Shown here piece after piece: positions 1 to 64,000 of a stretch of DNA of 64,000 nucleotides (within the stretch, counting starts at the first letter, position 1; every line of letters begins with the position of its first letter). The DNA lies in contig CAYQMB010000003.1 of the NCBI GenBank assembly GCA_964418565.1, forward strand, positions 3,892-67,891, written 5' to 3'. Source of the stretch: an uncultured Bacteroidales bacterium. Its GTDB lineage: Bacteria; Bacteroidota; Bacteroidia; Bacteroidales; ML635J-15. The position numbers and the translations under genes were made by a program. Under the pieces are notes generated by a model. The model was not told the DNA's origin and did not search any database. It saw only the letters and a list, made by a program, of their open reading frames with translations.

Positions 1-2453
1 AGCACCAGGATTCCGTCATCACACACGAGTGTGCCGCCTAAATTGTTTAACTGGGAATTGTTAATGTATGATGTTTCGGCATTTACATTCAGGGTGATGT
101 CAATTCCTTTGGGAACCATAAACGGATCTGCATCACTTTCAGAACTTGCAGCTTCGGCCATTTCAGCATCAGGCAGCTCTTCTTCAGTTGAGGTTGTGTC
201 TTCTGTACCCATGCCATCAACCAATTCCATTAACTGATTGATATCTGTTTTTTCCGATGTAAAATCCAATGTTCCTGTAAGCAATCCTTCATCTCTGAAA
301 TAATTTTCAAAGTTCTTAATTGAGCCTTTCAGGTTGAAATCTGAATTGCCGATTTCAAAGCGGCTGTTTTCAATGAAAAACTCCTCAGGTGTGAAATCAA
401 ACTTGATTTGAGGAATGTTTACATCGTACAGTAAATCGGCAAGTTGGATGTGGCCACTGTTAAAATTGACATTAAGATTCGGACTCCATTCTAAAAATGA
501 ATTTTCTTGTGTTGTATCTCTGGTGGCGTTTGCTGATACTGTAATATACTTAGTATTGACGGATGCATACTCCCCAAGGATTGCATGTATTCCATTACTC
601 TGATATGCCAGGTTCAGAGATACATCTTCACTGTTTTCTGGAGTATAGTAGTTAGCAGAACCTTTAGGCATAATTATTTCTGCCTTTATTGTATCCATCT
701 CGGCAGCGAGCATATCAAAAGCAAAATTCACACCCATTGATGGCTCTGTGCTGGTGTCCATGACATTGGATAAACCCAGTGTCAGATCTGCCGAAGTCGC
801 CCTGGCAATGGTGTTTACACTGTCAACCATTGTTATGTTTAATTCCGGGCTTATCAGTGTTGCCTGAATGAGTTCATGAAATGCATCATTGCCTGCCATA
901 TTCGGACTCGGAAGCTGGTATCCAAGGGCCAGATTCTGCGATTCCACGTACATACTGTCCTGGTAAACTGCATTTAAATCAGTCAGGTTTATCATGCCGT
1001 TTGACTTAATCTTAGTTAAGTCCATAGCTGCTAAATCATCAAGCTTTGCATTGACGTTAAAATGGCAATCAGCCATCCCCGACATATCAACATTTAAACT
1101 GTCAGGCAAAAACGATTTGATTTCCCTGAGATTAAGCTTGGCCAGCAGGGCAAGGTCGCATTCTTGTGTTCCCATGGCATCTTTTATGGAGCCACTGCAT
1201 TTTAAGGCATTGTTGTTTAGAACGGTACTCAGATTCTTGATGATCACATCGGCTTTATCGGTATTTGTGTTCAGATCAAGATTGATATCGGCATTTGTAT
1301 TGGCAAATGTGTACGGCAGGTCTGCATAGGTTCCATTCAGGTCATTGACTTTTAAATTTGTGTTAATTACCGGCATTAAGCTGTCGTTATAAAGACCATT
1401 TGCTCTGCCTGAAATTTGAATATCGCCATCAAAATTAATGTCAGATACCAATTGCTGATAATCCTCCGGAATCAGAGCAAATATGTCATCCAATCCCCAT
1501 TTGTTGGTTATCAGAGACATATCCATTTCGATGTCACTGTCAGTGCCTCGTTTTGCCCATCCGTCAAGCACAAATTCCAGTTTGTCTATTGCCAGCTCGG
1601 TTTTCTTTAATGTGATGCTTTCATCAGCAATATCAATAGACATGGGCGCATTCAGATGCAGATTTGTTGAATCAAGATAGGCGGTATCGTTTGTTGAATA
1701 GGAGATTGATTTTATATCCGTTTGCACAAGACCTTCAAGCATGTTGTCTGCAATGCTGCCATCGACAAAGAATGAGAAATCATCAATGTTTGCAGACATC
1801 GGCGAGCTGTCATTGACAGAATACTGTACATTATCAATATCGACATTCATTTTGGCATTTCCGGAGGTTTCCTCGTATTTTGCGCGAATGGAGAAATTCA
1901 GATTGGTAATCTCCGCTTTTGTTTTGCTTTGTTCGTCAATATAATTTGCTTTTACGTTTTCGAGTTCGATTTTTTGAAGGTCAATCAAATCCGGTAATTC
2001 CGGGCTTGTTTCATCTTCCTCTTCTTCATCATCTGCTGCCGGAAAAATGTCGTAATTTGCATTTCCCAGGCTATCGACATATACATTTGCCGCACCATTT
2101 TTCAAATAGATTTCATTCAGGACAACGGACTTATTTTTTCGCCATTCTTTATGGTCAATGCTGGCAATAAAATCATCGAAATGTGCCAGGGTGTCGGATT
2201 GAGCGCCTTTTACAGGATTTATTAGTGTGAGATTCTCAACATGAAGCCCGAGTTTGGGAAATGTTTTGAAAAAGGTTACATCAACCGTTCCTACCCTGAC
2301 ATCGCAGTTCAATATCTTGTTTGCCTGCTTAGAAACGATGGGCGTAATTCTTTCCGGGGTTAAAACGAGCCACATTGTGATTACTACACCAATTATAATC
2401 AGCAATGCAAGTGCAATAGATGACTTCTTAAGAATCCTGAGCGCTTTTTTCAT
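1..2453 (-). CDS. AsmA-family outer-membrane biogenesis protein (N-terminus at 2453; C-terminus beyond window start)
   Basis: My minus-strand translation from ATG (cat at 2451-2453) stays open to position 1. It starts MKKALRILKKSSIALALLIIIGVVITMW (N-terminal TM anchor) and continues as a long repetitive beta-rich body ending ...LGGTLVCDDGILVL, as in AsmA C-terminal regions. It is absent from the ORF track because it runs off the edge. The plus-strand ORFs listed for 31-2526 are shadows of it. Confidence 0.6.
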   Translation of the reverse strand, partial: MKKALRILKKSSIALALLIIIGVVITMWLVLTPERITPIVSKQANKILNCDVRVGTVDVTFFKTFPKLGLHVENLTLINPVKGAQSDTLAHFDDFIASIDHKEWRKNKSVVLNEIYLKNGAANVYVDSLGNANYDIFPAADDEEEEDETSPELPDLIDLQKIELENVKANYIDEQSKTKAEITNLNFSIRAKYEETSGNAKMNVDIDNVQYSVNDSSPMSANIDDFSFFVDGSIADNMLEGLVQTDIKSISYSTNDTAYLDSTNLHLNAPMSIDIADESITLKKTELAIDKLEFVLDGWAKRGTDSDIEMDMSLITNKWGLDDIFALIPEDYQQLVSDINFDGDIQISGRANGLYNDSLMPVINTNLKVNDLNGTYADLPYTFANTNADINLDLNTNTDKADVIIKNLSTVLNNNALKCSGSIKDAMGTQECDLALLAKLNLREIKSFLPDSLNVDMSGMADCHFNVNAKLDDLAAMDLTKIKSNGMINLTDLNAVYQDSMYVESQNLALGYQLPSPNMAGNDAFHELIQATLISPELNITMVDSVNTIARATSADLTLGLSNVMDTSTEPSMGVNFAFDMLAAEMDTIKAEIIMPKGSANYYTPENSEDVSLNLAYQSNGIHAILGEYASVNTKYITVSANATRDTTQENSFLEWSPNLNVNFNSGHIQLADLLYDVNIPQIKFDFTPEEFFIENSRFEIGNSDFNLKGSIKNFENYFRDEGLLTGTLDFTSEKTDINQLMELVDGMGTEDTTSTEEELPDAEMAEAASSESDADPFMVPKGIDITLNVNAETSYINNSQLNNLGGTLVCDDGILV

Positions 2454-2506
2454 GTCTAATTTGGGTTTTTCAAGAAAATTGTTGAGGGATAAATTTGCTG
2501 TCAGGT

Positions 2507-2890
2507 TTATTCCTGAACTTTTGTGAATTGATATGTTGTGCCGTAATCATCCTGATAAGAGAGCGTTGTTTCAGTGAGTTCCGTAACCGTGTATGTTTTG
2601 GGTACGATACCTCCGATTTCCATTATATGCTCCTGTAATAATTGATCTCCGTCTAATGTCCATGTGAAATCCTGTGCTTCTTCTTCTGAAACATCATCTG
2701 CAGTATCCCATGTATAACCGGTGCTGTCAGCAAAGTATCGCTCATGCAAAGTGCCTTCTGCCCATTTTCCAATCAATAATGATTCATCAAAAGAGGTGGG
2801 TTCGTCCGGCTCACAGGAAACAAAAAAGGACAAGCCAATAAAGGACAAAATGACAACAGCTGTTTTTAGAATGGTCGTGTTTTTATTCAT
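2507..2890 (-). CDS. small lipoprotein, lipocalin-like
   Basis: Lipobox signal peptide (...LSFFVSC). GKW motif and a ~100-aa beta-rich body typical of small lipocalin-like lipoproteins. Confidence 0.5.
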   Translation of the reverse strand: MNKNTTILKTAVVILSFIGLSFFVSCEPDEPTSFDESLLIGKWAEGTLHERYFADSTGYTWDTADDVSEEEAQDFTWTLDGDQLLQEHIMEIGGIVPKTYTVTELTETTLSYQDDYGTTYQFTKVQE

Positions 2891-3159
2891 AAGTCAAAAA
2901 TTTAATTCTTAAGGTTTGGCTTTACAAAATAAGAAAATAATGCCATATCAGTCCAAAATAATTCAGTATTTGTTTTACTTGCTCATTAGTTTTTGTGCAC
3001 ATCAAAATATCAAATTGTGTGCTGAAATGCTTGGTTTCAATTATTGTGCCAGCTTTTAAATCGTATTGTTCATGATGTGGTTTTAATTTGAGTGGTGTGG
3101 AATTAATGCAAGGTGGCGACCAGGTGAAATCGCAAGGCAGGCATTGGGCTTTAATGATT

Positions 3160-3254
3160 TAAAAAACACGGGTTCCACACTCGATACCTGCCCGCCCCAT
3201 ACTACTGGTTTCCCGGCAATGACAGGCAGATGGGCTCGTAATCAATTCTGAATG
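3160..3254 (-). repeat. degenerate fourth copy of the tRNA-Met downstream terminator module, split by a 48-nt insert (3186-3233)
   Basis: ttccacactcgata...ctcgtaatcaattctg aligns with caccacactcggtactcgctctcaattctg of the copies at 5104, 6343 and 8458. The A-run (3160-3165) sits in the same relative position. Confidence 0.4.
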
Positions 3255-3677
3255 GCATGGCATCAGGTATTCAGGAGTTAAAGACAAGCAGGGTAATTGT
3301 CAGGTATCTCCACCTGTGAAATTGTAATTATTGCATGAAAATCATAAAGTGATTGTAACGTCCTTTTTTGGCACTTACCAGCGATTTAATGGTTCTGTAG
3401 TTCAAAAGTAAATTCATTTTTTGAAATAAAACTTTGCAAAACGGATTAAATGCCAGTATATTATTAATTGATGTAAGTGTTAACAAATGATGCAGATACA
3501 CAACAGGAATTGAAATATCATGCATGTTTTGTGTGCGGATAATCGCGTTAACATCCATTCATTAAAGCAAAGTGTACACTTTAAAAAGACCAAACAGTAA
3601 CCAAGCAGTTAATTTAAGCCATTAAGGAACAAGCCGAAAATCCTTAAGAGAGTAGGCTGAGATTAAATCTGATTATT

Positions 3678-5078
3678 ATGAAAAAAGCGACATTATTAAT
3701 CGTATTGATTTTTGCTATAGCAAAGCTTTATGGACAGGGTTATTATGAAATTGATTTTGTCGGATCGGGTGCTGATCCTGATAACATCCGTGTTGAAAAC
3801 CTGACTCAGGGAACCAGTTTGGATATGGATGGGACTGATGTACTCCACCTTATGCTGGGGGAATCAAGTATTGGTTCAATTACAGCAGATAGAGAAAATC
3901 TGACAATTTTTCCAATCCCTGTGAGGCAAACCTGTAACATTGAATTTATGAATGCAAACCGGGGAAATGTTAGTATCAGGATTTATGGTATTACCGGCAA
4001 GCAAATTCATGATTACAGCAATGTTTTGTCAGATGGGAGCCACCGGTTTAGTGTGACAGGGCTGGCTGCCGGTACGTATGTAATAAGAGTACAAACAGAA
4101 ACGGACTTGTTTACAGGAAAAGTCACTTCTGTTGAACACACTGAATCATCCCCCGCTATTACTCATAAAGCAGGAATAAAATCAAGCAATACAATTAAAA
4201 ATGCAGAAAATCCTGATCCATTGCATCCTGATTTATCCGGCAAAAACACGGGCAAGGCTATTGTCGAAATGGATTATTATGAAGGAGACCAGTTGAAGTT
4301 TACCGGGTATTCAAACGGATTTTTTAATGGATGTATATTTGCTTTGCCAGGCAGTAATAATACATATACATTTCAGTTTATTGAACAACTTGGTCAATGC
4401 AACGGTTTAACCCAAATTACAGACACACGGGATGGGCGCGTTTATAATACAATAGGGATTGGCGATCAATGCTGGATGGCCGAAAGCCTAAAATATTTAC
4501 CAGAGGTTGTAGGACCCGGTACAGGCTCAAATATCACAGCTTATTATTATGTATATGGTTATGACGGCACAAACGTGACAGCGGCCAAAGCAATTGCAAA
4601 TTTTGGTACGTATGGTGTATTGTACAACTGGCCTGCAGCGATGAATGGCATGGAAGGCAGTTCAGCCAACCCCAGCGGTGTGCAGGGTATTTGTCCTTCA
4701 GGCTGGCATTTGCCGAGCGATGCAGAATGGCAGGAGTTGGAAATGGCACTAGGTATGTCACAAGCCGATGCTGACCTTTTGGGCTGGAGAGGCACAAACG
4801 AAGGCAGCAAGTTGGCAGGTAATGCATCTTTATGGGAAGATGGAGGTTTAGAGCAAAATCCGGAATTCGGTAGTAGTGGTTTTGCAGCTCTTCCGGCTGG
4901 ATACCGTTCCGACAACGGTAGTTTCGGCTGCGGTGGTTCCCTTGGTTGGTGGTGGACTGCTACTGATTTTTATTACATTTTAGCCTGGTCCCGGGAGTTG
5001 ACTTACCTTCAAAGCGGTATCTACAGGTTCTATCCCAATATGGAGGTTGGTATACCTGTCCGTTGCGTAAGGGATTAA
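3678..5078 (+). CDS. secreted FISUMP-domain protein with an internal T9SS-CTD-like domain
   Basis: Signal peptide. The C-terminal ~230 aa match the Fibrobacter succinogenes major paralogous domain pattern (TDTRDGRVYNTIGIGDQCWMAESL, GVLYNW, CPSGWHLPSDAEWQELE, GFAALPAGYR, VRCVRD). Residues ~75-152 look like a T9SS sorting domain (LTIFPIPV...VSIRIYGITGKQI...LAAGTYVIRV...TGKVTSV). Confidence 0.7.
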   Translation: MKKATLLIVLIFAIAKLYGQGYYEIDFVGSGADPDNIRVENLTQGTSLDMDGTDVLHLMLGESSIGSITADRENLTIFPIPVRQTCNIEFMNANRGNVSIRIYGITGKQIHDYSNVLSDGSHRFSVTGLAAGTYVIRVQTETDLFTGKVTSVEHTESSPAITHKAGIKSSNTIKNAENPDPLHPDLSGKNTGKAIVEMDYYEGDQLKFTGYSNGFFNGCIFALPGSNNTYTFQFIEQLGQCNGLTQITDTRDGRVYNTIGIGDQCWMAESLKYLPEVVGPGTGSNITAYYYVYGYDGTNVTAAKAIANFGTYGVLYNWPAAMNGMEGSSANPSGVQGICPSGWHLPSDAEWQELEMALGMSQADADLLGWRGTNEGSKLAGNASLWEDGGLEQNPEFGSSGFAALPAGYRSDNGSFGCGGSLGWWWTATDFYYILAWSRELTYLQSGIYRFYPNMEVGIPVRCVRD

Positions 5079-5094
5079 GGTGGTTAAAAAAAAA

Positions 5095-5246
5095 CACAAA
5101 AAAAAGCGAGCACCACACTCGGTACTCGCTCTCAATTCTGCCTTGTGGGCCACTAGGGTTCCCGTCCTGTCGGCCGCTTGTTACACCAGTAGTCGTACAG
5201 GCCGCCTGCTGGCCGTGATAAATTCACCTGGACTCCCTGAATAGGA
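5095..5246 (-). repeat. third, decayed copy of tRNA-Met 3' end plus terminator, interrupted by a 66-nt insert (5161-5226) at the T-loop position
   Basis: acaaaaaaaagcgagcaccacactcggtactcgctctcaattctgccttgtgggccactagggtt matches the 6334-6399 copy with few changes. After the insert, cctggactccctga resumes the tRNA variable/anticodon-stem sequence. Confidence 0.6.
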
Positions 5247-5449
5247 TGCATACCCTGGACATAAAACAATCAAATAACATTTTGAAGCAAATTAAACATA
5301 AGTCCATCGTTTACAATGATTACAAAGGTTAATTGTTTGAAACTTTTATTGTTTGTTTTGTTTTAATATGGTATATTGTATGGTATAATGAAAATTTAAC
5401 GATATAAAGATTCACGAACCAAATGCGCTGATTTATTATTCGTTTACAA

Positions 5450-6238
5450 ATGCTTTCTTCATTAAAATCAAATATCGTAACGCTCATTATTATTGTATTT
5501 ACGGCTTTAATAATCATTGGTTTCGGATGTGCACCTTCTCCTATGTATTATGGTGTAGCCAATGGCGGAAGCGAATCTTCCTATATGGATAAACCCGTTT
5601 ATCGAGGCAGTGATCAGATTTCTGAGTATGTATCTGCTAAATTATATCATTCTGTGGATGATTACGCTTATTATGAAGATGAGTCGCTTGGATTTGCTGA
5701 ATTTAAGGCGCACCGTAGTCATACTTATAAGAATGCAAATCTGGCATACGGCGGATTTTTATATGGCGGATATTATAATGTGTCAGCATTAGAAAGGTTT
5801 AAAGGTACAAAGTACATGATAGGAAGTGGAATTGCAGGTGAAGCAAATTTAAATATCCCTTTCAGATATGTTGATTGGCGAATATTAGGTGTTAAAACCA
5901 CAATTCTTTATGAAAACGGCAGCTATGCCAGATTTAGAAGTAATGCGGCAGAATATCGGGGGATTGTTAATATACATCCGTATAATGCTATCTTAAGCTT
6001 TAGTTTCACAACAGAAATTGCTGTCAAATTAAAAAAAATGAGTTTTGGATTATTTATTGCAATGGGTGGAAGTTATAACCCGGATATTAATACATTGTAT
6101 GATCATGATATCGGTATTGCGACTTTCTGTTTGCATGGTACCTATAAACGTTTTACAGGTTTTGCCCAGTTAAACATTGGTGGTTTATTTATGGGCTACG
6201 GACAAACACTTTCAACTGGTGTTAGTTTCCGGTTTTAA
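5450..6238 (+). CDS. hypothetical outer-membrane beta-barrel-like protein
   Basis: N-terminal hydrophobic signal with Cys (GFGC). G/Y-rich alternating pattern and a C-terminal ...GVSFRF ending in Phe, as in OM barrels. AT-rich codon usage. No recognisable family. Confidence 0.45.
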   Translation: MLSSLKSNIVTLIIIVFTALIIIGFGCAPSPMYYGVANGGSESSYMDKPVYRGSDQISEYVSAKLYHSVDDYAYYEDESLGFAEFKAHRSHTYKNANLAYGGFLYGGYYNVSALERFKGTKYMIGSGIAGEANLNIPFRYVDWRILGVKTTILYENGSYARFRSNAAEYRGIVNIHPYNAILSFSFTTEIAVKLKKMSFGLFIAMGGSYNPDINTLYDHDIGIATFCLHGTYKRFTGFAQLNIGGLFMGYGQTLSTGVSFRF

Positions 6239-6306
6239 GTTTAAGCAACGCCGGCGATACAGGGCTTATGCAGGCCCTCCAGGGCTTCCATCCTTTCGGC
6301 GTAAAT

Positions 6307-6428
6307 AATTTTTCCCTGTGATTTCGTGATGTAACAAAAAAGCGAGCACCACACTCGGTACTCGCTCTCAATTCTGCTTTGTGGGCCCACTAGGGCTTGA
6401 ACCTAGGACTCCCTGATTATGAGACAGG
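6307..6428 (-). repeat. second copy: direct repeat of tRNA-Met anticodon stem-loop through 3' end, plus terminator and ~35 nt beyond (att-like)
   Basis: Aligned by eye to 8422-8542. The 83-nt core, from the terminator stem gcgagcacc to ttatgag, shows a single mismatch. The tRNA-derived part is 6382-6428. Confidence 0.85.
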
Positions 6429-6702
6429 AAAGGAAAACCAACCAACGGCAAGAAAACCAGAAAAATAGAAAAACTTAAATTTTGAATTGTAAAGTATTTG
6501 CAGGGTAATTTTGTGGATCTATAATTGCTTATAGGTGTGGCTTTTTGAACTTAATCATTTCAACAAGAATCATTTCTCAGCAACCTTAAAGCTATTAACA
6601 AAATTGGTCTTAGAGCCATCTCTGTAAACATTTTATCCTGTAATTCTGACCAGAATTCATTGAAATATTTTGCTCAAAAATATGGGGTTGCTTAGTGGAT
6701 AC

Positions 6703-7290
6703 TTACCGATCACAGTTTGAGCTCAGGCTAATGGCTTGGCTGACCAATTCCCCATTATGGGAAACTTCTAAAACTATGCCTGGTACAGATTCAAAATTTG
6801 TATGATAAGTGTAAGCGTACAACTTATTTTTCTTAATCTTCCGTGGCTTAAAATACCACACATCATATGAGTTTGTATCTCTCCTCAAAATCATATTTTT
6901 ACATTCAACGCCACAAATCGTTTTTTCCTTTTTTGTATCAACACGGGTAAAGTCATTAGCATACAAGGTATCAGATTCCATAAGTTTTTTCTGGTACGAA
7001 AAACTCTTTTTTATCGCATTTGTATTGGCATCAGAATATTCCTTATAAAACATTGACTTACTGGTTATCTGCTCCTTATCAAAATCAACAACAACAGTAA
7101 AATCATATTCAAGAAGCCTGTATTGATATGTACACATATCATTAGAAAAACAATCCCTGGTTTTATAATTTCCATTATCAGAATAATTCATGTATGTTAC
7201 CTGAATTTGTTTGGATTTTATTACATCATCTGACATAAAACCAAAAGAAAGGAATCCGATAATTACAAATAGAAATAAAATATTTTTCAT
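6703..7290 (-). CDS. hypothetical secreted protein, possibly GLPGLI-like
   Basis: I prefer the internal start MKNILFLFVIIGFLSF (cat at 7288-7290) because it removes the overlap with the upstream gene. The C-terminal WYF...SVPGIVLEV weakly resembles the GLPGLI family motif. Very AT-rich. Confidence 0.45.
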   Translation of the reverse strand: MKNILFLFVIIGFLSFGFMSDDVIKSKQIQVTYMNYSDNGNYKTRDCFSNDMCTYQYRLLEYDFTVVVDFDKEQITSKSMFYKEYSDANTNAIKKSFSYQKKLMESDTLYANDFTRVDTKKEKTICGVECKNMILRRDTNSYDVWYFKPRKIKKNKLYAYTYHTNFESVPGIVLEVSHNGELVSQAISLSSNCDR

Positions 7291-7300
7291 GATTGCAAAT

Positions 7301-8041
7301 TTAAAATTGTGAAACAAACCATGATAGGGATGAATAAACTGATGCTTCGATACATGCATTATTTACCTGCCCAATAAGTGAAGGCTTAAAATTAGGATCG
7401 TTTTCAACAATCTCGTGTAAACAATCTCCATAACCAATTGCATCAACAATAGCAAATTCTACGCCTATATTCCCATATAAGTATTTATTACCAAGCTTTA
7501 AATTCCAAAACTTATAACTTTCAATAAAAATTGACCCTGTAGCTACAATATTATAATAATCTACAATACCTAAACTATCAACATCTACCTTAGTAATGTA
7601 ATCATCAATATCCATCAAGACTCTCTCAATTGAATCACACTCACATATATGCTCGTGTAAAAACATTAAAAAATCAAAACTCTCACTGGAAATATCCCCT
7701 AATTGCAATCTTCGCTCAGCATAGTCATCTATTGAATCTCTCAAAATAAATACCTCATTAAAATGATATACAAAAGGAGTGGAATTGCCCCCTAAAACTA
7801 TATTTATAATCGAATCAAAGGATAAAGTATCATTATTCTCAAGTCCGATACAACTATCATAAGCCACCAGGCATTCATTATGGAAATAACCAGCATTGTA
7901 TGGATTGGTTACATCCAGCCCCGATTTCAATTCTTGTAAAGCAAGTTCATCCTCAACATCATTATTAATCTCTTTTTCACAACTAATAAAAGTAAAGATT
8001 GATAGCGTAAATGCGATTAAAAAAATCAGTTTAGTTTTCAT
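7301..8041 (-). CDS. hypothetical lipoprotein
   Basis: Lipobox signal MKTKLIFLIAFTLSIFTFISC. Acidic, Cys-containing body with no family recognised. Very AT-rich. Confidence 0.55.
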   Translation of the reverse strand: MKTKLIFLIAFTLSIFTFISCEKEINNDVEDELALQELKSGLDVTNPYNAGYFHNECLVAYDSCIGLENNDTLSFDSIINIVLGGNSTPFVYHFNEVFILRDSIDDYAERRLQLGDISSESFDFLMFLHEHICECDSIERVLMDIDDYITKVDVDSLGIVDYYNIVATGSIFIESYKFWNLKLGNKYLYGNIGVEFAIVDAIGYGDCLHEIVENDPNFKPSLIGQVNNACIEASVYSSLSWFVSQF

Positions 8042-8107
8042 AATTAATTAAGTTTAGGTTTAAAAATATTCATAGCAATATTACTATTAAATCCGTTATC
8101 AAAATGC

Positions 8108-8143
8108 GTATTTATACCCGTTTTGAAAAACGGGTATAAATAC
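8108..8143. repeat. perfect 36-bp palindrome (17-bp arms, 2-nt centre)
   Basis: gtatttatacccgtttt ga aaaacgggtataaatac read directly from the sequence. Confidence 0.85.
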
Positions 8144-8446
8144 CTGTGTCCAGTATCTTAATACACCCTCATTTCCCCTCGGCCATCAAACCGGTTCTTT
8201 TGGCCTTAGGTGCTGATGATACCGGATTCTGCTTTTATCACCGCATCCACAAGATGCTCAAAATCTACATCACCTTTGTACTTGCCTTCTTTAGTTACAT
8301 GGAAGATAAAGCCGATCATAGTGCTTTTAGCTGCTGCAATTTCTACAGTCGTTAGATATGTACATTTGTACTGTCCTAATGAAAAAAAAGATTTGACATC
8401 CCCCAGGTTTTTTGCTTGATTAATTTTCCCGTGATTTCGTGACTAA

Positions 8447-8480
8447 ACAAAAAAAGCGAGCACCACACTCGGTACTCGCA
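8447..8480 (-). terminator. intrinsic terminator of tRNA-Met
   Basis: In minus-strand sense: GCGAGTACC GAGTGT GGTGCTCGC (9 bp in this copy, one G-U; the 6343 and 5104 copies add a 10th closing A-T pair) followed by a run of T. Confidence 0.8.
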
Positions 8481-8495
8481 CTCAATTCTGCTTTG

Positions 8496-8569
8496 TGGGC
8501 CCACTAGGGCTTGAACCTAGGACTCCCTGATTATGAGTCAGGTGCTCTAACCAACTGAGCTATGGGCCC
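8496..8569 (-). tRNA. tRNA-Met (anticodon CAU), elongator type; tRNA-Ile2 (lysidine) cannot be excluded
   Basis: Hand-folded 74-nt cloverleaf: GGGCCCA TA GCTC AGTTGGTTA GAGC A CCTGA CTCATAA TCAGG GAGTC CTAGG TTCAAGC CCTAG TGGGCCC A. The 1-72 pair is G-C and the anticodon stem lacks the three G-C pairs of initiators. CCA is not encoded. Confidence 0.9.
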
Positions 8570-8636
8570 TGAATTTCGGGATGCAATATTACGATAATTT
8601 TGGGATATCTGCAAGCTAAAAGCAGGTTTCAATGCA

Positions 8637-9965
8637 TCATTTTTTTGATTTTTCCGGCAAACACAAGATGAGGACAGCAGCTAAAAAGGGCAGGGCAGGT
8701 ATGTTGTAACGTACCAGGGCTCCCAATACCGGTGTGCTGATGCCCGTCAGACTGAAAAGTATGATTACAAAGGACAGGGTGAAAAACAAAAGATTTTGCT
8801 CACTGTGCCGGAGCTTGCGGTGCCTGAAAATTACCAGCAATATGAGCAGCAAAAAAGCCAGTTTTTCCAGGGCAGCAAGCAACATCATGGGTGAATTGAT
8901 TTCCAGCAAGTGGGGGCGGAGCAGACTGTTTGCGAAGCCTTGCGGAACATGCTTCAAAAGCGAGGACAAACTGGCCTCAATGTCAGGTAGCGAAACGGCA
9001 GAACCCACATCACCGACGCTGTCAACCATGCTGACAAAGTCGTTTTGCTTTTGCTCGATGATGCGAAACATATCGGTTCGGGGACTTGCTAAAGAGGTAA
9101 GCCAGACCATGATTATCATGCCTGCATGCAGGAGCAGGAACCAGACTATGCTTCTTTTTAGCGCGGGTTTTTTACCTGGTTTTCCCGTGCTCAGCAGCCA
9201 GATCAACCCCGGAACCATGCAAAGCAGTACGTAAATCTTTGTCAGAAAAAAGAAAAGAACGGCAAGCAGGACCAGTAGCAGACTTTTTGTGCTGAACCTC
9301 CGGCTGAGTTTTACCACAGCGAAAAAAAGCAGGCCGGTGTTGAGCATGAGCAGCCCTTCTTTCAGCAGGCCGGAGCTCCACAACCAGACCGATGGAACCA
9401 TGAACACAGCCAAAGCAAGCCATTTGCTGCTCCTTGTGAGCATGGTGATGCCACGGTAGAGCAGTGTCAGTCCCAGAAAGGCCAGAAAGGCCATGATAAA
9501 AGTGTGCGCAAGCATGCTGCCGCCAGTGAGCGGGTACAGCAGAGCATTGAAACGGATTAACGTACGGTTGTCATTCCATACGCCGTTCAGGTATTGCCGG
9601 TTCCAGTGGCTGGTTTGCTCAAGGCAGGCCTGCACTTTCGGATCATCCATGCCAATGCCTGTTATGATTCTGGCGTACGTGGCGATGGATTCAGACTGTG
9701 TGGCAATCACTTCCCCGTCGTTGAAATATTTGTGCATGTCTGCCGTGTCCTGTGGATAATACCATGTGTACAGGGCAAAAAGTGCCAGCGCAGCCATCAG
9801 TTTGGCGGTCCACAAACCCAGACGCCACTGTGCGTTCAGTCCGGTTTTCCGAAACACAGGCAGACGGTACACCAGCCAGAAACTTCCGGCGGTAACGATC
9901 AGCAGGCTGATGATCTGTATGACAGTCATAGGTTGGCAAGGTACAAAAATACCGGCATTTTTCAA
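8637..9965 (-). CDS. polytopic integral membrane protein (GT-C / polymerase-like topology, function unknown)
   Basis: More than 10 predicted hydrophobic helices in the 442-aa ORF. The start may be the internal MTVIQIISLL (9929). All overlapping ORFs (8734-10014) are GC-driven shadows. Confidence 0.6.
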   Translation of the reverse strand: MKNAGIFVPCQPMTVIQIISLLIVTAGSFWLVYRLPVFRKTGLNAQWRLGLWTAKLMAALALFALYTWYYPQDTADMHKYFNDGEVIATQSESIATYARIITGIGMDDPKVQACLEQTSHWNRQYLNGVWNDNRTLIRFNALLYPLTGGSMLAHTFIMAFLAFLGLTLLYRGITMLTRSSKWLALAVFMVPSVWLWSSGLLKEGLLMLNTGLLFFAVVKLSRRFSTKSLLLVLLAVLFFFLTKIYVLLCMVPGLIWLLSTGKPGKKPALKRSIVWFLLLHAGMIIMVWLTSLASPRTDMFRIIEQKQNDFVSMVDSVGDVGSAVSLPDIEASLSSLLKHVPQGFANSLLRPHLLEINSPMMLLAALEKLAFLLLILLVIFRHRKLRHSEQNLLFFTLSFVIILFSLTGISTPVLGALVRYNIPALPFLAAVLILCLPEKSKK

Positions 9966-10039
9966 GATAAGATGATGAGTTGAAAGTTTTTAAAGTTGAT
10001 AAAGTTACTCCCAACCTCCCAACCTACAAACTTACCAAT

Positions 10040-10260
10040 CTTCCAACTTTCCACTCATTTCGCAGCCCGGCGGAGGCGGATTAGCTGCCGAATGACTCTG
10101 GCTTGTGAGTGCGCAGAGCAAAGAGCGACCAGCGGAAGCTCCTTTGTCCTGCCTGCACAAACAGCCTGAGACATTTGGCACTAACAGCCGGAGACGGAAA
10201 TAGCTGCCCATATAATCACTGACTACTGACCAGCCCACCAATAACCAATCCACCAATGAC
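10040..10260. other. GC-rich non-coding element flanked by CA-rich low-complexity runs
   Basis: The core at 10061-10215 (gcagcccggcggaggcgg...cctgcctgc...cagcctgag) is bracketed by cccaacctcccaacctacaaacttaccaatcttccaac and ccagcccaccaataaccaatccaccaatgaccaac. It lies upstream of the plsY -7 box. Confidence 0.4.
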
Positions 10261-10290
10261 CAACTCTCTGGGATTTTCCTCAGATTCTGT

Positions 10291-10298
10291 TACATTTG
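10291..10298 (+). promoter_or_regulatory. Bacteroidota -7 promoter box (TACATTTG) for plsY
   Basis: Matches the TAnnTTTG consensus, 17 nt upstream of the ATG at 10315. Confidence 0.45.
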
Positions 10299-10314
10299 CA
10301 GCAAAGAAAACCAA

Positions 10315-10932
10315 ATGGCCATACTCGTATTTACCGGAATTGCTGCTTATATGCTGGGTTCATTCAACGCTGCATACTGGCTTGGACGTTGGTTTAAGGG
10401 CATTGATGTGCGGGAACACGGGAGTAAAAACGCCGGTGCTACCAATCTGCTTCGCGTGGCCGGATGGAAAATTGCCCTGCCTGCTTTTATCCTCGACGTG
10501 GGAAAGGCTTACGCTGCAGCATCCCTGGCTTTTCTGCAGAATACGTGGTTGCCGGACTCAGAAGCCTTCCTTTTATGGCAGATTGGTCTTGGAATGCTTG
10601 CCGTGATCGGGCATTTGCTCCCGGTTTACATTGGTTTTCGTGGCGGGAAAGGCGTGGCCAGCATGCTGGGCGTGGTGTTGGCTGTACACATGCCTGCTGC
10701 CCTGGCTGCACTATCAGTTTTTGTTCTGGTGTTGCTGATTACGCGTATTGTATCCATCTCATCTGTATCGGCAGGATTGTCTTTTCCGGTGTTTATGATC
10801 TTTGTATTTGGAGATAGGCACATTGTTTTGTTAACATTTTCTTTGCTTGCTGCCGCTCTGCTCTTAATAACCCACAAAAGAAACCTTAAAAGATTGTTAA
10901 GCGGCGAGGAGAAACGCATCCGCCTGAAATAA
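10315..10932 (+). CDS. plsY: glycerol-3-phosphate acyltransferase PlsY
   Basis: GSFNAAYWLGRWFKGIDVREHGSKNAGATN and FRGGKGVA motifs. ~200 aa with multiple TM helices. Confidence 0.85.
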   Translation: MAILVFTGIAAYMLGSFNAAYWLGRWFKGIDVREHGSKNAGATNLLRVAGWKIALPAFILDVGKAYAAASLAFLQNTWLPDSEAFLLWQIGLGMLAVIGHLLPVYIGFRGGKGVASMLGVVLAVHMPAALAALSVFVLVLLITRIVSISSVSAGLSFPVFMIFVFGDRHIVLLTFSLLAAALLLITHKRNLKRLLSGEEKRIRLK

Positions 10933-11015
10933 TTTGATTTATATTAGCACAAATTTGCATTGCCATCAAAGGAGCATTGCTGAACAATAGACATGTGTTA
11001 CTAAAATTTCAAACT

Positions 11016-13067
11016 ATGAAACAATTTTCACTTTTTACGGTTATCACGCTTGTGATAGTAGCCTCCGGCTTCATGATGTCATGTAAATCGGATGCGAATG
11101 AATCTGAAGAAACGAAAGCACTTATGAAAAAAGATCTTGATACCAGCGTATCGCCCAAAGAAGATTTTTACCAGTATGCTACAGGTGGCTGGCAGAAAAA
11201 CAATCCACTTCCTGAAGAAGAAAGCCGTTTTGGATCCTTTGATCAACTGGCTAAAAACACCAGCCGGAAAGTGAAAGATATTATTGTCGGATTGTCAGAA
11301 AAGGACACTGATAAAGGCAGCATGGAATGGAAAATCGGCACCTGGTACAGCGTGGGAATGGACTCAGCTACCATTGAAGCGCAAGGCATCAAACCGATTG
11401 AAAATGAGCTTGAACGCATTGAAAACCTGTCAGCAAAATCGGATGTGATCCGTCAGGCAGCTTACAACAACCGTCACGGAATGAGCAGCTTGTTTTATTT
11501 GTTTGGTGGTGCCGATGCTGATAATGCCGATATGAAAATTGCGCAGATACATCAGGGTGGTCTCGGTTTGCCCGATCGCGATTATTACACCAGCGATGAT
11601 GCACGAAGCCAGGGTATTCGCGATGAATATGTCCGCTACATGACCAACATGATGACGCTGCTTGGTGATGATGAGGCAGAAGCCAAAGATAAAGCTGACA
11701 TGATTATGGCTCTTGAAACCCGCCTGGCAGAAAAGTCCATGACCCGGCTTGAGCAGCGCGATCCGCACGCTACCAATAACAAAATGGAACTGGCTGAGCT
11801 GAATGAACTCGCCGGATCTTTTGATTTTCCTCTGTATTTTGAGGAAGTAGGACTGACTGAACCCGGTGTTATTAATGTCCGCCAGCCCGAGTTTTTCAAA
11901 GAACTGGGTATGGCTGTGGATGAGGTTTCCGTTGATGACTGGAAAACCTATTTCCGCTGGAAACTCATTAACAGTACAGCCAGTTTGCTAAGCTCTGACT
12001 TTGACGGACTGCGCTTCGGCTTTTACGGGAAATACCTGCGTGGTCAGGAAAAGCAAAAACCCCGCTGGCGTCGTATGGTTGCGTCAACCAATGGTGCATT
12101 GGGTGAAGCTGTCGGTAAAAAATTCGTGGAAAAGCACTTTCCGCCCGAAGCCAAAGAACGTATGGTTGAATTGGTTGCCAATCTGCAGGATGCGTTTAAA
12201 CAACGTATGAAAAACTCCACCTGGATGAGCGAAGAAACACAGGAAAAAGCCATTGAAAAGCTGGAAGGTATGCGCGTAAAAATCGGGTATCCCGATAAAT
12301 GGCGTGATTACTCCGGACTTGAGGTTACTGAAGATTCTTACGTACAAAACGTGATGAATTCCAATGTGTTTGATTTTGAGTATATGCTGGATAAAATCGG
12401 AAAACCGGTGGACAAGGAGGAATGGCACATGAATCCTCAGACAGTGAATGCCTATTATTCACCACAAACCAATGAAATTTGCTTTCCTGCCGGCATTCTG
12501 CAGCCACCTTTCTTTTATCTGAATGCAGATGATGCTGTGAATTACGGTGCCATTGGCATGGTTATCGCGCATGAAATGACACATGGTTTTGATGACAAAG
12601 GCCGTCTGTTTAACAAGGAGGGAAACCTGCAGGAATGGTGGACAAAAGAAGATGCCGAGCGTTTTGACAAAGAAGCTCAGGTGTTGGTTGAACGCTACAA
12701 CGAAATTACTGTTCTCGACACCGTACATGCCGATGGTGAGCTTTCACTGGGTGAAAATATCGCCGATTTTGGCGGTCTGAGCATTGCCTACACAGCTTTC
12801 CGCAATAGCCTTGAAGACGGTGAAGAACCTGAAAAAATTGACGGTTTTACTGCAGACCAGCGCTTTTTCCTGGCTTATGCCAAAGTCTGGGCGCAAAACA
12901 TTACCGATAAGGAAATTCTGCGTCGTACAAAAGAAGATGTGCACTCGCTTGGCAAATGGCGTGTTAACGGACAGTTGGTTGGTATGCCGGCTTTCCATGA
13001 GGCCTTTGATGTAAACGAAGGCGATGGAATGTACCTGCCCGAAGAAGAATGGACACATGTCTGGTGA
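11016..13067 (+). CDS. M13 family zinc metallopeptidase (PepO / endothelin-converting-enzyme-like) lipoprotein
   Basis: HEMTHGFD zinc motif, NAYYSPQTNEI, GENIADFGG, and a C-terminal W. I prefer the start at MKQFSLFTVITLVIVASGFMMSC (lipobox). Confidence 0.85.
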   Translation: MKQFSLFTVITLVIVASGFMMSCKSDANESEETKALMKKDLDTSVSPKEDFYQYATGGWQKNNPLPEEESRFGSFDQLAKNTSRKVKDIIVGLSEKDTDKGSMEWKIGTWYSVGMDSATIEAQGIKPIENELERIENLSAKSDVIRQAAYNNRHGMSSLFYLFGGADADNADMKIAQIHQGGLGLPDRDYYTSDDARSQGIRDEYVRYMTNMMTLLGDDEAEAKDKADMIMALETRLAEKSMTRLEQRDPHATNNKMELAELNELAGSFDFPLYFEEVGLTEPGVINVRQPEFFKELGMAVDEVSVDDWKTYFRWKLINSTASLLSSDFDGLRFGFYGKYLRGQEKQKPRWRRMVASTNGALGEAVGKKFVEKHFPPEAKERMVELVANLQDAFKQRMKNSTWMSEETQEKAIEKLEGMRVKIGYPDKWRDYSGLEVTEDSYVQNVMNSNVFDFEYMLDKIGKPVDKEEWHMNPQTVNAYYSPQTNEICFPAGILQPPFFYLNADDAVNYGAIGMVIAHEMTHGFDDKGRLFNKEGNLQEWWTKEDAERFDKEAQVLVERYNEITVLDTVHADGELSLGENIADFGGLSIAYTAFRNSLEDGEEPEKIDGFTADQRFFLAYAKVWAQNITDKEILRRTKEDVHSLGKWRVNGQLVGMPAFHEAFDVNEGDGMYLPEEEWTHVW

Positions 13068-13082
13068 AAATCATAAAAACCT

Positions 13083-13116
13083 AAAAAAAAGGCGCTCTTC
13101 GGAGGGCCTTTTTTTT
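13083..13116. terminator. bidirectional intrinsic terminator
   Basis: A-run, AGGCGCTC TTCG GAGGGCCT hairpin (one mismatch), then an 8-T run. It sits between convergent genes. Confidence 0.6.
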
Positions 13117-13131
13117 CTCCTTTTTTCAAAT

Positions 13132-13746
13132 TTAGTTTAGAACCCACCCAATGCGGAGTTTTGGTGCGGCAGAAAAGGGGTAAAAGCGAAGGTCATCCTG
13201 CAGCCAGTAATATTGTTTTTCAACGTTTATACTCAGGGTGACGTAAAAATGATCATTGGTAAAACGTCTTCCTACTTCCATCCCGAAGCCCAAAGCGGTA
13301 TTCCGGCCAATAAATGAGATGAAATCGAAAATCATTTCCGGAAGCAGAATTCCTTGTTGTAAATTTGGAGAAAACCGATGGTAAAAACCCATGAAAAAGG
13401 CATTGTGGTTTGTGTGATTTTTGTTTTGTTCTATTTTGTGATTAATATCTATATAGCATCTGTATCCCAAAAAAAAGTGATGCCTCCAGAATACCGGTGG
13501 GTCTCCTTCAGCGGGCATGATCTCTATGCCTGGATAGCCACTGTATTCCAGGTGAAAGGAGTGAGCAGGGTTGCTCAGGCTTACCTCAAATTGTTGTGCA
13601 AATGTAAATGCACTTAAACGCCAATAATATGGCTTAAGTTCCAGCGAATCTAATTTTTTGAGCCCGGGTTCTGTCAATGTATGTGCAAACAAAACAGTAG
13701 ACTGCAACAAGAAAAGTATGCTAAATGCAAAAATTGTTCTTCTCAT
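13132..13746 (-). CDS. hypothetical secreted protein
   Basis: Signal peptide MRRTIFAFSILFLLQSTVLFA. Aromatic-rich with possible beta-barrel character. No family recognised. Confidence 0.5.
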   Translation of the reverse strand: MRRTIFAFSILFLLQSTVLFAHTLTEPGLKKLDSLELKPYYWRLSAFTFAQQFEVSLSNPAHSFHLEYSGYPGIEIMPAEGDPPVFWRHHFFLGYRCYIDINHKIEQNKNHTNHNAFFMGFYHRFSPNLQQGILLPEMIFDFISFIGRNTALGFGMEVGRRFTNDHFYVTLSINVEKQYYWLQDDLRFYPFSAAPKLRIGWVLN

Positions 13747-13857
13747 GCTTTTTTTTGCAAGCTAATGATTTTAGATACTACCCAAAAGTAAAAATAAAAA
13801 AAACGGAGCAGAATACTGAATTTGTATTATTGAGATTATGTTTTGTTGCAGTTGATC

Positions 13858-14304
13858 TTACTTTCGGTTAACCGTAACCGTTTTTTCAAAACTTACCATA
13901 TCCGCATTATCAATTTTTGGTATCAATATCCATTTATGGACATGATTTCCGCGCTTGCAAATCCCATATTGGGTTATGCTGGTTTTTACCTGATAGCTTC
14001 CGTCAGACAATCGGTACAAATGTACGTCTGAATCCGGATTTTTGCATCCGGCAACAAGGTAATGAATGCCAATCAGGCTGTATGTTTCAAAGTCAATTTC
14101 CGGAAGGGTGTATGAATCACAATCCGGATGGATGGAACGTTTTTCCAGCAGTTTCTGATATTCGGCGTCTGAGCGAATAAGCTGTTCGGCAACGGTGCTC
14201 TGTGTACATTTTATGTCAATTTCCTGATAGTCAATTTCGGTCTTATCCTGGCTTTTGGCCGGAAATAAAAACGATACAATGGCGAAAAACACGATGGTTT
14301 TCAT
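13858..14304 (-). CDS. hypothetical secreted protein
   Basis: I prefer the internal start MKTIVFFAIVSFLFPAKSQ (signal peptide). The longer N-terminal extension in the ORF track looks non-coding. Confidence 0.5.
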   Translation of the reverse strand: MKTIVFFAIVSFLFPAKSQDKTEIDYQEIDIKCTQSTVAEQLIRSDAEYQKLLEKRSIHPDCDSYTLPEIDFETYSLIGIHYLVAGCKNPDSDVHLYRLSDGSYQVKTSITQYGICKRGNHVHKWILIPKIDNADMVSFEKTVTVNRK

Positions 14305-14413
14305 GATGTTTCTGAGTTGGTTTACAAGCAAAGGTATACAAAAGCGGTGCCAAATGAAAAATAAAGGATCAGGCAAACTTCCCGGGGGAGATACAAAATC
14401 AGGCAAAATTCAG

Positions 14414-14447
14414 AAACAAAAAAAGGAGAACCTGTTGAGATTCTCCT
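14414..14447 (-). terminator. intrinsic terminator downstream of the tRNA-Gly/tRNA-Leu pair
   Basis: AGGAGAA ... TTCTCCT 7-bp stem, followed in minus sense by TTTTTTTGTTT. Confidence 0.6.
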
Positions 14448-14455
14448 TTTGATTT

Positions 14456-14545
14456 TGGTGCCCCGGGCCGGACTCGAACCGGCACGGTCATGAAATGACC
14501 ACGGGATTTTAAGTCCAGCGCGTCTACCAATTCCGCCACCAGGGC
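14456..14545 (-). tRNA. tRNA-Leu (anticodon UAA), class II with long variable arm, CCA encoded
   Basis: Minus-strand sense GCCCTGGTGGCGGAATTGGTAGACGCGCTGGACTTAAAATCCCGTGGTCATTTCATGACCGTGCCGGTTCGAGTCCGGCCCGGGGCACCA folds as a cloverleaf. Confidence 0.9.
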
Positions 14546-14571
14546 CACCTTAAAAAATGTCAAAAAAAAAG

Positions 14572-14643
<72 letters not shown>

Positions 14644-14741
14644 GTTTCCGCTCTTTTATCGTTAGCGGATTGCAAAGATAGAGCATTTTTTAAAAATGCA
14701 AAAGTTTTCATTAAAAAAATCGCATATTTTGTTTGTGCTTT

Positions 14742-14768
14742 TTGCTTGCATTGCTTACATTGCTTGCT
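14742..14768 (+). promoter_or_regulatory. three tandem 9-mers TTGCTTGCA TTGCTTACA TTGCTTGCT abutting the MerR-gene -7 box
   Basis: Read directly. A weaker fourth copy (ttgtgcttt) lies immediately upstream. Confidence 0.5.
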
Positions 14769-14775
14769 ATCTTTG
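14768..14775 (+). promoter_or_regulatory. Bacteroidota -7 promoter box (TATCTTTG)
   Basis: Matches TAnnTTTG, 28 nt upstream of the ATG at 14803. Confidence 0.4.
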
Positions 14776-14802
14776 TGTTTATCAGAATTTTGTTTGATCG
14801 AT

Positions 14803-15135
14803 ATGGAAAGAGAAAAAAAACAAAAATTGTATTATTCCATTGGTGAGGTGGCTGATATGTTTGATGTCAACACTTCACTAATACGATTCTGGGAAAAGGA
14901 ATTTTCTGTCATCCGGCCTCATAAAAACAAAAGGGGCCAGCGTATGTTTACTAATAAGGATATCGAAAATTTTCACAGAATTTATCATCTGGTAAAGGAG
15001 CGTGGCATGACACTGAACGGTGCCAAAAGTCTGATGAAAAATCAGCCTGAAAGCACTGAAAACAAATTTCAGGTTGTGAAAACACTGAAATCCATACGCT
15101 CACGTTTAGAAGCCATAAAAAATACCATTAATTGA
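14803..15135 (+). CDS. MerR-family transcriptional regulator
   Basis: YSIGEVADMFDVNTSLIRFWEKEF...HKNKRGQRMFTNKDI is a MerR-type wHTH. The longer ORF-track version (from 14557) overlaps tRNA-Gly and is rejected. Confidence 0.75.
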   Translation: MEREKKQKLYYSIGEVADMFDVNTSLIRFWEKEFSVIRPHKNKRGQRMFTNKDIENFHRIYHLVKERGMTLNGAKSLMKNQPESTENKFQVVKTLKSIRSRLEAIKNTIN

Positions 15136-15136
15136 T

Positions 15137-16237
15137 ATGCAATTAACGATAAAAGAAATTATTCAGGAGCTGGAGGCTTTTGCGCCTTTGCAGTATCAGG
15201 AATCCTATGATAATGCCGGCCTGATTGTGGGGGATAAAAATTGTCGTGTGGATTCAGTATTGTTAGCAGTGGATGTTACTGAAGCTGTTATTGATGAAGC
15301 TGTTAAGCTGGGTGCGGGTATGATCATTGCCCATCATCCCATCATCTTTAAAGGCCTGAGAAAACTCACAGGCAGCAATTATGTGGAGCGAACCGTCATT
15401 AAGGCAATCAAATCGGATGTTGCCATTTATGCGGCCCATACCAATATGGATGCCGTCTCGAATGGTGTAAATGGCATCCTGGCGGAAAAACTCGGACTGG
15501 AAAATGTGTCGGTAATGAGCCCCCGTGCAGGCCTGCTCAAGAAAATCCATGTGTTTGTTCCTGAAGATTATGCAAATGCTGTGCGCGAGGCTGCTTTTAA
15601 GGCGGGTGCGGGCCATATCGGTAATTATGACAACTGTTCCTACAACGTTAATGGTAAGGGTAGTTTTCGCGCCGGAGATGACAGCAATCCCTTTGTCGGA
15701 GAGAAAGGACAAACCCATTTTGAACCTGAAGTGAAAATTGAAATTGTCTTTCCTGAAGTGTTGCAATCTGCTGTAATTAATGCTGTGATTACCGCACATC
15801 CATATGAAGAAGTAGCCTACGATGTATATTCACTGGATAATCCCTGGGATAAGGTGGGCATAGGCCTTGTCGGTGAGCTGAAAACCCCGGTAAAACCAAT
15901 GGATTTTATGGAAAGCCTCTCAGGAATCCTTAAGCAACCCCATTTCAGGTACACAAAACCTGTGACGGATGAAATAAAGCAGGTAGCCATTTGCGGGGGT
16001 GCAGGGTCTTTTACCATAAATCAGGCCAAAGCCAAAGGGGCTGACGTTCTGATTACGGCAGATGTGAAGTACCATGAGTTTTTTGATGCCGATAGTCAGA
16101 TTATGATTGTGGATGCGGGGCATTATGAAACTGAACAATTTACAAAAGAATTGTTTTCTAATGTAATTCAGAAAAAATTCCCTAACTTTGCAGTCCGTTT
16201 TTCAAATGTAAATACCAACCCTGTTAACTACTATTGA
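15137..16237 (+). CDS. Nif3-like dinuclear metal centre protein (YqfO/YbgI family, with inserted PII-like domain)
   Basis: QESYDNAGL, IIAHHPIIFKG, AAHTNMD and GHYETE motifs. 366-aa size fits the long form. Confidence 0.8.
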   Translation: MQLTIKEIIQELEAFAPLQYQESYDNAGLIVGDKNCRVDSVLLAVDVTEAVIDEAVKLGAGMIIAHHPIIFKGLRKLTGSNYVERTVIKAIKSDVAIYAAHTNMDAVSNGVNGILAEKLGLENVSVMSPRAGLLKKIHVFVPEDYANAVREAAFKAGAGHIGNYDNCSYNVNGKGSFRAGDDSNPFVGEKGQTHFEPEVKIEIVFPEVLQSAVINAVITAHPYEEVAYDVYSLDNPWDKVGIGLVGELKTPVKPMDFMESLSGILKQPHFRYTKPVTDEIKQVAICGGAGSFTINQAKAKGADVLITADVKYHEFFDADSQIMIVDAGHYETEQFTKELFSNVIQKKFPNFAVRFSNVNTNPVNYY

Positions 16238-16241
16238 TATT

Positions 16242-17099
16242 ATGACAAAGGGAAAAAATAACGATCCGGCCAAAATGAGCATTGAGGAAAAACTTGAAGC
16301 GCTCTATAACCTTCAGCGAACAGATTCAGAAATTGATAATCTGCGGATTCTTCGTGGAGAGCTGCCACTGGAAGTCCAGGATCTGGAGGATGCACTTGCT
16401 GGTCTTGAAACCAGGGTAGCCAAGCTGAATTCTGAATTGGAGAAAATGAATGCTGATATTGCTGCCGAAAAAGAGAAAATTTCCAATTCCAAAGAGCTGA
16501 TCAAAAAATATGAAGATCAGCAAAATAAGGTCAGAAACAATCGCGAGTATGAATCGCTGATGAAAGAGGTTGAGTTTCAGACTCTGGAGATTGAGTTGAG
16601 TGAGAAAAAAATCAAACAGTCTCAGGAGGATATTAAGGCTAAAGAGGAATTGATTGAAGCTTCCAAAGAGAAAATTGAAGAAACCAAAGCCGACCTGGAG
16701 CATAAAAAATCCGAGCTGGATGAAATTACCAAAGAGAACGAAAAAGAAGAGGCTGATCTGATCAAAAAATCGGAAAAGCTGGCAGATAGCATTGAACCTC
16801 GCCTGCTTACTGCCTATAAACGCATTCGCTCCAATGCACGCAATGGCCTTGCTGTTGTACCCGTAGAGCGTGATGCCTGTGGTGGTTGTTTTAACAAAAT
16901 TCCGCCGCAGCGTCAGTTGGATATCAGGAGCCGAAAGAAAATTATCGTATGCGAATTTTGCGGACGTATCCTTGTGGATCCCGAGTTGGATGAGGAGAAA
17001 GCAAAAGAAAATGCTGAAAAACGCAAGGCTGAAGAAGAAAAGAAGAAAAAGCCCCGCAAAAAAACCAGCCGCAAACGGACAACTACCAAGAAAAAGTAA
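16242..17099 (+). CDS. coiled-coil protein with C4 zinc ribbon (DUF164-type Nif3 partner)
   Basis: Long heptad-rich region followed by CGGCFNKIPPQ...CEFCGRIL. This is the conserved neighbour of Nif3. The tail is Lys-rich. Confidence 0.7.
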   Translation: MTKGKNNDPAKMSIEEKLEALYNLQRTDSEIDNLRILRGELPLEVQDLEDALAGLETRVAKLNSELEKMNADIAAEKEKISNSKELIKKYEDQQNKVRNNREYESLMKEVEFQTLEIELSEKKIKQSQEDIKAKEELIEASKEKIEETKADLEHKKSELDEITKENEKEEADLIKKSEKLADSIEPRLLTAYKRIRSNARNGLAVVPVERDACGGCFNKIPPQRQLDIRSRKKIIVCEFCGRILVDPELDEEKAKENAEKRKAEEEKKKKPRKKTSRKRTTTKKK

Positions 17100-17114
17100 A
17101 CGCTTTCCAGATAT

Positions 17115-17149
17115 AAAAAAACGCTGACCTTCCGGGCCAGCGTTTTTTT
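17115..17149. terminator. bidirectional intrinsic terminator
   Basis: A-run, ACGCTGACC TTCCG GGCCAGCGT hairpin (one mismatch), then a T-run. It sits between convergent genes. Confidence 0.6.
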
Positions 17150-17170
17150 ATACGCTTTATTCTGATGTTT

Positions 17171-18166
17171 TTATTGTTTTTCCTTATGCCGTCTGAGGCT
17201 GTCTGTGATCACTTCGTTGAAAATCTCTGTTTCGCTCAGGCCCATGCTTCGGATTTGTTTTGGCACAATGCTGTTTTTACTTAAACCGGGAATGGTATTG
17301 GCTTCAAGATAGTATGGCACACCACTCTTTATGATGAAATCTACCCTTACAAGGCCATGAAAACCCAATTTATCGTACACCAATGAAGTGTATTGCTGTA
17401 CAGCTTTGGTTTCTGCTTCTGAAATGCGTGCTGGTGTGATCTCATCTGTCAGTTCTGGTGTATATTTGGCATCGTAATCAAAGAAATCCCGTTTTGTATC
17501 AATTTCTGTCACGGGGAATACACGCTGACTGATGGCCGTTTTTAATACGCCGCAACTCACTTCAACACCATCAATGAATTGCTCAACAATAACCTGTTTG
17601 TCTTCTGTGAAAGCATGTTCAATGGCTGACCGAAGCTTGTCTTTTTCATACACTTTTGTTACGCCAAAGCTGGAACCTGCTGTGTTTGGTTTCACAAATA
17701 CCGGTAATCCAAGTTCTGACACAATGGTCTCGGGTTGTATGCTATCGCCTTTGCGGATGACGATTTCCCTGGCCATGGGGATATCCCAGTTTTTCAGGAA
17801 AATTTTGCATCGGATTTTGTCATAGCTCAGGGCAGAGCTCAATACATCCGACGTGGAGTAGGGGATATTCATGGCTTCAAAATACCCTTGCATGGTGCCA
17901 TCTTCACCCTGTTTGCCATGGATGGCAATAACAGCAATGTCAAAACGGATTTTATCTCCTTTCACACGAATGCTGAAATCGTTTTTATCGACAGGTGTTT
18001 CGTCTATGCCTTTCGGATCGTAAATCCAGTTGGCCCCGTTGATATCTATTTTCCAGATGCGGTATGCATCACTGCGTAGTGAATCAGCGATATTAGCTGC
18101 TGTTTGAAGGCTGATAACCCGTTCGGATGAAGGGCCCCCTGCCATGATGGCTACATTCAGTTGCAT
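17171..18166 (-). CDS. ddl: D-alanine--D-alanine ligase
   Basis: ATP-grasp pattern: HGKQGEDGTMQG, FVKPNTAGSSFGVTKV, LEANTIPG. Confidence 0.9.
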   Translation of the reverse strand: MQLNVAIMAGGPSSERVISLQTAANIADSLRSDAYRIWKIDINGANWIYDPKGIDETPVDKNDFSIRVKGDKIRFDIAVIAIHGKQGEDGTMQGYFEAMNIPYSTSDVLSSALSYDKIRCKIFLKNWDIPMAREIVIRKGDSIQPETIVSELGLPVFVKPNTAGSSFGVTKVYEKDKLRSAIEHAFTEDKQVIVEQFIDGVEVSCGVLKTAISQRVFPVTEIDTKRDFFDYDAKYTPELTDEITPARISEAETKAVQQYTSLVYDKLGFHGLVRVDFIIKSGVPYYLEANTIPGLSKNSIVPKQIRSMGLSETEIFNEVITDSLRRHKEKQ

Positions 18167-18168
18167 GC

Positions 18169-19725
18169 TTAGCTTTTTTTACGGATTTTTAATTTCTGAC
18201 CGGGTTTTAATCCGGTTTCACTATCAATATTGTTCAGTTGTAAAATGTCGCTTGCTGATATTCCGGGATAACGTTTTGCAATCTCCCATGGGTTATCACC
18301 TCTTTTTACCGTATAGTACTCGTAAGCAGGATCCAGTTTTGCGGGTTTTGAATTGACCGTGGTTGAGGTTTGGCCTTCGCGTTTTTGCTTAGCTGCCCTG
18401 CTCATGCTGTTAACGCTTTTGTAATAATCATATTTATCTTCAGGTACATAAATCACCAGGTTTTTGCCGGCACGTATTCGGCTGGTATAAAGCCCGTTCC
18501 AGGCTTTTAGCTGGTTTGTGCTGATATCGTACCAGCTTGCAATCAGCCCCAGGGCATCACCGGATTTTATGGTGTATGTCAGTTTTTTTGTGCCTGCAGG
18601 TTGTGATGCTGCCGGGTAATGTGATGTGCTCCGGCTGGCAGGTTTATAGGCGATTTTGTTTGGATTCAGATAGGTGGATTCTTTGTACAGATGTATGCTG
18701 TCTTCTGCTGCAATGTATGCCGGGATGTAATCTATTGGCAGAATGAGATGCCGTGGTTTTTCTTTCGCGGGAATCAAATCGCGTTTGTATTGGGGATTAT
18801 AAAAGCGTAAATCTGCCTTGCTTATGCCTATAACATCGCTTAACTGGCCAAAATGGAGATCATTGGTTACCATGATGGTGTCCACAGCGTATGGCAGGTC
18901 CATATCTGCAGCTTTAAAGCCATGCTCATCGTAATACTCATACAGGTAATTAACGGCGATGAAAGCCGGAACGTAATTGCGGGTTTCCCGTGGAAGGTAA
19001 TGGTAAATTTCCCAGAAATTACCTGTACCACCGGCTCTGCGTATTGCCCGGTTAACATTTCCCGGTCCGCAGTTGTATGCTGCCAGCGCCAGAACCCAAT
19101 CGTTGTAGATTGTATCAAGGGTATGCAGGTATTGGCAGGCAGCGTGTGTTGACTTTATAGGATCTCTGCGTTCATCAACATAGGAATTGATCTCCAGGCC
19201 AACAAATTTGCCGGTGCGGTACATAAATTGCCAAAGTCCTGTTGCACCTGCCCTGGAAACAGCCTGTGGATTGAGCGCTGATTCAATCACCGCAAGGTAC
19301 TTCATCTCATAGGGAATATTGTACTCGTCCATGATGCGTTCGAACATGGGAAAATAGTATTCTGACAGAGCCAGCAGGCGTGGCACTTGCTTGTAGGCTC
19401 TGTCAATATAATGGTCTATATTCCGTTTTACTTCGGCATTGAATGACAGGTCAACAGGGGAATAAAGCCGGGCAAGTCGTTCGCGGTATACTGAATCGGG
19501 GAGATTAAGCACCAGTGAGTCTCTGATCACTTCGCCTTTTTCAACGCTGTCTTTTTGTACGTAGTAATGCGTGTTTAACAAACTATCGATGCGATTAATC
19601 CAGGCCATCACTTCCTTGGTTTTCAGGCTGTCAGAGAGCGTATGTTTGATGCTGTCTCCGCTGTTCACAGCAAATGTTGCGCCAGAGAAAATCAGGATAC
19701 TGAATATGATAATTGTTTTTTTCAT
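18169..19725 (-). CDS. lytic transglycosylase (SLT domain) with C-terminal LysM repeats
   Basis: VIESALNPQAVSRAGATGLWQFM and AYNCGPGNV motifs. Two LysM-like segments (YTIKSGDALGLIA..., YTVKRGDNPWEIA...). Confidence 0.85.
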   Translation of the reverse strand: MKKTIIIFSILIFSGATFAVNSGDSIKHTLSDSLKTKEVMAWINRIDSLLNTHYYVQKDSVEKGEVIRDSLVLNLPDSVYRERLARLYSPVDLSFNAEVKRNIDHYIDRAYKQVPRLLALSEYYFPMFERIMDEYNIPYEMKYLAVIESALNPQAVSRAGATGLWQFMYRTGKFVGLEINSYVDERRDPIKSTHAACQYLHTLDTIYNDWVLALAAYNCGPGNVNRAIRRAGGTGNFWEIYHYLPRETRNYVPAFIAVNYLYEYYDEHGFKAADMDLPYAVDTIMVTNDLHFGQLSDVIGISKADLRFYNPQYKRDLIPAKEKPRHLILPIDYIPAYIAAEDSIHLYKESTYLNPNKIAYKPASRSTSHYPAASQPAGTKKLTYTIKSGDALGLIASWYDISTNQLKAWNGLYTSRIRAGKNLVIYVPEDKYDYYKSVNSMSRAAKQKREGQTSTTVNSKPAKLDPAYEYYTVKRGDNPWEIAKRYPGISASDILQLNNIDSETGLKPGQKLKIRKKS

Positions 19726-19731
19726 GCGTAC

Positions 19732-20277
19732 TTAAAATTTCAACGTTAAGCTCATCGCCATGGTTTGACTGTAAGGTGAGGTTACAGGTTTAAGTTTCAG
19801 ACTAAGATCACTGCCGACATCAAAATCACTCAATGTTGCGTCTACGTTTGCATCAATGATCTGAAGGACATAAAATATACTGGCACCAATAATGTTAAGA
19901 TCGCGGTAGCGTTGCCAGCGTTCCATTTCATTCAGCAATGCGTCTTCGGATAAGATGCCTTCAAATTCATCCGGCTGATCGTTTTGTCTTTTGACCAGGG
20001 CAGATTTAAAGCGCATGAATTCCTGATGGTTATCCACAGCAAGGTAAATAAATGTTCCCATCCCTGCATACACAATTGGTGCTTTCCAGTATTTTTTGTT
20101 GTAAATCTGTCCTGTTCCGGGAAGCACCGCAGAATATAAACTGGCTTTCAGCGGTGAACGTTTCAGGTTTTGCTCCGTATCCTGCCCGGATGTGCTGTCA
20201 GCATCCTGAGCATGTGCTGAGAAATTTGTACCTGCAAGCACAAGAACCAAGGTCATGTATGTAAGCAAAGCTTTCAA
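19732..20277 (-). CDS. DUF5683-family protein
   Basis: SAVLPGTGQIYNKKYWKAPIVYAG motif. Occupies the conserved Bacteroidota position downstream of parB. Confidence 0.65.
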   Translation of the reverse strand: MKALLTYMTLVLVLAGTNFSAHAQDADSTSGQDTEQNLKRSPLKASLYSAVLPGTGQIYNKKYWKAPIVYAGMGTFIYLAVDNHQEFMRFKSALVKRQNDQPDEFEGILSEDALLNEMERWQRYRDLNIIGASIFYVLQIIDANVDATLSDFDVGSDLSLKLKPVTSPYSQTMAMSLTLKF

Positions 20278-20282
20278 GCTGT

Positions 20283-21158
20283 CTATTTTTTGGGTTTATC
20301 CAGAGCAGCTACAATTTTTTCCAGTTCTTCATCATTTTCAAATGGAATAACGATTTTGCCTTTGCCTTTGTTGTTTCTGTTGAATTTCACACTGGTATCA
20401 AAATAGTCAGACAGGTGTTTTTCAAGGCTGTTCCATTCATTTGATTTGTCTGATTTCTTTTGTTTTTTCTGTTTTTTCTCATTTTTTTCGCTGTTAAGTT
20501 CGTTAACAAACTCTTCAACTTTGCGTACAGAAAATCCGTATTTTAAAATCTGGTTGTAAACCATGAGCTGGGTTTCTTCATCTTTCAGGTTGATGAGTGC
20601 CCTGGCATGGCCCATGGTGATTTTGTGCTCACGAATACCGAGTTGAATCTCCGGTGGCAATTTAAGCAGTCGGATGTAATTTGAGATGGTGGAGCGTTTT
20701 TTACCAATGCGCTCACTGAGTTTTTCCTGTGTGAGCTTACACTCTTCCATTAGCCTGTCGTATGAAATAGCGATTTCCATGGCATCCAGATTTTCCCGCT
20801 GGATGTTTTCAACCAGGGCCATCTCGAGCAATCCCTGGTCATCAGCGGTGCGTACAAATGCTGGCACAGCTTTGAGCCCGGCTATTTTAGCTGCTTTAAG
20901 CCGCCTTTCTCCACTGATGAGCTGAAATTTATCGTCTTTCAGGCTGACAGTAATGGGCTGAATAATGCCCAGTTCTTTAATGGAGGCAGCTAACTCTTCA
21001 AGGGCTTCCTCGTGGAATTGTTTCCTGGGTTGAAACGGGTTTGCCGTAATTTTTTCGACAGGTATTTCATTAACGGCGTCGCGTTTTATTTTGCCGTCGT
21101 TATTATCGGTTTCGATAAGGGCTCCCAGCCCTTTTCCCAATGCATTTCTCTTTGCCAT
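20283..21158 (-). CDS. parB: chromosome partitioning protein ParB
   Basis: NPFQPRK, GIIQPITV and ISGERRLKAAKIAGL motifs plus an HTH region. Confidence 0.9.
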   Translation of the reverse strand: MAKRNALGKGLGALIETDNNDGKIKRDAVNEIPVEKITANPFQPRKQFHEEALEELAASIKELGIIQPITVSLKDDKFQLISGERRLKAAKIAGLKAVPAFVRTADDQGLLEMALVENIQRENLDAMEIAISYDRLMEECKLTQEKLSERIGKKRSTISNYIRLLKLPPEIQLGIREHKITMGHARALINLKDEETQLMVYNQILKYGFSVRKVEEFVNELNSEKNEKKQKKQKKSDKSNEWNSLEKHLSDYFDTSVKFNRNNKGKGKIVIPFENDEELEKIVAALDKPKK

Positions 21159-21163
21159 GGTAA

Positions 21164-21964
21164 TTAATCAAGTGTTTTATCTTTTTCCGGAATTTCGGTC
21201 ATATCATTTCGCTGTAACAGCTCTCTGGCCATTGCCAGGTAATTTTGTGCTCCTTTGGAATTGGCATCGTATCCCAAAATAGACTGCCCGAATGAGGGTG
21301 CCTCGCCAAGTTTGATGTTTCTGGCAATAATGGTTTCGAATACCATGGTTTCAAAGTGTTTCTTTACTTCCTCTACAATTTGATGGGACAGATTGTTACG
21401 GCCATCAAACATGGTAAGCAAAAACCCTTCTATATCAAGGTTCTCGTTCAGGTTCGACTGCACAATACGAATGGTGTTTAAGAGCTTGCCCAGGCCTTCC
21501 AGTGCAAAATATTCGCACTGTACCGGTATGATTACTGAATCGGCGGCAGTAAGTGCGTTGACAGTAATCAAGCCAAGTGACGGAGAACAGTCAATCAACA
21601 CAATATCGTAGTTTTCCCTGACATCTTCAATCATCAGACGAAGGACTTTTTCACGATTGGGCAGGTCGAGCATTTCAATTTCGGCACCAACCAGGTCAAT
21701 GTGGCTGGGCAGAAGGTCCAGATTGTCCATTTCGCTTTTCAGGATAATGTTTTCAGGATCTTCCTGCTTTATCAGCATTTCATACAATCCGGTTTGAATG
21801 TTTTTAACATCAAAACCAAGTCCGCTGGTGGAGTTTGCCTGCGGGTCTGCATCGATCAACAAAACCGAATGTTCAAGCGCAGCCAGACTGGCGGCCAGAT
21901 TAATCGCGGTTGTTGTTTTTCCTACGCCTCCTTTTTGGTTTGCAATTGCAATAACTTTTCCCAT
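21164..21964 (-). CDS. parA: chromosome partitioning ATPase ParA (Soj)
   Basis: Deviant Walker A KGGVGKTTTAINLA. Start chosen at MGKVIAIANQ. The ORF-track start (22033) adds 23 atypical residues. Confidence 0.9.
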   Translation of the reverse strand: MGKVIAIANQKGGVGKTTTAINLAASLAALEHSVLLIDADPQANSTSGLGFDVKNIQTGLYEMLIKQEDPENIILKSEMDNLDLLPSHIDLVGAEIEMLDLPNREKVLRLMIEDVRENYDIVLIDCSPSLGLITVNALTAADSVIIPVQCEYFALEGLGKLLNTIRIVQSNLNENLDIEGFLLTMFDGRNNLSHQIVEEVKKHFETMVFETIIARNIKLGEAPSFGQSILGYDANSKGAQNYLAMARELLQRNDMTEIPEKDKTLD

Positions 21965-22142
21965 GCTATTCATTCTTTCTTTCTGATTCTCAAAAATAAC
22001 ATTATTCCGTAAAACGGCATGTGAATTTTTCAAATATCTGTCCGAAACTTATCCACCGTTTCATCGTCTTTTATCACCGGCTTTATGGTGTCTGGTGTAT
22101 ACCGGAAGTCAGAAATATTTCTGAATATTTTTATTGTGTGTC

Positions 22143-22754
22143 CTATCTGACCTGGTATGTTCTGTCAGATGCCTCTTCCCCGGCATTAAAATGTTCGATG
22201 ATGCCTTTAATATCTTCACGGGTACGTTGCGATCCAAACAAAGCATCGCGTAACTCAGGATAATCCTTTAGATAGGTAAGCATCCTTTTCATGTTCGTTA
22301 CCTCATCTTTTAGAAAACTATGCTCGATGATGAAAAGCGGTTTTTCCGGCAGTCTGATAACCCAATTGATTTTGTACGTGCCGGAGGTTTTGCATGAGCA
22401 GTTTTTAAACGGATAAACAACATTGTATACGCTTATTTTCCCCTCAGTAATGACTTTGCCAAATGCCCATATGTTGTATCCGGCTACCTGATCATCAAAC
22501 CATATTGCCCGATAAACATCGTTTTCTGTGGTAACCTTTTCGATATATTCCGGTCTGAGGTTTCTTTTGTTATGATTTTCATCACGGAATTTGATGAAGG
22601 TTGAGAACTTTCGCTTCCCGATTTTAACTTCGCCCTGAAACGCTAATCCTTCTTTTGGGTACACCGTTCCATTTTCCCATTTGGCCGCATATCCAGAACC
22701 CGGCAGAGAGACAAATGCAATCAGGATGAGGCTTATGTACAAAATCGATTTCAA
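22143..22754 (-). CDS. hypothetical secreted protein
   Basis: Signal peptide MKSILYISLILIAFVSLPGSGYA. No family recognised. 4-nt overlap with ribH suggests co-transcription. Confidence 0.5.
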   Translation of the reverse strand: MKSILYISLILIAFVSLPGSGYAAKWENGTVYPKEGLAFQGEVKIGKRKFSTFIKFRDENHNKRNLRPEYIEKVTTENDVYRAIWFDDQVAGYNIWAFGKVITEGKISVYNVVYPFKNCSCKTSGTYKINWVIRLPEKPLFIIEHSFLKDEVTNMKRMLTYLKDYPELRDALFGSQRTREDIKGIIEHFNAGEEASDRTYQVR

Positions 22755-23251
22755 ATTCCCTGTTTAATTTCTTTTTTTAGCTGAATCATCTGTAAAGCAG
22801 CCGCAGCGGCTTCGTCGCCTTTGTTGCCATGTTTGCCACCGGAACGGTCAAGAGCTTGCTGCTGATTGCTGGTTGTCAAAACACCGAAAATAAAAGGGAT
22901 GTTGTACCTGGTGTTCAGGTCTCTGATGCCATCGGTAACGCCTTGTGCAACAAAGTCAAAATGGCGTGTTTCTCCCTGAATGATGCAACCCAGACAAATA
23001 ACGGCATGAACATCGCTGTAATCAGCCATTGTTTTGGCAGCACTGACAAGCTCAAAGCTACCGGGAACAGATTTGCTGCGGATGTTTTCTGTTTTTATGC
23101 CAGAATTTTCCAGGCTGTTTATGGCTGCATCACGCATTGCATAGGTAACATCCGGATTCCAGTCAGCGGTCACAATAGCGATTTTCCAGTTTTCAGCACC
23201 CTGGTACTGTTTTACTTGATTGTCGGATAGGTTACGTTTTTCAGTTGACAT
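22751..23251 (-). CDS. ribH: 6,7-dimethyl-8-ribityllumazine synthase
   Basis: IAIVTADWNPDVT, VPGSFELV and VICLGCIIQGETRHFDFV motifs. Confidence 0.9.
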   Translation of the reverse strand: MSTEKRNLSDNQVKQYQGAENWKIAIVTADWNPDVTYAMRDAAINSLENSGIKTENIRSKSVPGSFELVSAAKTMADYSDVHAVICLGCIIQGETRHFDFVAQGVTDGIRDLNTRYNIPFIFGVLTTSNQQQALDRSGGKHGNKGDEAAAAALQMIQLKKEIKQGI

Positions 23252-23315
23252 AATGGTATGATATTAAAAAAGCATCGTTGCCGATGCTTTATAAAACGTG
23301 ATCGTTTGTTGAAAA

Positions 23316-24011
23316 TTATTTATTCAGGTGCAATTTTGCACGTTCCTGATATTTTTCAATGTTGCGTTGCTCTCTTGTGCCGTACCAATCCTTTTCAATG
23401 GTGTTGTATACTTCAAGGGCCTTATCGTAATCACCCTGAATTTCCAGTGTACGTCCTTTTTTCATAAGGTATACGGGTGTGAGAAATTCATTACCGGCAA
23501 GATCGGCAGCCTTATCGTAATGTTTAACGGCATTTTTTGTGTCACCGGTTTCAAGGTAAGCATCCCCCAGCAATCCCTGTGCATTTGCACCGACCATCAT
23601 ATCGTCGGATTTAAAGTCTTTCAGGTACTCTATGGCCGCTTCAAATTCTGCGAGTTTAATGTAGCATACCCCTGAGTAGTATTTTGCAAGATTGCCCTGT
23701 GGTGTGCTTCCGTAATTGTCAATGATATCTAAAAAGCCATAATTTACGCCGTCACCTTCAAGTGCCAGTCTGAATGAATCTTTGGCAAAATATTGCTCGG
23801 CGACAAAAGCTTCGGCAACTGCCTGTTCGGCCTTGGGCTGAATGATAAAACGTTTGTATCCAAAATACCCGGCTACAATCAGCAGGAGAATGAGTACAAC
23901 ATAGGTTATGGTTTTCTGATTCTTCTCAATAAACAGTTCCGTTTTGCTTAACGCAGTTTCAACGTTTTCGAGGTTTTGTTCGGTGTGTTCTGATTTTTTC
24001 TTCGCCATCAC
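23316..24011 (-). CDS. membrane-anchored tetratricopeptide-repeat protein
   Basis: N-terminal TM helix (ITYVVLILLLIVAGYFGY) followed by TPR-like repeats. Usual neighbour of ribH in this phylum. Confidence 0.6.
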   Translation of the reverse strand: MMAKKKSEHTEQNLENVETALSKTELFIEKNQKTITYVVLILLLIVAGYFGYKRFIIQPKAEQAVAEAFVAEQYFAKDSFRLALEGDGVNYGFLDIIDNYGSTPQGNLAKYYSGVCYIKLAEFEAAIEYLKDFKSDDMMVGANAQGLLGDAYLETGDTKNAVKHYDKAADLAGNEFLTPVYLMKKGRTLEIQGDYDKALEVYNTIEKDWYGTREQRNIEKYQERAKLHLNK

Positions 24012-24276
24012 TAATTAATTTGCTTTTATACAGACGGCAAATGTAATGAATTTCTTAGAAAAAGGGAAAAGGCCTGCTAAAATATTTGCCCAATACGTGT
24101 ATAGACAGATTCGACATGGGCGCTGAGGGTTTTCCGCAATGGAAAAACTGCCGAAATCTCCCTTAAATCGGGTTGTTGGTCTGTCTGCACTGAGATAAAT
24201 TGAGGCAAGCACAACATAAGGCGGAAGTAGCATCGCAACAATTGTGTTGCTGGCATGTTCTTATGAAAAGTGATTT

Positions 24277-25641
24277 ATGAAAATATTGCTGACCGGAGCC
24301 AGTGGTTATATAGGAGGGCATTTGTTACGCGTTTTGCTCAATGCCGGACATGATGTGTATTGCGCTGGCAGAAGCAAGGTGAAACTGTCCGATAGATACG
24401 ATAATTGTCATTTTGTCTCTCATGATTTTGTCAAATCTGATTCCTTGCAACATGTACCTGAACGTTTCGATCTTGCTTATTACCTTATGCACTCAATGAA
24501 AGGTAAAGTGAAAGGTTTTGAGCAGACCGAAGCTCTTGTAGCAGAGAATTTTGTTCGCGCTGTAAAGCCTTTAAACGTGAAGCAAGTCATTTACCTGAGC
24601 GGACTAACGCATACTAAAGACTTATCCCCGCATTTTCAATCACGGTATAAGGTGGAAGAAATACTCAGAAATTCAGGTATTCCCTGTACCATTATTCAGG
24701 CATCAATAATCATCGGTGCCGGATCTGCCAGCTTTGAAATCATTCGCGACCTGGTGGAAAAACTGCCTGTGATGATTGCCCCGAAATGGTTAAGAACCCG
24801 CTCACAACCAGTAAGCATAAAGGATGTTGTGTTTTATCTTGATGCCCTGAAGCTCCGGAATGAATTTTACGGGCGAAGCCTTGAGGCAGCAGGCCCCGAT
24901 GTGGTGAGTTATAAAGAAATGCTTAAAGCCTATGCCAGGGTTCGTAAATTGCGGAGATGGATATTTGTTGTGCCTGTTATGACCCCACGCTTATCCTCAT
25001 ACTGGCTTTACTTTGTGACATCTACAGATTATGCCCTTGCTGTAAACCTGGTTGACAGCATGAAAATAGAATCCGTTTCTAAAACAAATCGCCTTAGTCG
25101 TATCCTGGAACACAAGCCACAAACGCTGAATCAGGCCTTGAAATCTGCTCTGCATGTCAAACAGGGTGAACTTCCGGCTTATGCAATATACCGTGATTTT
25201 CGGCAAAAGCCCTTTTTACAGGGAAATATGGAGGAGGTTAAACGTAGGATATTTTCGATTGGTGGGGAGAATGGCTGGTATTATGCCAATTGGCTGTGGC
25301 GTTTAAGGGCTGCACTTGACAGAATGGTTGGAGGCAAGGGAATGAAGACCGGTCGGAGGGTGTCAGAACCTGTTAGGCCGGGTGATACCATAGATTTTTG
25401 GCGGGTAGAATATGCAAATATTGCGGAAGGCCGGCTTTTACTAAAGGCCGAAATGAAGCTGCCGGGAGATGCCTGGCTGGAATTCAGGGTGGATAAAAAT
25501 CAAAACAGGCTTTATCAAACTGCTGTATTCCGGCCAAAAGGATTGATGGGGCGCCTTTATTGGTTGCTCGTACTGCCTTTACATGCGATTATCTTTCGGG
25601 GATTAATTAGCAAATTAACTTCTGATAAATCAGTGCAGTAG
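24277..25641 (+). CDS. NAD(P)-binding SDR-like protein with C-terminal DUF2867-like domain
   Basis: N-terminal Rossmann motif LLTGASGYIGGHL. The C-terminal ~150 aa resemble DUF2867 (WYYANWLWRLRAALDRMVGG...). Confidence 0.6.
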   Translation: MKILLTGASGYIGGHLLRVLLNAGHDVYCAGRSKVKLSDRYDNCHFVSHDFVKSDSLQHVPERFDLAYYLMHSMKGKVKGFEQTEALVAENFVRAVKPLNVKQVIYLSGLTHTKDLSPHFQSRYKVEEILRNSGIPCTIIQASIIIGAGSASFEIIRDLVEKLPVMIAPKWLRTRSQPVSIKDVVFYLDALKLRNEFYGRSLEAAGPDVVSYKEMLKAYARVRKLRRWIFVVPVMTPRLSSYWLYFVTSTDYALAVNLVDSMKIESVSKTNRLSRILEHKPQTLNQALKSALHVKQGELPAYAIYRDFRQKPFLQGNMEEVKRRIFSIGGENGWYYANWLWRLRAALDRMVGGKGMKTGRRVSEPVRPGDTIDFWRVEYANIAEGRLLLKAEMKLPGDAWLEFRVDKNQNRLYQTAVFRPKGLMGRLYWLLVLPLHAIIFRGLISKLTSDKSVQ

Positions 25642-25723
25642 GGAATAACTGTTTCCTGAGAATATTTTGTTATCAATCTTAATTTGATTACATTTACCAT
25701 CATACAAACCAAAGCAAATAACT

Positions 25724-26314
25724 ATGAGACTTTTAAGTATTATTATTTCATTCTTCCTCGTTGCGGGAATGACATCCTGCGGTGGCGGGGGTGACAATGC
25801 GGAAAATGCCACAAAAGACAAGGCTGATAAACAAGCCAATGTCAAAGAAGCAAAAGCCGACAAAACCGAAAGCACTGATGTGGAAAATGTCACTATCGAC
25901 CTTACTGAAATGAGTGTGCCGCTTAAAATGACTGTACCAGATGGCGTAGAAGTACGCGAAGGTATGATGACAGGTGAAGTTGAAGGCATTATGAATTACA
26001 ACTTTGAACTTGTCAAAGATGGATGGATTATTGACCTTACTATGATTGATGAAGAGCCTTATACGGATAAAGCCGGTTTTCTTGAAGATCAGAAATCAAT
26101 CACAAAAAACAGCGAGGGTTTTGAAGAAATAGTGGAAGAAGGTGAAAACGGATTTATTTACAAAACCACCAATGAAGACGGAGTTGACTACAATTTTTAC
26201 TATGTGTATTTTAAGGACGACAGAGCATTTGAATTTGAAGCAGGTCTGAAATTTGAAAACTTTACTCTGGGTCAGGTGAAATCAATGTATAAAGCAGCAA
26301 CGTCTGTTGAATAA
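25724..26314 (+). CDS. hypothetical lipoprotein
   Basis: Lipobox signal ...FFLVAGMTSC. Acidic body with no family recognised. Confidence 0.5.
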   Translation: MRLLSIIISFFLVAGMTSCGGGGDNAENATKDKADKQANVKEAKADKTESTDVENVTIDLTEMSVPLKMTVPDGVEVREGMMTGEVEGIMNYNFELVKDGWIIDLTMIDEEPYTDKAGFLEDQKSITKNSEGFEEIVEEGENGFIYKTTNEDGVDYNFYYVYFKDDRAFEFEAGLKFENFTLGQVKSMYKAATSVE

Positions 26315-26708
26315 TTCCATCTGAAGTATTCACGATAGAAAAAAAGGTGCTGTATTTCAGTGCCTTTTTCTTTTTCAGGCATGCAAAAAATGATAAATGT
26401 CATATAATGGCGAATGAAATGTAATTGATAACCATTAATATCGTAAGTTAATATAAAAACAGTATGCCTTTTCTCTAAATATGCCCTGGTATTTGATGTA
26501 TTGCTTACTTGAGGCGACATACAGACCGGAAAACCACTCAGGAATATTGTTTGTTTTGTTTTTAAGTTCCCGGAAAATTGTTGTATATTTAAGGGTTGAT
26601 TGATAGTTGATACAATCTCATTACTACGGGGGTAGTAATTTTCTCATAAGTAAGCACAGTCTGAATATTCTCATTGCACCAATTATGAAAGGTTTAGACT
26701 GAACAAAT

Positions 26709-26743
26709 GCATCCGGGCATGTCATTGTCCGGATGCTTTTTTT
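26709..26743 (+). terminator. orphan plus-strand intrinsic terminator
   Basis: GCATCCGG gcatgtcattgt CCGGATGC followed by TTTTTTT. The nearest plus-strand CDS ends about 400 nt upstream. Confidence 0.6.
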
Positions 26744-26746
26744 GAT

Positions 26747-26780
26747 CAAAAAAAAGCAAGCCTGCATTATACAGGCTTGC
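26747..26780 (-). terminator. glnA intrinsic terminator
   Basis: GCAAGCCTG tataatg CAGGCTTGC perfect 9-bp stem followed (minus sense) by a T-run, about 45 nt after the glnA stop. Confidence 0.75.
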
Positions 26781-26824
26781 ATTCATCGAACAAAGCAATA
26801 TAGCAACACACTATACCACTAACC

Positions 26825-28336
26825 TTACATGCAGTGAATATGTTTATTGACAAGTTTTTGTATCTCTTCGTTTTTCCCGTACAGGCGTTCACTGAGATCC
26901 TTATCATTAAAATTTTTGAGTTTTTTTATGACGCTGTCAATCATTCCTTTGGGGAAAATGTTGTTGTTCTCGAAAACTTCGCGGTGTTTTTCCAGGGCTT
27001 CAGCAGATTCCCAGCATGATTCAGGAAGAGCTTCAAGACTCTCGAGTTTTTCTTTATGCTCCTCATCAAAAATGTTGACATCCACGTAAAGCTCATCTGC
27101 AATTTTGAGTGCATCCGGCTTTTTTAGTCCATATTCGGATGCTACAATGAGGCCTGCAATGTATGAATAAATATCTGCGGAACCGTCACCACTGCGGATC
27201 TCAACAGTTTGCTTATTCATGCCTTTGGATTGAGCTTCTTTTTGCTGTGGGTTTGCATCTTTTATCATATCTGCACCGCCTAACCATCCCAAAGGAACGC
27301 GGATAAGAACCGATCTGTTTCTATCACCCCAGCAAATGTTTGTGGGCGCTTCCTGATGCGGTACAAGGCGCAGATAAGATGTCGGAATGGTATTGCCAAA
27401 GGCAGTCAGTGGCGCAGCCATTTCAAGCAGTCCTGCAATCATGCGTTTGGCTTCATCGCTGAGCTTGTCGTCGCTCACCATCATGTTTTTGCCGTCTTTT
27501 TCAAGCATCATGTGAATGTGTAAACCGCTACCTGCTTTGCCCACAGTGATTTTGGGGGCAAGGGATATGGTGAAACCATACTGATAGGATAATTTCCTGA
27601 GAATCCATTTGGCGATAAGCATTTGATCTGCGGCATTCTCAGCCATGCATGGTAGGAATTCAATTTCCTGCTGTTCATAATACATGTCATCCGTGTGGAA
27701 ATTACCAACCTCAGAATGCCCGTATTTGATTTGTCCTCCACATTGGGCAATAAGCAACATTGCCTCACGTCTGAAATCTTCAAATTTCACAAAGGGGTCA
27801 GATGCATGGTATCCTTTTTGATCCTGTGCCGGATACATTTCCTTATCCTCTCTCTCTGTCATGACGTAATATTCCAGTTCACCCAACGCCAGAAAGTTCA
27901 TACCGGTGCTTTTCTGAAACTGCTTGTGTGCTTTTTTCAGCAGGTATTCAGGGGCACTTTGAAGGGGTTTCCCATCAGAAGTATAGTAAGAGCAAAGAAT
28001 GTCAAGTGTGGGAATTTCTTCAAAGGGATTGACAAATGCTGTCTTATACCGTGGCACAACATACAGGTCACTGGAGCCGGCATCAATGTAAGAAAACATG
28101 CTTGAACCGTCAATGCGTTCACCTGTTGTCAGTATTTCACGGAGATGGTTAAGGTTGTTAATCACAAAATTCAGTGATTTCAATTTGCCGTCTTCAGCAA
28201 CATAACGGAAATTGACCATCTCTATTTCATGCGCCTCAATAAACCGAATGATATCTTCTCTGGTAAATTCATCGGCATTCTTTCCCAGGAACCCAACCAA
28301 TGGATTGGGATTCATTTGCGTTTCTTTTTCTATCAT
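26825..28336 (-). CDS. glnA: glutamine synthetase (about 500-aa form)
   Basis: GS beta-grasp and catalytic motifs: DGSSMF, GELEYYV, KYGHSEVGNF, GSGLHIHM, NRSVLIRVP. Confidence 0.85.
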   Translation of the reverse strand: MIEKETQMNPNPLVGFLGKNADEFTREDIIRFIEAHEIEMVNFRYVAEDGKLKSLNFVINNLNHLREILTTGERIDGSSMFSYIDAGSSDLYVVPRYKTAFVNPFEEIPTLDILCSYYTSDGKPLQSAPEYLLKKAHKQFQKSTGMNFLALGELEYYVMTEREDKEMYPAQDQKGYHASDPFVKFEDFRREAMLLIAQCGGQIKYGHSEVGNFHTDDMYYEQQEIEFLPCMAENAADQMLIAKWILRKLSYQYGFTISLAPKITVGKAGSGLHIHMMLEKDGKNMMVSDDKLSDEAKRMIAGLLEMAAPLTAFGNTIPTSYLRLVPHQEAPTNICWGDRNRSVLIRVPLGWLGGADMIKDANPQQKEAQSKGMNKQTVEIRSGDGSADIYSYIAGLIVASEYGLKKPDALKIADELYVDVNIFDEEHKEKLESLEALPESCWESAEALEKHREVFENNNIFPKGMIDSVIKKLKNFNDKDLSERLYGKNEEIQKLVNKHIHCM

Positions 28337-28418
28337 ACAATTATTATTTTTACCAACAAATTAGAGCTTAAATTTACGTAAAAAAATGAGCTAAACAAAG
28401 TTTTAAAAACACCGGTTT

Positions 28419-29183
28419 ATGTTTTTTATACTGTCAAAAGTGCTGCAATTTTTATTTTCTCCGGTATTCTGGATTGTCCTGATAGTTGCTTTGTCTTTGA
28501 TAATTAAGGAAAAGTATATTAAAAAGCGGATGATGTTTGTTGCAGCACTTCTGCTGCTAATTTTTACAAATACATTTGTCGCCGATGAATTCATGCGCTT
28601 ATGGGAGACACCTGCTGTAAAACATAAAAACATGCAGGCGCCCTATGATGTCGGAATCCTGCTCACAGGCATGGGATCCTGGGATGCAGAGTATAAACGG
28701 TTTAATTTTGATAACAGCAGCGATAGAATTCTGCAGACCATGGATTTATACAATCAGGGTCTGATCAGGAAAATATTTATATCCGGAGGTTCCGGAGATA
28801 TTCGGCAACCCGGATTTCATGAGGCAGCCTTGCTTCACGATTATCTGGTACGGAACGGTATTCCGGATGAGGATGTTGATTACGAGATAAAATCACGCAA
28901 TACTGCCGAAAATGCCAGGCAATCAGCCAGTATTTTACATCCTGAAACATCTGACAGCACATTTCTGCTTATTACCAGTGCATATCATATGCGCCGCGCT
29001 ACAGGCTGTTTTGAAAAACAAGGGTTTGATGTTCAGCCCTACAGCACTGACAGGTTTGCAGGAGGCAGAAAGTTTCAAATAGAATACATGCTTTTGCCAC
29101 GGATTGATGCTTTGATACGCTGGGAGATTCTTATACACGAATGGAATGGATACTGGATTTATAAACTGAGAGGATATGTTTAA
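28419..29183 (+). CDS. YdcF/ElyC-family (DUF218) protein
   Basis: N-terminal TM helices. DUF218 core (ILLTGMGS..., ISGGSG, NTAENA, LITSAYHMRRA). Confidence 0.7.
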   Translation: MFFILSKVLQFLFSPVFWIVLIVALSLIIKEKYIKKRMMFVAALLLLIFTNTFVADEFMRLWETPAVKHKNMQAPYDVGILLTGMGSWDAEYKRFNFDNSSDRILQTMDLYNQGLIRKIFISGGSGDIRQPGFHEAALLHDYLVRNGIPDEDVDYEIKSRNTAENARQSASILHPETSDSTFLLITSAYHMRRATGCFEKQGFDVQPYSTDRFAGGRKFQIEYMLLPRIDALIRWEILIHEWNGYWIYKLRGYV

Positions 29184-30423
29184 ACTGTATAGTGTTATTT
29201 TGCCTTTGGTTATCTTATTATCGTGTGCTGCACAGACCAAAAAAGATGAGAAATCACAGGCTGACAGGCCGGAAGTATCGGATACGCTTACCCCGGATGC
29301 GGATACGCAGGCTGACTCTTTGCTTTGCGGAGCCGCCCGTATGGAACAGTATGTAACAGAGATCAAGGGGAAGCAGGTAGGTTTGGTGGCTAATCACACA
29401 AGCCGGATAGAAGATGTGCATCTGGTGGATACCCTGCTTTCTCTGAATGTGAATGTCAGAAAAATCTTTGCTCCTGAGCATGGTTTTCGTGGCACAGCCG
29501 ATGCCGGTGAACATGTTGCCGACGGAAAAGATGATAAAACCGGCCTGCCGCTAATTTCTTTGTATGGCAGCAATCGGAAACCAACGGGTGAGCAATTGAG
29601 CGGGCTTGACGTGGTCCTTTTTGATATTCAGGATGTGGGCGTTCGGTTCTATACCTACATTTCGACCATGCATTACGTAATGGAAGCCTGTGCAGAGAGC
29701 AATATTCCGGTAATCATTCTCGACCGCCCCAATCCCAATATTGATTTATGCGATGGTCCGGTTTTAGATCCGGCTTTTTCCTCCTTTGTGGGCATGCATC
29801 CGGTGCCGGTAGCTCATGGAATGACAGTGGCTGAATATGCCCGTATGATTAACGGAGAGGGCTGGATGAAAGGCGGAATTACATGCGATCTTAGCTGGGT
29901 GTCCTGTGAAAATTACACAAGGGATATGCCTTACAAACTTCCCGTTCCACCTTCTCCTAATCTGCCCAATCAGCGGAGTATTCGTTTGTACCCCACGCTG
30001 TGCTTTTTCGAAGCCACCAGTTTGAGCGTGGGTCGTGGTACGGATATGCAGTTTCAGATTGTCGGACACCCTGCACTTATGGAGCATGTTGATTTCAGCT
30101 TTACACCAAAGGCAAATACCGGTTCAGCGCATCCTAAATTTAAGAATGAAACATGCTATGGGTATGACCTCAGGCGGGATACAGAGCGATTCGATTTTAA
30201 AACGGGAGAACTTCAGCTTCAGTGGCTGCTGGATATTTACAGTTCATTTCCGGATTCAGTTACCTTTTTTGATCGCCCCGGATTTTTTGACAAACTGGCC
30301 GGAAAAAAATCCCTGAGAATACAAATGCAAAACGGCGTTGATGCCGAAAACATCCGCCAAAGCTGGCAGGAAGATCTGACTGCATTTAAGGCAATGCGGG
30401 AAGCGTATTTGCTTTATGAATAG
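29176..30423 (+). CDS. DUF1343-family exo-beta-N-acetylmuramidase (NamZ-like) lipoprotein
   Basis: VGLVANHTS, FAPEHGFRG and DIQDVGVRFYTYISTM motifs. 8-nt overlap with the ydcF-like gene. Confidence 0.7.
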   Translation: MFKLYSVILPLVILLSCAAQTKKDEKSQADRPEVSDTLTPDADTQADSLLCGAARMEQYVTEIKGKQVGLVANHTSRIEDVHLVDTLLSLNVNVRKIFAPEHGFRGTADAGEHVADGKDDKTGLPLISLYGSNRKPTGEQLSGLDVVLFDIQDVGVRFYTYISTMHYVMEACAESNIPVIILDRPNPNIDLCDGPVLDPAFSSFVGMHPVPVAHGMTVAEYARMINGEGWMKGGITCDLSWVSCENYTRDMPYKLPVPPSPNLPNQRSIRLYPTLCFFEATSLSVGRGTDMQFQIVGHPALMEHVDFSFTPKANTGSAHPKFKNETCYGYDLRRDTERFDFKTGELQLQWLLDIYSSFPDSVTFFDRPGFFDKLAGKKSLRIQMQNGVDAENIRQSWQEDLTAFKAMREAYLLYE

Positions 30424-30473
30424 TGGTGTTGTAGAATTACGCCCCGGAATTAAGAAATACTGATCAATAGAAT

Positions 30474-30507
30474 AAAAAAAGGCCATCCACTGGTTAGCGG
30501 ACAGCCT
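30474..30507 (-). terminator. dnaK intrinsic terminator
   Basis: AGGCTGTCC ... GGATGGCCT 9-bp stem (two G-U) followed (minus sense) by TTTTTTT. Confidence 0.65.
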
Positions 30508-30529
30508 TCTCGCAACATGAAACATTAGT

Positions 30530-32461
30530 TTACTTTACTTCTTCAAAATCAACATCGGTTACTTCGCCATCGTCGTCACCTTTGGATTTTGATTTATCTT
30601 GCTGTTCTGAGCCTTCTTGTGGACCGGTCTGCTGGCCTCCCTGCTGTTGCTGACCTGCATTCTGGGCATTGTAAATGTCCTGTGAAGCCTCCTGGAATAC
30701 TTTGTTGAGTTCTTCCATTGAGCTGTCGATGGCAGCAACATCCTGGTTTTTATGTGCTTCTTTAAGCTTAGCCAGAGAATCTTCTATAGGCTTTTTCTTA
30801 TCAGCAGGGATTTTGTCACCTACTTCTTTGAGTTGTTTTTCCGTCTGGAAAATCAACTGATCAGCCTTGTTGATCTTCTCAACTTTTTCTTTTTCCTGCT
30901 CGTCTTTTTCAGCATTGGCTTCAGCCTCGGCTTTCATCTTGTTGATTTCTTCATCAGATAAACCTGTAGAGGCTTCAATGCGGATGCTCTGTTCTTTACC
31001 GGTGCCTTTGTCTTTGGCAGATACATTGAGTATGCCATTGGCATCGAGATCAAAGCTTACTTCAACCTGCGGAACACCACGTGGTGCCGGTGGAATACCA
31101 TCGAGGTGGAAGCGACCAATGGTTTTGTTGTCTTTAGCCATCGGACGTTCGCCCTGCAGTACATGAATTTCTACCGAAGGTTGATTGTCAGTTGCCGTGG
31201 TAAAGGTTTCTGATTTGTTTGTCGGGATGGTTGTGTTTGCTTCAATCAATTTGGTCATAACACCGCCCATGGTTTCAATGCCAAGTGAAAGGGGTGTGAC
31301 ATCCAGCAGAAGCACATCTTTTACATCACCGGCAAGAACACCACCCTGAATGGCAGCACCAATGGCTACAACTTCGTCGGGGTTAACACCTTTTGAAGGT
31401 TCTTTGCCGAAAAATTTGGTCACTTTTTCCTGAATTGCCGGAATACGTGTTGATCCACCAACGAGCAGAACCTGATCGATATCTGACGTTGAAAGGCCTG
31501 CATCTTTGAGTGCTGCTTTGCATGGTTTCATTGTAGCTTCGATAAGCTCGTCTGCGAGTTGTTCAAATTTCGATCTGCTCAATGATTTAACCATGTGTTT
31601 GGGCACACCGTCTACCGGCATGATGTATGGAAGGTTGATTTCAGTTGAGCTTGAGCTTGAAAGTTCAATCTTGGCTTTTTCAGCAGCTTCTTTAAGGCGT
31701 TGCATTGCCATGGGATCTTTAGAAAGATCTGCACCTTCATCTTTTTTAAACTCTTCAACAAGCCACTGAATAACGACTTCATCAAAATCATCACCACCCA
31801 GGTGTGTGTCACCATTGGTAGATTTTACTTCAAATACGCCATCGCCAAGCTCAAGGATGGAAATATCAAATGTACCACCACCAAGGTCAAACACAGCCAC
31901 TTTCATGTCCTGATCTTTTTTGTCAAGTCCATATGCAAGTGATGCAGCCGTTGGTTCATTGATAATACGTTTTACTTCCAGACCGGAAATTTCTCCGGCT
32001 TCTTTGGTTGCCTGACGTTGTGAGTCATCAAAATATGCCGGTACGGTAATGACAGCTTCTGTTACTTCCTGACCAAGGTAATCTTCTGCGGTTTTCTTCA
32101 TTTTCTGAAGCACCATGGCAGAAATTTCCTGTGGTGTGTATTTTCTGTCATCAATCTGAACGCGTGGAGTATCGTTGCCACCGTCAATAATTTTATACGG
32201 CATGCGTTTGATTTCCTTTGTCAGGTTGCTGTATTTTTCACCCATGAATCGTTTAATGGATGCAACGGTTTTTTCGGAGTTGGTAATAGCCTGACGTTTT
32301 GCAGGGTCACCCACTTTTCTTTCCCCGTTTTCGACAAAAGCCACCACTGATGGTGTGGTACGCTTGCCTTCGCTGTTAGGAATAACAACGGGTTCGTTGC
32401 CTTCCATCACTGATACGCATGAGTTTGTTGTTCCTAAGTCTATTCCAATTATTTTACCCAT
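30530..32461 (-). CDS. dnaK: molecular chaperone DnaK (Hsp70)
   Basis: [19 protein letters not shown] and [11 protein letters not shown] motifs. 643 aa. Confidence 0.97.
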
Positions 32462-32613
32462 AATATTTTATAAAGATTTGATTTCACAATTTTATTAATT
32501 CGTCTTTGTGTTATCAATCTTTGTGCCACAGGAAAAATCCTTAGGAAAGGGGTAAAATTGTCAGTGCTTGTTTTCAATACGTGTCAGTAAACTGTAAAAC
32601 ACCTGCCAATACG

Positions 32614-33675
32614 TCACCTGTTGGAGACGTAATAGGGGTTGTCTCTGTCGGCAAAGTTGAGTTGATCAGTCAATGTGTCTGTAGCAATTTTTGTTACGGT
32701 TGAAAGCGTTACCGGGATGGTTCGTTCCTGAGTGTAACGTGCAGCAAACAATCCAACACCATTTTCGATATTGGTGAAGAACGGTTTTTCCTGAACGGCT
32801 CCATAGCTGGGTTCACTGATTTCAGAATAGATGCGAAAATCTTCATCTGCAACGTAAAGGCTGAATGTTGCAGAGTTGGGGTAACGTACAAGGCGGGTAA
32901 CCCCTTCTTTTTCTTCAACCTGATTCAGCAGCTCTTCATAAAACTGTTCTATGGTAAAATCCAGTGAAACTTCCTGATCTGATCCGCTCAATGTTTTTAC
33001 CGGCCAGCTGATCTCTATCGGCTTTAAGTCTTTGATGGTATCACCTGAATCAGTAACCTCAAGATAGTAAAAGCGAAATACCATTTGGTACAGACTGCCA
33101 TTTTCACCGGTTCTGTATTCTGTACTTACAGAACCAAAGCTGTAATTTTCAAGTGAAAGCTTTTGTACCGATAAGGGGCTGATGATGTACGCTCCGCTGA
33201 TGAGCTTTAATTGACTTGTGCATTCAGTATTTTCATCGGGAATTTCAACATGAAGCTCATAGGTGTAATCATTACCGGCATTGCTCTCTGCATCTATTTC
33301 CCCCTGATAAATATATATGGTATTGCGGTCAGTAGCAAATTCAACTTCATTCGGATTGTCTTCTTCTGGCTTTGGAATGGTATCGACAGGAACAAAATCA
33401 AGCCTTTTGACCACATTGCCGCTTTCAATCTGATTTATGTATACAATGGCATTATCATAAAACAGGGAATCACTGATTGCGGCCATTTCTGCAGCAGGGG
33501 CATCCCCAAGAAAGGCTTTGTTTACTTTAATGTAATGTACACTGTCGTTTTGATTGAGCATGCCATATACAACGGGAATGTTTTCCCATTCAGCGGTGGG
33601 GTCGAGTTCATCGTTGCAGGCAGAAATTCCGATCAGGAGAGTAAGTATGAGTGATATTATTGCAAATTTCTTCAT
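32614..33675 (-). CDS. hypothetical lipoprotein (DUF4249-like architecture)
   Basis: Lipobox signal ...LLIGISAC followed by PVVYGML..., reminiscent of DUF4249. Weak assignment. Confidence 0.45.
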   Translation of the reverse strand: MKKFAIISLILTLLIGISACNDELDPTAEWENIPVVYGMLNQNDSVHYIKVNKAFLGDAPAAEMAAISDSLFYDNAIVYINQIESGNVVKRLDFVPVDTIPKPEEDNPNEVEFATDRNTIYIYQGEIDAESNAGNDYTYELHVEIPDENTECTSQLKLISGAYIISPLSVQKLSLENYSFGSVSTEYRTGENGSLYQMVFRFYYLEVTDSGDTIKDLKPIEISWPVKTLSGSDQEVSLDFTIEQFYEELLNQVEEKEGVTRLVRYPNSATFSLYVADEDFRIYSEISEPSYGAVQEKPFFTNIENGVGLFAARYTQERTIPVTLSTVTKIATDTLTDQLNFADRDNPYYVSNR

Positions 33676-33785
33676 TTAACCCATGTTATTTAAAAATAAT
33701 TATCAATTTTGTATCGATATAACGTTCTGAAATAAGAAACGTTTCAAATTTAGACTTATTTTTTGATCTGCAAAAATATTATATT

Positions 33786-34601
33786 ATGTCAACCTATAAG
33801 AATGTAAGACGCGTAACTACGAAGGTTCTGCAGGCAATGAAAGAGAACGATGAGAAAATTGCCATGCTGACAGCCTATGATTATTCCATGGCGCGTTTGC
33901 TTGATTCATCGAATATTGATGTGATATTGGTTGGTGATTCAGCTTCAAATGTTATGGCCGGATATGAATCTACCTTACCCATTACCCTGGATCACATGAT
34001 ATATCATGCAGCCAGTGTAGTGCGTGCTGTTCAGCGTGCGCTGGTGGTTGTGGATTTGCCTTTTGGTACCTACCAGGGGAACTCCAAACTGGCACTGAAA
34101 TCTTCTATCCGCATAATGAAAGAAACCGGAGCCGCTGCCATTAAAATGGAAGGGGGTGCCGAAGTAGAAGAGTCCATTCGGCGTATCCTTTCTGCCGGGG
34201 TCCCTGTAATGGGCCATTTGGGGCTCACACCGCAATCGATTCATAAGTTCGGAACTTATGTGGTAAGGGCTACCGAAGAAGAGGAGGCCGAAAAGCTTAT
34301 TGAAGATGCGCATTTGCTTGAAGAGCTTGGCTGTTTTGCCATTGTGCTTGAAAAAATACCCTCAGACTTGGCTGCACAACTTGCGCGGGAAATAAAAATA
34401 CCGCTTATTGGTATAGGTGCAGGTCCTGATGTTGATGGTCAGGTGCTTGTGCTTCATGATATGCTTGGTATTACTCAGGAGTTTTCGCCACGGTTTTTGC
34501 GGCGTTACCATGATTTATCGAAAGAAATTAAAACAGCAGTTTCTCAATACATTGAGGATGTTAAGCGTTTGGATTTTCCGAATGAAAATGAACGGTACTG
34601 A
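33786..34601 (+). CDS. panB: 3-methyl-2-oxobutanoate hydroxymethyltransferase
   Basis: MLTAYDY, ILVGDS, DLPFG and KMEGG motifs. Confidence 0.92.
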
Positions 34602-35296
34602 TGGCACAACAATTTGTTCCTGATGTTTTATATGAAGACAATCACCTGCTTGTTGTAAATAAGCCGGTGGGTATGCTGGTGCAGGGTGATGAGACAGGGG
34701 ATGTTCCCATTACAGAACATTACAAATCCTACCTGAAAGTAAAATACAATAAACCCGGGAATGTGTTTTTGGGTCTCGTTCACCGTATTGATCGTCCTGT
34801 CAGTGGTGTTATGGTGCTGGCCAAAACCAGCAAGGCCATGCAAAGGCTGAATAAACAGTTTAAAAACAAACATCCCGAAAAGATTTATTTTGCCATTGTT
34901 AAAAACATGCCTGCAGAAAAATCTGCTCACCTGAAACACTACCTGAAAAAAAACCGGGAACAGAACAAATCTTATGTTGTAGACCAACATACCGGAGGTG
35001 CAAAATATGCCGAACTAAAATATGAGCATATTGCTTCTTCAGATACCTACCATTTGCTGAAGGTCGAGTTATTAACGGGACGACATCACCAGATTCGCTG
35101 TCAGCTGGCTCATTGCGGTTGTCCCATTAAAGGTGATTTAAAATATGGTTTTCCGCGCTCAAACAAAGACGGAAGCATCAGTCTGCATGCCGGCAGGCTT
35201 GGATTGGAACACCCTGTCAGGAAAGAGAACATATCGTTTTCTGCTCCGTTTCCGTCAACAGATGTTTTGTGGAATTTATTCCGGCAATTCGTTTAA
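34601..35296 (+). CDS. RluA-family pseudouridine synthase
   Basis: HRIDRPVSGVMVLAKT catalytic Asp motif and GRHHQIR motif. Confidence 0.85.
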   Translation: MAQQFVPDVLYEDNHLLVVNKPVGMLVQGDETGDVPITEHYKSYLKVKYNKPGNVFLGLVHRIDRPVSGVMVLAKTSKAMQRLNKQFKNKHPEKIYFAIVKNMPAEKSAHLKHYLKKNREQNKSYVVDQHTGGAKYAELKYEHIASSDTYHLLKVELLTGRHHQIRCQLAHCGCPIKGDLKYGFPRSNKDGSISLHAGRLGLEHPVRKENISFSAPFPSTDVLWNLFRQFV

Positions 35297-36073
35297 AACA
35301 CAGAATTCCTTTTCCTCAGGTCTGATAATCATTATTTTGTCTTTTAAAAAAGCGAGCCCCAGAATACCATGAAATGCAGGGTTGGCATCACTAACAGTTC
35401 GGCTGTCCGGCACATTCCAGCTTTTTCCGCAAAATGCAATTTCCGAGGGTTCATCTATGGGGTTGAAAATCACGTACAGAGCAGATTCAGGATTCAGCAA
35501 AAATGTGTATTCCTGATTGTTTATTTTCACAGGTATCAGCATTTTGCTGTCCATATAAATGCTGTACTTGTCAAATTTACAACTGTCTACGCACCGGAAA
35601 TCTGTACAGGTTTTGATTTTACGTTCCCGGAAGTTGATCATTATCTCTTTTCCGGAAAAGAAATCCAGGGAGATTTCACCCGCTATGCTGTCCGGGGTAT
35701 TGTTGTCCCTGGGAATGACATTAAAGCGTTTTGGCCCAAAGCATATTGTACCAAGCTTCCCACTTATGTCTTCGGCGGTGCTGCTGTCTTTGTTGGCTGA
35801 CAGGGTGCCCACAGAATCAGCAAAATCGGTGTAAATGTTTTGTGTTTTAATTCCGTGGTGAAGGGTAAAGTATGCTTCACGTGTACAGGTTTGATCAAAA
35901 GCCACCGGAAGAAGTATTTTTGAGTGGGAGTGGTAAAAATTACCCAGGCTGTCACCTTTCCATATAAAGCTGGCTTCATTTACTATGGGTTCTTCGCTTA
36001 TGTTTTTTCTGTCGGAGGGCTGACACCCCATAACTGCCAGCGTTATCAGAATGATCAATGGTAATGTTTTCAT
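35276..36073 (-). CDS. hypothetical lipoprotein
   Basis: Lipobox signal MKTLPLIILITLAVMGC. No family recognised. 21-nt convergent overlap with the rluA-like gene. Confidence 0.5.
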   Translation of the reverse strand: MKTLPLIILITLAVMGCQPSDRKNISEEPIVNEASFIWKGDSLGNFYHSHSKILLPVAFDQTCTREAYFTLHHGIKTQNIYTDFADSVGTLSANKDSSTAEDISGKLGTICFGPKRFNVIPRDNNTPDSIAGEISLDFFSGKEIMINFRERKIKTCTDFRCVDSCKFDKYSIYMDSKMLIPVKINNQEYTFLLNPESALYVIFNPIDEPSEIAFCGKSWNVPDSRTVSDANPAFHGILGLAFLKDKIMIIRPEEKEFCVLNELPE

Positions 36074-36146
36074 AATCGTGGTCTTTTTTCAAATATAGCG
36101 ATTTTTTGGATTGAACCGGAAGAATTTCGATGTCTGCAGGATTTTG

Positions 36147-36154
36147 TACATTTG
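36147..36154 (+). promoter_or_regulatory. Bacteroidota -7 promoter box (TACATTTG)
   Basis: Matches TAnnTTTG, 24 nt upstream of the ATG at 36178. Supports the internal start. Confidence 0.4.
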
Positions 36155-36177
36155 TTTGTGTCCCTTTTCGGATTAAT

Positions 36178-37371
36178 ATGAAAATCGGCTTGTGCTACAT
36201 ATTGTTGTGTTTTTTATTAATGCCACTTACACAATTGGCTATTGCACAAAGATACAGGAATGCAGTGTTTGACGATGTTAGCATTCAGCACGATTTGGAA
36301 TATGGCAGGGCCGAAACCTATCTTGGCGTAGAAAAACAACTAAAATTTGATTTTTATGAACCCTCCGGCGATAGTTTGCAATTCCGGCCACTGGTAATTA
36401 CTGTTTTTGGAGGCTCGTTTATTCTTGGCAGCCGCTCATGGGTAGATATGCAGGCATGGGGAGACAGCCTTGCCAGACGCGGTTTTGTGGTGGCATCAAT
36501 TGACTATCGACTGGGGTATAACCCGGCTTCTGAAAAAAGCCTTATCCGGGCTGCATATCGTGCAGGTCAGGATGTCAGTGCAGCCATACGGTACTTTAAA
36601 GCAGAATATGCAACCTATGGTATTGATACCAGCCGGATATATCTGCTGGGAAATTCTGCGGGGAGCATTGCCTCCCTTATTGCAGCCTTTTTAACTGATG
36701 AGGAGCGTCCGGTACAAACATTCGGGGACAACATACGGCCTGATTTAAAATGCAAACACTGCACCGGAACTGATGGCAATCACAGTTCTGAAGTTGCTGG
36801 TGTTATATCGCAGTGGGGCGGCCTCACCAATTTGCACTTTATTGACAGGAATGAAGATATCCCTGTTTGTTTTATCCATGGACAAAAAGATGGTACGGTA
36901 CCATATGATGTCGGTCCGGCATACAATATCCGGCTTTTGCCGCTGCTTTATGGTTCTGAATATATGGCCTCACATATGGACAGCCTGGGCATATACAATG
37001 AGCTGCATTTGTTTAAAGATAAAAAGCATTGCTTTTACCTTGAGTCAAGCCAGTTGAAGCTAAAACCAGATGAGTTTTCTCAATGCCTTAGCATTGTTCT
37101 GGATTTTATTCACAGCGTTGAGAATGATTATGTCCTGGCAGAAGCACCATTTCACTCTTATGTGTTGGAGCAGCCTGTATGTTTTGGTTACAAGGGTGAT
37201 TTTTCAGAATTCCCTGTATCGTTTCGCATATTGTCTGTTGTCGGAAGACAGGTGCAATCCGGCAACTATCCGGTAGTGTATCAGGATACAAATCAATTAA
37301 ACCCTGGGATTTACTTACTGGAGTTGCATTACCCGGGTACTGACCGCTTTTTTAAATTGATTATTAATTAG
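36178..37371 (+). CDS. secreted alpha/beta-hydrolase (esterase) with C-terminal T9SS sorting domain
   Basis: Signal peptide. GNSAGS nucleophile elbow (GxSxG) and HGQKDGTVP. The C-terminal ~70 aa are a T9SS CTD (...LNPGIYLLELHY...FKLIIN). Confidence 0.7.
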   Translation: MKIGLCYILLCFLLMPLTQLAIAQRYRNAVFDDVSIQHDLEYGRAETYLGVEKQLKFDFYEPSGDSLQFRPLVITVFGGSFILGSRSWVDMQAWGDSLARRGFVVASIDYRLGYNPASEKSLIRAAYRAGQDVSAAIRYFKAEYATYGIDTSRIYLLGNSAGSIASLIAAFLTDEERPVQTFGDNIRPDLKCKHCTGTDGNHSSEVAGVISQWGGLTNLHFIDRNEDIPVCFIHGQKDGTVPYDVGPAYNIRLLPLLYGSEYMASHMDSLGIYNELHLFKDKKHCFYLESSQLKLKPDEFSQCLSIVLDFIHSVENDYVLAEAPFHSYVLEQPVCFGYKGDFSEFPVSFRILSVVGRQVQSGNYPVVYQDTNQLNPGIYLLELHYPGTDRFFKLIIN

Positions 37372-37393
37372 TGTTTGTCAATACAGTCACCAA

Positions 37394-38305
37394 TTAATCT
37401 TTTTCTGTTTTCGCATCAAGCCTGCCACGTTCCATGATACTGGCATTCAGTTCAAAACCCAGAATGATGGCAAAGCTCATAATGTAAACCCAGATCAACA
37501 CAACAATAATGGTAGCCAGAGAGCCGTATAGCTTATTGTATTGGGCAAAGTTATTCACAAAAAAGGAAAACCCGTACGAAGCCAGCACCATCAAAATGGT
37601 GGCGAGAGTTGCTCCGGGGGAAATAAAACGGAAACGTCCTTTTCTGGCAGGGGCCAGGTAATAGATAAAGGAAGTGCTAAAGAAGAAAAGGCCGAGAATG
37701 ATAATTACCCTGACACCGAGAAAGACATACCATAGCAATTTCGAATCATCAAAAAACCTGGTGTAAAGGGATTCATTGATGGTAAGCAGGGTAATGGCAA
37801 TGGTGATTAATATAAACTGAATAAAGACAAGCAGAATAGAGACCAATCGCCGCATCCACCATTTACGGTATTCTATGGTATGGTATGAACTGTTGAACGC
37901 CCTGACAAGAGCTAAAACACCGTTTGATGCAATAAAAACGGCCAGAACAAATGTCAGAGACAGCAGGGATCCCCGTTGTTTTGTTATAATATCAACGATA
38001 GTATCCTCCAGCGTCAGGTAGGCATTATGGGGCATAAACGTTTCCAGCAGATTGAGCAGGGATTCCTGAAAGTTCTCAATCGGGATGTAAGGAATCAGCG
38101 TAAACAAAAAGATAATGGCAGGGAAAATAGACAGAAAGGCTGAGTATGCTACGCTGGTAGCCCTCTGCTGCATATCTCCTTTTTGAATCCCGCGGATAAA
38201 AAATTTGCCAATATCATAAATTGGATATTTGTCAAAACCGGGGAGGGAAAAGCGTTTTGCTTTACCTTTAAGCCAAAGTCGAAAATGCCGTAAGTTTTTC
38301 TTCAT
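37394..38305 (-). CDS. YihY/BrkB-family membrane protein
   Basis: Six TM helices. N-terminal RATSVAYSAFLSIFPAIIF pattern typical of YihY. Confidence 0.7.
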   Translation of the reverse strand: MKKNLRHFRLWLKGKAKRFSLPGFDKYPIYDIGKFFIRGIQKGDMQQRATSVAYSAFLSIFPAIIFLFTLIPYIPIENFQESLLNLLETFMPHNAYLTLEDTIVDIITKQRGSLLSLTFVLAVFIASNGVLALVRAFNSSYHTIEYRKWWMRRLVSILLVFIQFILITIAITLLTINESLYTRFFDDSKLLWYVFLGVRVIIILGLFFFSTSFIYYLAPARKGRFRFISPGATLATILMVLASYGFSFFVNNFAQYNKLYGSLATIIVVLIWVYIMSFAIILGFELNASIMERGRLDAKTEKD

Positions 38306-39150
38306 TACACAACGTATAATGAAATATCAAGGCTTTGAATATGATGAGTCAGAGAACCAACGGAAATATAATCCACACCGGTTTCGGCATAATCACGCAG
38401 GTTTTTCAGGGTTATCCCACCAGAGCTTTCCAGTTCTATCCGCTTGTTGACATGTTTAACAGCCTGATGCGTATCTTCTACGGTGAAATTATCGAGCATT
38501 ACACGATCTACCTTTTCTGATTCCAGTACCTGGTCAAGTTCCTCAAAATTTCTGACCTCGATTTCAATGGGGATATTCAGTTTGTGTTCTTTCAGGTAGG
38601 ATTTGGCCATATTGATGGCCTCGCAGATGCCGCCGGCAAAATCTATATGATTGTCTTTAAGCATGATCATATCGTAAAGTCCAAAACGGTGATTCATGCC
38701 GCCACCAATCCGGACAGCTTCTTTTTCAAGCAACCGCATGCCGGGAGTTGTTTTTCTGGTATCCAGTATTCTGGCATTGGTGCCCTGTATAGCGTCGGTG
38801 TATTCTCTTGTTTTGGTGGCAATTCCGCTCATCCTTTGCATAAAGTTTAATGCCACACGTTCTGCAGTGAGAATGCTTTGTTTATTTCCGGATATTGTGA
38901 TGATTTCATCTCCGGGCCCAATGTTATCACCATCAACAAGAAAGGATTCTACTTTTATGTCCTTATCATAAGCGGCAAATACTTTTTTTGCTACTTCAAC
39001 ACCAGCGAGTACACCAGCTTCTTTTGCAAAAATCCGGGCATTTCCGGTTTCTCTGGTTTTAAAACATGCAAGCGAGGAATGATCGCCTTCACCCAGGTCT
39101 TCTTTTTTTGCTAATTGGATAATTTCATTCAAATAATCGTCGTAATTCAT
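38305..39150 (-). CDS. nadC: nicotinate-nucleotide diphosphorylase (carboxylating)
   Basis: ILDTRKTTPG, HRFGLYD, MLKDNH and MLDNF motifs. Confidence 0.9.
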   Translation of the reverse strand: MNYDDYLNEIIQLAKKEDLGEGDHSSLACFKTRETGNARIFAKEAGVLAGVEVAKKVFAAYDKDIKVESFLVDGDNIGPGDEIITISGNKQSILTAERVALNFMQRMSGIATKTREYTDAIQGTNARILDTRKTTPGMRLLEKEAVRIGGGMNHRFGLYDMIMLKDNHIDFAGGICEAINMAKSYLKEHKLNIPIEIEVRNFEELDQVLESEKVDRVMLDNFTVEDTHQAVKHVNKRIELESSGGITLKNLRDYAETGVDYISVGSLTHHIQSLDISLYVV

Positions 39151-39548
39151 TATTCCTCCTGTATTCTAAGTTGGTGTATTAATGGTTTTCCATCATTCAT
39201 CTTCACTAAGAAGTTGATGCGGTATTTTTGTTTTGGCGTTTCCAGTGTTCCGATGGCATATTTCACTTTATCGCTGCCACCCTGGTGAAGAATGGAGAAT
39301 TTCTTTGGTCGGTTTTTGTTGAAAAAATCTTTGAGTATTTGTGTGGCCTGAGCTTTGCTGTATATTCCTTCTTCATCAAGCAATATGAGCTCAATGGATT
39401 CATTGAAGTATGAGCTGAGTGTCTCAACATTGCCTACTTCAAATGCTTTAAATATTTTAGCAGGAATGTCAAATGCCGGAGCTGCTTTACTGTTCATTAC
39501 TGTTCCCAGCAATGCAATCAGTAGAATCATGTGCTTTACCTTTTTCAT
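39150..39548 (-). CDS. DUF4783-family secreted protein
   Basis: Signal peptide. YSKAQATQILKDFF...YAIGTL pattern. Conserved nadC neighbour. Confidence 0.6.
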   Translation of the reverse strand: MKKVKHMILLIALLGTVMNSKAAPAFDIPAKIFKAFEVGNVETLSSYFNESIELILLDEEGIYSKAQATQILKDFFNKNRPKKFSILHQGGSDKVKYAIGTLETPKQKYRINFLVKMNDGKPLIHQLRIQEE

Positions 39549-39835
39549 TGGTGCATTATTTGGTTACCCTATCCTCAGCAAAAATTAAACCAAAGGCGGT
39601 TGTTCTGTATAATTTGTGTACAAAGTTAATGAATATTTTAGGAAAATAAAGGCCTATGGCAACAATGAAGCAATAGATCCATGGGATGAGTGATTATACC
39701 TGCGTGGTGTGATTTTTGCAAGGATTTGCTGAAAATATTGTACAATGCTTATTTGGATTTAAAAATCTGAGCTTTCTTTGTTTTCGCATTAAAATTGTGA
39801 AAGATTGATTAAATTTAACGCAAACTATTAATGAT

Positions 39836-42800
39836 ATGAATACAATCCGGAAAACGCTGATATGTTTGCTCATATTTTTGTTGTCATTTGTTGCTGCTGT
39901 AATCTTGCAACAACGTGCAGAGCAGACAGCAGAGGAAATCATTGATGAATCAGTTGTTGAGAATAAACTGGAGAACCAGATACGCCTTCAAAATAGTGTG
40001 TTGGAAGACCTCCTTGCTGACCTTCCGGAAAATCCGGATTGGGATGCATTTCAGACTTTAATCAAAAGCCGCAGTAAACAGTTGTCCGCTAATAATATAG
40101 ATGTGTTTCTGTTCAGGGATTCGAGCTTGCTGCGTTGGAATGACAGGGCGTTGCCGGTTACCTTCAGTGATTTGCCGGAATCAGGGATTTCTGCCGGGAA
40201 AAGTAGCAATGGGTGGTATGTGTTTAACAGAATGAATTACGGCGAATATGTATTGTTGTCATCCATACTAATAAAACGGGAGTATAGTTATCAAAATCCG
40301 TATTTGCCGGAATATATATCCAGTGCTTATGATGTTCCTGATGAAGTGGATGTCAGCCTTTCTGAAGGAAAAGGCATTCCCGTGTATTTTGGGGATACCC
40401 ATTTGTTTAGTTTTGTTCCTGAACAGGAAACTTACCGCAATAAAGGGGCATATGCGTTTTCTGTGATATTGTATTTTATTGCATTTATCAGCTTGCTGGC
40501 ATGTATTTTCATGGGCTACTCCTTCTTTATGAGCCGGGTGAAGCAGCCCAGCTGGCTGTTGTTGGCCGTGTTGGCTGATGTCGTATTGCTTCGCTATTTG
40601 ATAATCCATTTCGACTTTCCCTTTGTGTGGATGCAGATGGATTTGTTTTCACCGGTTCACTATGCCGAATCACTGATCAATGACTCCCTTGGTGGCCTGT
40701 TGATTAATACTGTCCTGTGGCTCTTCTTTGCTTTGACCATTCACCGGTTTTTTCGATTGAAACAGAGGGCTGTTTCTAAACGGATACAGGTGATTGTTGC
40801 TTTTGTAGTCGTTGCTTTTTCTTTTATGCTCCTTTTTTACAGCCTTGACAGCATTAAGGGATTGATTTTGAATTCTTCAATCCCCTTTGATTTCAATCGA
40901 TTGCTTGAACTGAATTATTTGTCATATGTCGGATTGCTTACCAGTATCTTAATGCTGGTGGCCAATGGCTTTATTATTGACCGCATGCTGAAAGAGACCA
41001 GGCGTTTTGTGAATCCTGTTTTCTGGCAATACGCCGGAGGCTTTTTTCTGCTTATGCTTCCTGGTCTTAACTGGGTGTTTTCGGATGAGCCTCTTAGTAT
41101 CATCAGCCTGACTGCACTGATTGCGATATTGTATATCCTGGGATGGATTCGTATCTACGGCAAAAATATGTCCTACTATGCTTTGCTTCTGCTTGCATTT
41201 TTATCGGCTGTTTTGATTACTGCTTTTGTGAATGAAGTGCTGGAGGTAAAACAAGAAAAGCAAAGCAGGGTGCTTGCCATGAATTTGTCAAATGAGCGTG
41301 ATCCCGGAGCAGAGTATTTTCTGAAAGCCATCAACAACAAGCTGTGTGAAGACAGCAGAATAGTAAATCTCCTGGAACAGGGAGATTATGATAAGGCATA
41401 TAACTATTTTTTTGATAATTACCTGCAGGGATACCTTGAGAAATACGATGTTCAGTTGTCTCTTTGTAACGTGAAGGATAGCTTGATTATTCAACCCGAT
41501 AATGTGTCTGTTCATTGTCAGAATTTCTTCGGAAATATGCTGAATCAATCCGGAATCATCATGCCTGGTTCGGATTTTTATTTCCTCGATAACAACAACG
41601 GAAGAATTTCGTATCTGGGCAAGATTCCTGTATCTGTAACGGATAGCCTGAACACCAACCTGTATGTTGAGCTTGACAGCCGATTACAAATAGAGGGCCC
41701 GGGATATCCTGAGCTGCTGCTTGATAAAACAATGATGCCTAAAAAATACAGCGGGGACGTATCCTATGCCAAATATTATAAAACGGAACTGATTGATAGT
41801 AAGGGAGCATATGATTATGCTGAACAGGCAACCTTCCCGGAACCCGAGAGCGAGTATTATTCGTTTATTGATGGAGGGTACAGGCATCTTGTTTATTATC
41901 CCGGCAAGGGAAACTACATTCTTGTCAGTAGAGAAGAAAAGGACTTGAGATCATATCTGATTTTCTTTACCTACATATTTTTTGTGTTGATTATCCTGAT
42001 GAACCTGGTGTATATTATCTATTATTTTGCACGTCGGCAGGGGCGGCATGTTTTTAGTGGCAGCATGAAAAATCGCATTCAGACATACCTGGTTTTAATT
42101 TTGTCCATATCTATTATTGTGATTGGAACCGTTAGTGTCAGCTTTTATATCAGGAAGTACAGAGAAAAGCAAACAGATGCCATTGAAGAGAAAATGCAAT
42201 CTGTACTCATTGAACTTAATCACAAAATCGGGAGTGAAAAAAATCTGGATACTTCAATGGAGGATTACCTGAATTACCTGCTGGTTAAATTTTCCAATGT
42301 TTTTTATACGGACATCAACCTGTTTGACACTGATGGCTCCTTGTTGGCCTCATCACGAATGGAGTTGTATGAGCGTGGTTTGGTTGGGGAGCGTATGAGC
42401 CCCAAAGCTTATGATAAAATTGCCAGGAAGGAACAGAAGTATTTTGTTCAAAATGAAACCATTGGAAAAATGGATTACCTGTCTGCGTATTTACCTTTCC
42501 GAAATCAGGACGGACAAGTGCTGGCCTATATAAACTTACCCTATTTTGCAAAACAGCAGGACTTCAGGCAGGAGATATCGAGCCTTACTGTGGCTGTTTT
42601 AAACGTTTACCTGGCTTTGTTTATTCTGACAATTCTCGCAGCTATTTTTACCTCAAATCAGCTTACCCGACCGTTACGGATGATTGAGGAAAGCCTGAGG
42701 AAGATGGATATTTCCCGCAGAAACCGCAAAATCAGCTATTCAAGGGATGATGAAATTGGTAGCCTTGTAAAAGAATACAACAGAAAAGTTGACGAACTTG

Positions 42801-43507
42801 CCGACAGTGCTGAACGGCTGGCACGAAGTGAGCGTGAATTTGCCTGGCGTGAAATGGCAAAGCAAATTGCTCATGAGATTAAAAATCCCCTTACACCAAT
42901 GAAACTGAGCGTTCAGCAATTTGAAAAAGCGTATAAAGGAAACGATCCCGACCTGGATTATATATTTGATAAAGTGTCAAAAACCCTTATTGAACAGATT
43001 GAAAGCCTTGCCAATATTGCAACTGAATTTAGCAATTTTGCAAAAATCCGGCTGAAAAAGAAGGAGCCTGTGGACCTTAGTGAACGTATTGCGCGTGTTG
43101 AGCAATTGTTTTCAGGCCTTAGCAGTACCATTGTTGAGGTAAGGGATGGTACGCAGGGACAGGCTGTGATTATGGCTGACAAGGAGCAGATAATGAGGGT
43201 GTTTAATAACCTGATAAAAAATGCATTACAGGCTATTCCTGACGAACGTACAGGGGTTGTGCGCATCAAACTCGATGATATGGGTGATTATTACCTGCTT
43301 GAAATATCTGATAATGGCAGTGGCATCAATCAGGATATGCATGATAAAATATTTTCTCCGAATTTTACTACCAAAACATCCGGAATGGGGCTGGGCCTCA
43401 GTATCGTAAAAGGTGTCGTGGATAATATGGACGGAAAAATTTATTTTGAAACCCAAACGGGCGTGGGAACCAGTTTCTTTATTGAGTTTCCAAAATCAGA
43501 GCGATAA
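39836..43507 (+). CDS. large multi-pass sensor histidine kinase (NtrY-like C-terminus)
   Basis: H-box FAWREMAKQIAHEIKNPLTPM, N box NLIKNALQA, G boxes DNGSGI and GMGLGLSIVK, and a HAMP-like linker. The ~900-aa N-terminal region has many TM helices. No response regulator is adjacent. Confidence 0.8.
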   Translation: MNTIRKTLICLLIFLLSFVAAVILQQRAEQTAEEIIDESVVENKLENQIRLQNSVLEDLLADLPENPDWDAFQTLIKSRSKQLSANNIDVFLFRDSSLLRWNDRALPVTFSDLPESGISAGKSSNGWYVFNRMNYGEYVLLSSILIKREYSYQNPYLPEYISSAYDVPDEVDVSLSEGKGIPVYFGDTHLFSFVPEQETYRNKGAYAFSVILYFIAFISLLACIFMGYSFFMSRVKQPSWLLLAVLADVVLLRYLIIHFDFPFVWMQMDLFSPVHYAESLINDSLGGLLINTVLWLFFALTIHRFFRLKQRAVSKRIQVIVAFVVVAFSFMLLFYSLDSIKGLILNSSIPFDFNRLLELNYLSYVGLLTSILMLVANGFIIDRMLKETRRFVNPVFWQYAGGFFLLMLPGLNWVFSDEPLSIISLTALIAILYILGWIRIYGKNMSYYALLLLAFLSAVLITAFVNEVLEVKQEKQSRVLAMNLSNERDPGAEYFLKAINNKLCEDSRIVNLLEQGDYDKAYNYFFDNYLQGYLEKYDVQLSLCNVKDSLIIQPDNVSVHCQNFFGNMLNQSGIIMPGSDFYFLDNNNGRISYLGKIPVSVTDSLNTNLYVELDSRLQIEGPGYPELLLDKTMMPKKYSGDVSYAKYYKTELIDSKGAYDYAEQATFPEPESEYYSFIDGGYRHLVYYPGKGNYILVSREEKDLRSYLIFFTYIFFVLIILMNLVYIIYYFARRQGRHVFSGSMKNRIQTYLVLILSISIIVIGTVSVSFYIRKYREKQTDAIEEKMQSVLIELNHKIGSEKNLDTSMEDYLNYLLVKFSNVFYTDINLFDTDGSLLASSRMELYERGLVGERMSPKAYDKIARKEQKYFVQNETIGKMDYLSAYLPFRNQDGQVLAYINLPYFAKQQDFRQEISSLTVAVLNVYLALFILTILAAIFTSNQLTRPLRMIEESLRKMDISRRNRKISYSRDDEIGSLVKEYNRKVDELADSAERLARSEREFAWREMAKQIAHEIKNPLTPMKLSVQQFEKAYKGNDPDLDYIFDKVSKTLIEQIESLANIATEFSNFAKIRLKKKEPVDLSERIARVEQLFSGLSSTIVEVRDGTQGQAVIMADKEQIMRVFNNLIKNALQAIPDERTGVVRIKLDDMGDYYLLEISDNGSGINQDMHDKIFSPNFTTKTSGMGLGLSIVKGVVDNMDGKIYFETQTGVGTSFFIEFPKSER

Positions 43508-43538
43508 TAAAAAATGCCGGCGCTGGCCGGCATTTTTA
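43507..43538. terminator. bidirectional intrinsic terminator
   Basis: AAAAAA ATGCCGGC gctg GCCGGCAT TTTT; perfect 8-bp stem between convergent genes. Confidence 0.75.
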
Positions 43539-43557
43539 TCAATACTCTGTATTTATT

Positions 43558-45702
43558 TTATTTTTTATATGCCTCAAGGCCTTTGTCCAGAAAGTCAGTA
43601 AAGTTCTCAGGATTGGTTTCAAAACGCATGCTTTCATCAATTAGCTGTTCTTCAGTTTCAGGATCAACAATCACATAATAGGGTTGCGAATTGACATTGA
43701 AATCCCGAATCTGACGATCCATATTCATTTTGCCGATGCGTTTCTTTAATTTACCGTCGGTTTCAGACGTGTACCATTTGTCTTCTGCAGCTTCATTACG
43801 TTCATCAACATACAATTTTGCTACAATGTATTTGTTATTGATGTAATTCATTACTGCCGGGTTTGTCCAGATTTCACTTTGCATTTTTTTGCAGTTGCTG
43901 CATGAATGCCCTGTGAAATAAACCAGTAATGGTTTGTCCTGCTCCAGGGCACATGATCTGGCCTGATCATAATCAAAATAGCCTTGTGTGCCTTCCGGAT
44001 AGTGCAGGAAATCACCGTAAAGGGGGGTGTCGCACAACTCACTGGCGGGTTGATTGCTCTGCTGGGTAGTTCCACCTGCATTGATGTCAAATTTCTGAGC
44101 TGTTTTGGGTGGTATTACCGCTGAAATGGAGGACAGATTGGCACCAAATAGGCCAGGAACAAGGTATACGGCAAAGCTAAACGATGCAATAACCAATATC
44201 AGGCGGAAAACCCCGATGTGTGGAATTTCACTGTCGTGAGAGAATTTGATTTTTCCGAGCAGATATACTCCCAAAAGGATGAAAAGTACAATCCAGATGG
44301 ACAGGTAGAGATCACGGCTGAGGAAATTGAGGTTGTATGCCTGATCGATATTTGACAGGAATTTCATGGAGAAGGCCAGCAGGATAAATGCAAAAACAAC
44401 TTTTACAGAATTCATCCAGCCACCGGATTTTGGCAGCTTTTTCAGCCATCCGGGGGATATTGCCAGCAAAGTAAAAGGTAATGCAAATCCGAATCCGAAA
44501 CCTGCCATTCCAACCGTCGGTTCTATCCAGCTCCCACTTGCTGCACCTTTTACAAGCAGCGCTCCAACAATGGGGCCGGTGCATGAAAAACTGACAATGA
44601 CCAGTGTCAGTGCCATGAAAAATGATGCCAATACGCCACCTTTATCAACCTGCTGGTCTGTTTTGTTAGCCAGACGCGATGGCAGAACAATTTCAAACAT
44701 GCCAAAAAAGCTAAAAGCAAATACCATAAACAGCACAAAAAAGATGCTGTTTGCAACCCATGATGTGCTAAGGGTTGTTGTCAGGTCAGCTCCGGCACTG
44801 GTAAGGGATACAATCACTCCCACCAGCGTGTAAAGCAACATGATTGAAAAGCCAAATACCAGCGCTTTAAATATGCTGTTGGCTTTGCTGGAATTGCCCT
44901 GCATGAAAAAGCTGACTGTCATGGGTATCATAGGAAACACACAGGGTGTAAGAACACCGGCCAGTCCACCACCAATGGCAATCAGAATAAAGCCAAGCAG
45001 GCTCCTGTCTTTTTCTTGCTTGTCAGAAGCCGGTTTTTTGGTGTCATTTTCTGTCAGCTTGCTTTCTGTGTCGTCCGGTGTATCATTTTCCTTGCCGACA
45101 TGGTTTACCGTAGTATCTTCATCCGTGTCTGATTCGTTTATGGTATCATTAACCGCAGCCGTTTTGTCATTACCTTCATCGGAAGCTATGTTTTCCACCT
45201 CTTCGTTCTGGATTTCAGTTGGGCTTTTTGCGGGAACCCGAAAGTTGAGGTCTTCCGAAACAAGCACACATTGCCCGTCTTCAAAACAAGCCTGTCCGTC
45301 AATAAAACCTGTTATGGTGAACGGTTCAGTGCTGAGGATTTTAATTTTCTGAGAATAAGTGGCCTTTTCTTCCTGGTATTTGACATCTACCTCAAATACA
45401 TCATCAAATGACTCAACCGGGGCAGGGGTTTCCTGTACTTCTCCGATAAGTTTGTAATCATCCGATTCATCGAAATTAAAATACAGGGGCATGGGGCCTC
45501 CTTCAGCCATATTGATGGTATAAAGGTGCCAGTGGTTTTCGATGCTTGCATGCATAATTAGTCTGGCATGACTGGCATCGGTTTTTTCCACAGAAAACTC
45601 CCAGCTCACAGGATTCACCTGTTGGGCGTTGCTTTTTTGGGGATACAGAAATGTTAGTCCTGTTAATAAAGCAACAAAACTCAGCAACATGAATTTTTTC
45701 AT
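43558..45702 (-). CDS. DsbD-like thiol:disulfide interchange protein (N-terminal domain, CcdA-type membrane core, C-terminal thioredoxin)
   Basis: LTPCVFPMIP membrane motif. C-terminal FTGHSCSNCKKM CxxC thioredoxin fold. Acidic linker. Confidence 0.8.
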   Translation of the reverse strand: MKKFMLLSFVALLTGLTFLYPQKSNAQQVNPVSWEFSVEKTDASHARLIMHASIENHWHLYTINMAEGGPMPLYFNFDESDDYKLIGEVQETPAPVESFDDVFEVDVKYQEEKATYSQKIKILSTEPFTITGFIDGQACFEDGQCVLVSEDLNFRVPAKSPTEIQNEEVENIASDEGNDKTAAVNDTINESDTDEDTTVNHVGKENDTPDDTESKLTENDTKKPASDKQEKDRSLLGFILIAIGGGLAGVLTPCVFPMIPMTVSFFMQGNSSKANSIFKALVFGFSIMLLYTLVGVIVSLTSAGADLTTTLSTSWVANSIFFVLFMVFAFSFFGMFEIVLPSRLANKTDQQVDKGGVLASFFMALTLVIVSFSCTGPIVGALLVKGAASGSWIEPTVGMAGFGFGFALPFTLLAISPGWLKKLPKSGGWMNSVKVVFAFILLAFSMKFLSNIDQAYNLNFLSRDLYLSIWIVLFILLGVYLLGKIKFSHDSEIPHIGVFRLILVIASFSFAVYLVPGLFGANLSSISAVIPPKTAQKFDINAGGTTQQSNQPASELCDTPLYGDFLHYPEGTQGYFDYDQARSCALEQDKPLLVYFTGHSCSNCKKMQSEIWTNPAVMNYINNKYIVAKLYVDERNEAAEDKWYTSETDGKLKKRIGKMNMDRQIRDFNVNSQPYYVIVDPETEEQLIDESMRFETNPENFTDFLDKGLEAYKK

Positions 45703-45724
45703 AACAAAAATTTGATTGTGTTTA

Positions 45725-47293
45725 TTAAGAAATTTCTTCGTCTTTCTTATTAAAGAAATGATAATCAGTTAAGGTGTAGGACATGTCCTGTATAATATTT
45801 AACTGAAGCTTGTACTTCTTTTGCCATTTCTTTTTCAAAGATCGTAACCCGTTACGTTTATTAATGTATGCTTCCAGAAATGGATGCACCTTTATGGTAA
45901 CCCGTTTTTCTTTATTTTGTTTAGCGATTGCCTGCAATTTGTTTTCAATCTCATCTACAATGAGTATGGCGGCCTGTGTTTTGCCTGTACCAAGACATGT
46001 CGGGCATGTTTCTTCAGTCTGGATATGCATTTCCGGTCTGACGCGTTGACGTGTGATTTGCATCAGGCCAAATTTCGTAAGGGGAAGAATCTGGAATTTT
46101 GCCCGTTCATTTGACATTTCGATTTTCATTTTTTCATGAAGTTGCTGCCTGTGATTTGCATCCTGCATGTCAATGAAATCGATGACAATAATCCCTCCCA
46201 TATCGCGCAGCTTAAGCTGTCGTGCAATTTCTTCTGCGGCTGTCATGTTTACCGCCAGGGCATTGTCTTCCTGCCCTTTTGTGTGCTTTTTATTCCCGCT
46301 GTTGACATCTATAACGTGCAGGGCTTCAGTGTGTTCGATGATAAGGTAAGAGCCATCCTTCATCGGCACGTTTTTGCCAAACAGGGTTTTAATTTGTTTT
46401 TCAATATTGTAATATTCAAAGATGGGTGTTTTTCCTTTAAACAGCTTAACAATATTGGCTTTGTCCGGGGCAATTTCCTGCAGGTATTTTTTCAACTCCA
46501 CAAAGGTTGCCTCATCGTTCACCATGATGTGACCAAAATCTTTGTTTAGCACATCCCGTAACATAGCCTCGGTACGATTTATCTCTCCGATAATAAGCAT
46601 GGGAGGCTTTTTGTTGCGTACACGCTTGATGCCTTTTTCCCATTTGTCAATAAGGTAGCGTAGTTCTTTATCAAGATCCGCAACCTTTTTTGTCTGAGCT
46701 GCTGTTCGGATGATAACCCCGTAATTTTTGGGCTTGATGCTTTCGATCAGCTTAATCAGGCGGCGTTTTTCTGCTGATGAACTGATTTTTTGCGATACAG
46801 ATACCTTGTTGGAAAAGGGCATCACCACCAGATTCCGGCCGGCGATGCTGATTTCGGATGCCAGTCGCGGACCTTTTTGAGAGATGGGTTCCTTTGCAAT
46901 CTGAACGATGACATTTTCACCATTGTTCAATACATCAGAGATGCTTCCGTTTTTGTTGATTTCAGGCTCTAGCTTAATCCTGTTGGATGGTCGCTTTTTG
47001 GCTTTTGGATTCTGAAGAATCTGATAAAATTTCTTAAGTGTCGTGAAATGTGGCCCCAAATCAAGGTAATGTAAAAACGCATCTTTATGATATCCCACAT
47101 CTACAAAGGCAGCATTCAAGCCCGGCATAAGCTTACGTGCCTTGCCCAGGTAAATATCCCCAACTGAAAACCGGTGATTGTTGTCCTCTTCCTGTAGCTC
47201 TATCAGTTGATTATTTTTGAGCAGCGCAAGCCTGATTCCTGAAGGTTTTACTTCAACAATAAGGTCATTATTTCCGCCTTTTTTCTTACTCAC
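45725..47293 (-). CDS. rng: ribonuclease G/E family endoribonuclease
   Basis: S1 domain (VGDIYLGKARKLMPGLNAAFVDVG). Catalytic-core motifs DVNSG and GGIIVIDFIDM. Confidence 0.88.
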   Translation of the reverse strand: MSKKKGGNNDLIVEVKPSGIRLALLKNNQLIELQEEDNNHRFSVGDIYLGKARKLMPGLNAAFVDVGYHKDAFLHYLDLGPHFTTLKKFYQILQNPKAKKRPSNRIKLEPEINKNGSISDVLNNGENVIVQIAKEPISQKGPRLASEISIAGRNLVVMPFSNKVSVSQKISSSAEKRRLIKLIESIKPKNYGVIIRTAAQTKKVADLDKELRYLIDKWEKGIKRVRNKKPPMLIIGEINRTEAMLRDVLNKDFGHIMVNDEATFVELKKYLQEIAPDKANIVKLFKGKTPIFEYYNIEKQIKTLFGKNVPMKDGSYLIIEHTEALHVIDVNSGNKKHTKGQEDNALAVNMTAAEEIARQLKLRDMGGIIVIDFIDMQDANHRQQLHEKMKIEMSNERAKFQILPLTKFGLMQITRQRVRPEMHIQTEETCPTCLGTGKTQAAILIVDEIENKLQAIAKQNKEKRVTIKVHPFLEAYINKRNGLRSLKKKWQKKYKLQLNIIQDMSYTLTDYHFFNKKDEEIS

Positions 47294-47364
47294 GATCGTT
47301 GTGGTGATAATACAACCAAAGCTTTAGGCATCTAAAGCTTTGGTTGTCTGTTAGAAAGGAAAAA

Positions 47365-47457
47365 TTATTTATTCTTCTTGTGTCTGTTTTTACGCAAACG
47401 TTTTTTGCGTTTATGCGTAGAGATCTTGTGTCTTTTTCTTTTTTTACCGCTTGGCAT
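47365..47457 (-). CDS. 30-aa highly basic microprotein, bS22/mS38-like pattern (ribosome-associated?)
   Basis: My minus-strand translation: MPSGKKRKRHKISTHKRKKRLRKNRHKKNK, then stop. Below the ORF-track length cut-off. The KKRxxxxxxHKxRKxxLRKxR pattern resembles bS22/AURKAIP1-type peptides. Confidence 0.45.
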   Translation of the reverse strand: MPSGKKRKRHKISTHKRKKRLRKNRHKKNK

Positions 47458-47485
47458 AAGTGTTCAGATTTTAAATGTAAATAAC

Positions 47486-47767
47486 CTAGTTGTTTTCTTT
47501 TACTTCGCTGACAAATGTTTTGGAGGGTTTAAAAGCCGGAATTTTGTGAGCAGGGATGGTGATTGTTGTGTTTTTGGAAATATTCCGTGCTGTTTTTTCT
47601 GCACGCTGCTTAATGATAAAGCTACCAAACCCTCTTAAATAAACGTTGTTACCGTTTACAAGACCGTCTTTTACTGTACTCATAAATTCCTCAACAGTGC
47701 GTTGAACAATTACTTTCTCAATTCCTGTGTTCTTTGAAATTTCGTTTACGATGTCTGCTTTAGTCAT
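47486..47767 (-). CDS. HU-family DNA-binding protein
   Basis: MTKADIVNEIS...LRGFGSF...RNP-like arm. 93 aa. Confidence 0.88.
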   Translation of the reverse strand: MTKADIVNEISKNTGIEKVIVQRTVEEFMSTVKDGLVNGNNVYLRGFGSFIIKQRAEKTARNISKNTTITIPAHKIPAFKPSKTFVSEVKENN

Positions 47768-47884
47768 TGTATTATTCTTTAAAATGTTTGTTTAACTATT
47801 GATTTTTAAGGAAGTGCAAATATAATATTTTTTTCAAACCAACAATGGTTTTTCTGAATTAATGCATTCCATTATCTTTACACA

Positions 47885-48928
47885 ATGAATGAAATTACCC
47901 CTTTGCTGATAGAATGGTATGCAAAGACTGCCAGGGATTTACCATGGCGAAACACCCGGGATCCCTATCATATATGGTTGTCTGAGATTGTTTTACAACA
48001 GACTCAGGTAAAAACAGGACTTAAGTATTACGAACGAATCTTATCAGAGTATCCTGATGTATATTCCCTTGCTGGTGCCGGCCAGGACAAGTTTATGAAA
48101 TTGTGGCAGGGGCTTGGGTATTATCGCCGTGCTGATAATTTGTTGAAAACAGCTAAATTTGTTGTTGATGAACTTGAGGGGAAATTCCCCACCTCCTATT
48201 CTGGTTTGCTTAAGCTCAAAGGGGTGGGGAGATATACGGCAGCAGCGGTGGCTTCTTTTGCTTATGATGAACCCGTGCCGGTAATTGACGGAAATGTGCG
48301 GCGCGTTGTGTCCAGGCTGTTTGATGTTCACAGTATTTATGGTTCGACGAAATTTGAAAAACAAATTAATGAAGGTGTCAGTGAAATATTTAGTCACGAT
48401 AATCCTGCATTGTTCAACCAGGCTATTATGGAGTTTGGGGCGCTTCAGTGCAGAAAAGTGCCGCAATGTGAATCATGCCCGTTAATTGCGTTTTGCTTAG
48501 CGCGAAAAGGCGGCAGTGAAACCAAACGACCGCTAAAGAAAAAAGGAAAAGGCAAACGATTGCGCAGGTTTTGCTATTTGCTTTACCGGGAAGGGAATAA
48601 GGTGGCGCTTGTTAAACGTGGCGATTCTGATATATGGCGTAACCTTTATGAATTCCCCTGTGTGGAAACAAATGATTGTAATCCCGGTACAATTGCCGGT
48701 AAGATTGAGTCGGAGTTTCATGTTAGTGCTCCCGGTTTGATTGAAGTGATACGCATGAATTCACATATTCTATCGCATCAGGAAATTTATGCCAGTCTGT
48801 TTCTGCTTAAAGGTGACAAACCCACAGGAGTAATTATGGTTGATATCAGTGAGCTCTATGCTTATCCTGTTCACAGGCTGATGGAAAAATTGTTGCATGA
48901 TTCATCCGTTGAAGCACTGCTTATGTAA
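47885..48928 (+). CDS. mutY: A/G-specific adenine glycosylase
   Basis: LPWR...DPYHIWLSEIVLQQTQV, HhH-GPD motif (LKGVGRYTAAAV), and 4Fe-4S Cys cluster C-x6-C-x2-C-x5-C (CRKVPQCESCPLIAFC). Confidence 0.9.
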   Translation: MNEITPLLIEWYAKTARDLPWRNTRDPYHIWLSEIVLQQTQVKTGLKYYERILSEYPDVYSLAGAGQDKFMKLWQGLGYYRRADNLLKTAKFVVDELEGKFPTSYSGLLKLKGVGRYTAAAVASFAYDEPVPVIDGNVRRVVSRLFDVHSIYGSTKFEKQINEGVSEIFSHDNPALFNQAIMEFGALQCRKVPQCESCPLIAFCLARKGGSETKRPLKKKGKGKRLRRFCYLLYREGNKVALVKRGDSDIWRNLYEFPCVETNDCNPGTIAGKIESEFHVSAPGLIEVIRMNSHILSHQEIYASLFLLKGDKPTGVIMVDISELYAYPVHRLMEKLLHDSSVEALLM

Positions 48929-48939
48929 AAAAGCACTTA

Positions 48940-50355
48940 TTATTTCCCGCGTCCTCTAATTACAGTGATAATCGTATATATCAGAATTTTAAAATCCACA
49001 GCAAGTGATATGTTTTCAATATAGAGGATGTCGTATTTAAGGCGCTCTATCATCTCGTCTACATTTTCGGCATAGCCGTATTTAACCTGTCCCCACGATG
49101 TTATGCCCGGCCGGACTTTGTGCAGAAGGTGATAATGTGGTGCTTTTTCAACAATCTGATCAATGAAGTATTGTCGTTCAGGCCTGGGGCCTACAAGAGC
49201 CATATCACCACGCAGAACATTGTAAAATTGTGGCAACTCGTCCATCCGGGTTTTACGTAAAAACCGGCCAAAATTGGTAACCCGCTTATCACCTTCGCTG
49301 CTAAGTTTTGGGCCGTGTTTCTCTGAGCCAACATACATCGAACGGAATTTGTATATTTTAAATGGTTTGCCATAACGACCAATGCGTTCATGCGAATACA
49401 TGATTGGCCCTTTGGATGAAAGTTTTACGCCAATAGAGATGGCCAGATATAGAGGAGACAACAAAATTAAAGCAATGGCTGATGCGACAATGTCCATTAA
49501 GCGTTTGGTGTGTACCTGCCAGGTAGGCATCAGATGCTTACGGATTTGTATTAAGGGAGTACCCAAAATGTGCGTCATCCTTACTTTACCAATAAGGATG
49601 TCATACATGTCTGGTATAACTTTTATGGTTAATTTTGTTCCATGCAGCTTGTTTATGATCTCCTGAATCATGCCATGCTCATTGGATTCTATTGCTATAA
49701 TAGCCTCTTCAACTTTATGTTTGCTAATCAAATCATGTATTTCATTAAGTGACCCCAGGGCAGGTAAATGATCCTGTAGCTGGTAATGTTCCTTTTTGCG
49801 AATGGGAATAAATCCGATAATGTTTAAGCCACTGTAGGGCTTTTGGTATGCAATCTCTTCGTACAGTTTGACAGCTCTTTCTGTGCTGCCTACCATAATG
49901 GCATTGAATTTTAATTTGTGATCACGGATTTGGTGGTTTGTGTAAGTAGTGATAAACACACGTGGTAAATATGTGAGAAAAAACTGTAAGCCGAAAAGAA
50001 CACCAAAAGACTGGTAATAATCGCGGTAAGAGTTGACAATATCATCAAGTAGTAAGGCAAAGAATATGATGAAAACACCCAGAAATGTTGTGACAAATGT
50101 ATTACCAAGCTCTTTAAGGCGTGATTTGCGGTAAATGTCACGGTAATAGCCGCTTAGCAGGTGGAGGCTGAGCCAGAATAAGGGAATGAGGGTGATTCCA
50201 AGCCAAAACTGTGTGTCTAAATTTATGTCAGGGGTTTGCCCCAGTGTCCGGGCTTCAATGACAAGCTTTCTGAATATGAAAAAAACTGTCCAGCTAATGG
50301 CTGCAGCCAGATAATCGGATAGTATATAGAGTGCTCTGTGTTTATTTACATTCAT
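48940..50355 (-). CDS. polyprenyl-phosphate glycosyl-1-phosphate transferase (WbaP/bacterial sugar transferase family)
   Basis: N-terminal TM helices. C-terminal sugar-transferase domain (DELPQFYNVLRGDMALVGPRP, PGITSWGQV). Confidence 0.85.
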   Translation of the reverse strand: MNVNKHRALYILSDYLAAAISWTVFFIFRKLVIEARTLGQTPDINLDTQFWLGITLIPLFWLSLHLLSGYYRDIYRKSRLKELGNTFVTTFLGVFIIFFALLLDDIVNSYRDYYQSFGVLFGLQFFLTYLPRVFITTYTNHQIRDHKLKFNAIMVGSTERAVKLYEEIAYQKPYSGLNIIGFIPIRKKEHYQLQDHLPALGSLNEIHDLISKHKVEEAIIAIESNEHGMIQEIINKLHGTKLTIKVIPDMYDILIGKVRMTHILGTPLIQIRKHLMPTWQVHTKRLMDIVASAIALILLSPLYLAISIGVKLSSKGPIMYSHERIGRYGKPFKIYKFRSMYVGSEKHGPKLSSEGDKRVTNFGRFLRKTRMDELPQFYNVLRGDMALVGPRPERQYFIDQIVEKAPHYHLLHKVRPGITSWGQVKYGYAENVDEMIERLKYDILYIENISLAVDFKILIYTIITVIRGRGK

Positions 50356-51230
50356 TAGTAATGCAATATTTTGATGTTATCCAGGTATACCTCACCGGCA
50401 ACAAAATCCTCATTGTTTTCCATGGGTTGGGCACTGATAAACAGACGGTATTCTGTTGCATTGGTTGTTTCAGCAACAATATCCGTGAGATTGATGTATA
50501 CCTTATTCCATTCCGGTGAATCAAATAATGTTAATATGGGGTACCGTACGTCAGAAAAGCCTTCACCTGTATATTCTTTGGCAAATACCCCTACGGTAAA
50601 TTCCTGAGTGCACTTATAGCTTACTTCAGCAAAAATCTTTGCGTCTTTTGGTAAGGGGAAAACATCTGCTGTCCGGCAGTCAAAATTCGGGCGGGAAATA
50701 TCATTGGCAAAATAACCACATTGCCCGTCAAGACAATTTGAATCATTAACTGTATTTAAGGTGGTGTCACTTGCGGTTGTGATTTCAAATCCGGTACCCA
50801 AATCTTCAAAATCCTCAAAAAACGGAACCTCGGTGTCTGTGTAGTTAAACACAGGGTTGATATTAAGCGTATCTCCGGGTGGCAGGAGCGTATCTGAGCG
50901 ATAACTTGTCATGAAAGGGTAGATGACATGAAAACTGCTCTGCCCGCTTTCTTTAACACCTGCTTCAAGGGTGAGTTGCTGTTCGCCAGAGGGAAGTACC
51001 GGTACGGTAAACGGTGCTTCGTATGTGCCCACCAGCTGACCGTTAACGTATACCCATATATCTTCAATGTTGTGAAAATTGCCACCCTGTCCTGTAGTGT
51101 TGTTTACCATGATGGTGTCAACCTTTATATAGGAAGCCTGAGGCTCAGGAGGATTGATGATGTTACAGGAATTAAATGAGCTGATTATCAGCGCAAAAAT
51201 GAGGATAAAACTGATATGTCTACCGGGCAT
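50355..51230 (-). CDS. hypothetical lipoprotein
   Basis: I prefer the start at MPGRHISFILIFALIISSFNSC (lipobox), which avoids overlap with the upstream gene. No family recognised. Confidence 0.5.
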   Translation of the reverse strand: MPGRHISFILIFALIISSFNSCNIINPPEPQASYIKVDTIMVNNTTGQGGNFHNIEDIWVYVNGQLVGTYEAPFTVPVLPSGEQQLTLEAGVKESGQSSFHVIYPFMTSYRSDTLLPPGDTLNINPVFNYTDTEVPFFEDFEDLGTGFEITTASDTTLNTVNDSNCLDGQCGYFANDISRPNFDCRTADVFPLPKDAKIFAEVSYKCTQEFTVGVFAKEYTGEGFSDVRYPILTLFDSPEWNKVYINLTDIVAETTNATEYRLFISAQPMENNEDFVAGEVYLDNIKILHY

Positions 51231-51283
51231 ACTGTTTCGGTTTTGATAAATAACGGCTGCAAAGTAAAGATATTGTTTGCAAA

Positions 51284-52255
51284 TTATGAACAATTTGAAG
51301 TCAATTTAAGCCGCGAATTGATTTCCCTGATAACAGCCATGGTTCTGGAGGTGTTTTCAAGGCTTACTTCAGGAGACATTGCCTGCAGGATGCTTTTTGA
51401 AAAGGCTTCAAGTTCATCTGCAACCACATTGGCATTTTTTACCGGGATGGGGTCGCAGTTCATGTTGTTTTTGTTTTCCCCGAATAAACTGATATCGCCA
51501 TCTTTGTCTTTGCTGTAACGGAAGGCCGCCTGATTAATAAAGTCAATTTCGATGTAGTCGGATGGGTTGTAAAATACCGCACTTTGTTCCTCATGACCGG
51601 AAATGCCGGAAGCCGTGAGATTGGCAATGCAGCCGTTGTGAAACTCGATGAAGGCGTTGACAACTTCCGGGCTCTGCTTGTTTGTACTCACGCCATATGC
51701 GGAAATTTTACGAATGTTGGATCTGACAACGCTCAGAATGTTGTCCACATCGTGCAGCATGAGGTCGTTTACCGGATGTACAGGCCTTGATTCATTGTAA
51801 GCTGTCATTCGCCGTGTCTGTATCATTCTTACCCGTGGGTGGATGAAGGGGCGTGCTGCCAGGAATGCCGGATTGTACCGGTGCGGAAAACCTACCTGTA
51901 CCACCACCTCGGCTTCATCGCTGAGATTTATCAGATCTCGTGTCTCTGAAATGCTGTAGTCGCCGGGCTTTCCAATAAATATGTGTTTGGAGTTGCGCAA
52001 AGCGGATTTTAAACAGGTGTAAGAATTGTAACCGGATGTCGTTATCAGCGCATCAACATGCTCAAACAGGTCCTCAGGATGGAGAAAAATCTTGATGCCG
52101 TAATGCTTGCGGATATCAAGAACGCGTTCCTGGTTAATGTCATGTAAACCCACAATCTGAAATGTGTTCAGTTGGTTTAATAAGTCCAGGTAATGCGTGA
52201 TGTCTTCATCTGTGCCGAGTATGCCTGCTTTTATCATTCCGATTGATTTTTGCAC
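51284..52255 (-). CDS. Gfo/Idh/MocA-family oxidoreductase
   Basis: N-terminal Rossmann-like segment, and the size and pattern (EKP-like GKP, C-terminal alpha/beta domain) of the family. Moderate confidence. Confidence 0.55.
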   Translation of the reverse strand: MQKSIGMIKAGILGTDEDITHYLDLLNQLNTFQIVGLHDINQERVLDIRKHYGIKIFLHPEDLFEHVDALITTSGYNSYTCLKSALRNSKHIFIGKPGDYSISETRDLINLSDEAEVVVQVGFPHRYNPAFLAARPFIHPRVRMIQTRRMTAYNESRPVHPVNDLMLHDVDNILSVVRSNIRKISAYGVSTNKQSPEVVNAFIEFHNGCIANLTASGISGHEEQSAVFYNPSDYIEIDFINQAAFRYSKDKDGDISLFGENKNNMNCDPIPVKNANVVADELEAFSKSILQAMSPEVSLENTSRTMAVIREINSRLKLTSNCS

Positions 52256-52487
52256 TAAAATACAGTTTATATAAGATGAAAAATGCTTGTGGCAGGGGGT
52301 TTTATCAACCTGCAGTTGTTAACAATCCGTGTTTCAGCTTATTCACTTTTTAAGGATGTTTGGGCTGTTTCTTTTGTATAATATTTGGTGTGACGCCGGG
52401 TGTGTGTGCCCAGAAACGGAATATTCCGGATTATTCAGACAATATGAAAAAAAAGAAAAATATCAAATGCTGATACAATCATTTTTG

Positions 52488-52495
52488 TATATTTG
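52488..52495 (+). promoter_or_regulatory. Bacteroidota -7 promoter box (TATATTTG) for tRNA-Arg
   Basis: Matches TAnnTTTG, 17 nt upstream of the mature tRNA 5' end. Confidence 0.45.
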
Positions 52496-52511
52496 CAGCC
52501 CGAAACAACAG

Positions 52512-52586
52512 GGTCCAGTAGCTCAGTTGGATTAGAGCAACGGCCTTCTAAGCCGTAGGTCCCAGGTTCGAGTCCTGGCTGGATCA
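52512..52586 (+). tRNA. tRNA-Arg (anticodon UCU)
   Basis: Hand-folded 75-nt cloverleaf: GGTCCAG TA GCTC AGTTGGATTA GAGC A ACGGC CTTCTAA GCCGT AGGTC CCAGG TTCGAGT CCTGG CTGGATC A. Confidence 0.9.
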
Positions 52587-52787
52587 CATTCATCGACCGG
52601 ATGTCATTAACGATGTCCGGTTTTTTGTTCCCCTTTTTTCCCAGGCCTTTTGAGCTGTAGGTTGCAGGTGAGTTTATCAGGCTGCAAGACTGAAGTCCTG
52701 GCTGGATCACATTCATCGACCGGATGTCATTAACGATGTCCGGTTTTTTGTTCCCCTTTTTTTCAGGCCTTTTCAGCCTCAAAAACC
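52542..52787 (+). repeat. about 2.2 tandem units of tRNA-Arg 3' half plus terminator
   Basis: Unit 1 is 52542-52643 (genuine tRNA 3' half). Unit 2 is 52644-52765, with the anticodon/variable region diverged and the T-loop replaced by 25 nt. Unit 3 starts at 52766 and is truncated. A 69-nt stretch (52571-52639 vs 52694-52762) is identical. Confidence 0.85.
52596..52627 (+). terminator. tRNA-Arg intrinsic terminator (identical second copy at 52719-52751)
   Basis: ACCGGATGTC attaac GATGTCCGGT 10-bp stem (two G-U) followed by TTTTTT. Confidence 0.7.
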
Positions 52788-52902
52788 TTGCGCCAAAACT
52801 GATTACAAAGGATGGAATGATTTGGCCTGTTGCAATGGAAAGCTAATCATTGCTTTAGAGATGCTGAGTGAAAAAATGTAAAATCGGTACGTGTGATTTT
52901 AA

Positions 52903-53226
52903 ATGAAAGCCGTAATTTTGCATCAGATGCGATTGCAAAAGAAACTGGCCAAAGCTGAGATGATTCTCAAGGAAGAAAGAGAATCACTTTTATGGATGCT
53001 GTCTGATGGATCGGATGACCTCGCCGGTCCAAAAGACTTTTTGCCGTTCTATGAAGAGGATGCCAAATACCAAATCCGGGATTTGCATTTGCCGGATGCA
53101 TATGAATCGCATTATCTGAATAAAATCTGCGATATATACGGTCCGTATTCAGAAGATCAGCCATCCAAAAAAGCCAGCTATTACGATAATGATTTTTACC
53201 GGCGTAAAAACGATGTGGACATCTGA
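52903..53226 (+). CDS. hypothetical protein (107 aa)
   Basis: ORF only. Acidic with no recognisable motif. Coding status uncertain. Confidence 0.35.
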   Translation: MKAVILHQMRLQKKLAKAEMILKEERESLLWMLSDGSDDLAGPKDFLPFYEEDAKYQIRDLHLPDAYESHYLNKICDIYGPYSEDQPSKKASYYDNDFYRRKNDVDI

Positions 53227-53280
53227 ATTTTTTATTTAATCCCTACTTTACAAAATCCTGAGTGTAATCAAAGTCAATGA

Positions 53281-54528
53281 TTACCGGCGTCTGCGTTGTT
53301 TGTTTTTGTTGCGCTTGGCAAAGAACTCCTGCTTGCGGCGTGCTTTTTCCTTTTCAAATGCCTTTTTTTCAGCAGCGTTCATAGGCTTGTCTGTTTGGGG
53401 AAACGGGTTGTTTCCCGCGGGCTGGATTTTTTGTTTAATCAGTTTTTCTATATCCCGAACGTAGGCGTTTTCTTCAGGTTCACAAAGTGAAATGGCCGTT
53501 CCGTCTTCTCCCGCTCTGCCTGATCTGCCAATTCTGTGGACGTATGTTTCGGATTCGTTTGGAATGTCATAATTAATGACATACGCCAGTTTGTCGATAT
53601 CAATTCCCCTGGCTGCAATATCAGTGGCCACAAGTACCCTGATCTTACCGGCTTTGAACTGAGCAAGGGCTTTTTGCCGCTGGTTTTGACTTTTGTTACC
53701 GTGTATCGCTGCCGATTTGATTTTTTCCTTGTGCAGGTTGCGGGCTATTTTATCTGCCCCGTGTTTGGTTCTGGAAAATAGTAACACCTGATCAATGCTT
53801 TGATCCTTTAAAATGTGCAGGAGCAGGTCTTTTTTGTCAGGTTTGTTGGTATAATACAGGTATTGCTGCAATGTATCGGCTGCTGATGATTGGGCTGCAA
53901 CCTGAATTTTTACAGGATTTTCAAGGATACTTCGTGACAACTCAACAATGCTTTTTGGCATGGTTGCAGAGAAAAAGAGGGATTGCCGTTTTTTGGGCAG
54001 TACAGCAATAATTTTTCTAATGTCATGAATGAACCCCATATCAAGCATGCGATCGGCTTCATCAAGGACGAAATATTCAACATCCCGTAGGTGAATAAAG
54101 CCCTGGTTCATTAAGTCCAGCAGTCTGCCGGGTGTTGCTATTAGCACATCAACGCCTTTTTTGAGGGCATTGGTTTGTTTGCCCTGATTTACACCTCCAA
54201 AAATAACGGTATTATTTACCCTTGTATATTTGCCATAGGTGGAAAAACTTTCACCAATTTGTATGGCAAGCTCCCGGGTAGGAGTGATGACCAGTGCTTT
54301 GATTTTCCGTGAGGGTTTTCCATCCTGTTTCTCCTTATGCAGATGCTGTAGTATCGGTATTGCAAAAGCTGCTGTTTTTCCTGTACCTGTCTGGGCACTG
54401 CCTAAAATGTCTTTTCCTTTTATGATGTGGGGGATGGCTTTAGACTGAATTGTTGTTGGCTCGTTGTAGTTCTCTTCTTCGAGCGATTTGAGAATGGGAT
54501 CAATGATCCCGAGATTGTTAAATTGCAT
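53281..54528 (-). CDS. DEAD-box ATP-dependent RNA helicase
   Basis: Q motif, AQTGTGKTAAF, PTRELA, DEADRM, SAT, HRIGRSGRAG. Basic C-terminal tail. Confidence 0.92.
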   Translation of the reverse strand: MQFNNLGIIDPILKSLEEENYNEPTTIQSKAIPHIIKGKDILGSAQTGTGKTAAFAIPILQHLHKEKQDGKPSRKIKALVITPTRELAIQIGESFSTYGKYTRVNNTVIFGGVNQGKQTNALKKGVDVLIATPGRLLDLMNQGFIHLRDVEYFVLDEADRMLDMGFIHDIRKIIAVLPKKRQSLFFSATMPKSIVELSRSILENPVKIQVAAQSSAADTLQQYLYYTNKPDKKDLLLHILKDQSIDQVLLFSRTKHGADKIARNLHKEKIKSAAIHGNKSQNQRQKALAQFKAGKIRVLVATDIAARGIDIDKLAYVINYDIPNESETYVHRIGRSGRAGEDGTAISLCEPEENAYVRDIEKLIKQKIQPAGNNPFPQTDKPMNAAEKKAFEKEKARRKQEFFAKRNKNKQRRRR

Positions 54529-54591
54529 TCGCGTTTTCTTTTTCCCAATAAAAAAGGTGGGAATAGCCTTATCTGTTAATTAATTCGGGTG

Positions 54592-54599
54592 CAAAGGTA
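54592..54599 (-). promoter_or_regulatory. Bacteroidota -7 promoter box (TACCTTTG on minus strand) for the helicase gene
   Basis: Plus-strand caaaggta, i.e. TAnnTTTG in minus sense, about 64 nt upstream of the helicase ATG. Confidence 0.4.
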
Positions 54600-54907
54600 A
54601 ATAAAATAATCGGGATGGCAGCATATGCTTCCAAACCTGTATTTCTTTTTAGTGCATTACCTGATGATTAACAGGTAATTCCCCGCATATTCATTTCATC
54701 CGAAGGCCCGGATTTTGCGTGAGGGTAGCAAAACCTTCAGGGTCGCCTAAATCCCTCGTTGTACAGTATTATTCAAATTAAGCTAACAAGTTGATAGATA
54801 CGACCCTGAAGGTTAGTGCCTGCGCTGATGACAAAAACCGGGCACGCCCCATTGAGAGAAATAGCAAATCACAAACAACAAATCACAAATCTTTCAACCA
54901 ATTATTC

Positions 54908-54915
54908 TATCTTTG
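54908..54915 (+). promoter_or_regulatory. Bacteroidota -7 promoter box (TATCTTTG) for guaA
   Basis: Matches TAnnTTTG, 17 nt upstream of the ATG at 54932. Supports the internal start. Confidence 0.45.
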
Positions 54916-54931
54916 CGGAAAAATCTCCGGT

Positions 54932-56464
54932 ATGCACGAAAAAATTGTCATTTTAGATTTCGGCTCTCAATATACACAGTTGATTGCCAGGAAAGTACGT
55001 GAGCTTAACGTATATTGCGAAATTCATCCGTTCAATTACGAAATTCCGCTGGAAGATAAAAGCATCAAGGCTGTGATCATGAGTGGTTCGCCATTTTCCG
55101 TGCTGGATGAAGGGGCGCCGGTGCCGCATATTGATCGCGTGAAAGGAAAATTGCCGCTGCTGGGTGTGTGTTACGGGGCGCAGTACATTGCTCATCATTT
55201 TGGTGGTGATGTGCGCTATTCCAACACACGTGAATACGGCCGTGCGAATCTGAAACGCTTTGAAAAAGAAAATGACTTGCTGAAAGGCATGTCAGATGGC
55301 AGCCAGGTGTGGATGTCGCATGGGGATACCATCAACAGCATTCCGGATGATTTTAAGGTAATCGCCAGCACCGAAGATGTGCATGTGGCAGCGTTTGAAG
55401 TGGAAAATGAAAACACCTATGGCATTCAGTTTCATCCCGAAGTGTATCATTCCAAAGAGGGCAAAACCCTGCTGGAAAATTTTGTGGTAAAGATTGCCGG
55501 TTGCTCACAGGACTGGACACCTTCAGTGTATGTGGAGGAAACCATCTCCGGTTTAAAAAAGCAGCTTGGTGATGATAAAGTGGTGCTGGGCTTGTCTGGC
55601 GGCGTGGATTCGTCTGTGGCTGCCATTTTGTTGCATAAAGCCATCGGTAAAAACCTGAGCTGCATTTTTGTGGACAATGGCTTGTTGCGCAAAAATGAAT
55701 TTGATCAGGTGCTGGATTCATACAAAGATTTGGGATTAAATGTGATTGGCGTGCGTGCTGCTGATCGTTTTTACAAAGCCTTGGCCGGAGAAAGTGATCC
55801 CGAACGCAAGCGTAAGATTATCGGTGGCATGTTCATCGAAATTTTTGATGAAGAGGCCACAAAAATTGAGGATGTGAAATGGCTGGCTCAGGGCACCATT
55901 TATCCTGATGTGATTGAGTCTGTGTCCGTCAACGGTCCTTCCGTGACCATTAAATCTCACCACAACGTAGGTGGTTTGCCCGAAAAAATGAATCTGAAAG
56001 TGGTGGAACCTTTGCGTTCGCTCTTCAAAGATGAAGTGCGACGCGTAGGGAAAACCATCGAGGTGCCCGATGCCATTTTGCGGCGTCATCCTTTCCCCGG
56101 TCCCGGACTGGGAATTCGTATACTGGGTGATGTCACACCCGAAAAAGTGCGCATTCTGCAGGATGTGGATGACATTTTTATCAGTGGACTGGTTGAGGAT
56201 GGTTTGTACGATGATGTCTGGCAGGCTGGATCAGTATTGCTGCCGATACAATCTGTCGGTGTGATGGGCGATGAGCGCACCTACGAACAGGTGGTTGCTT
56301 TACGTGCTGTGGAAAGCACCGATGGCATGACCGCCGACTGGGTGCATCTGCCGTATGAATTTCTGGCAAAAACCTCCAGTAGAATCATCAACCGTGTGAA
56401 AGGTGTCAACCGCGTGGTGTACGACATCAGCTCCAAGCCACCTGCCACGATAGAGTGGGAATAG
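54932..56464 (+). CDS. guaA: GMP synthase (glutamine-hydrolysing)
   Basis: Starts [25 protein letters not shown]. GATase (GVCYGAQ) and ATP-PPase ([10 protein letters not shown]) motifs. C-terminal PPATIEWE. Confidence 0.95.
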
Positions 56465-56483
56465 GGAGTTTACCTGTTTATTC

Positions 56484-57131
56484 ACTCATCCTCCGACTCA
56501 AAGTCGGGGGATGAGTAAGGCCTTAGCAGCAGCACCAGTTCCGGGTTTATCGCTAAGCGAGAGCTGCATGCGAGTGAAACATTAGGTGTGACAGGCACAG
56601 ACAGCTTTATCATTCAACCCTTTCAGGGTTGTGGAGCGGGTCGGGGCTGAAACACCACCGGTTTCACCGGAGGTTATTGATATTGAAGCCCTTCGGGCTT
56701 CTTTGCCCAGCAGCCCTGTGTTTTAGCGTCAGTGTCGCTCCAAGCGACTCCGACGCTATATGACGGCCGGTTTCCTCCACCTGATCTGCCGGGCTGACGG
56801 AAAAACCATGGGTTTCAACCCGTGGTTATGACAACAAACCCACCCAGATAGCTTTTGGCGGAAAATTTGCCTTTTCTGCAAATTTTGTGACAAAAGCGGC
56901 ATGTTTAACCAAAAATGGTGCCTGTCCGGCTATCGACAGAACAAAAGCGGCATGTTTGACCAAATCCGGCTATCGACGGAACAAAAGCGGATTCCGGAAC
57001 TGCGTGAGGGATAGAAGCGGTACCCCACAGTCCGCCTCCCGGCGGGCGAGGAGCCTGCCTGCCGGTTCACCAGCCGAGGCTGGCAGGCAGGTACAAGCGG
57101 ATAGCCCGACCCGCCGGAGGTACGGAGGCGG
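56484..57131. other. GC-rich, ORF-free, hairpin-dense non-coding block
   Basis: Hairpins read by eye at 56484-56516, 56615-56631, 56654-56674, 56685-56701, 56725-56757, 56804-56827 and 56862-56886. Degenerate 40-51-nt direct repeats at 56889-57000. Nested three-stem structure at 57032-57131. Confidence 0.6.
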
Positions 57132-57236
57132 GGCACGCCCAAAACTGTATTCAAAATATTCATTTTCCAAATCATGATAAGCGCCCCCCATTTTTCAGAT
57201 TTTCTTTGTTTATTTGCAGCGGATTTTAAACACACC

Positions 57237-58526
57237 ATGATGAGCATCTGGTCTGATCTCAGACAAGAGGAAAAGAAAAGTTTTTGGCTGCATCTGCTGT
57301 TTTCAGCTTTTGAAGGCATACTGGTGGGTGGCATTCTGCTCAACGAGTTTGTGTTCCTTAAATCCATGCATGGAAAAGAATTTCAGCTCAGCGGTTTGTT
57401 CGTAATCACCATTGCCGTTTACATTTTGCTGATATTTTTCAACGAGTTCATCCGCCGTACCGAACGAAAACGTGTGATGCTGCGCTGGGTGGCTATTGTA
57501 ACCCGTCTGCCGCTGTTTCTTTTTCTGCTTTTCCCGGTGGAACCCGAAGCCTATGAAAACACAGCCATCTGGCAATTTGCCTTTCTTGGCCTGTTTTTGA
57601 TTTACTACCTCGGAGTTGTGGTCATTCATCCCACCATCAATCTGCTGCTTAAGCACAATTACCGCGATGAGCACATGGCAAAACTCTATGCCTGGGCTAC
57701 CACCATACAAAAACTCCTGGCTCTGGTAACGGCTTTCGGACTGGGTATCATTCTGGATGCGGATTATTACGCTTTCCGCTTCACCTATCCGGTGATGGCT
57801 GTGGCCGGTGTGCTGAGCGTGTATTTCCTGTCCATGATTCCTTACACACCGGTCAAAAAGACCTTCAAACGCTCGTTTATCACTGCTGTTGGAGACTCCA
57901 TGAAGCGAATGGGCAACATCCTGCTTAAAAACCGGCCTTACCGTGATTTTGAAATCGGCTTTATGCTCTATGGCTTTGCTTTTATGTTTACCGTGACAGT
58001 GATTACCTTATACCTTGAAAACGAGCTGCATTTGAGCTATACAAGCGTTGCTTTCTACAAAAACACCGGCAATGTCGTTCTGCTGGTGATGATGCCCATT
58101 TTTGGCGGGGTGCTTGGCAGGCTCGATCCACGGAAATTTGCCCAGATATCCTACAGTTTCATGTTTCTGTACATCTTTTTTGTGGCACTCAGCGAATTTG
58201 TACCCCTCTCGTTTCATTGGCTGCAGCTTGATATCTTTTTGATGGTATTTATCGGCTTTATTTTCTTCGGATTGTTCCAGTCTGCCATGAACCTTCAGTT
58301 CAACATCGGCTCAGCTTTTTTTGCCAAAAATTCTGATGATGCCGGTGATTATCAGGCGGTACATTTGTCTTTGGTTGGTTTCCGCGGTCTGTTTGCTCCC
58401 TTTGTAGGAGTGGCGCTGTACCGCTGGCTCGGCTATTTTCCCACTTTTATGATTTCCTGCGGCAGCCTGCTGATAGCCATCATTTACATGCAAATTTCTT
58501 ACAATCGTTTTGTTTTAAAAAAGTAA
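57237..58526 (+). CDS. MFS-type transporter (12 TM)
   Basis: About 12 hydrophobic helices in a two-halves arrangement. Start chosen at MMSIWSDL, downstream of a near-consensus box TTTATTTG (57209-57216). Confidence 0.55.
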   Translation: MMSIWSDLRQEEKKSFWLHLLFSAFEGILVGGILLNEFVFLKSMHGKEFQLSGLFVITIAVYILLIFFNEFIRRTERKRVMLRWVAIVTRLPLFLFLLFPVEPEAYENTAIWQFAFLGLFLIYYLGVVVIHPTINLLLKHNYRDEHMAKLYAWATTIQKLLALVTAFGLGIILDADYYAFRFTYPVMAVAGVLSVYFLSMIPYTPVKKTFKRSFITAVGDSMKRMGNILLKNRPYRDFEIGFMLYGFAFMFTVTVITLYLENELHLSYTSVAFYKNTGNVVLLVMMPIFGGVLGRLDPRKFAQISYSFMFLYIFFVALSEFVPLSFHWLQLDIFLMVFIGFIFFGLFQSAMNLQFNIGSAFFAKNSDDAGDYQAVHLSLVGFRGLFAPFVGVALYRWLGYFPTFMISCGSLLIAIIYMQISYNRFVLKK

Positions 58527-58725
58527 CAATCCCTGGATAACACCGATTACCACAAAAAGCAAAACACTGGAGATGCACAGGCTGAAAAAAACCTGTTAAA
58601 ATAAAATGATACAAATGTCAGTATGTTAGGCAATAATATAACTATAGGAATCCATAACTTCATAAGTTAAACCTTTTGAACTAAAGTGCATCAAAAGATA
58701 CAAGCAACCGAAATAAGGAAAAATT

Positions 58726-59202
58726 ATGAAAACAAAAGCAATTTTTACAATTATGGCGTTTCTGCTGGTCGGATTTTCTTCATGCAGGAATGCTCCGGAA
58801 AACAATACCAGTGAAAAATATTATTTCAGCAAAACGGTTGAAGGCAATTTCGAAGATGTAACTGCCAAAGTTAAGGCTTTGCTAAAAGAAGAAGGTTTTG
58901 GTGTTATTACAGAAATTGATATGGTAGAAAAACTCTCTGATAAACTTGAAGAGGTTGATATGCAACCATACCGTATTTTAGGTGTCTGCAACGCAAAATA
59001 TGCCTATGCTACCATACAGGAAGAAGAAAATATTGGCTTATTTCTTCCGTGCAAAATAATAATTAAACAGGTGGACAACAATAAAATTGAGGTAGTTACT
59101 GTTAATACCGAAAACTTGATGCAGATGTTTGAAAATGAGGAGCTATTTGATATTGCTGCCAAAGTGAATACCAAATTCAAAAAAGTCCTCAAAAAGCTGT
59201 AA
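58726..59202 (+). CDS. DUF302-domain lipoprotein
   Basis: Lipobox signal (...GFSSC). EGFGVITEIDM...ILGVCN...LPCKIIIKQ pattern of DUF302. Confidence 0.65.
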   Translation: MKTKAIFTIMAFLLVGFSSCRNAPENNTSEKYYFSKTVEGNFEDVTAKVKALLKEEGFGVITEIDMVEKLSDKLEEVDMQPYRILGVCNAKYAYATIQEEENIGLFLPCKIIIKQVDNNKIEVVTVNTENLMQMFENEELFDIAAKVNTKFKKVLKKL

Positions 59203-59806
59203 CAGAAGAACAGTATAAGGAGTTTGCAAATTCCCGGTTGCCACTTATTTACAAGTTGCAACATATTCATATTTCCGCAATGTAATAACGCAAGACCTTG
59301 ACAGGTGATTTTATTCAAACAGGTGGTTTCATGTTGAAAAAATGATGTTTTATGGGGATGTGGGCGGTCTGCTTTTTTCATCCAGAGAATCAAGAAAGTC
59401 CGGAACGTTCGTAAACGTTAAAAAATCCGCCAGCCCCTGCCCGCCGATATTATTTTAAATGGTTGGCAGGCTGGCACTTGCCACCCACCGCAGGGAGCAG
59501 CGGGGCAAATTCTGGCAGAATCCGGAAATACAACCAAACCAGAATCAAAGTTTCGTAAATACTTGTTGTTGTTTGTCGTTCATTTGTGAATTACGAAACG
59601 GATATAGTAACAACAAAGCTTGTGTTAGTGTGCTATTACGTGTGCTTTATATGCCGGATGTAAGAGTCAGATTGACTGTGATTTAGTTTAGAATTGTTAT
59701 AAATTCACAACTGCCATCGATTTTGTAATTTTTAAAATTATATTTGTTTCCAATAGACAGGTAAAACTTTTAAAACTTAATTAAACTTAACTTAATCATT
59801 TATTCT

Positions 59807-60559
59807 ATGGAACAGAAGAAAGAGGATTATCGCATTAGTTTTTTTAAGCCTACAAATGCACAAACCAGAGCGAATCGCAATATGGTTTTGTGGCTTTTAT
59901 TGGTGTGGGTACTTGCCGTTTTTGGCTTTCACATTGTTTTGAAAATCATTGAAAAACCTACGCCTGAGCCGGCTTTGTTAACCTACGATATGATAAAGGA
60001 TGATGTTTATCAGGGCTCTGCTGACCTTGAGACATATGAGAAGTATGCAGCAGTTCAATTGCAGGTATTAAGCAAGGTGTTTATTTCTCCTGATGATCAT
60101 GACGTGTTGCAAAAAGCCTTTAACTGGGCAGTCTTTAAAAAGCTTGACAAAGACGAAGCCTACAGCTTGAAATCAGAAATTGGAATTTTTGAAAGCATTG
60201 AATCTGAAACCACCGACATAACAGACCCGGATTATCAGGAAGCCAAGGCTCATTTAAGAGAAGTGGCTGCTCCCGTGTTGGGGCTTGAGATTAATGATAT
60301 TCTTACAAGAACACTTCCTTTTGAGTTATCTTCAGACTATTCACAAAACCTGACTGAAGATGATATCAATGCGTTGGAAGGAGTTTTGGATAAATATCTG
60401 ATTCATAATGAATCCGTACTTACGAATATGACCGTTCTGGGATTCCCCTTCCATTATTTCTACACGGCAGTTTTTCTGCTTGTTCTGTTTGTTTTCTTGT
60501 GTCTGGTATACTGCGTTCGCACAGACAGGCTGAACAAAAAGTACGGCATTGAGCAATAA
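59807..60559 (+). CDS. solute:sodium symporter small subunit (DUF4212-like) with a large internal insertion
   Basis: The N-terminal RANRNMVLWLLLVWVLAVFGFHIV and C-terminal GFPFHYFYTAVFLLVLFVFLCLVYCVRTDRLNKKY match the two-helix DUF4212 pattern. They are separated by about 150 acidic residues. Confidence 0.55.
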   Translation: MEQKKEDYRISFFKPTNAQTRANRNMVLWLLLVWVLAVFGFHIVLKIIEKPTPEPALLTYDMIKDDVYQGSADLETYEKYAAVQLQVLSKVFISPDDHDVLQKAFNWAVFKKLDKDEAYSLKSEIGIFESIESETTDITDPDYQEAKAHLREVAAPVLGLEINDILTRTLPFELSSDYSQNLTEDDINALEGVLDKYLIHNESVLTNMTVLGFPFHYFYTAVFLLVLFVFLCLVYCVRTDRLNKKYGIEQ

Positions 60560-60593
60560 TTAAGTCATTTAAATCAATTGAAAAACCATTATT

Positions 60594-62267
60594 ATGAAAA
60601 AGATATTGTCATTAATAGCATTATTATTGGGGTCTTCAGCAATGTTGCATGCGGCTAACGCTGCAACAGATCTTGAAGGTGGTTTTAAAACCGGGCCAGC
60701 CATAATCATGATCGTAATTCTTATTGTTTTTATCATGGTGGGCATCCTGTTTAAGGCTAAAAATACCACAGATTACTACGCGGCAGGTAGAAGTATTTCC
60801 AGGGTTGGCTCCGGAATGGCCATTGCCAGTAACTGGATGAGTGCAGCTTCATTCCTTGGTATGGCTGCTCTGATGTACGGCAGTGGATATCATGGTTTAG
60901 CCTATGTGGTAGGCTGGACAGGCGGTTATGTGCTTCTGCTGATACTGATGGCCGGGCAGATCAGAAAATACGGTAAATACACAGCGGCCGATTTCATAGG
61001 TGACAGGTATTATTCAAGAACACTGCGGGCCGTTAGTGCCATTATTGCCATTCTTATTTCCATTGCCTATTGTGTCGGGCAGTTTGGAGGCATTGGCCTT
61101 CTTTTTAAATGGATCATGGGAGTAGATTATTGGCTTGCTGTGGTTATCGGTGGTACCGTTGTCCTGTCTTACACTCTGATTTCAGGTATGCTGGGTGTGA
61201 CAAAAAACATGCAGGTGCAATATGTCATTATCATTATTTCTTTCCTGATACCGCTGTTTATCATTACGTACAAATTTGATTATTTCTGGTTAATACCACA
61301 AATTGGATATGGCTCAGTTGTATCGGATGTTGTTGCCGGAATACCCCTGGCCGATACTGCCGAACTGGTCAACAAATACGGACACCAATATGCCTCTGTT
61401 GCCATGCCCGAATTTGCAATGCCATGGGATACAGCTACAGGTTCTACATTTTTTCAATGGATTGCCATTGCTTTTTCACTGATGATCGGAACAGCAGGTT
61501 TACCGCATGTGTTGCAGCGTTTTTATGTGGTGCCGAATCCCAGAGATGCCAGATGGTCTGTGGTGTGGGGACTATTCTTTATTTGTATTCTGTACTGGAG
61601 TGCTCCGGTGTATTCCGTCTTCGGGAAAATCCTCTCTGCACATCCTGAAATCGGGATGCTTGAAAAAGATGCCATCGTGGTATATACTGCACAGCTTGGA
61701 AATATTCATCCGCTCATTGTCGGATTCCTTGCTGCCGGTGGTGTATCTGCGGCATTTTCAACCACATCCGGACTCCTCATTGCAGGATCGTCTGCATTTG
61801 CTCACGATTTGTATGTCAAAGTATTCAGACCTGATTCATCACCAAAAACACAGCTACGAATGGCTCGTTATGGCACTGTCCTGATGGCAATAATTGTTGG
61901 AGCAATTGCCCTTTTAAAACTTGCCTTAATCGGACAACTTGTGGCTGTGGCCTTCTCGCTTGCCGGTTGTACCATTTTCCCCCTGTTTTTGCTGGGAATC
62001 TGGTGGAGTGGCTCAAACCGGCAGGGTGCAATTGCAGGATTAATTGCAGGTGGAATCGTCTCGCTGATTGCCATCGCTTATTTCGTTGCCGGCACACAGG
62101 GTGTTCAACTGCCTTTCCATGAATTTGTCGATTATTACCTTGGCGCATGGTACTTTGGCATCTTCGGAGCGCCAATTGCTATCATTACCCATATCATTGT
62201 TTCCAAACTTACACCGGAAACACCACTGGAAATCCGCAAATTTCTCATCAATTCAGTTCACTCATAA
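60594..62267 (+). CDS. sodium:solute symporter family permease (large subunit)
   Basis: 13-14 TM helices. SSF motifs (YYAAGRSI...GMAIASNWMSAASFLG). Follows a DUF4212-like gene as in VC_2704/2705-type pairs. Confidence 0.8.
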   Translation: MKKILSLIALLLGSSAMLHAANAATDLEGGFKTGPAIIMIVILIVFIMVGILFKAKNTTDYYAAGRSISRVGSGMAIASNWMSAASFLGMAALMYGSGYHGLAYVVGWTGGYVLLLILMAGQIRKYGKYTAADFIGDRYYSRTLRAVSAIIAILISIAYCVGQFGGIGLLFKWIMGVDYWLAVVIGGTVVLSYTLISGMLGVTKNMQVQYVIIIISFLIPLFIITYKFDYFWLIPQIGYGSVVSDVVAGIPLADTAELVNKYGHQYASVAMPEFAMPWDTATGSTFFQWIAIAFSLMIGTAGLPHVLQRFYVVPNPRDARWSVVWGLFFICILYWSAPVYSVFGKILSAHPEIGMLEKDAIVVYTAQLGNIHPLIVGFLAAGGVSAAFSTTSGLLIAGSSAFAHDLYVKVFRPDSSPKTQLRMARYGTVLMAIIVGAIALLKLALIGQLVAVAFSLAGCTIFPLFLLGIWWSGSNRQGAIAGLIAGGIVSLIAIAYFVAGTQGVQLPFHEFVDYYLGAWYFGIFGAPIAIITHIIVSKLTPETPLEIRKFLINSVHS

Positions 62268-63058
62268 TGGGGATTTTACAAAATAAAAATTCAAGGGTCA
62301 TCATATTCATTATGGTGATCCTTGTTGCTGCAGGATTGTTTGTTTCAAAGGTGTATTATCAAAACATCAATGAATCTATAGACCCGCGGATCGTTGAAGC
62401 CCGCAAACTGTATGAAGAATACAATGCTTATGCTGAAAACAACAACTTTGATGCTATATTCGGGCTGCTGGATTCAGTTGAAAGTATATATTCAGGAATC
62501 GGGCATTATCAGAATTCATTTGAAATGGGCGTAACGGCAAATAACCGTGCTGCCGTATACCTGACACTGGCAATGCATCAGGACAGCATTGAGCTGCCGG
62601 AAAACTCAGAATACCTGCTTGAATACTCCAGGGATAGCTTGCTTGGCATAGCGGAGCATCACCTCCATACTGCCATCAGTATTTATCAAAACTGGCGAGA
62701 AAACTACAAAGACCTGTCAAGAAAAGAGTGTAAGAAAGTGATAACATCAGATTTCCTGAACGGGCTTGAAGGTTACAGTCAGGACGATCAAGATAAATAC
62801 CTGGAAAACAGGCTGGCTGTCTTTATGGACAATCAGGTTGAGATTGACCGCAGGCTCTCAGTGAGCTATACCAACCTGGGTGTGATATACCGGCTGCGGG
62901 ATAATTATGATGAAGCAATTGATGCTTATGCTAAGGCCATTGATCTGTGGGATAGAAATTTAACAGCCGAAAATAATTTGAATGTTTTGCTTGGCAGGCC
63001 GAAAAAGAAACAGAATTTTATTCAAAAACTATTCCCTCCGGATAGAGATAATGAATGA
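62267..63058 (+). CDS. membrane-anchored TPR-like protein
   Basis: Start at MGILQNKNSRVIIFIMVILVAAGLF, with the ATG overlapping the symporter stop (TAATG). The C-terminal part has TPR-like helices (YTNLGVIYRLRDNYDEAIDAYAKAIDL). Confidence 0.55.
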   Translation: MGILQNKNSRVIIFIMVILVAAGLFVSKVYYQNINESIDPRIVEARKLYEEYNAYAENNNFDAIFGLLDSVESIYSGIGHYQNSFEMGVTANNRAAVYLTLAMHQDSIELPENSEYLLEYSRDSLLGIAEHHLHTAISIYQNWRENYKDLSRKECKKVITSDFLNGLEGYSQDDQDKYLENRLAVFMDNQVEIDRRLSVSYTNLGVIYRLRDNYDEAIDAYAKAIDLWDRNLTAENNLNVLLGRPKKKQNFIQKLFPPDRDNE

Positions 63059-63080
63059 TAAACCTTAAAAACCTATAATC

Positions 63081-64000
63081 GTGAAAAAAAACGGACTAAT
63101 TTTATTCTTTGTTGTGTTAATGTGCATTCCTGTTGCAACCAAAGCACAGGATGATAATGAAAAACAAAATTTCGGATTAAGCTGGTCAGGATTTGTTAAA
63201 AATGATTTCTTTTTTGATTCAAGACAGACGGTCGCTGCACGCGAAGGCCATTTTTTACTGTATCCGATGCCTGTAAGTGAAGATTTGGATGGCAATGATA
63301 TCAATGCAAACGGAAGCCTGAACTTTTTGTCCATACAATCGCGGCTCAGAGCCAAAATTTCCGGTCCGGATGCCTTTGGAGCAAAAACATCCGGCTTAAT
63401 CGAAGGAGCATTTTTTGGACATACCAATCCGGATATTAACGGATTCAGACTTCGGCATGCCTTTGTGAAACTCGACTGGACCAATACACAGTTGCTTTTT
63501 GGTCAGTACTGGCACATGATGTTCGTACCGGAATGTTTCCCGGGAACGGTGTCTTTTAATACTGGTGTGCCGTTTCAGTATTTTAGCCGAAACCCTCAAA
63601 TCAGAATCACGCAGAAAGCCGGCGATATGCTCAAAATATCACTGGCAGCAGCAACACAGCGCGATTTTGCAAGTCCGGGCGGTTATGCTAGCCTTAGCAA
63701 TTCAATGACACCGGATATGCAACTGCAGTTCCAATTGTCGCCTTCAGAAGCATTTCTGGTGGGTGTTACGGGAGGCTATAAAACACTATTGCCTCGCCTC
63801 CAAACCGACAATGCTTATGAAGCAGAAAATTTGGTAAGCTCCTTTACCAGCAATGCATTTATTCGTGTGAAAACAAAGCCTGTTACCTTTAAAGTGCAGG
63901 GTATTTTTGCTCAAAATGCTTATGATGGCCTTATGATAGGAGGATTTGCAGTCAAAGACATTGTTGATCCCGCTAAAGATTACAGAACATATACACCGGT
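63081..64000 (+). CDS. outer-membrane porin (DcaP-like), N-terminal part; continues beyond window
   Basis: My translation from GTG 63081: VKKNGLILFFVVLMCIPVATKAQ (signal), then ...GFVKNDFFFDSRQ...LRHAFVKLDWTNTQLLFGQYWHMMF..., open to the window end. Not in the ORF track (GTG start, runs off the edge). Confidence 0.6.
   Translation, partial: MKKNGLILFFVVLMCIPVATKAQDDNEKQNFGLSWSGFVKNDFFFDSRQTVAAREGHFLLYPMPVSEDLDGNDINANGSLNFLSIQSRLRAKISGPDAFGAKTSGLIEGAFFGHTNPDINGFRLRHAFVKLDWTNTQLLFGQYWHMMFVPECFPGTVSFNTGVPFQYFSRNPQIRITQKAGDMLKISLAAATQRDFASPGGYASLSNSMTPDMQLQFQLSPSEAFLVGVTGGYKTLLPRLQTDNAYEAENLVSSFTSNAFIRVKTKPVTFKVQGIFAQNAYDGLMIGGFAVKDIVDPAKDYRTYTP

Follow-up and report, generated by a model that had tools for sequence, protein, structure and literature searches.

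Among the described systems that are closest to the locus considered here, integrons possess an intI gene beside an attI site, folded attC-type sites and a cassette promoter, and the Bacteroides elements NBU1 and NBU2, which bring their own integrase and mobilisation genes, insert at the 3′ ends of tRNA-Leu and tRNA-Ser genes. Genomic islands that are bounded by a tRNA gene and a fragment of it have been collected in Islander, where 2,083 islands belong to the anticodon-loop crossover class, 125 tandem arrays are listed and an integrase gene is demanded in every island (Hudson, Lau and Williams, 2015, PMC4383910; Williams, 2002, cited there). CIMEs (cis-mobilizable elements) and tandem accretion have been described for, e.g., the ICESt1/ICESt3-related elements of Streptococcus thermophilus (Guedon et al., 2017, PMC5704250), and several of the ssrA islands of Dehalococcoides, which have no integration module, have been discussed as possible CIMEs or fixed relics (McMurdie et al., 2011, PMC3146451).

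The locus described here is part of a 64 kb stretch of DNA from an uncultured member of the Bacteroidales (Bacteroidota), which we will refer to as the window, and it resembles each of these systems in part. As in the Islander islands, a regenerated tRNA gene and a displaced 3′ fragment of it in direct orientation mark the ends of the inserted DNA (the islet), the identity of the fragment starts in the anticodon loop, on which the crossover is centred and which is, besides the T-loop, a canonical crossover position, relatives possess an empty site, and several scars are stacked at one tRNA. However, the islet has no integrase inside and its repeat, of about 120 nt, includes a terminator; since Islander requires an integrase, pipelines of this type would drop it. 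Like CIMEs, the islet is found in a tandem structure which appears to have resulted from integration, decay and renewed integration at one site; unlike those of S. thermophilus, which are located at the 3′ end of fda, it lacks remnants of conjugation genes that would identify its ancestor as an ICE or IME, its host is a member of the Bacteroidota and a tRNA(CAU) anticodon loop serves as its target. The Dehalococcoides islands are similar in their tandem arrangement downstream of a single small-RNA gene, in the direct repeats of the 3′ end of this gene and in their strain-variable content, but they involve the serine recombinase DsiB, a 20-bp repeat and the T-loop of tmRNA, whereas the locus considered here involves the tyrosine integrase family and a tRNA anticodon loop. 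The serial recombination sites in the same orientation, which divide short gene-sized segments, recall integrons. However, one of the supposed cassettes is a locus-native gene, the orientations of the segments are mixed, and the repeats are tRNA-derived att scars (tRNA 3′ halves plus terminator, with no match in Rfam) rather than attC sites; no intI or other recombinase was found in the Pfam-scanned ORFs of the window, nor any attI site or cassette promoter logic. Lastly, NBU1 and NBU2 are comparable by description, as integrative elements of Bacteroidota with tyrosine integrases aimed at the 3′ parts of tRNAs, but the islet has neither an integrase nor mobilisation genes of its own and its target tRNA is a different one.

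The target is an intact tRNA gene of 75 nt with the anticodon CAT (8495-8569, minus strand), which was recognized by both ARAGORN and Rfam (73.2 bits). Although the original prediction of an intact CAU tRNA was thus correct, its identification as tRNA-Met was not borne out: the best full-length match in E. coli is annotated as tRNA-Ile and is located beside mug, and the gene, as judged from this similarity, probably encodes tRNA-Ile2(CAU). Its anticodon stem-loop, CCTGA-CTCATAA-TCAGG, constitutes an attL-type core. The repeats, which were compared by local alignment against a shuffle null, are all present on the minus strand. Copy 1 (8424-8542) is comprised of the tRNA 3′ half (8495-8542), a spacer, terminator 1 (hairpin 8456-8479 and U-run 8449-8455; folding energy −21.8 kcal/mol, z = −3.7) and, at 8424-8448, the first part of an old scar. 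Copy 2 (6311-6428) contains the displaced original tRNA 3′ half (6381-6428), in direct orientation and with one mismatch in its 48-nt tRNA-derived part, which forms an attR-type site with the junction cctgt|CTCATAATCAGG, and it is likewise followed by a terminator (terminator 2, 6336-6365; −22.7 kcal/mol, z = −4.1) and the start of an old scar. In both copies the repeat covers the tRNA from the 5′ side of its anticodon stem to the 3′ end, then the terminator and a further 25-35 nt or so. The segments 6336-6428 and 8450-8542 are 98% identical over 93 nt (2 mismatches) and, with their flanks included, 6311-6428 and 8424-8542 form a direct repeat of 119 nt that shows 94% identity over about 120 nt, with a local score of 202 versus 15.4 ± 2.1 for the shuffle null. 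The recurrence of a block of tRNA half plus terminator at 6307-6428 had been predicted, and its extent was given correctly.

The use of this tRNA as an integration site was surveyed in 120 metagenome loci carrying its 3′ half. Among the matches, 27 displaced 3′ halves in direct orientation were observed and in every one of them (27/27), as in copy 2, the identity starts within the anticodon loop at CTC|ATAATCAGG. In the displaced copies, the 5′ side of the anticodon stem is often imperfectly imitated, and the window junction cctgtCTC is the same as that of the integrase-bearing locus L100. An ORF resembling tyrosine integrases was directly adjacent in 18 of the 24 displaced copies with sufficient flanking sequence, and none was present in the other six. 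These ORFs mostly begin 120-260 nt away on the element side, and nine of the ten that were scanned against Pfam contain Phage_int_SAM_5 and Phage_integrase domains, most of them together with Arm-DNA-bind_5. The surveyed loci include a complete element of 5.1 kb (L083), two small repeat-bounded islets without integrase, one with an AbiE toxin-antitoxin system (L073) and the other with an HTH_17 gene (L085), and a Bacteroidota contig from the same sample series as the window (L104), which holds a displaced copy of this tRNA half. Based upon these sequence comparisons, this tRNA is a hotspot for integration across the 120 loci. Recombination of the elements that target it takes place in the anticodon loop; the tRNA is restored, and its original 3′ half is displaced to the distal end of the element.

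The window segment 6429-8423, which has no integrase, is an insertion of the same kind, because in relatives the gene corresponding to a 262-aa lipoprotein gene of the window is found directly beside the tRNA. In the loci L011 and L015 the order is tRNA, terminator, scar and a 261-aa gene, whose product is 80% identical in amino acid sequence to that of the 262-aa ORF, and the islet is missing, i.e., they represent the empty site. In a sister species (L153; 88.8% identity over 11.4 kb, collinear as far as the tRNA 3′ end), a full 407-aa integrase is present at the locus, and in L149 a 132-aa C-terminal integrase fragment is found behind serial scar modules of 117 nt; in both L149 and L014 these serial modules are 100% identical and carry no cargo. 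A strain of the window species (L092, 99.3% identical) has a different sequence directly after the tRNA. Hence, the order of repeats and genes varies among relatives, in which empty sites as well as intact and truncated integrases are found, and is not strictly conserved.

The islet (about 2.0 kb) has a GC content of 31%, in comparison to 42% for the window and 45-50% for the adjacent core genes. The hand counts of G+C accompanying the original prediction (13/60 and 33/60) were exact, and its description of AT-rich DNA between the copies holds for the islet but not for the FISUMP gene, which has 43% GC. Two genes are present in the islet, both on the minus strand. The first encodes a predicted lipoprotein of 246 aa (7301-8041; signal peptide ending in FISC), which is effectively an orphan: a single homologue (P0121, 93%) was found in 5.8 billion proteins and searches of Pfam, PADLOC and PHROGs gave no match. 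The other encodes a near-orphan secreted protein of 195 aa (6703-7290), with 10 matches among 1.84 billion representatives and a weak, sub-threshold match to PNGase_F-II_N in Pfam. Next to it, at 6620-6698 on the minus strand, there is a remnant of the end of an IS66-family element together with the start of its first small ORF, which we take to be TnpA-like. This scar was identified by homology to a flank in L026 (score 47 versus a null of 19.3 ± 2.4; 0/500 shuffles), which itself holds a DDE_Tnp_IS66 fragment (E = 7.7e-10). The scar has the displaced tRNA half on one side and the 195-aa gene on the other, which is the position of the integrase in intact elements using this tRNA. The two-gene module of the islet is also present in L026 at 92% identity, in another organism and in a different IS66-scarred context, but it shares neither repeats nor islet arms with the window, and hence in that case the unit was not moved as a whole. 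The low GC content, the near-orphan genes and the occurrence of this module in a different context speak for a foreign origin of the islet.

Beyond copy 2 lies the 262-aa lipoprotein gene (5450-6238, plus strand), preceded by a 48-nt remnant of a PepX/S15 peptidase gene (5402-5449), the gene which precedes it in relatives. The segment 5402-6238 shows 86.7% nucleotide identity to L011, whereas neighbouring genes show 67-75%, and the dS of the 262-aa gene is 0.29 versus 1.86, 2.18 and saturation for three adjacent core genes. The segment is native to the locus in this clade, and from these differences we infer that it was re-imported, or exchanged between lineages, recently. The original view of the 262-aa gene as cassette cargo was therefore not sustained, as it is not simple foreign cargo and is found beside the same tRNA in relatives.

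The third copy (5100-5246), which had been predicted at 5095-5246 as decayed and interrupted, was also recovered in that form. Its part 5100-5158 is 96.7% identical over 60 nt (score 108 versus a null of 15.6) and contains terminator 3 (5100-5129; all 30 nt exact, −27.3 kcal/mol, z = −5.9), the spacer and the tRNA-identical acceptor and 3′ strand of the T-stem; the terminator hairpins of the three copies thus range from −22 to −27 kcal/mol, with z = −3.7 to −6. At the T-loop this copy is abruptly broken by an insert of about 66 nt, after which it resumes as GGACTCCCTGA (5231-5246). The fused part is an old scar unit: a profile built from the scars of relatives matches 5146-5243 (E = 9e-7), and the serial modules of L149 and L014 have the same hybrid architecture. 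On the basis of these sequence matches, copy 3 is an older type of scar that is common to the clade. A further decayed unit of this kind, a pseudo tRNA 3′ half with a T-loop insert (6255-6310, minus strand), has its homologue in the unit located behind the terminator in L011 and L015; this homology is seen by alignment, and the scar-unit profile (nhmmer) matches 6271-6300 with E = 0.007. The fourth occurrence that had been proposed, a terminator module at 3160-3254, proved marginal: it consists of a weak similarity of 35 nt (3161-3187, minus strand; score 26 versus a null maximum of 24) outside the array, with no fold (z = +1.0) and no tRNA-derived signal in profile searches, and is a doubtful terminator relic or a chance match.

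The original prediction had noted no integrase or transposase gene between 2.9 and 8.6 kb, and this was confirmed for the scanned parts of the window. No integrase, transposase or other recombinase domain was found by Pfam in the scanned window ORFs of at least 180 aa (all except two at 50355-52255), nor any recombinase domain in the local small ORFs that were scanned, and tblastn searches of all 64 kb with 17 integrases specific for this tRNA site gave no match. No remnant of an integrase or transfer gene was found in the islet, so that its derivation from a larger element is an inference and not a demonstrated fact.

Taken together, these observations make it likely, in our view, that the locus is a fossil stack of integration scars with one integrase-less islet, at a tRNA(CAU) that is used heavily by tyrosine-integrase elements of Bacteroidota. 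This corresponds to the heavily decayed tandem islets that the original prediction had put forward as one reading, and it is favoured by the identity of the copy 2 junction with those of the 27 displaced copies, by the empty, intact and truncated states in relatives and by the IS66 scar at the integrase position. The youngest element would have entered by a crossover in the anticodon loop and would subsequently have been deprived of the integrase and of most of its body, probably by insertion of an IS66 element and adjacent deletion. The remainder, some 2 kb in which two near-orphan secreted/lipoprotein genes and the IS66 scar lie between intact core sites, would be CIME-like. In its gene content the islet agrees with a CIME, and its core-type sites are intact, although the arm motif of the L153 type is absent; for decay from an ICE or IME there are the IS66 scar and the intact or truncated integrases of relatives, but within the islet no remnant of an integrase or transfer gene. 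The islet is described as CIME-like, and its mobilisation is putative. Copy 3 and the stretches just past terminators 1 and 2 would represent scars of greater age, inherited in the clade, in which a pseudo 3′ half carries a T-loop insert. The near-identity of the tRNA end and terminator in copies 1-3, in contrast to their much more diverged neighbours, is best fitted by homologous recombination or gene conversion among these blocks, which may be the same process that generates the serial 117-nt modules in relatives. Genome fossils of this kind, scars of integrase-less islets at tRNA genes, are known and fairly ordinary, and the present one is found in an uncultured lineage of Bacteroidota.

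Two features of this fossil stack do not follow from simple integration of a foreign attP. The direct repeat (about 120 nt, versus 43-64 nt elsewhere at this tRNA) does not end with the tRNA but includes a further 75 nt or so, among them a lineage-specific terminator, whereas it continues for at most about 4 nt in L083, L085 and L069 and about 19 nt in L073; additionally, the T-stem variant of copies 1 and 2 is found, among 123 matches, otherwise only in L092. An extra step is therefore needed, either formation of the element within the lineage or later gene conversion. Similarly, the placement of copy 3 beyond the locus-native genes is not cleanly accounted for by the fossil stack.

Alternatively, the islet could be a live CIME-like cassette with functional attL and attR sites, which is still excised and integrated by an integrase of this family, either acting in trans from another place in the genome or from an incoming element, or in cis once the islet has accreted with such an element; the tRNA would then be a platform that accretes cassettes. 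We regard this as unlikely. In favour of mobilisation in trans, both core sites are intact (attL as above, attR CCTGT-CTCATAA-TCAGG) and integrases of the same specificity are present in the sister species at the same locus; the displaced copy in L104, the islets of L073 and L085 and the approximately one quarter of displaced copies without an adjacent integrase are also consistent with it, and the different sequence after the tRNA in L092 suggests that integration events may be ongoing in the population. However, the arrangement is uniform in all contigs of the species, which come from about 10 samples, and neither an empty site nor a circle junction was seen among them; moreover, no integrase-less islet recurs in another contig of the sample. 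The homologous module of L026 is without arms or repeats, the window shows no enrichment of the L153-type arm motif, no arm-type motif common to the islet and the sister-species element was found, and the IS66 scar points toward decay. Nothing positive was thus obtained for the integron-like cassettes moved in trans that had been suggested originally.

It is rather improbable that the arrangement arose without an integrase, through unequal homologous recombination between modules of the locus that duplicated the 120-nt block, and subsequent entry of foreign DNA between the duplicates by illegitimate or IS66-mediated recombination. Exact serial duplications without cargo are indeed seen in L149 and L014, with a period of 117 nt, and the window repeat corresponds to a whole module, atypically long for repeats made by integrases at this site; copies 1 and 2 are species-specific in sequence, and IS66 remnants adjoin the cargo both in the window and in L026. 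Nevertheless, the boundary of copy 2 falls on exactly the same anticodon-loop nucleotide as that of the 27 independent displaced copies, for which chance placement is unlikely, and it bears the 5′-stem mimic cctgt that is typical of element arms. Unequal recombination also predicts hybrids with a T-loop insert such as copy 3, and not a clean and full 3′ half as in copy 2.

A broader and highly doubtful proposal is that the integrase-less islets with intact anticodon-loop cores (those of the window, L073 and L085) constitute a class of small cargo cassettes moved in trans by diverse tRNA(CAU)-specific tyrosine integrases of Bacteroidota, for which the module of 117-120 nt (tRNA end, terminator and pseudo-half) would serve as a recombining landing pad that accretes and shuffles them. 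If true, this class would represent an integron-like platform in function, built on a tRNA gene.

Lastly, that the repeats belong to a generic, dispersed class of terminators or REP-like elements, as the original prediction had itself considered, or an assembly artefact, with chance similarity to a tRNA, has practically no probability and is refuted: although the shared part contains a strong intrinsic terminator hairpin, the terminator occurs in three copies in the 64-kb window, all of them at the tRNA locus and all with tRNA-derived sequence (none expected by chance), and the tRNA-derived 41-mer occurs exactly twice (again none expected). The repeats are also not due to misassembly, since independent assemblies from about 10 samples, which are 99.2-99.9% identical, bridge every junction.

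The 75-nt tRNA gene that serves as the integration target is intact, has the anticodon CAT and lies at 8495-8569 on the minus strand (ARAGORN, Rfam). Although called tRNA-Met(CAT), it is probably a tRNA-Ile2 of the lysidine type (CAU); its sole full-length match in E. coli is the RefSeq tRNA-Ile beside mug (76% over 75 nt), a gene which ARAGORN calls "tRNA-Met(cat)" too. The original prediction of a direct repeat of the 3' part of this tRNA is borne out, with 6336-6428 and 8450-8542 being 98% identical over 93 nt. When the flanks are included, the copy beside the intact tRNA (copy 1, 8424-8542) and the next one (copy 2, 6311-6428) agree at 94% across about 120 nt (local score 202, versus 15.4 ± 2.1 for shuffled sequences). 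The repeated block runs from the anticodon stem-loop to the 3' end of the tRNA (48 nt), crosses a 16-nt spacer and a strong intrinsic terminator, and extends about 25 nt further. In a third copy (5100-5246), the terminator is exact and is matched together with the spacer and the 3' strand of the acceptor and T-stem (60 nt at 96.7%, score 108), and this match is followed by a foreign stretch of about 66 nt and then by the anticodon-arm-like GGACTCCCTGA. A fourth copy, claimed at 3160-3254, was not counted, as it consists of a weak, non-folding 35-nt similarity (score 26, where the null reached 24) with no tRNA-derived signal. Within the 64 kb the 30-nt terminator occurs exactly three times and a tRNA-derived 41-mer exactly twice, 0 being expected by chance in each case. 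The repeat structure is real, because every junction is covered, in identical order, by contigs that come from about 10 independent samples and are 99.2-99.9% identical.

The 2-kb tract between the first two copies (6429-8423) is an insertion without an integrase, with the regenerated tRNA at one end and the displaced tRNA half at the other. In the window, the tRNA is followed on its right by genes for a polytopic membrane protein, PlsY and an M13 peptidase, and the order of M13 peptidase, PlsY, membrane protein and tRNA(CAU) is kept in relatives whose anchor protein is 54-60% identical. In two relatives' contigs (L011 and L015), the tRNA and terminator are directly followed by a gene for a 261-aa protein, 80% identical to the product of the 262-aa ORF of the window and in the same relative orientation, with a PepX/S15 peptidase gene next. 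Because the 261-aa gene adjoins the tRNA and terminator in both, 6429-8423 must have been inserted, and copy 2 with its downstream sequence therefore represents the tRNA 3' half that was there originally, together with its native flank. The window keeps a remnant of the PepX gene, its terminal 48 nt (5402-5449), and in the contig of another relative, L016, most of the 261-aa gene has been lost. A distal scar beyond PepX, which would make the 261-aa/PepX pair a bounded islet, was not found in L011. For the 262-aa gene (segment 5402-6238 versus L011 11593-12425) dS is 0.29, against 1.86, 2.18 and saturation for three adjacent core genes; the segment is apparently native to the locus in this clade, but swapped between lineages long after the organisms diverged. 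The G+C content of 6429-8423 is 31%, compared with 42% for the window and 45-50% for neighboring core genes, and the hand counts behind the original description of the DNA between the copies as AT-rich proved exact on recount. That description had extended to the FISUMP gene, whose G+C content of 43% is ordinary.

The tRNA(CAU) gene is a target of tyrosine-integrase elements that cross over in its anticodon loop. A metagenome scan with a degenerate pattern for the tRNA 3' half detected at least 120 loci. Among the matches listed, 27 are displaced halves located mid-contig that are not parts of intact tRNAs, and in all 27 the tRNA identity starts at the anticodon loop (...CTC|ATAATCAGG...), often with an imperfect version of the 5' stem strand in front of the junction (cctgaCTC, atgaCTC, cctgtCTC). 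The junction of copy 2, cctgtCTC, is that of an integrase-bearing locus (L100). An ORF similar to the site integrases directly adjoins 18 of the 24 assessable displaced copies among the matches listed, starting mostly 120-260 nt away on the element side; nine of the ten adjacent ORFs scanned against Pfam contain Phage_int_SAM_5 and Phage_integrase, most with Arm-DNA-bind_5 as well. One contig (L083) holds a complete 5.1-kb element between the intact tRNA and the displaced half. The remaining 6 of these 24 copies have no adjacent integrase. Among these six, integrase-less islets of 2.4 kb carry a DUF6088/AbiEii toxin-antitoxin pair in one contig (L073, 2324-4645), and an HTH_17 gene with lipoproteins in another (L085, 7318-9675), and in a third (L069) a second segment without an integrase (transposase, M23 peptidase, RHS) is stacked behind an integrase-bearing element. 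In a further contig (L049, 1-2240), integrase-less DNA beside a displaced tRNA half encodes what by eye is a TIR-like protein. This pattern fits the published picture of tRNA islands, whose ends are a regenerated tRNA and a displaced fragment, whose sites are commonly anticodon-centered and which can occur in tandem arrays (PMC4383910).

The islet of the window contains two minus-strand genes, encoding a 246-aa predicted lipoprotein (7301-8041) with one homolog among 5.8 billion proteins, and a 195-aa secreted protein (6703-7290) with 10 matches among 1.84 billion; neither has a Pfam match above threshold or a match in PADLOC or PHROGs. Its tRNA-proximal non-coding arm contains a near-perfect 36-nt palindrome (TATTTATACCCGTTTT/GAAAAACGGGTATAAATA) at 8108-8143 and, beside it, an ORF fragment of 37-55 aa (8206-8370, minus strand) with no family match. 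The two-gene module is present at 92% nucleotide identity in a contig from a different sample (L026), without the arms of the window or any tRNA piece, and is flanked there by an IS66 transposase fragment (PF03050, E = 7.7e-10). Window positions 6620-6698 are homologous to the IS66-family end of this contig, inverted relative to the module (score 47 versus a null of 19.3 ± 2.4, 0 of 500 shuffles), and they lie between copy 2 and the 195-aa gene, in the place of the integrase in most surveyed integrase-bearing elements. The islet is probably the remnant of a tyrosine-integrase element, now stranded in a state resembling a cis-mobilizable element (CIME, as defined in PMC5704250), and the integrase may plausibly have been lost by an IS66 insertion followed by an adjacent deletion. 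No integrase remnant was detected in the two non-coding arms by tblastn or six-frame reading, the site integrases of the relatives left no trace in the window, and apart from the IS66 scar the arms share no homology with those of integrase-bearing elements. A CIME that is still live and is mobilized in trans or in cis would be in keeping with the intact core sites and with the matching integrases nearby, but we consider it unlikely, as no empty site, circle or unit-level recurrence was seen. The gene order did not vary among contigs encoding the exact 246-aa, 262-aa and FISUMP proteins, and look-ups by the exact 442-aa anchor protein and by the protein P0001 added nothing on within-species polymorphism; integrase-less islets did not recur as whole units in other contigs of this sample. 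Three scans of viral contigs for a phage attP gave 0 matches, whether the query was the exact tRNA half, a degenerate version of it or the pattern of the unit described below.

The same site is differently occupied in the closest relatives. Contigs L153, from a sister species, and L149 were reached through the 90%-identity cluster of the anchor protein. The former shares 88.8% identity with the window across 11.4 kb and is collinear with it exactly to the 3' end of the tRNA; the terminator beyond that point differs, and it is followed by three exact direct repeats of AACTTTACAAAA and by a full 407-aa integrase that belongs to the same broad family. These repeats (11554-11617), just before the integrase start codon, may serve as arm-type binding sites or as promoter elements; in the window the motif occurs at chance level. 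In L149, whose integrase, like that of L153, was among those searched for in the window, the tRNA is followed by terminator A and by serial modules of a hybrid scar plus terminator A with a run of Ns left by the assembler. Beyond these come a hybrid scar and a terminator unlike A (CGTTGAAAATAAAAGGGTTGCA...), then an integrase truncated to 132 aa (positions 56-169 of the 172 in the profile) and a T9SS protein. The latter was considered as a neighbor shared with the window, but proved unrelated to the FISUMP protein. Another contig (L092) matches the window at 99.3% for 3,075 nt, after which, right behind the tRNA 3' end, GTTGAAAATCAAAGGGTT (3076-3093) replaces the terminator of the window and the contig stops, a hint that the site may have a different occupant within this population. 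GTTGAAAATCAAAGGGTT also follows the tRNA in L085, and a one-base variant of it is terminator B in L149. A contig with a 60% identical anchor protein (L028, SRR34348033) stops inside the tRNA at the equivalent of 8525, where a contig would be expected to break if that organism, too, had a repeated tRNA 3' half; the two-gene module of the islet also occurs in this sample, at 95% identity (L027).

Older scars and recombining modules are a property of this locus across the clade. In four relatives' contigs (L011, L015, L014 and L149), a unit downstream of the terminator consists of a pseudo tRNA 3' half with an insert in place of the "TC" of the T-loop (G-AACCTGTC...GGACGG). Copy 3 of the window is such a unit with a longer insert (profile E = 9e-7), a decayed one lies beyond the second terminator (6255-6335, E = 0.007), and the 25 nt beyond the first terminator are the beginning of another. 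When a known RNA family was sought for these units, Rfam matched nothing but the tRNA and an unrelated DUF805b motif. The unit is a hybrid in L149, L014 and copy 3, its 3' end and terminator being identical to those of the tRNA itself, and exact (99-100%) serial modules with a 117-nt period and no cargo between them are present in L149 (11418-11744) and L014 (11404-11605). Each module comprises the tRNA 3' end, the terminator and a pseudo 3' half with the T-loop insert; those of L149 were found by a repeat search, Tandem Repeats Finder giving nothing owing to the N gap. These hybrid units and serial modules indicate that the blocks of tRNA end, terminator and scar recombine with each other, which would explain why, in the three copies of the window, tRNA-end and terminator parts that are 97-100% identical lie beside far more diverged unit parts. 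Contigs L014 and L015 do not differ over 9,767 nt (100.000% identity) and then lose all similarity inside the T-arm of the tRNA, where L014 has an apparent 79-nt unit inserted in the tRNA and flanked by AAGCCCT; this may be a true variant or an assembly join at the repeat, and is used here only as a hint of strain polymorphism. Duplication of a module by homologous recombination, combined with an insertion not mediated by an integrase, would fit the module length of 117-120 nt and the IS66 scars, but it leaves unexplained the nucleotide-exact anticodon-loop junction with its stem mimic and seems to us quite improbable. In both copies 1 and 2 the T-stem has a variant shared only with L092, which represents a strain of this species, and their repeat reaches about 75 nt past the tRNA end, through a lineage-specific terminator, whereas elsewhere it stops within 4-19 nt of that end. 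A long repeat spanning the terminator is not explained by a simple foreign attP; either the element formed inside the lineage (e.g., by an excision in which the terminator and a piece of the old scar were carried along), or the copies were homogenized later.

The islet has the structural features of a tRNA island except the integrase and, as far as the sequence tells, resembles a CIME. It belongs to a known kind, the closest precedents being tandem and decayed islands at tRNA and tmRNA genes (PMC4383910), CIMEs and accretion in streptococci (PMC5704250), and the island arrays at ssrA of Dehalococcoides, where several islands without integration modules are discussed as possible CIMEs or fixed relics (PMC3146451). 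The original prediction offered, besides decayed tandem islets, small cassettes moved in trans at a tRNA. Such mobilization would amount to a cassette system at a tRNA, but we regard it as very doubtful; as intI, attI and attC are all absent, the arrangement does not qualify as an integron. The possibility of a dispersed terminator repeat or of an artefact is refuted by the three terminators and two tRNA 41-mers and by the independent assemblies across the junctions. On its own the islet is a routine genome fossil that shows how scars and stranded cargo build up at tRNA integration sites. Across uncultured Bacteroidota, the anticodon loop of this tRNA(CAU) gene is used heavily for attachment. 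Island finders that need an integrase discard the roughly one quarter of scars that have none, and the cargo beside such scars is of defense or surface type (an AbiE pair, a TIR-like protein, lipoproteins). Recombination between scars yields exact 117-nt serial modules and homogenized terminators, which can break assemblies and mislead annotation.

The T9SS sorting domains and FISUMP domain encoded in the window belong to an uncultured Bacteroidota; a scan of GTDB species for close reference genomes yielded only relatives with a 28-30% identical anchor protein, in which the tRNA is absent from the site. Housekeeping genes (ParAB, Ddl, GlnA, DnaK, RNase G, GuaA and others) make up the remainder of the window, and no recombinase or transposase domain was found in its scanned ORFs of at least 180 aa, which were all but two (50355-52255). 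A 91-nt "tRNA-Gly(GCC)" called by ARAGORN at 59458-59548 is a false positive, since it has no Rfam tRNA match and no similarity to the real tRNA-Gly at 14571-14643. The DUF805b RNA motif (RF02914) at 3624-3658 on the plus strand (41.7 bits versus a gathering score of 35.6, E = 2e-9) sits 20 nt upstream of the start of the FISUMP gene (3678-5078). The 466-aa product of this gene has an unusual domain order, with the Por_Secre_tail T9SS "C-terminal" sorting domain near its N-terminus (residues 77-148) and the Fib_succ_major domain at residues 260-465.

Follow-up and report, generated by a model that had tools for sequence, protein, structure and literature searches.

The window (that is, the whole 64-kb stretch of DNA analysed here) holds 55 open reading frames (ORFs), with housekeeping genes, and two tRNA loci, a tRNA-Met array and a tRNA-Arg locus, at which the 3′ end of an intact tRNA gene recurs in displaced copies, each with its own terminator (terminator scan, Met and Arg loci; Table 1). 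In both cases, a direct repeat of the tRNA 3′ segment bounds inserted DNA (D1, D2), as is seen at integration junctions. The position of the tRNA-Met that heads the array, downstream of an EpsG-like gene, is kept in relatives, and its terminator, T(A), is homologous to the tRNA-Met terminator of a cassette-free relative, L226 (p<0.0005). Island 1 is bounded by a ~150-nt direct repeat, A/B (D1 and D4), which stops within the pseudo-tRNA remnant at 8421-8446, directly after ...GGGAAAA(A)TTA and inside the position that is equivalent to that of the inserts described below. The two ORFs of this island are lipoprotein-like (7301-8041 and 6703-7359) and neither encodes a recombinase; island and cargo ORFs received no Pfam, PHROG or NCBIfam assignment. 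Copy B, at the far end of the island, retains an intact T-loop and carries no insert. Copies B′ and C, which do carry one, lie in direct orientation and bracket a gene for a 262-aa protein that is 80% identical (amino acids) to its ortholog in the relative L221, against 58% for the EpsG-like neighbour. A 'tRNA-Gly' called by ARAGORN at 59458-59548 was considered as a third case and is a false positive.

Table 1. Features of the tRNA-Met array and the tRNA-Arg locus (positions in the window)
Feature	Position	Strand	Basis
Intact tRNA-Met(CAT), array head	8496-8569	-	ARAGORN; Rfam tRNA, 73.2 bits
Terminator T(A) after tRNA-Met, native type	8450-8495	-	hairpin 8456-8479 and T-run
Pseudo-tRNA 5′-part remnant (CACGAAATCACGGGAAAATTA)	8421-8446	-	sequence reading; repeat family D4
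Island 1, ~2 kb, ~30% GC	6429-8420	-	composition, ORFs
Copy B, tRNA-Met 3′ half (anticodon stem to 3′ end)	6382-6428	-	98% identical to tRNA
Terminator T(B), native type	6336-6381	-	terminator scan, repeat family, homology test
Copy B′, module-bearing pseudo-tRNA-Met	6273-6328	-	sequence, alignment A2
262-aa lipoprotein/OMP-like gene	5450-6238	+	ORF
Copy C, 5′ tRNA-like part	5227-5262	-	decayed anticodon arm, variable loop, T-stem 5′ strand
Copy C, module (TGAATTTATCA...GACAGGACGGGAA)	5159-5226 (5161-5226 in the original prediction)	-	motif, alignment A2, shuffles
Copy C, T-stem 3′ strand and decayed acceptor strand (CCCTAGTGGCCCA)	5146-5158	-	sequence, repeat analysis
Terminator T(C), native type	5095-5145	-	14-bp hairpin 5102-5133 and T-run; family D1
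Intact tRNA-Arg(TCT)	52512-52587	+	ARAGORN; Rfam
Direct repeat 1: tRNA-Arg T-loop to 3′ end, terminator and CCCAGGCCTTT	52571-52650	+	D2; hairpin 52595-52622
Pseudo-tRNA-Arg 5′ part (GAGCTGTAGGTTGCAGG)	52651-52668	+	14/18 match tRNA
Arg module (TGAGTTTATCAGGCTGCAAGACTGA)	52669-52693	+	motif, alignment A2, shuffles, HMM E=2.6e-4
Direct repeat 2: second tRNA-Arg 3′ end and terminator	52694-52773	+	hairpin 52718-52745

The original prediction singled out two decayed copies, one of each tRNA, and re-reading the window bears out the coordinates and sequences that it gave: Met copy C reads cctattcagggagtccagg[66 nt]ccctagtggccca (reference, tRNA-Met(CAT) at 8496-8569, minus strand) and the Arg copy reads gagctgtaggttgcagg[25 nt]agtcctggctggatca (reference, tRNA-Arg(TCT) at 52512-52587, plus strand). 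The two unrelated tRNA remnants do, as it stated, carry their inserts at one and the same structural position. Each insert starts directly 3′ of T54, the first base of the T-loop. Their shared 15-mer (CAGGTGAATTTATCA at 5216-5230, minus strand; CAGGTGAGTTTATCA at 52665-52679, plus strand) does match at 14 of 15 positions, with the correction that its CAGG is T-stem sequence lying outside the insert, and the likeness runs on over the full length of the inserts, the 3′ ends of which are also alike (...GACAGGACGGGAA versus ...GCAAGACTGAAG; alignment A2). The inserts are homologous, and their likeness is no coincidence, which the prediction had thought improbable: exact matches to CAGGTGARTTTATCA within the window are confined to these two sites, four sites are found at up to two mismatches where 0.32 are expected (a number reached in 0 of 100 shuffles), and the insert proper, taken at its fixed position, matches at 10 of 11 bases (chance ~8e-6, assuming equal base frequencies). 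Whole modules of Met copy C and the Arg copy also resemble each other in shuffle tests (p=0.011), as do the window's Arg module and that of a Met-type copy in another genome (L224; p<0.0005), and Met copy C and the Arg copy of a sister species (L228; p=0.0085).

These inserts are thus versions of one module of ~27 nt (consensus TGAAYYTRTCM-GGCYGNCAGGAYGGAAG) that stands in place of the 7-nt T-loop. A third copy in the window, in B′ (6285-6311, minus strand), consists of AAATTATTTACGCCGAAAGGATGGAAG, then GCCCTGGAGGGCC (module HMM E=6.9e-5), and resembles the modules of L224 and L225 (shuffle p=0.0-0.006); B′ is the positional counterpart of the pseudo-copy in the relatives L221 and L225. Beyond the window, two other Bacteroidales lineages have the module in pseudo-tRNA-Met, and L228 has it in its pseudo-tRNA-Arg, which retains the anticodon loop CTTCTAA. 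Nine pseudo-copies align end to end (alignment A2), and at least six, representing both isotypes and three or more lineages, do so as a single ~27-nt unit; the distinct module sequences number just five to six, and all sources are MAGs or metagenome contigs. The module contains an imperfect inverted repeat (YYTRTC ... GNCAGG) and always has the orientation of the tRNA, an intact cognate tRNA always lies just upstream of the module-bearing copy, and a terminator usually follows. In an HMM search over ~250 kb (window and relatives), the module matches solely at the T-loop positions of pseudo-tRNAs. It stays recognisable across lineages in which the neighbouring protein is 57-58% identical and the terminators and spacers are unrelated; as the module survives where its surroundings have diverged, it must be either under selection or repeatedly re-imported.

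Such an end-to-end unit bears directly on how the inserts arose. The original prediction took them for solo ends of large elements that had used the T-loop of displaced tRNA halves for crossover and were later deleted internally, so that each insert would be a fusion of left and right ends. The common position and orientation in both tRNAs, the conservation at both ends of the insert, and the T-loop as a known sublocation of crossover (PMC3146451; also PMC1762012) all accord with this, and the 66-nt insert of copy C could be a less deleted form. However, independent internal deletions would not yield one common ~27-nt unit in Met and Arg copies of several lineages, and the solo-ends reading is therefore unsupported. 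The long insert is the module plus 41 extra internal bases, which contain three CGGCC-N-CAGG-like repeats and look as if the CGGCC-N-CAGG core of the module itself had been repeated internally, and the module HMM matches its two ends alone (5228-5206 and 5176-5156). As a full-length element is also absent from the three sequence collections scanned (see below), we regard fused ends as distinctly unlikely.

It is very unlikely, in our view, that the ~24-27-nt module is itself mobile or templated, being placed after T54 and tolerated only in non-essential displaced tRNA halves. Its constant size (24-27 nt), insertion point and orientation, with cognate tRNA sequence on both sides in two isotypes, would suit such small insertions. 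Nevertheless, we know of no mechanism for moving units of 24-27 nt; the module lacks the features of MITE- or REP-type sequences, with no dispersed copies, terminal inverted repeats or target-site duplications in the ~250-kb HMM search and in the copies as read; the exact motif occurs only by chance in 185,579 species genomes; and copy B, also a displaced half, still has an intact T-loop and was left unhit. A splice-site-like or intron boundary (CAG|GTGAGT) was rejected because the copy that carries it is truncated and would have no T-loop after excision.

Comparison with related strains and lineages shows where the sequence breaks. The window, L009 and L013 carry the 123-bp Arg unit (52571-52693 or, equivalently, 52651-52773), which is missing from three strain contigs that are 99-100% identical (L010, L011 and L012), and tRNA-Met stands without a pseudo-copy in L226 and L300; deletion through homologous recombination across the repeats would leave empty sites that look identical. 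[quoted passage not shown] L225 and L224, the latter an old metagenome contig that may be chimeric, are 100% identical over 9.7 kb and then diverge exactly after ...GGTTCAAGCCC in the T-arm, and identity between L225 and L221 rises from ~88% to 98-100% at the tRNA. In three independent cases, the unit measures 117, 117 and 123 nt. The pseudo-copy and an intact 261/262-aa gene are both found in three lineages and are both absent or degraded in L226 and L300.

Part of this pattern might be ascribed to local tandem duplication of tRNA 3′ ends with decay and gene conversion, the likeness of Met and Arg inserts then reflecting tRNA ancestry and chance. Homologous recombination between the 80-nt repeats could indeed produce both the Arg polymorphism and the tandem units of L224, which therefore do not prove site-specific mobility, and part of the L228 Arg copy is a decayed tRNA-Arg 3′ end (9/9 match to CTGGCTGGA; p~0.01-0.07). 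Shuffle tests of modules against tRNAs already disfavour this account: with the exception of that 9-mer, the modules resemble neither tRNA (p>0.06 throughout) and resemble one another across isotypes and lineages, and an origin of the module from a decayed second copy of the T-loop-to-3′ end or of the anticodon arm, suggestive to the eye, is rejected (p>0.1, the same 9-mer excepted). Strains that are 99.9% identical, moreover, cannot have gained a diverged pseudo 5′ part and a 24-nt replacement in situ, and the native terminator is unrelated to the new ones found in L224 and L225. Of the explanations weighed here, we give duplication and decay the least credence.

Given that the modules are homologous and confined to T-loop positions of pseudo-tRNAs, and given the anatomy of repeats and terminators, the variation among strains and breakpoints that fall inside the T-arm, we tentatively favour a scenario that may well, if not probably, be correct, in which the module-bearing pseudo-tRNAs are att-type junctions of lineage-restricted small cassettes, now poor in cargo, that enter the T-arm of tRNA-Met and tRNA-Arg. 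We infer that the junctions are the work of a site-specific recombinase, with the module as the site at which it acts. The incoming DNA would bring a new 3′ end for the tRNA and, behind it, a terminator of its own, which would keep the tRNA functional, and the other end of the cassette would carry a tRNA-like 5′ stretch and then the ~27-nt module, abutting the displaced tRNA 3′ end. The original prediction expected an alignment of all occurrences to fix both the boundary of the element and its crossover point; the alignment fixes the unit and its start after T54, and the crossover would lie at the T-loop or just 3′ of it. The module would be element-derived sequence beside the crossover, probably a recombinase-binding or core-proximal site, a role that would explain why the Met and Arg versions share it despite differing tRNA-derived flanks. 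In a circular form of the unit, the module would be joined to AGTCCTGG...terminator...P5. A plain attR (that is, an element arm joined to a tRNA 3′ end) fails to predict the cognate tRNA-like sequence upstream of the module, and this stretch must be assumed to be part of the cassette's own att site.

The integrative-element interpretation given earlier is supported as regards its recombination anatomy (repeats with terminators, an empty Arg allele and T-arm breakpoints); the recombinase and the long element that it implied were not found. No recombinase is encoded among the 55 ORFs of the window, in Pfam scans of local ORFs or in the precomputed Pfam annotation of the relatives' loci, and no longer element with the motif, full-length element with its recombinase or autonomous relative of the cassettes was recovered from viral contigs, 185,579 species genomes (one per species) or metagenome contigs. 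Scans of these three collections for the exact motif and the junction pattern gave chance or coding matches (for example, the peptide GEFI), the sole exception being one contig of the same strain. The L224 array had no BLAST match among phage and plasmid records, and a look-up at tRNA-Arg through the upstream gene returned the known arrangement alone in strain contigs. The lack of a recombinase and of a longer element in the window, the relatives' loci and these scans counts against the cassettes. What is left today are cargo-free units of 117-123 nt and islands of 1-2 kb with lipoprotein genes, none of which has a recombinase; therefore, they are either dead remnants or units moved in trans, as cis-mobilizable elements (CIMEs) are.

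An unlikely variant is that the ~120-nt units are living minimal cassettes shuttled by an unlinked Bacteroidales recombinase that reads the 27-nt module, or else selected tRNA-like RNAs with a remodelled T-arm; the module is then predicted to be a functional conserved element of a kind yet undescribed. A minimal cassette of this sort (tRNA 3′ end, terminator, pseudo-tRNA 5′ part and module) would be little beyond its own attachment site, and the unlinked recombinase would also move occasional cargo genes in and out of the T-arms of tRNA-Met and tRNA-Arg.

Selection by the host alone, with the pseudo-copy serving either as a truncated tRNA with a remodelled T-arm that is made as RNA or as a regulatory, protein-binding DNA site, seems to us unlikely, as does the proposed origin of such an RNA from processing of tRNA gene read-through or from the 3′/5′ regions of neighbouring genes. 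The remodelled tRNA-like RNA, which had been offered earlier as the alternative, would accord with a candidate 6-bp hairpin of the module, which pairs in 77% of cells compared with 27-57% in slid controls; this covariation is not significant, as shuffles equal the observed value in 23-40 of 500 runs (two registers, few sequences). Preservation of the module across deep divergence in which spacers and terminators were not kept, its fixed tRNA orientation with a terminator usually after it, and the co-occurrence of the pseudo-copy with the intact 261/262-aa gene are likewise what selection would produce. Against it, the inserts matched no Rfam family, tRNA-like RNAs and group I introns among them, either at the gathering threshold or at E<=10, folding energies of the modules are no better than those of shuffles (z -0.12 to +0.38), and no Bacteroidetes-type TAnnTTTG promoter is evident, with the upstream terminator just ~20 nt from the pseudo-copy. 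The 5′ tRNA-like parts, furthermore, are cut differently in every copy, the acceptor strands are decayed, and some strains dispense with the Arg copy.

Mobile DNA lands at tRNA genes more often than anywhere else, and the fragments left behind tend to be regarded as inert scars. In the present case, the scars belong to two different tRNAs and carry a common, conserved non-tRNA module that has outlasted its surroundings in deeply diverged lineages. Should this module be a recombinase site, it would offer a sequence handle towards finding the recombinase and would help to explain cargo-poor cassettes that reshape tRNA flanks in uncultured Bacteroidales; if it is merely a remnant, it is a well-documented example of an ordinary process. 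In practical terms, it flags a class of pseudo-tRNA that gene finders and island predictors will mis-handle.

The module of the proposed cassettes is reminiscent of a motif that accompanies the ssrA repeats of Dehalococcoides. Each ssrA direct repeat in the islands of that genus is immediately preceded by a conserved 15-bp motif (TTCAGRSMGMRKCCA), which cannot be aligned to the ssrA gene and places the crossover in the T-loop; the islands also occur in tandem, and some of them lack integration genes and were discussed as cis-mobilizable (McMurdie et al. 2011, PMC3146451). Both systems lie downstream of a tRNA-like gene, are bounded by direct repeats of its 3′ end and have a motif beside the repeat. 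Many Dehalococcoides islands possess a serine-recombinase module and their repeat is only 20 bp, whereas no recombinase was found here, the units shrink to 117-123 nt and one motif serves two different tRNA genes. Unlike in Dehalococcoides, cognate tRNA-like sequence also precedes the motif, so the latter looks like an insert in a tRNA copy.

CIMEs (a concept cited in PMC3146451) are att-flanked remnants of integrative elements that lack recombination genes. The units here share with them the absence of an integrase, the retention of both putative att junctions and variation between strains, might like them be mobilised in trans, and are far smaller than the CIMEs described, among them those from work on Streptococcus thermophilus. 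The arrays also resemble those of tycheposon type, in which an intact tRNA is followed by partial copies between cargo, with older elements distal and degenerate remnants devoid of integrases; the partial-tRNA arrays of Prochlorococcus tycheposons stem from successive integrations (bioRxiv 10.1101/2020.12.28.424599), and tRNA gene fragments have been reviewed (PMC9897764). Tycheposon-type fragments are plain tRNA 3′ copies, like copy B, and descriptions of partial-tRNA arrays (bioRxiv 10.1101/2020.12.28.424599, PMC9897764) make no mention of a conserved non-tRNA module that replaces the T-loop.

Within the same host order, the tyrosine recombinase systems of CTnDOT and NBU elements (Bacteroides) provide a lead only. 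The conserved TTTGCNNNNN of CTnDOT sites and the CTnDOT-type TTTGC core, tried as a candidate, are absent from the module, and no IntDOT-like gene lies nearby. The targets of NBU elements are the 3′ ends of tRNA genes. IntDOT can recombine sites despite heterology in their crossover region (PMC2034462), and such tolerance could accommodate a T-loop that differs between the partner sites.

In tRNA sense, the Met remnant of the window reads ...cctattcagggagtccagg TGAATTTATCACGGCC...GACAGGACGGG aaccctagtggccca (insert 5161-5226, minus strand) and the Arg remnant reads ...gagctgtaggttgcagg TGAGTTTATCAGGCTGCAAGACTGA agtcctggctggatca (insert 52669-52693), which on re-reading are the sequences and positions of the original prediction; in both, T54 of the T-loop directly precedes the foreign stretch. 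These two remnants hold the only exact matches to CAGGTGARTTTATCA in the window, and four matches occur when up to two mismatches are allowed (0.32 expected; four reached in 0 of 100 shuffles). The 15-mer that had been noticed in both remnants does lie at the left-hand border of a conserved unit, but its CAGG is T-stem sequence and lies outside the insert. In an alignment of all pseudo-copies, a single ~27-nt unit (TGAAYYTRTCM-GGCYGNCAGGAYGGAAG, hereafter the module) fills the space from one T-stem strand to the other. Over its entire length, the Arg insert of the window can be aligned with Met-type copies from other genomes, and the 66-nt Met insert is the module with 41 extra internal bases, among them three CGGCC-N-CAGG-like repeats of the module centre. 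At the level of sequence, shuffle tests confirm that the modules are homologous across isotypes (window Arg versus the first Met copy of the related locus L224, P < 0.0005; window Met copy C versus window Arg, P = 0.011, and versus the Arg locus of the sister species, P = 0.0085); a chance 15-mer, the fallback reading, is wrong. Derivation of the module from either tRNA was rejected (P > 0.06 whether the module was compared with tRNA 3' regions or with full tRNAs, the lowest value being due to a CTGGCTGGA 9-mer in the sister species). Run with filters off on the window and twelve related loci, a module HMM matched pseudo-tRNA positions only.

Neither insert-bearing site stands alone as a pseudogene. 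Downstream of tRNA-Met, the 3' part of the gene recurs twice more, each time with the same terminator hairpin (direct-repeat family D1), and past the terminator of copy B a further remnant came to light, copy B', that was absent from the original prediction. As copies B' and C both bear the insert, the 262-aa gene has an insert-bearing pseudo-tRNA on either side, the two in direct orientation. A ~150-nt repeat that flanks the 2-kb low-GC island stops within the module position of B', and this tRNA-Met arrangement is common to all strain contigs recovered there. The second island ORF is called as 218 aa (overlapping) or 195 aa (non-overlapping) in strain contigs, that is, an indel polymorphism in the island. 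A perfect 16-bp hairpin (GTATTTATACCCGTTTTTCAAAACGGGTATAAATAC; 8108-8143, minus strand) lies within the island upstream of the 246-aa ORF. Neither the island ORFs nor the 262-aa ORF had a useful match in Pfam, PHROGs or NCBIfam.

Features of the tRNA-Met and tRNA-Arg loci in the window
Feature	Position	Strand	Description
tRNA-Met(CAT)	8496-8569	-	intact
Low-GC island	between tRNA-Met and copy B		~2 kb, ~30% GC, two lipoprotein-like ORFs
Lipoprotein-like ORFs, 246 + 218 aa	6703-8041	-	two, overlapping; in ~30% GC segment
Copy B	6382-6428		tRNA-Met anticodon stem to 3' end, T-loop intact
Copy B'	6273-6328	-	fourth tRNA-Met remnant, same module: CACGAAATCACAGGGAA AAATTATTTACGCCGAAAGGATGGAAG GCCCTGGAGGGCC
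262-aa lipoprotein/OMP-like gene	5450-6238	+	between copies B and C
Copy C	5146-5262		tRNA-Met remnant bearing insert
tRNA-Arg(TCT)	52512-52587	+	intact

At the Arg locus, an 80-nt repeat (family D2; copies 123 bp apart) begins at |AGTCCTGG, directly 3' of the module, and extends from the T-loop through the tRNA 3' end and the terminator into the next 12 bases; the repeats are separated by 42 nt, which comprise a diverged anticodon-stem/variable-loop/T-stem-5' stretch and the insert. The 123-bp unit is present in the window and in two same-species metagenome contigs (L009 and L013; 99-100% identity) and absent from three others (L010, L011 and L012; 99-100% identity), in which a plain tRNA is followed by a single terminator. 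The sister species, whose helicase is 91% identical, has its tRNA-Arg arranged alike (TCTAAGCCGTAGGTTTCAGG TGAGTTTATC..., then decayed 3'-end copies).

Relatives of the Met locus were located through the flanking EpsG-like protein (nearest only 54-60% identical), and the position of tRNA-Met is kept in them. In L221, L222, L223 and L225, tRNA-Met is followed by a new terminator, a 22-nt spacer, a pseudo-copy (CATAATCAGGGAGTCCCAGG TGAACCTGTCCGGCCGGCTGTATGGAA GCCCTGATGGGCAAAC) and a terminator homologous to the native one; L226 and L300 have tRNA-Met with a native-type flank and no pseudo-copy. L224, from a Mono Lake sediment metagenome, has three pseudo-copies (TGAACCTGTCCGGCTGACAGGACGGAA in two, TGCATTTGTACGGTCGCCCGGATGGGA in one) and is 100% identical to L225, from a related MAG, over 9,767 nt, diverging exactly at ...GGTTCAAGCCC| in the 3' strand of the T-stem. 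From inside the T-arm onward the two differ completely (L224 11342-11640 versus L225 9704-9900). The L224 tRNA-Met is without its 3' acceptor strand (it ends at model position 64) and a 78-nt block is present twice; this locus may reflect genuine structural variation or a chimeric assembly. Identity between L225 and L221 rises from ~88% to 98-100% from the tRNA onward. The 262-aa protein and its L221 ortholog (11592-12377) share 80% identity, whereas the adjacent EpsG-like protein is only 58% identical, which suggests that DNA beyond the tRNA was exchanged between lineages or, alternatively, that this gene is under unusually strong constraint. Only fragments of it lie beside tRNA-Met in L226 and L300. 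The spacers of the otherwise unrelated Met cassettes of L225 (9795-9815) and L224 (11515-11535) share ATTTCNCCCA...ATAATCAGGGA (P = 0.004), which could be a second conserved site of the units.

Several of these features are the marks of recombination at the T-arm of a tRNA gene. In L225 and L221 the functional tRNA has gained a 3' end and a terminator that are both new, and the displaced 3' end retains the native terminator; the unit, which spans the tRNA 3' end and terminator, a spacer, the pseudo 5' part and the module, measures 117 nt in L225, 117 nt in L224 (twice, in tandem) and 123 nt at the window's tRNA-Arg. The best explanation as a whole, which we hold tentatively and at just under an even chance, is that the module is the recombination-junction sequence of tRNA-targeting cassettes. 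It would be element-derived sequence beside the crossover, most likely a core-proximal or arm site of the recombinase conserved in Met- and Arg-targeting relatives, and the present copies would be cargo-free or cargo-poor cassettes that are remnants or else are mobilised in trans. The module persists among lineages with 57-58% identical flanking protein and unrelated spacers and terminators, which speaks for present or recent selection on it; conversion with the neighbouring gene as donor can renew the tRNA-like flanks but not the module. Against the cassette reading, no recombinase or autonomous relative was found in the window, the relatives' loci or the collection scans, cognate tRNA-like sequence upstream of the module is not what a plain attR would predict, and homologous recombination between repeats can suffice for the Arg polymorphism and the L224 tandem. 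It appears unlikely that the ~120-nt units are att-only cassettes still active today, or that they work as a remodelled tRNA-like element.

Other origins account less well for the module. Inserts left by internally deleted large elements, as originally proposed, are difficult to reconcile with a module that is constant end to end across copies. The same proposal took the motif for the end of a large integrative element, yet scans of viral, species-genome and metagenome collections gave essentially chance matches: strict and loose patterns returned nothing, or coding or chance matches only, from IMG/VR; CAGGTGARTTTATCAN{0,1}GGC had 39 matches across 185,579 species genomes (approximately the chance expectation), none from this lineage and, in the 21 loci inspected, none close to a tRNA; the metagenome scan gave 38 chance matches and one same-strain contig; and phage and plasmid records held no similar DNA. 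The motif is not a widespread element end, and by the refuting condition that came with the original prediction the large-element reading fails. If the module-bearing copy were instead a host tRNA-like RNA or DNA site, the RNA version would have to accommodate the lack of an Rfam match, folding z-scores of -0.12 to +0.38, ragged 5' truncations and no promoter seen; a candidate 6-bp module hairpin pairs in 77% of cells, but 23-40 of 500 shuffles match the observed values. A discrete mini-insert homing to T-loops would have to do so without dispersed copies, terminal inverted repeats or target duplications, and plain duplication and decay of the tRNA 3' region leaves unexplained a module common to two isotypes and several lineages.

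The ssrA locus of Dehalococcoides is a close published precedent for the Met and Arg loci: the 3' end of the gene recurs there as a 20-bp repeat that delimits tandem islands, with a conserved 15-bp motif just ahead of each repeat, and islands without integration genes were read as cis-mobilizable (PMC3146451). Work on tycheposons (bioRxiv 10.1101/2020.12.28.424599) and a survey of tRNA gene fragments (PMC9897764) also describe partial-tRNA arrays from successive integrations. Arrays of tRNA fragments and conserved junction motifs are already known; one ~27-nt T-loop-replacing module in pseudo-copies of two tRNAs, in units down to ~120 nt that are unlinked to a recombinase, is apparently new, as our literature search found these analogues only and no account of such a shared module.

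No recombinase is among the window's genes, and the remainder is ordinary chromosome (including DnaK, ParAB, GuaA, MutY, RNase G, DsbD and a DEAD-box helicase); the organism can be assigned to Bacteroidales from its promoter motifs, T9SS domains and homolog names. An ARAGORN call of a 91-nt tRNA-Gly(gcc) (59458-59548, minus strand) has no Rfam tRNA match, is unlike the real tRNA-Gly (14571-14643) and is probably a false positive. An Rfam DUF805b RNA motif (RF02914; 3624-3658, plus strand; 41.7 bits, exceeding the gathering score) is followed 20 nt downstream by a 466-aa gene (3678-5078) with Fib_succ_major and T9SS sorting (Por_Secre_tail) domains. Finally, a 26-nt direct repeat (TCCGGCTATCGACRGAACAAAAGCGG) occurs at 56925-56990 (plus strand) as two copies 40 nt apart in locally GC-rich sequence (~52%).
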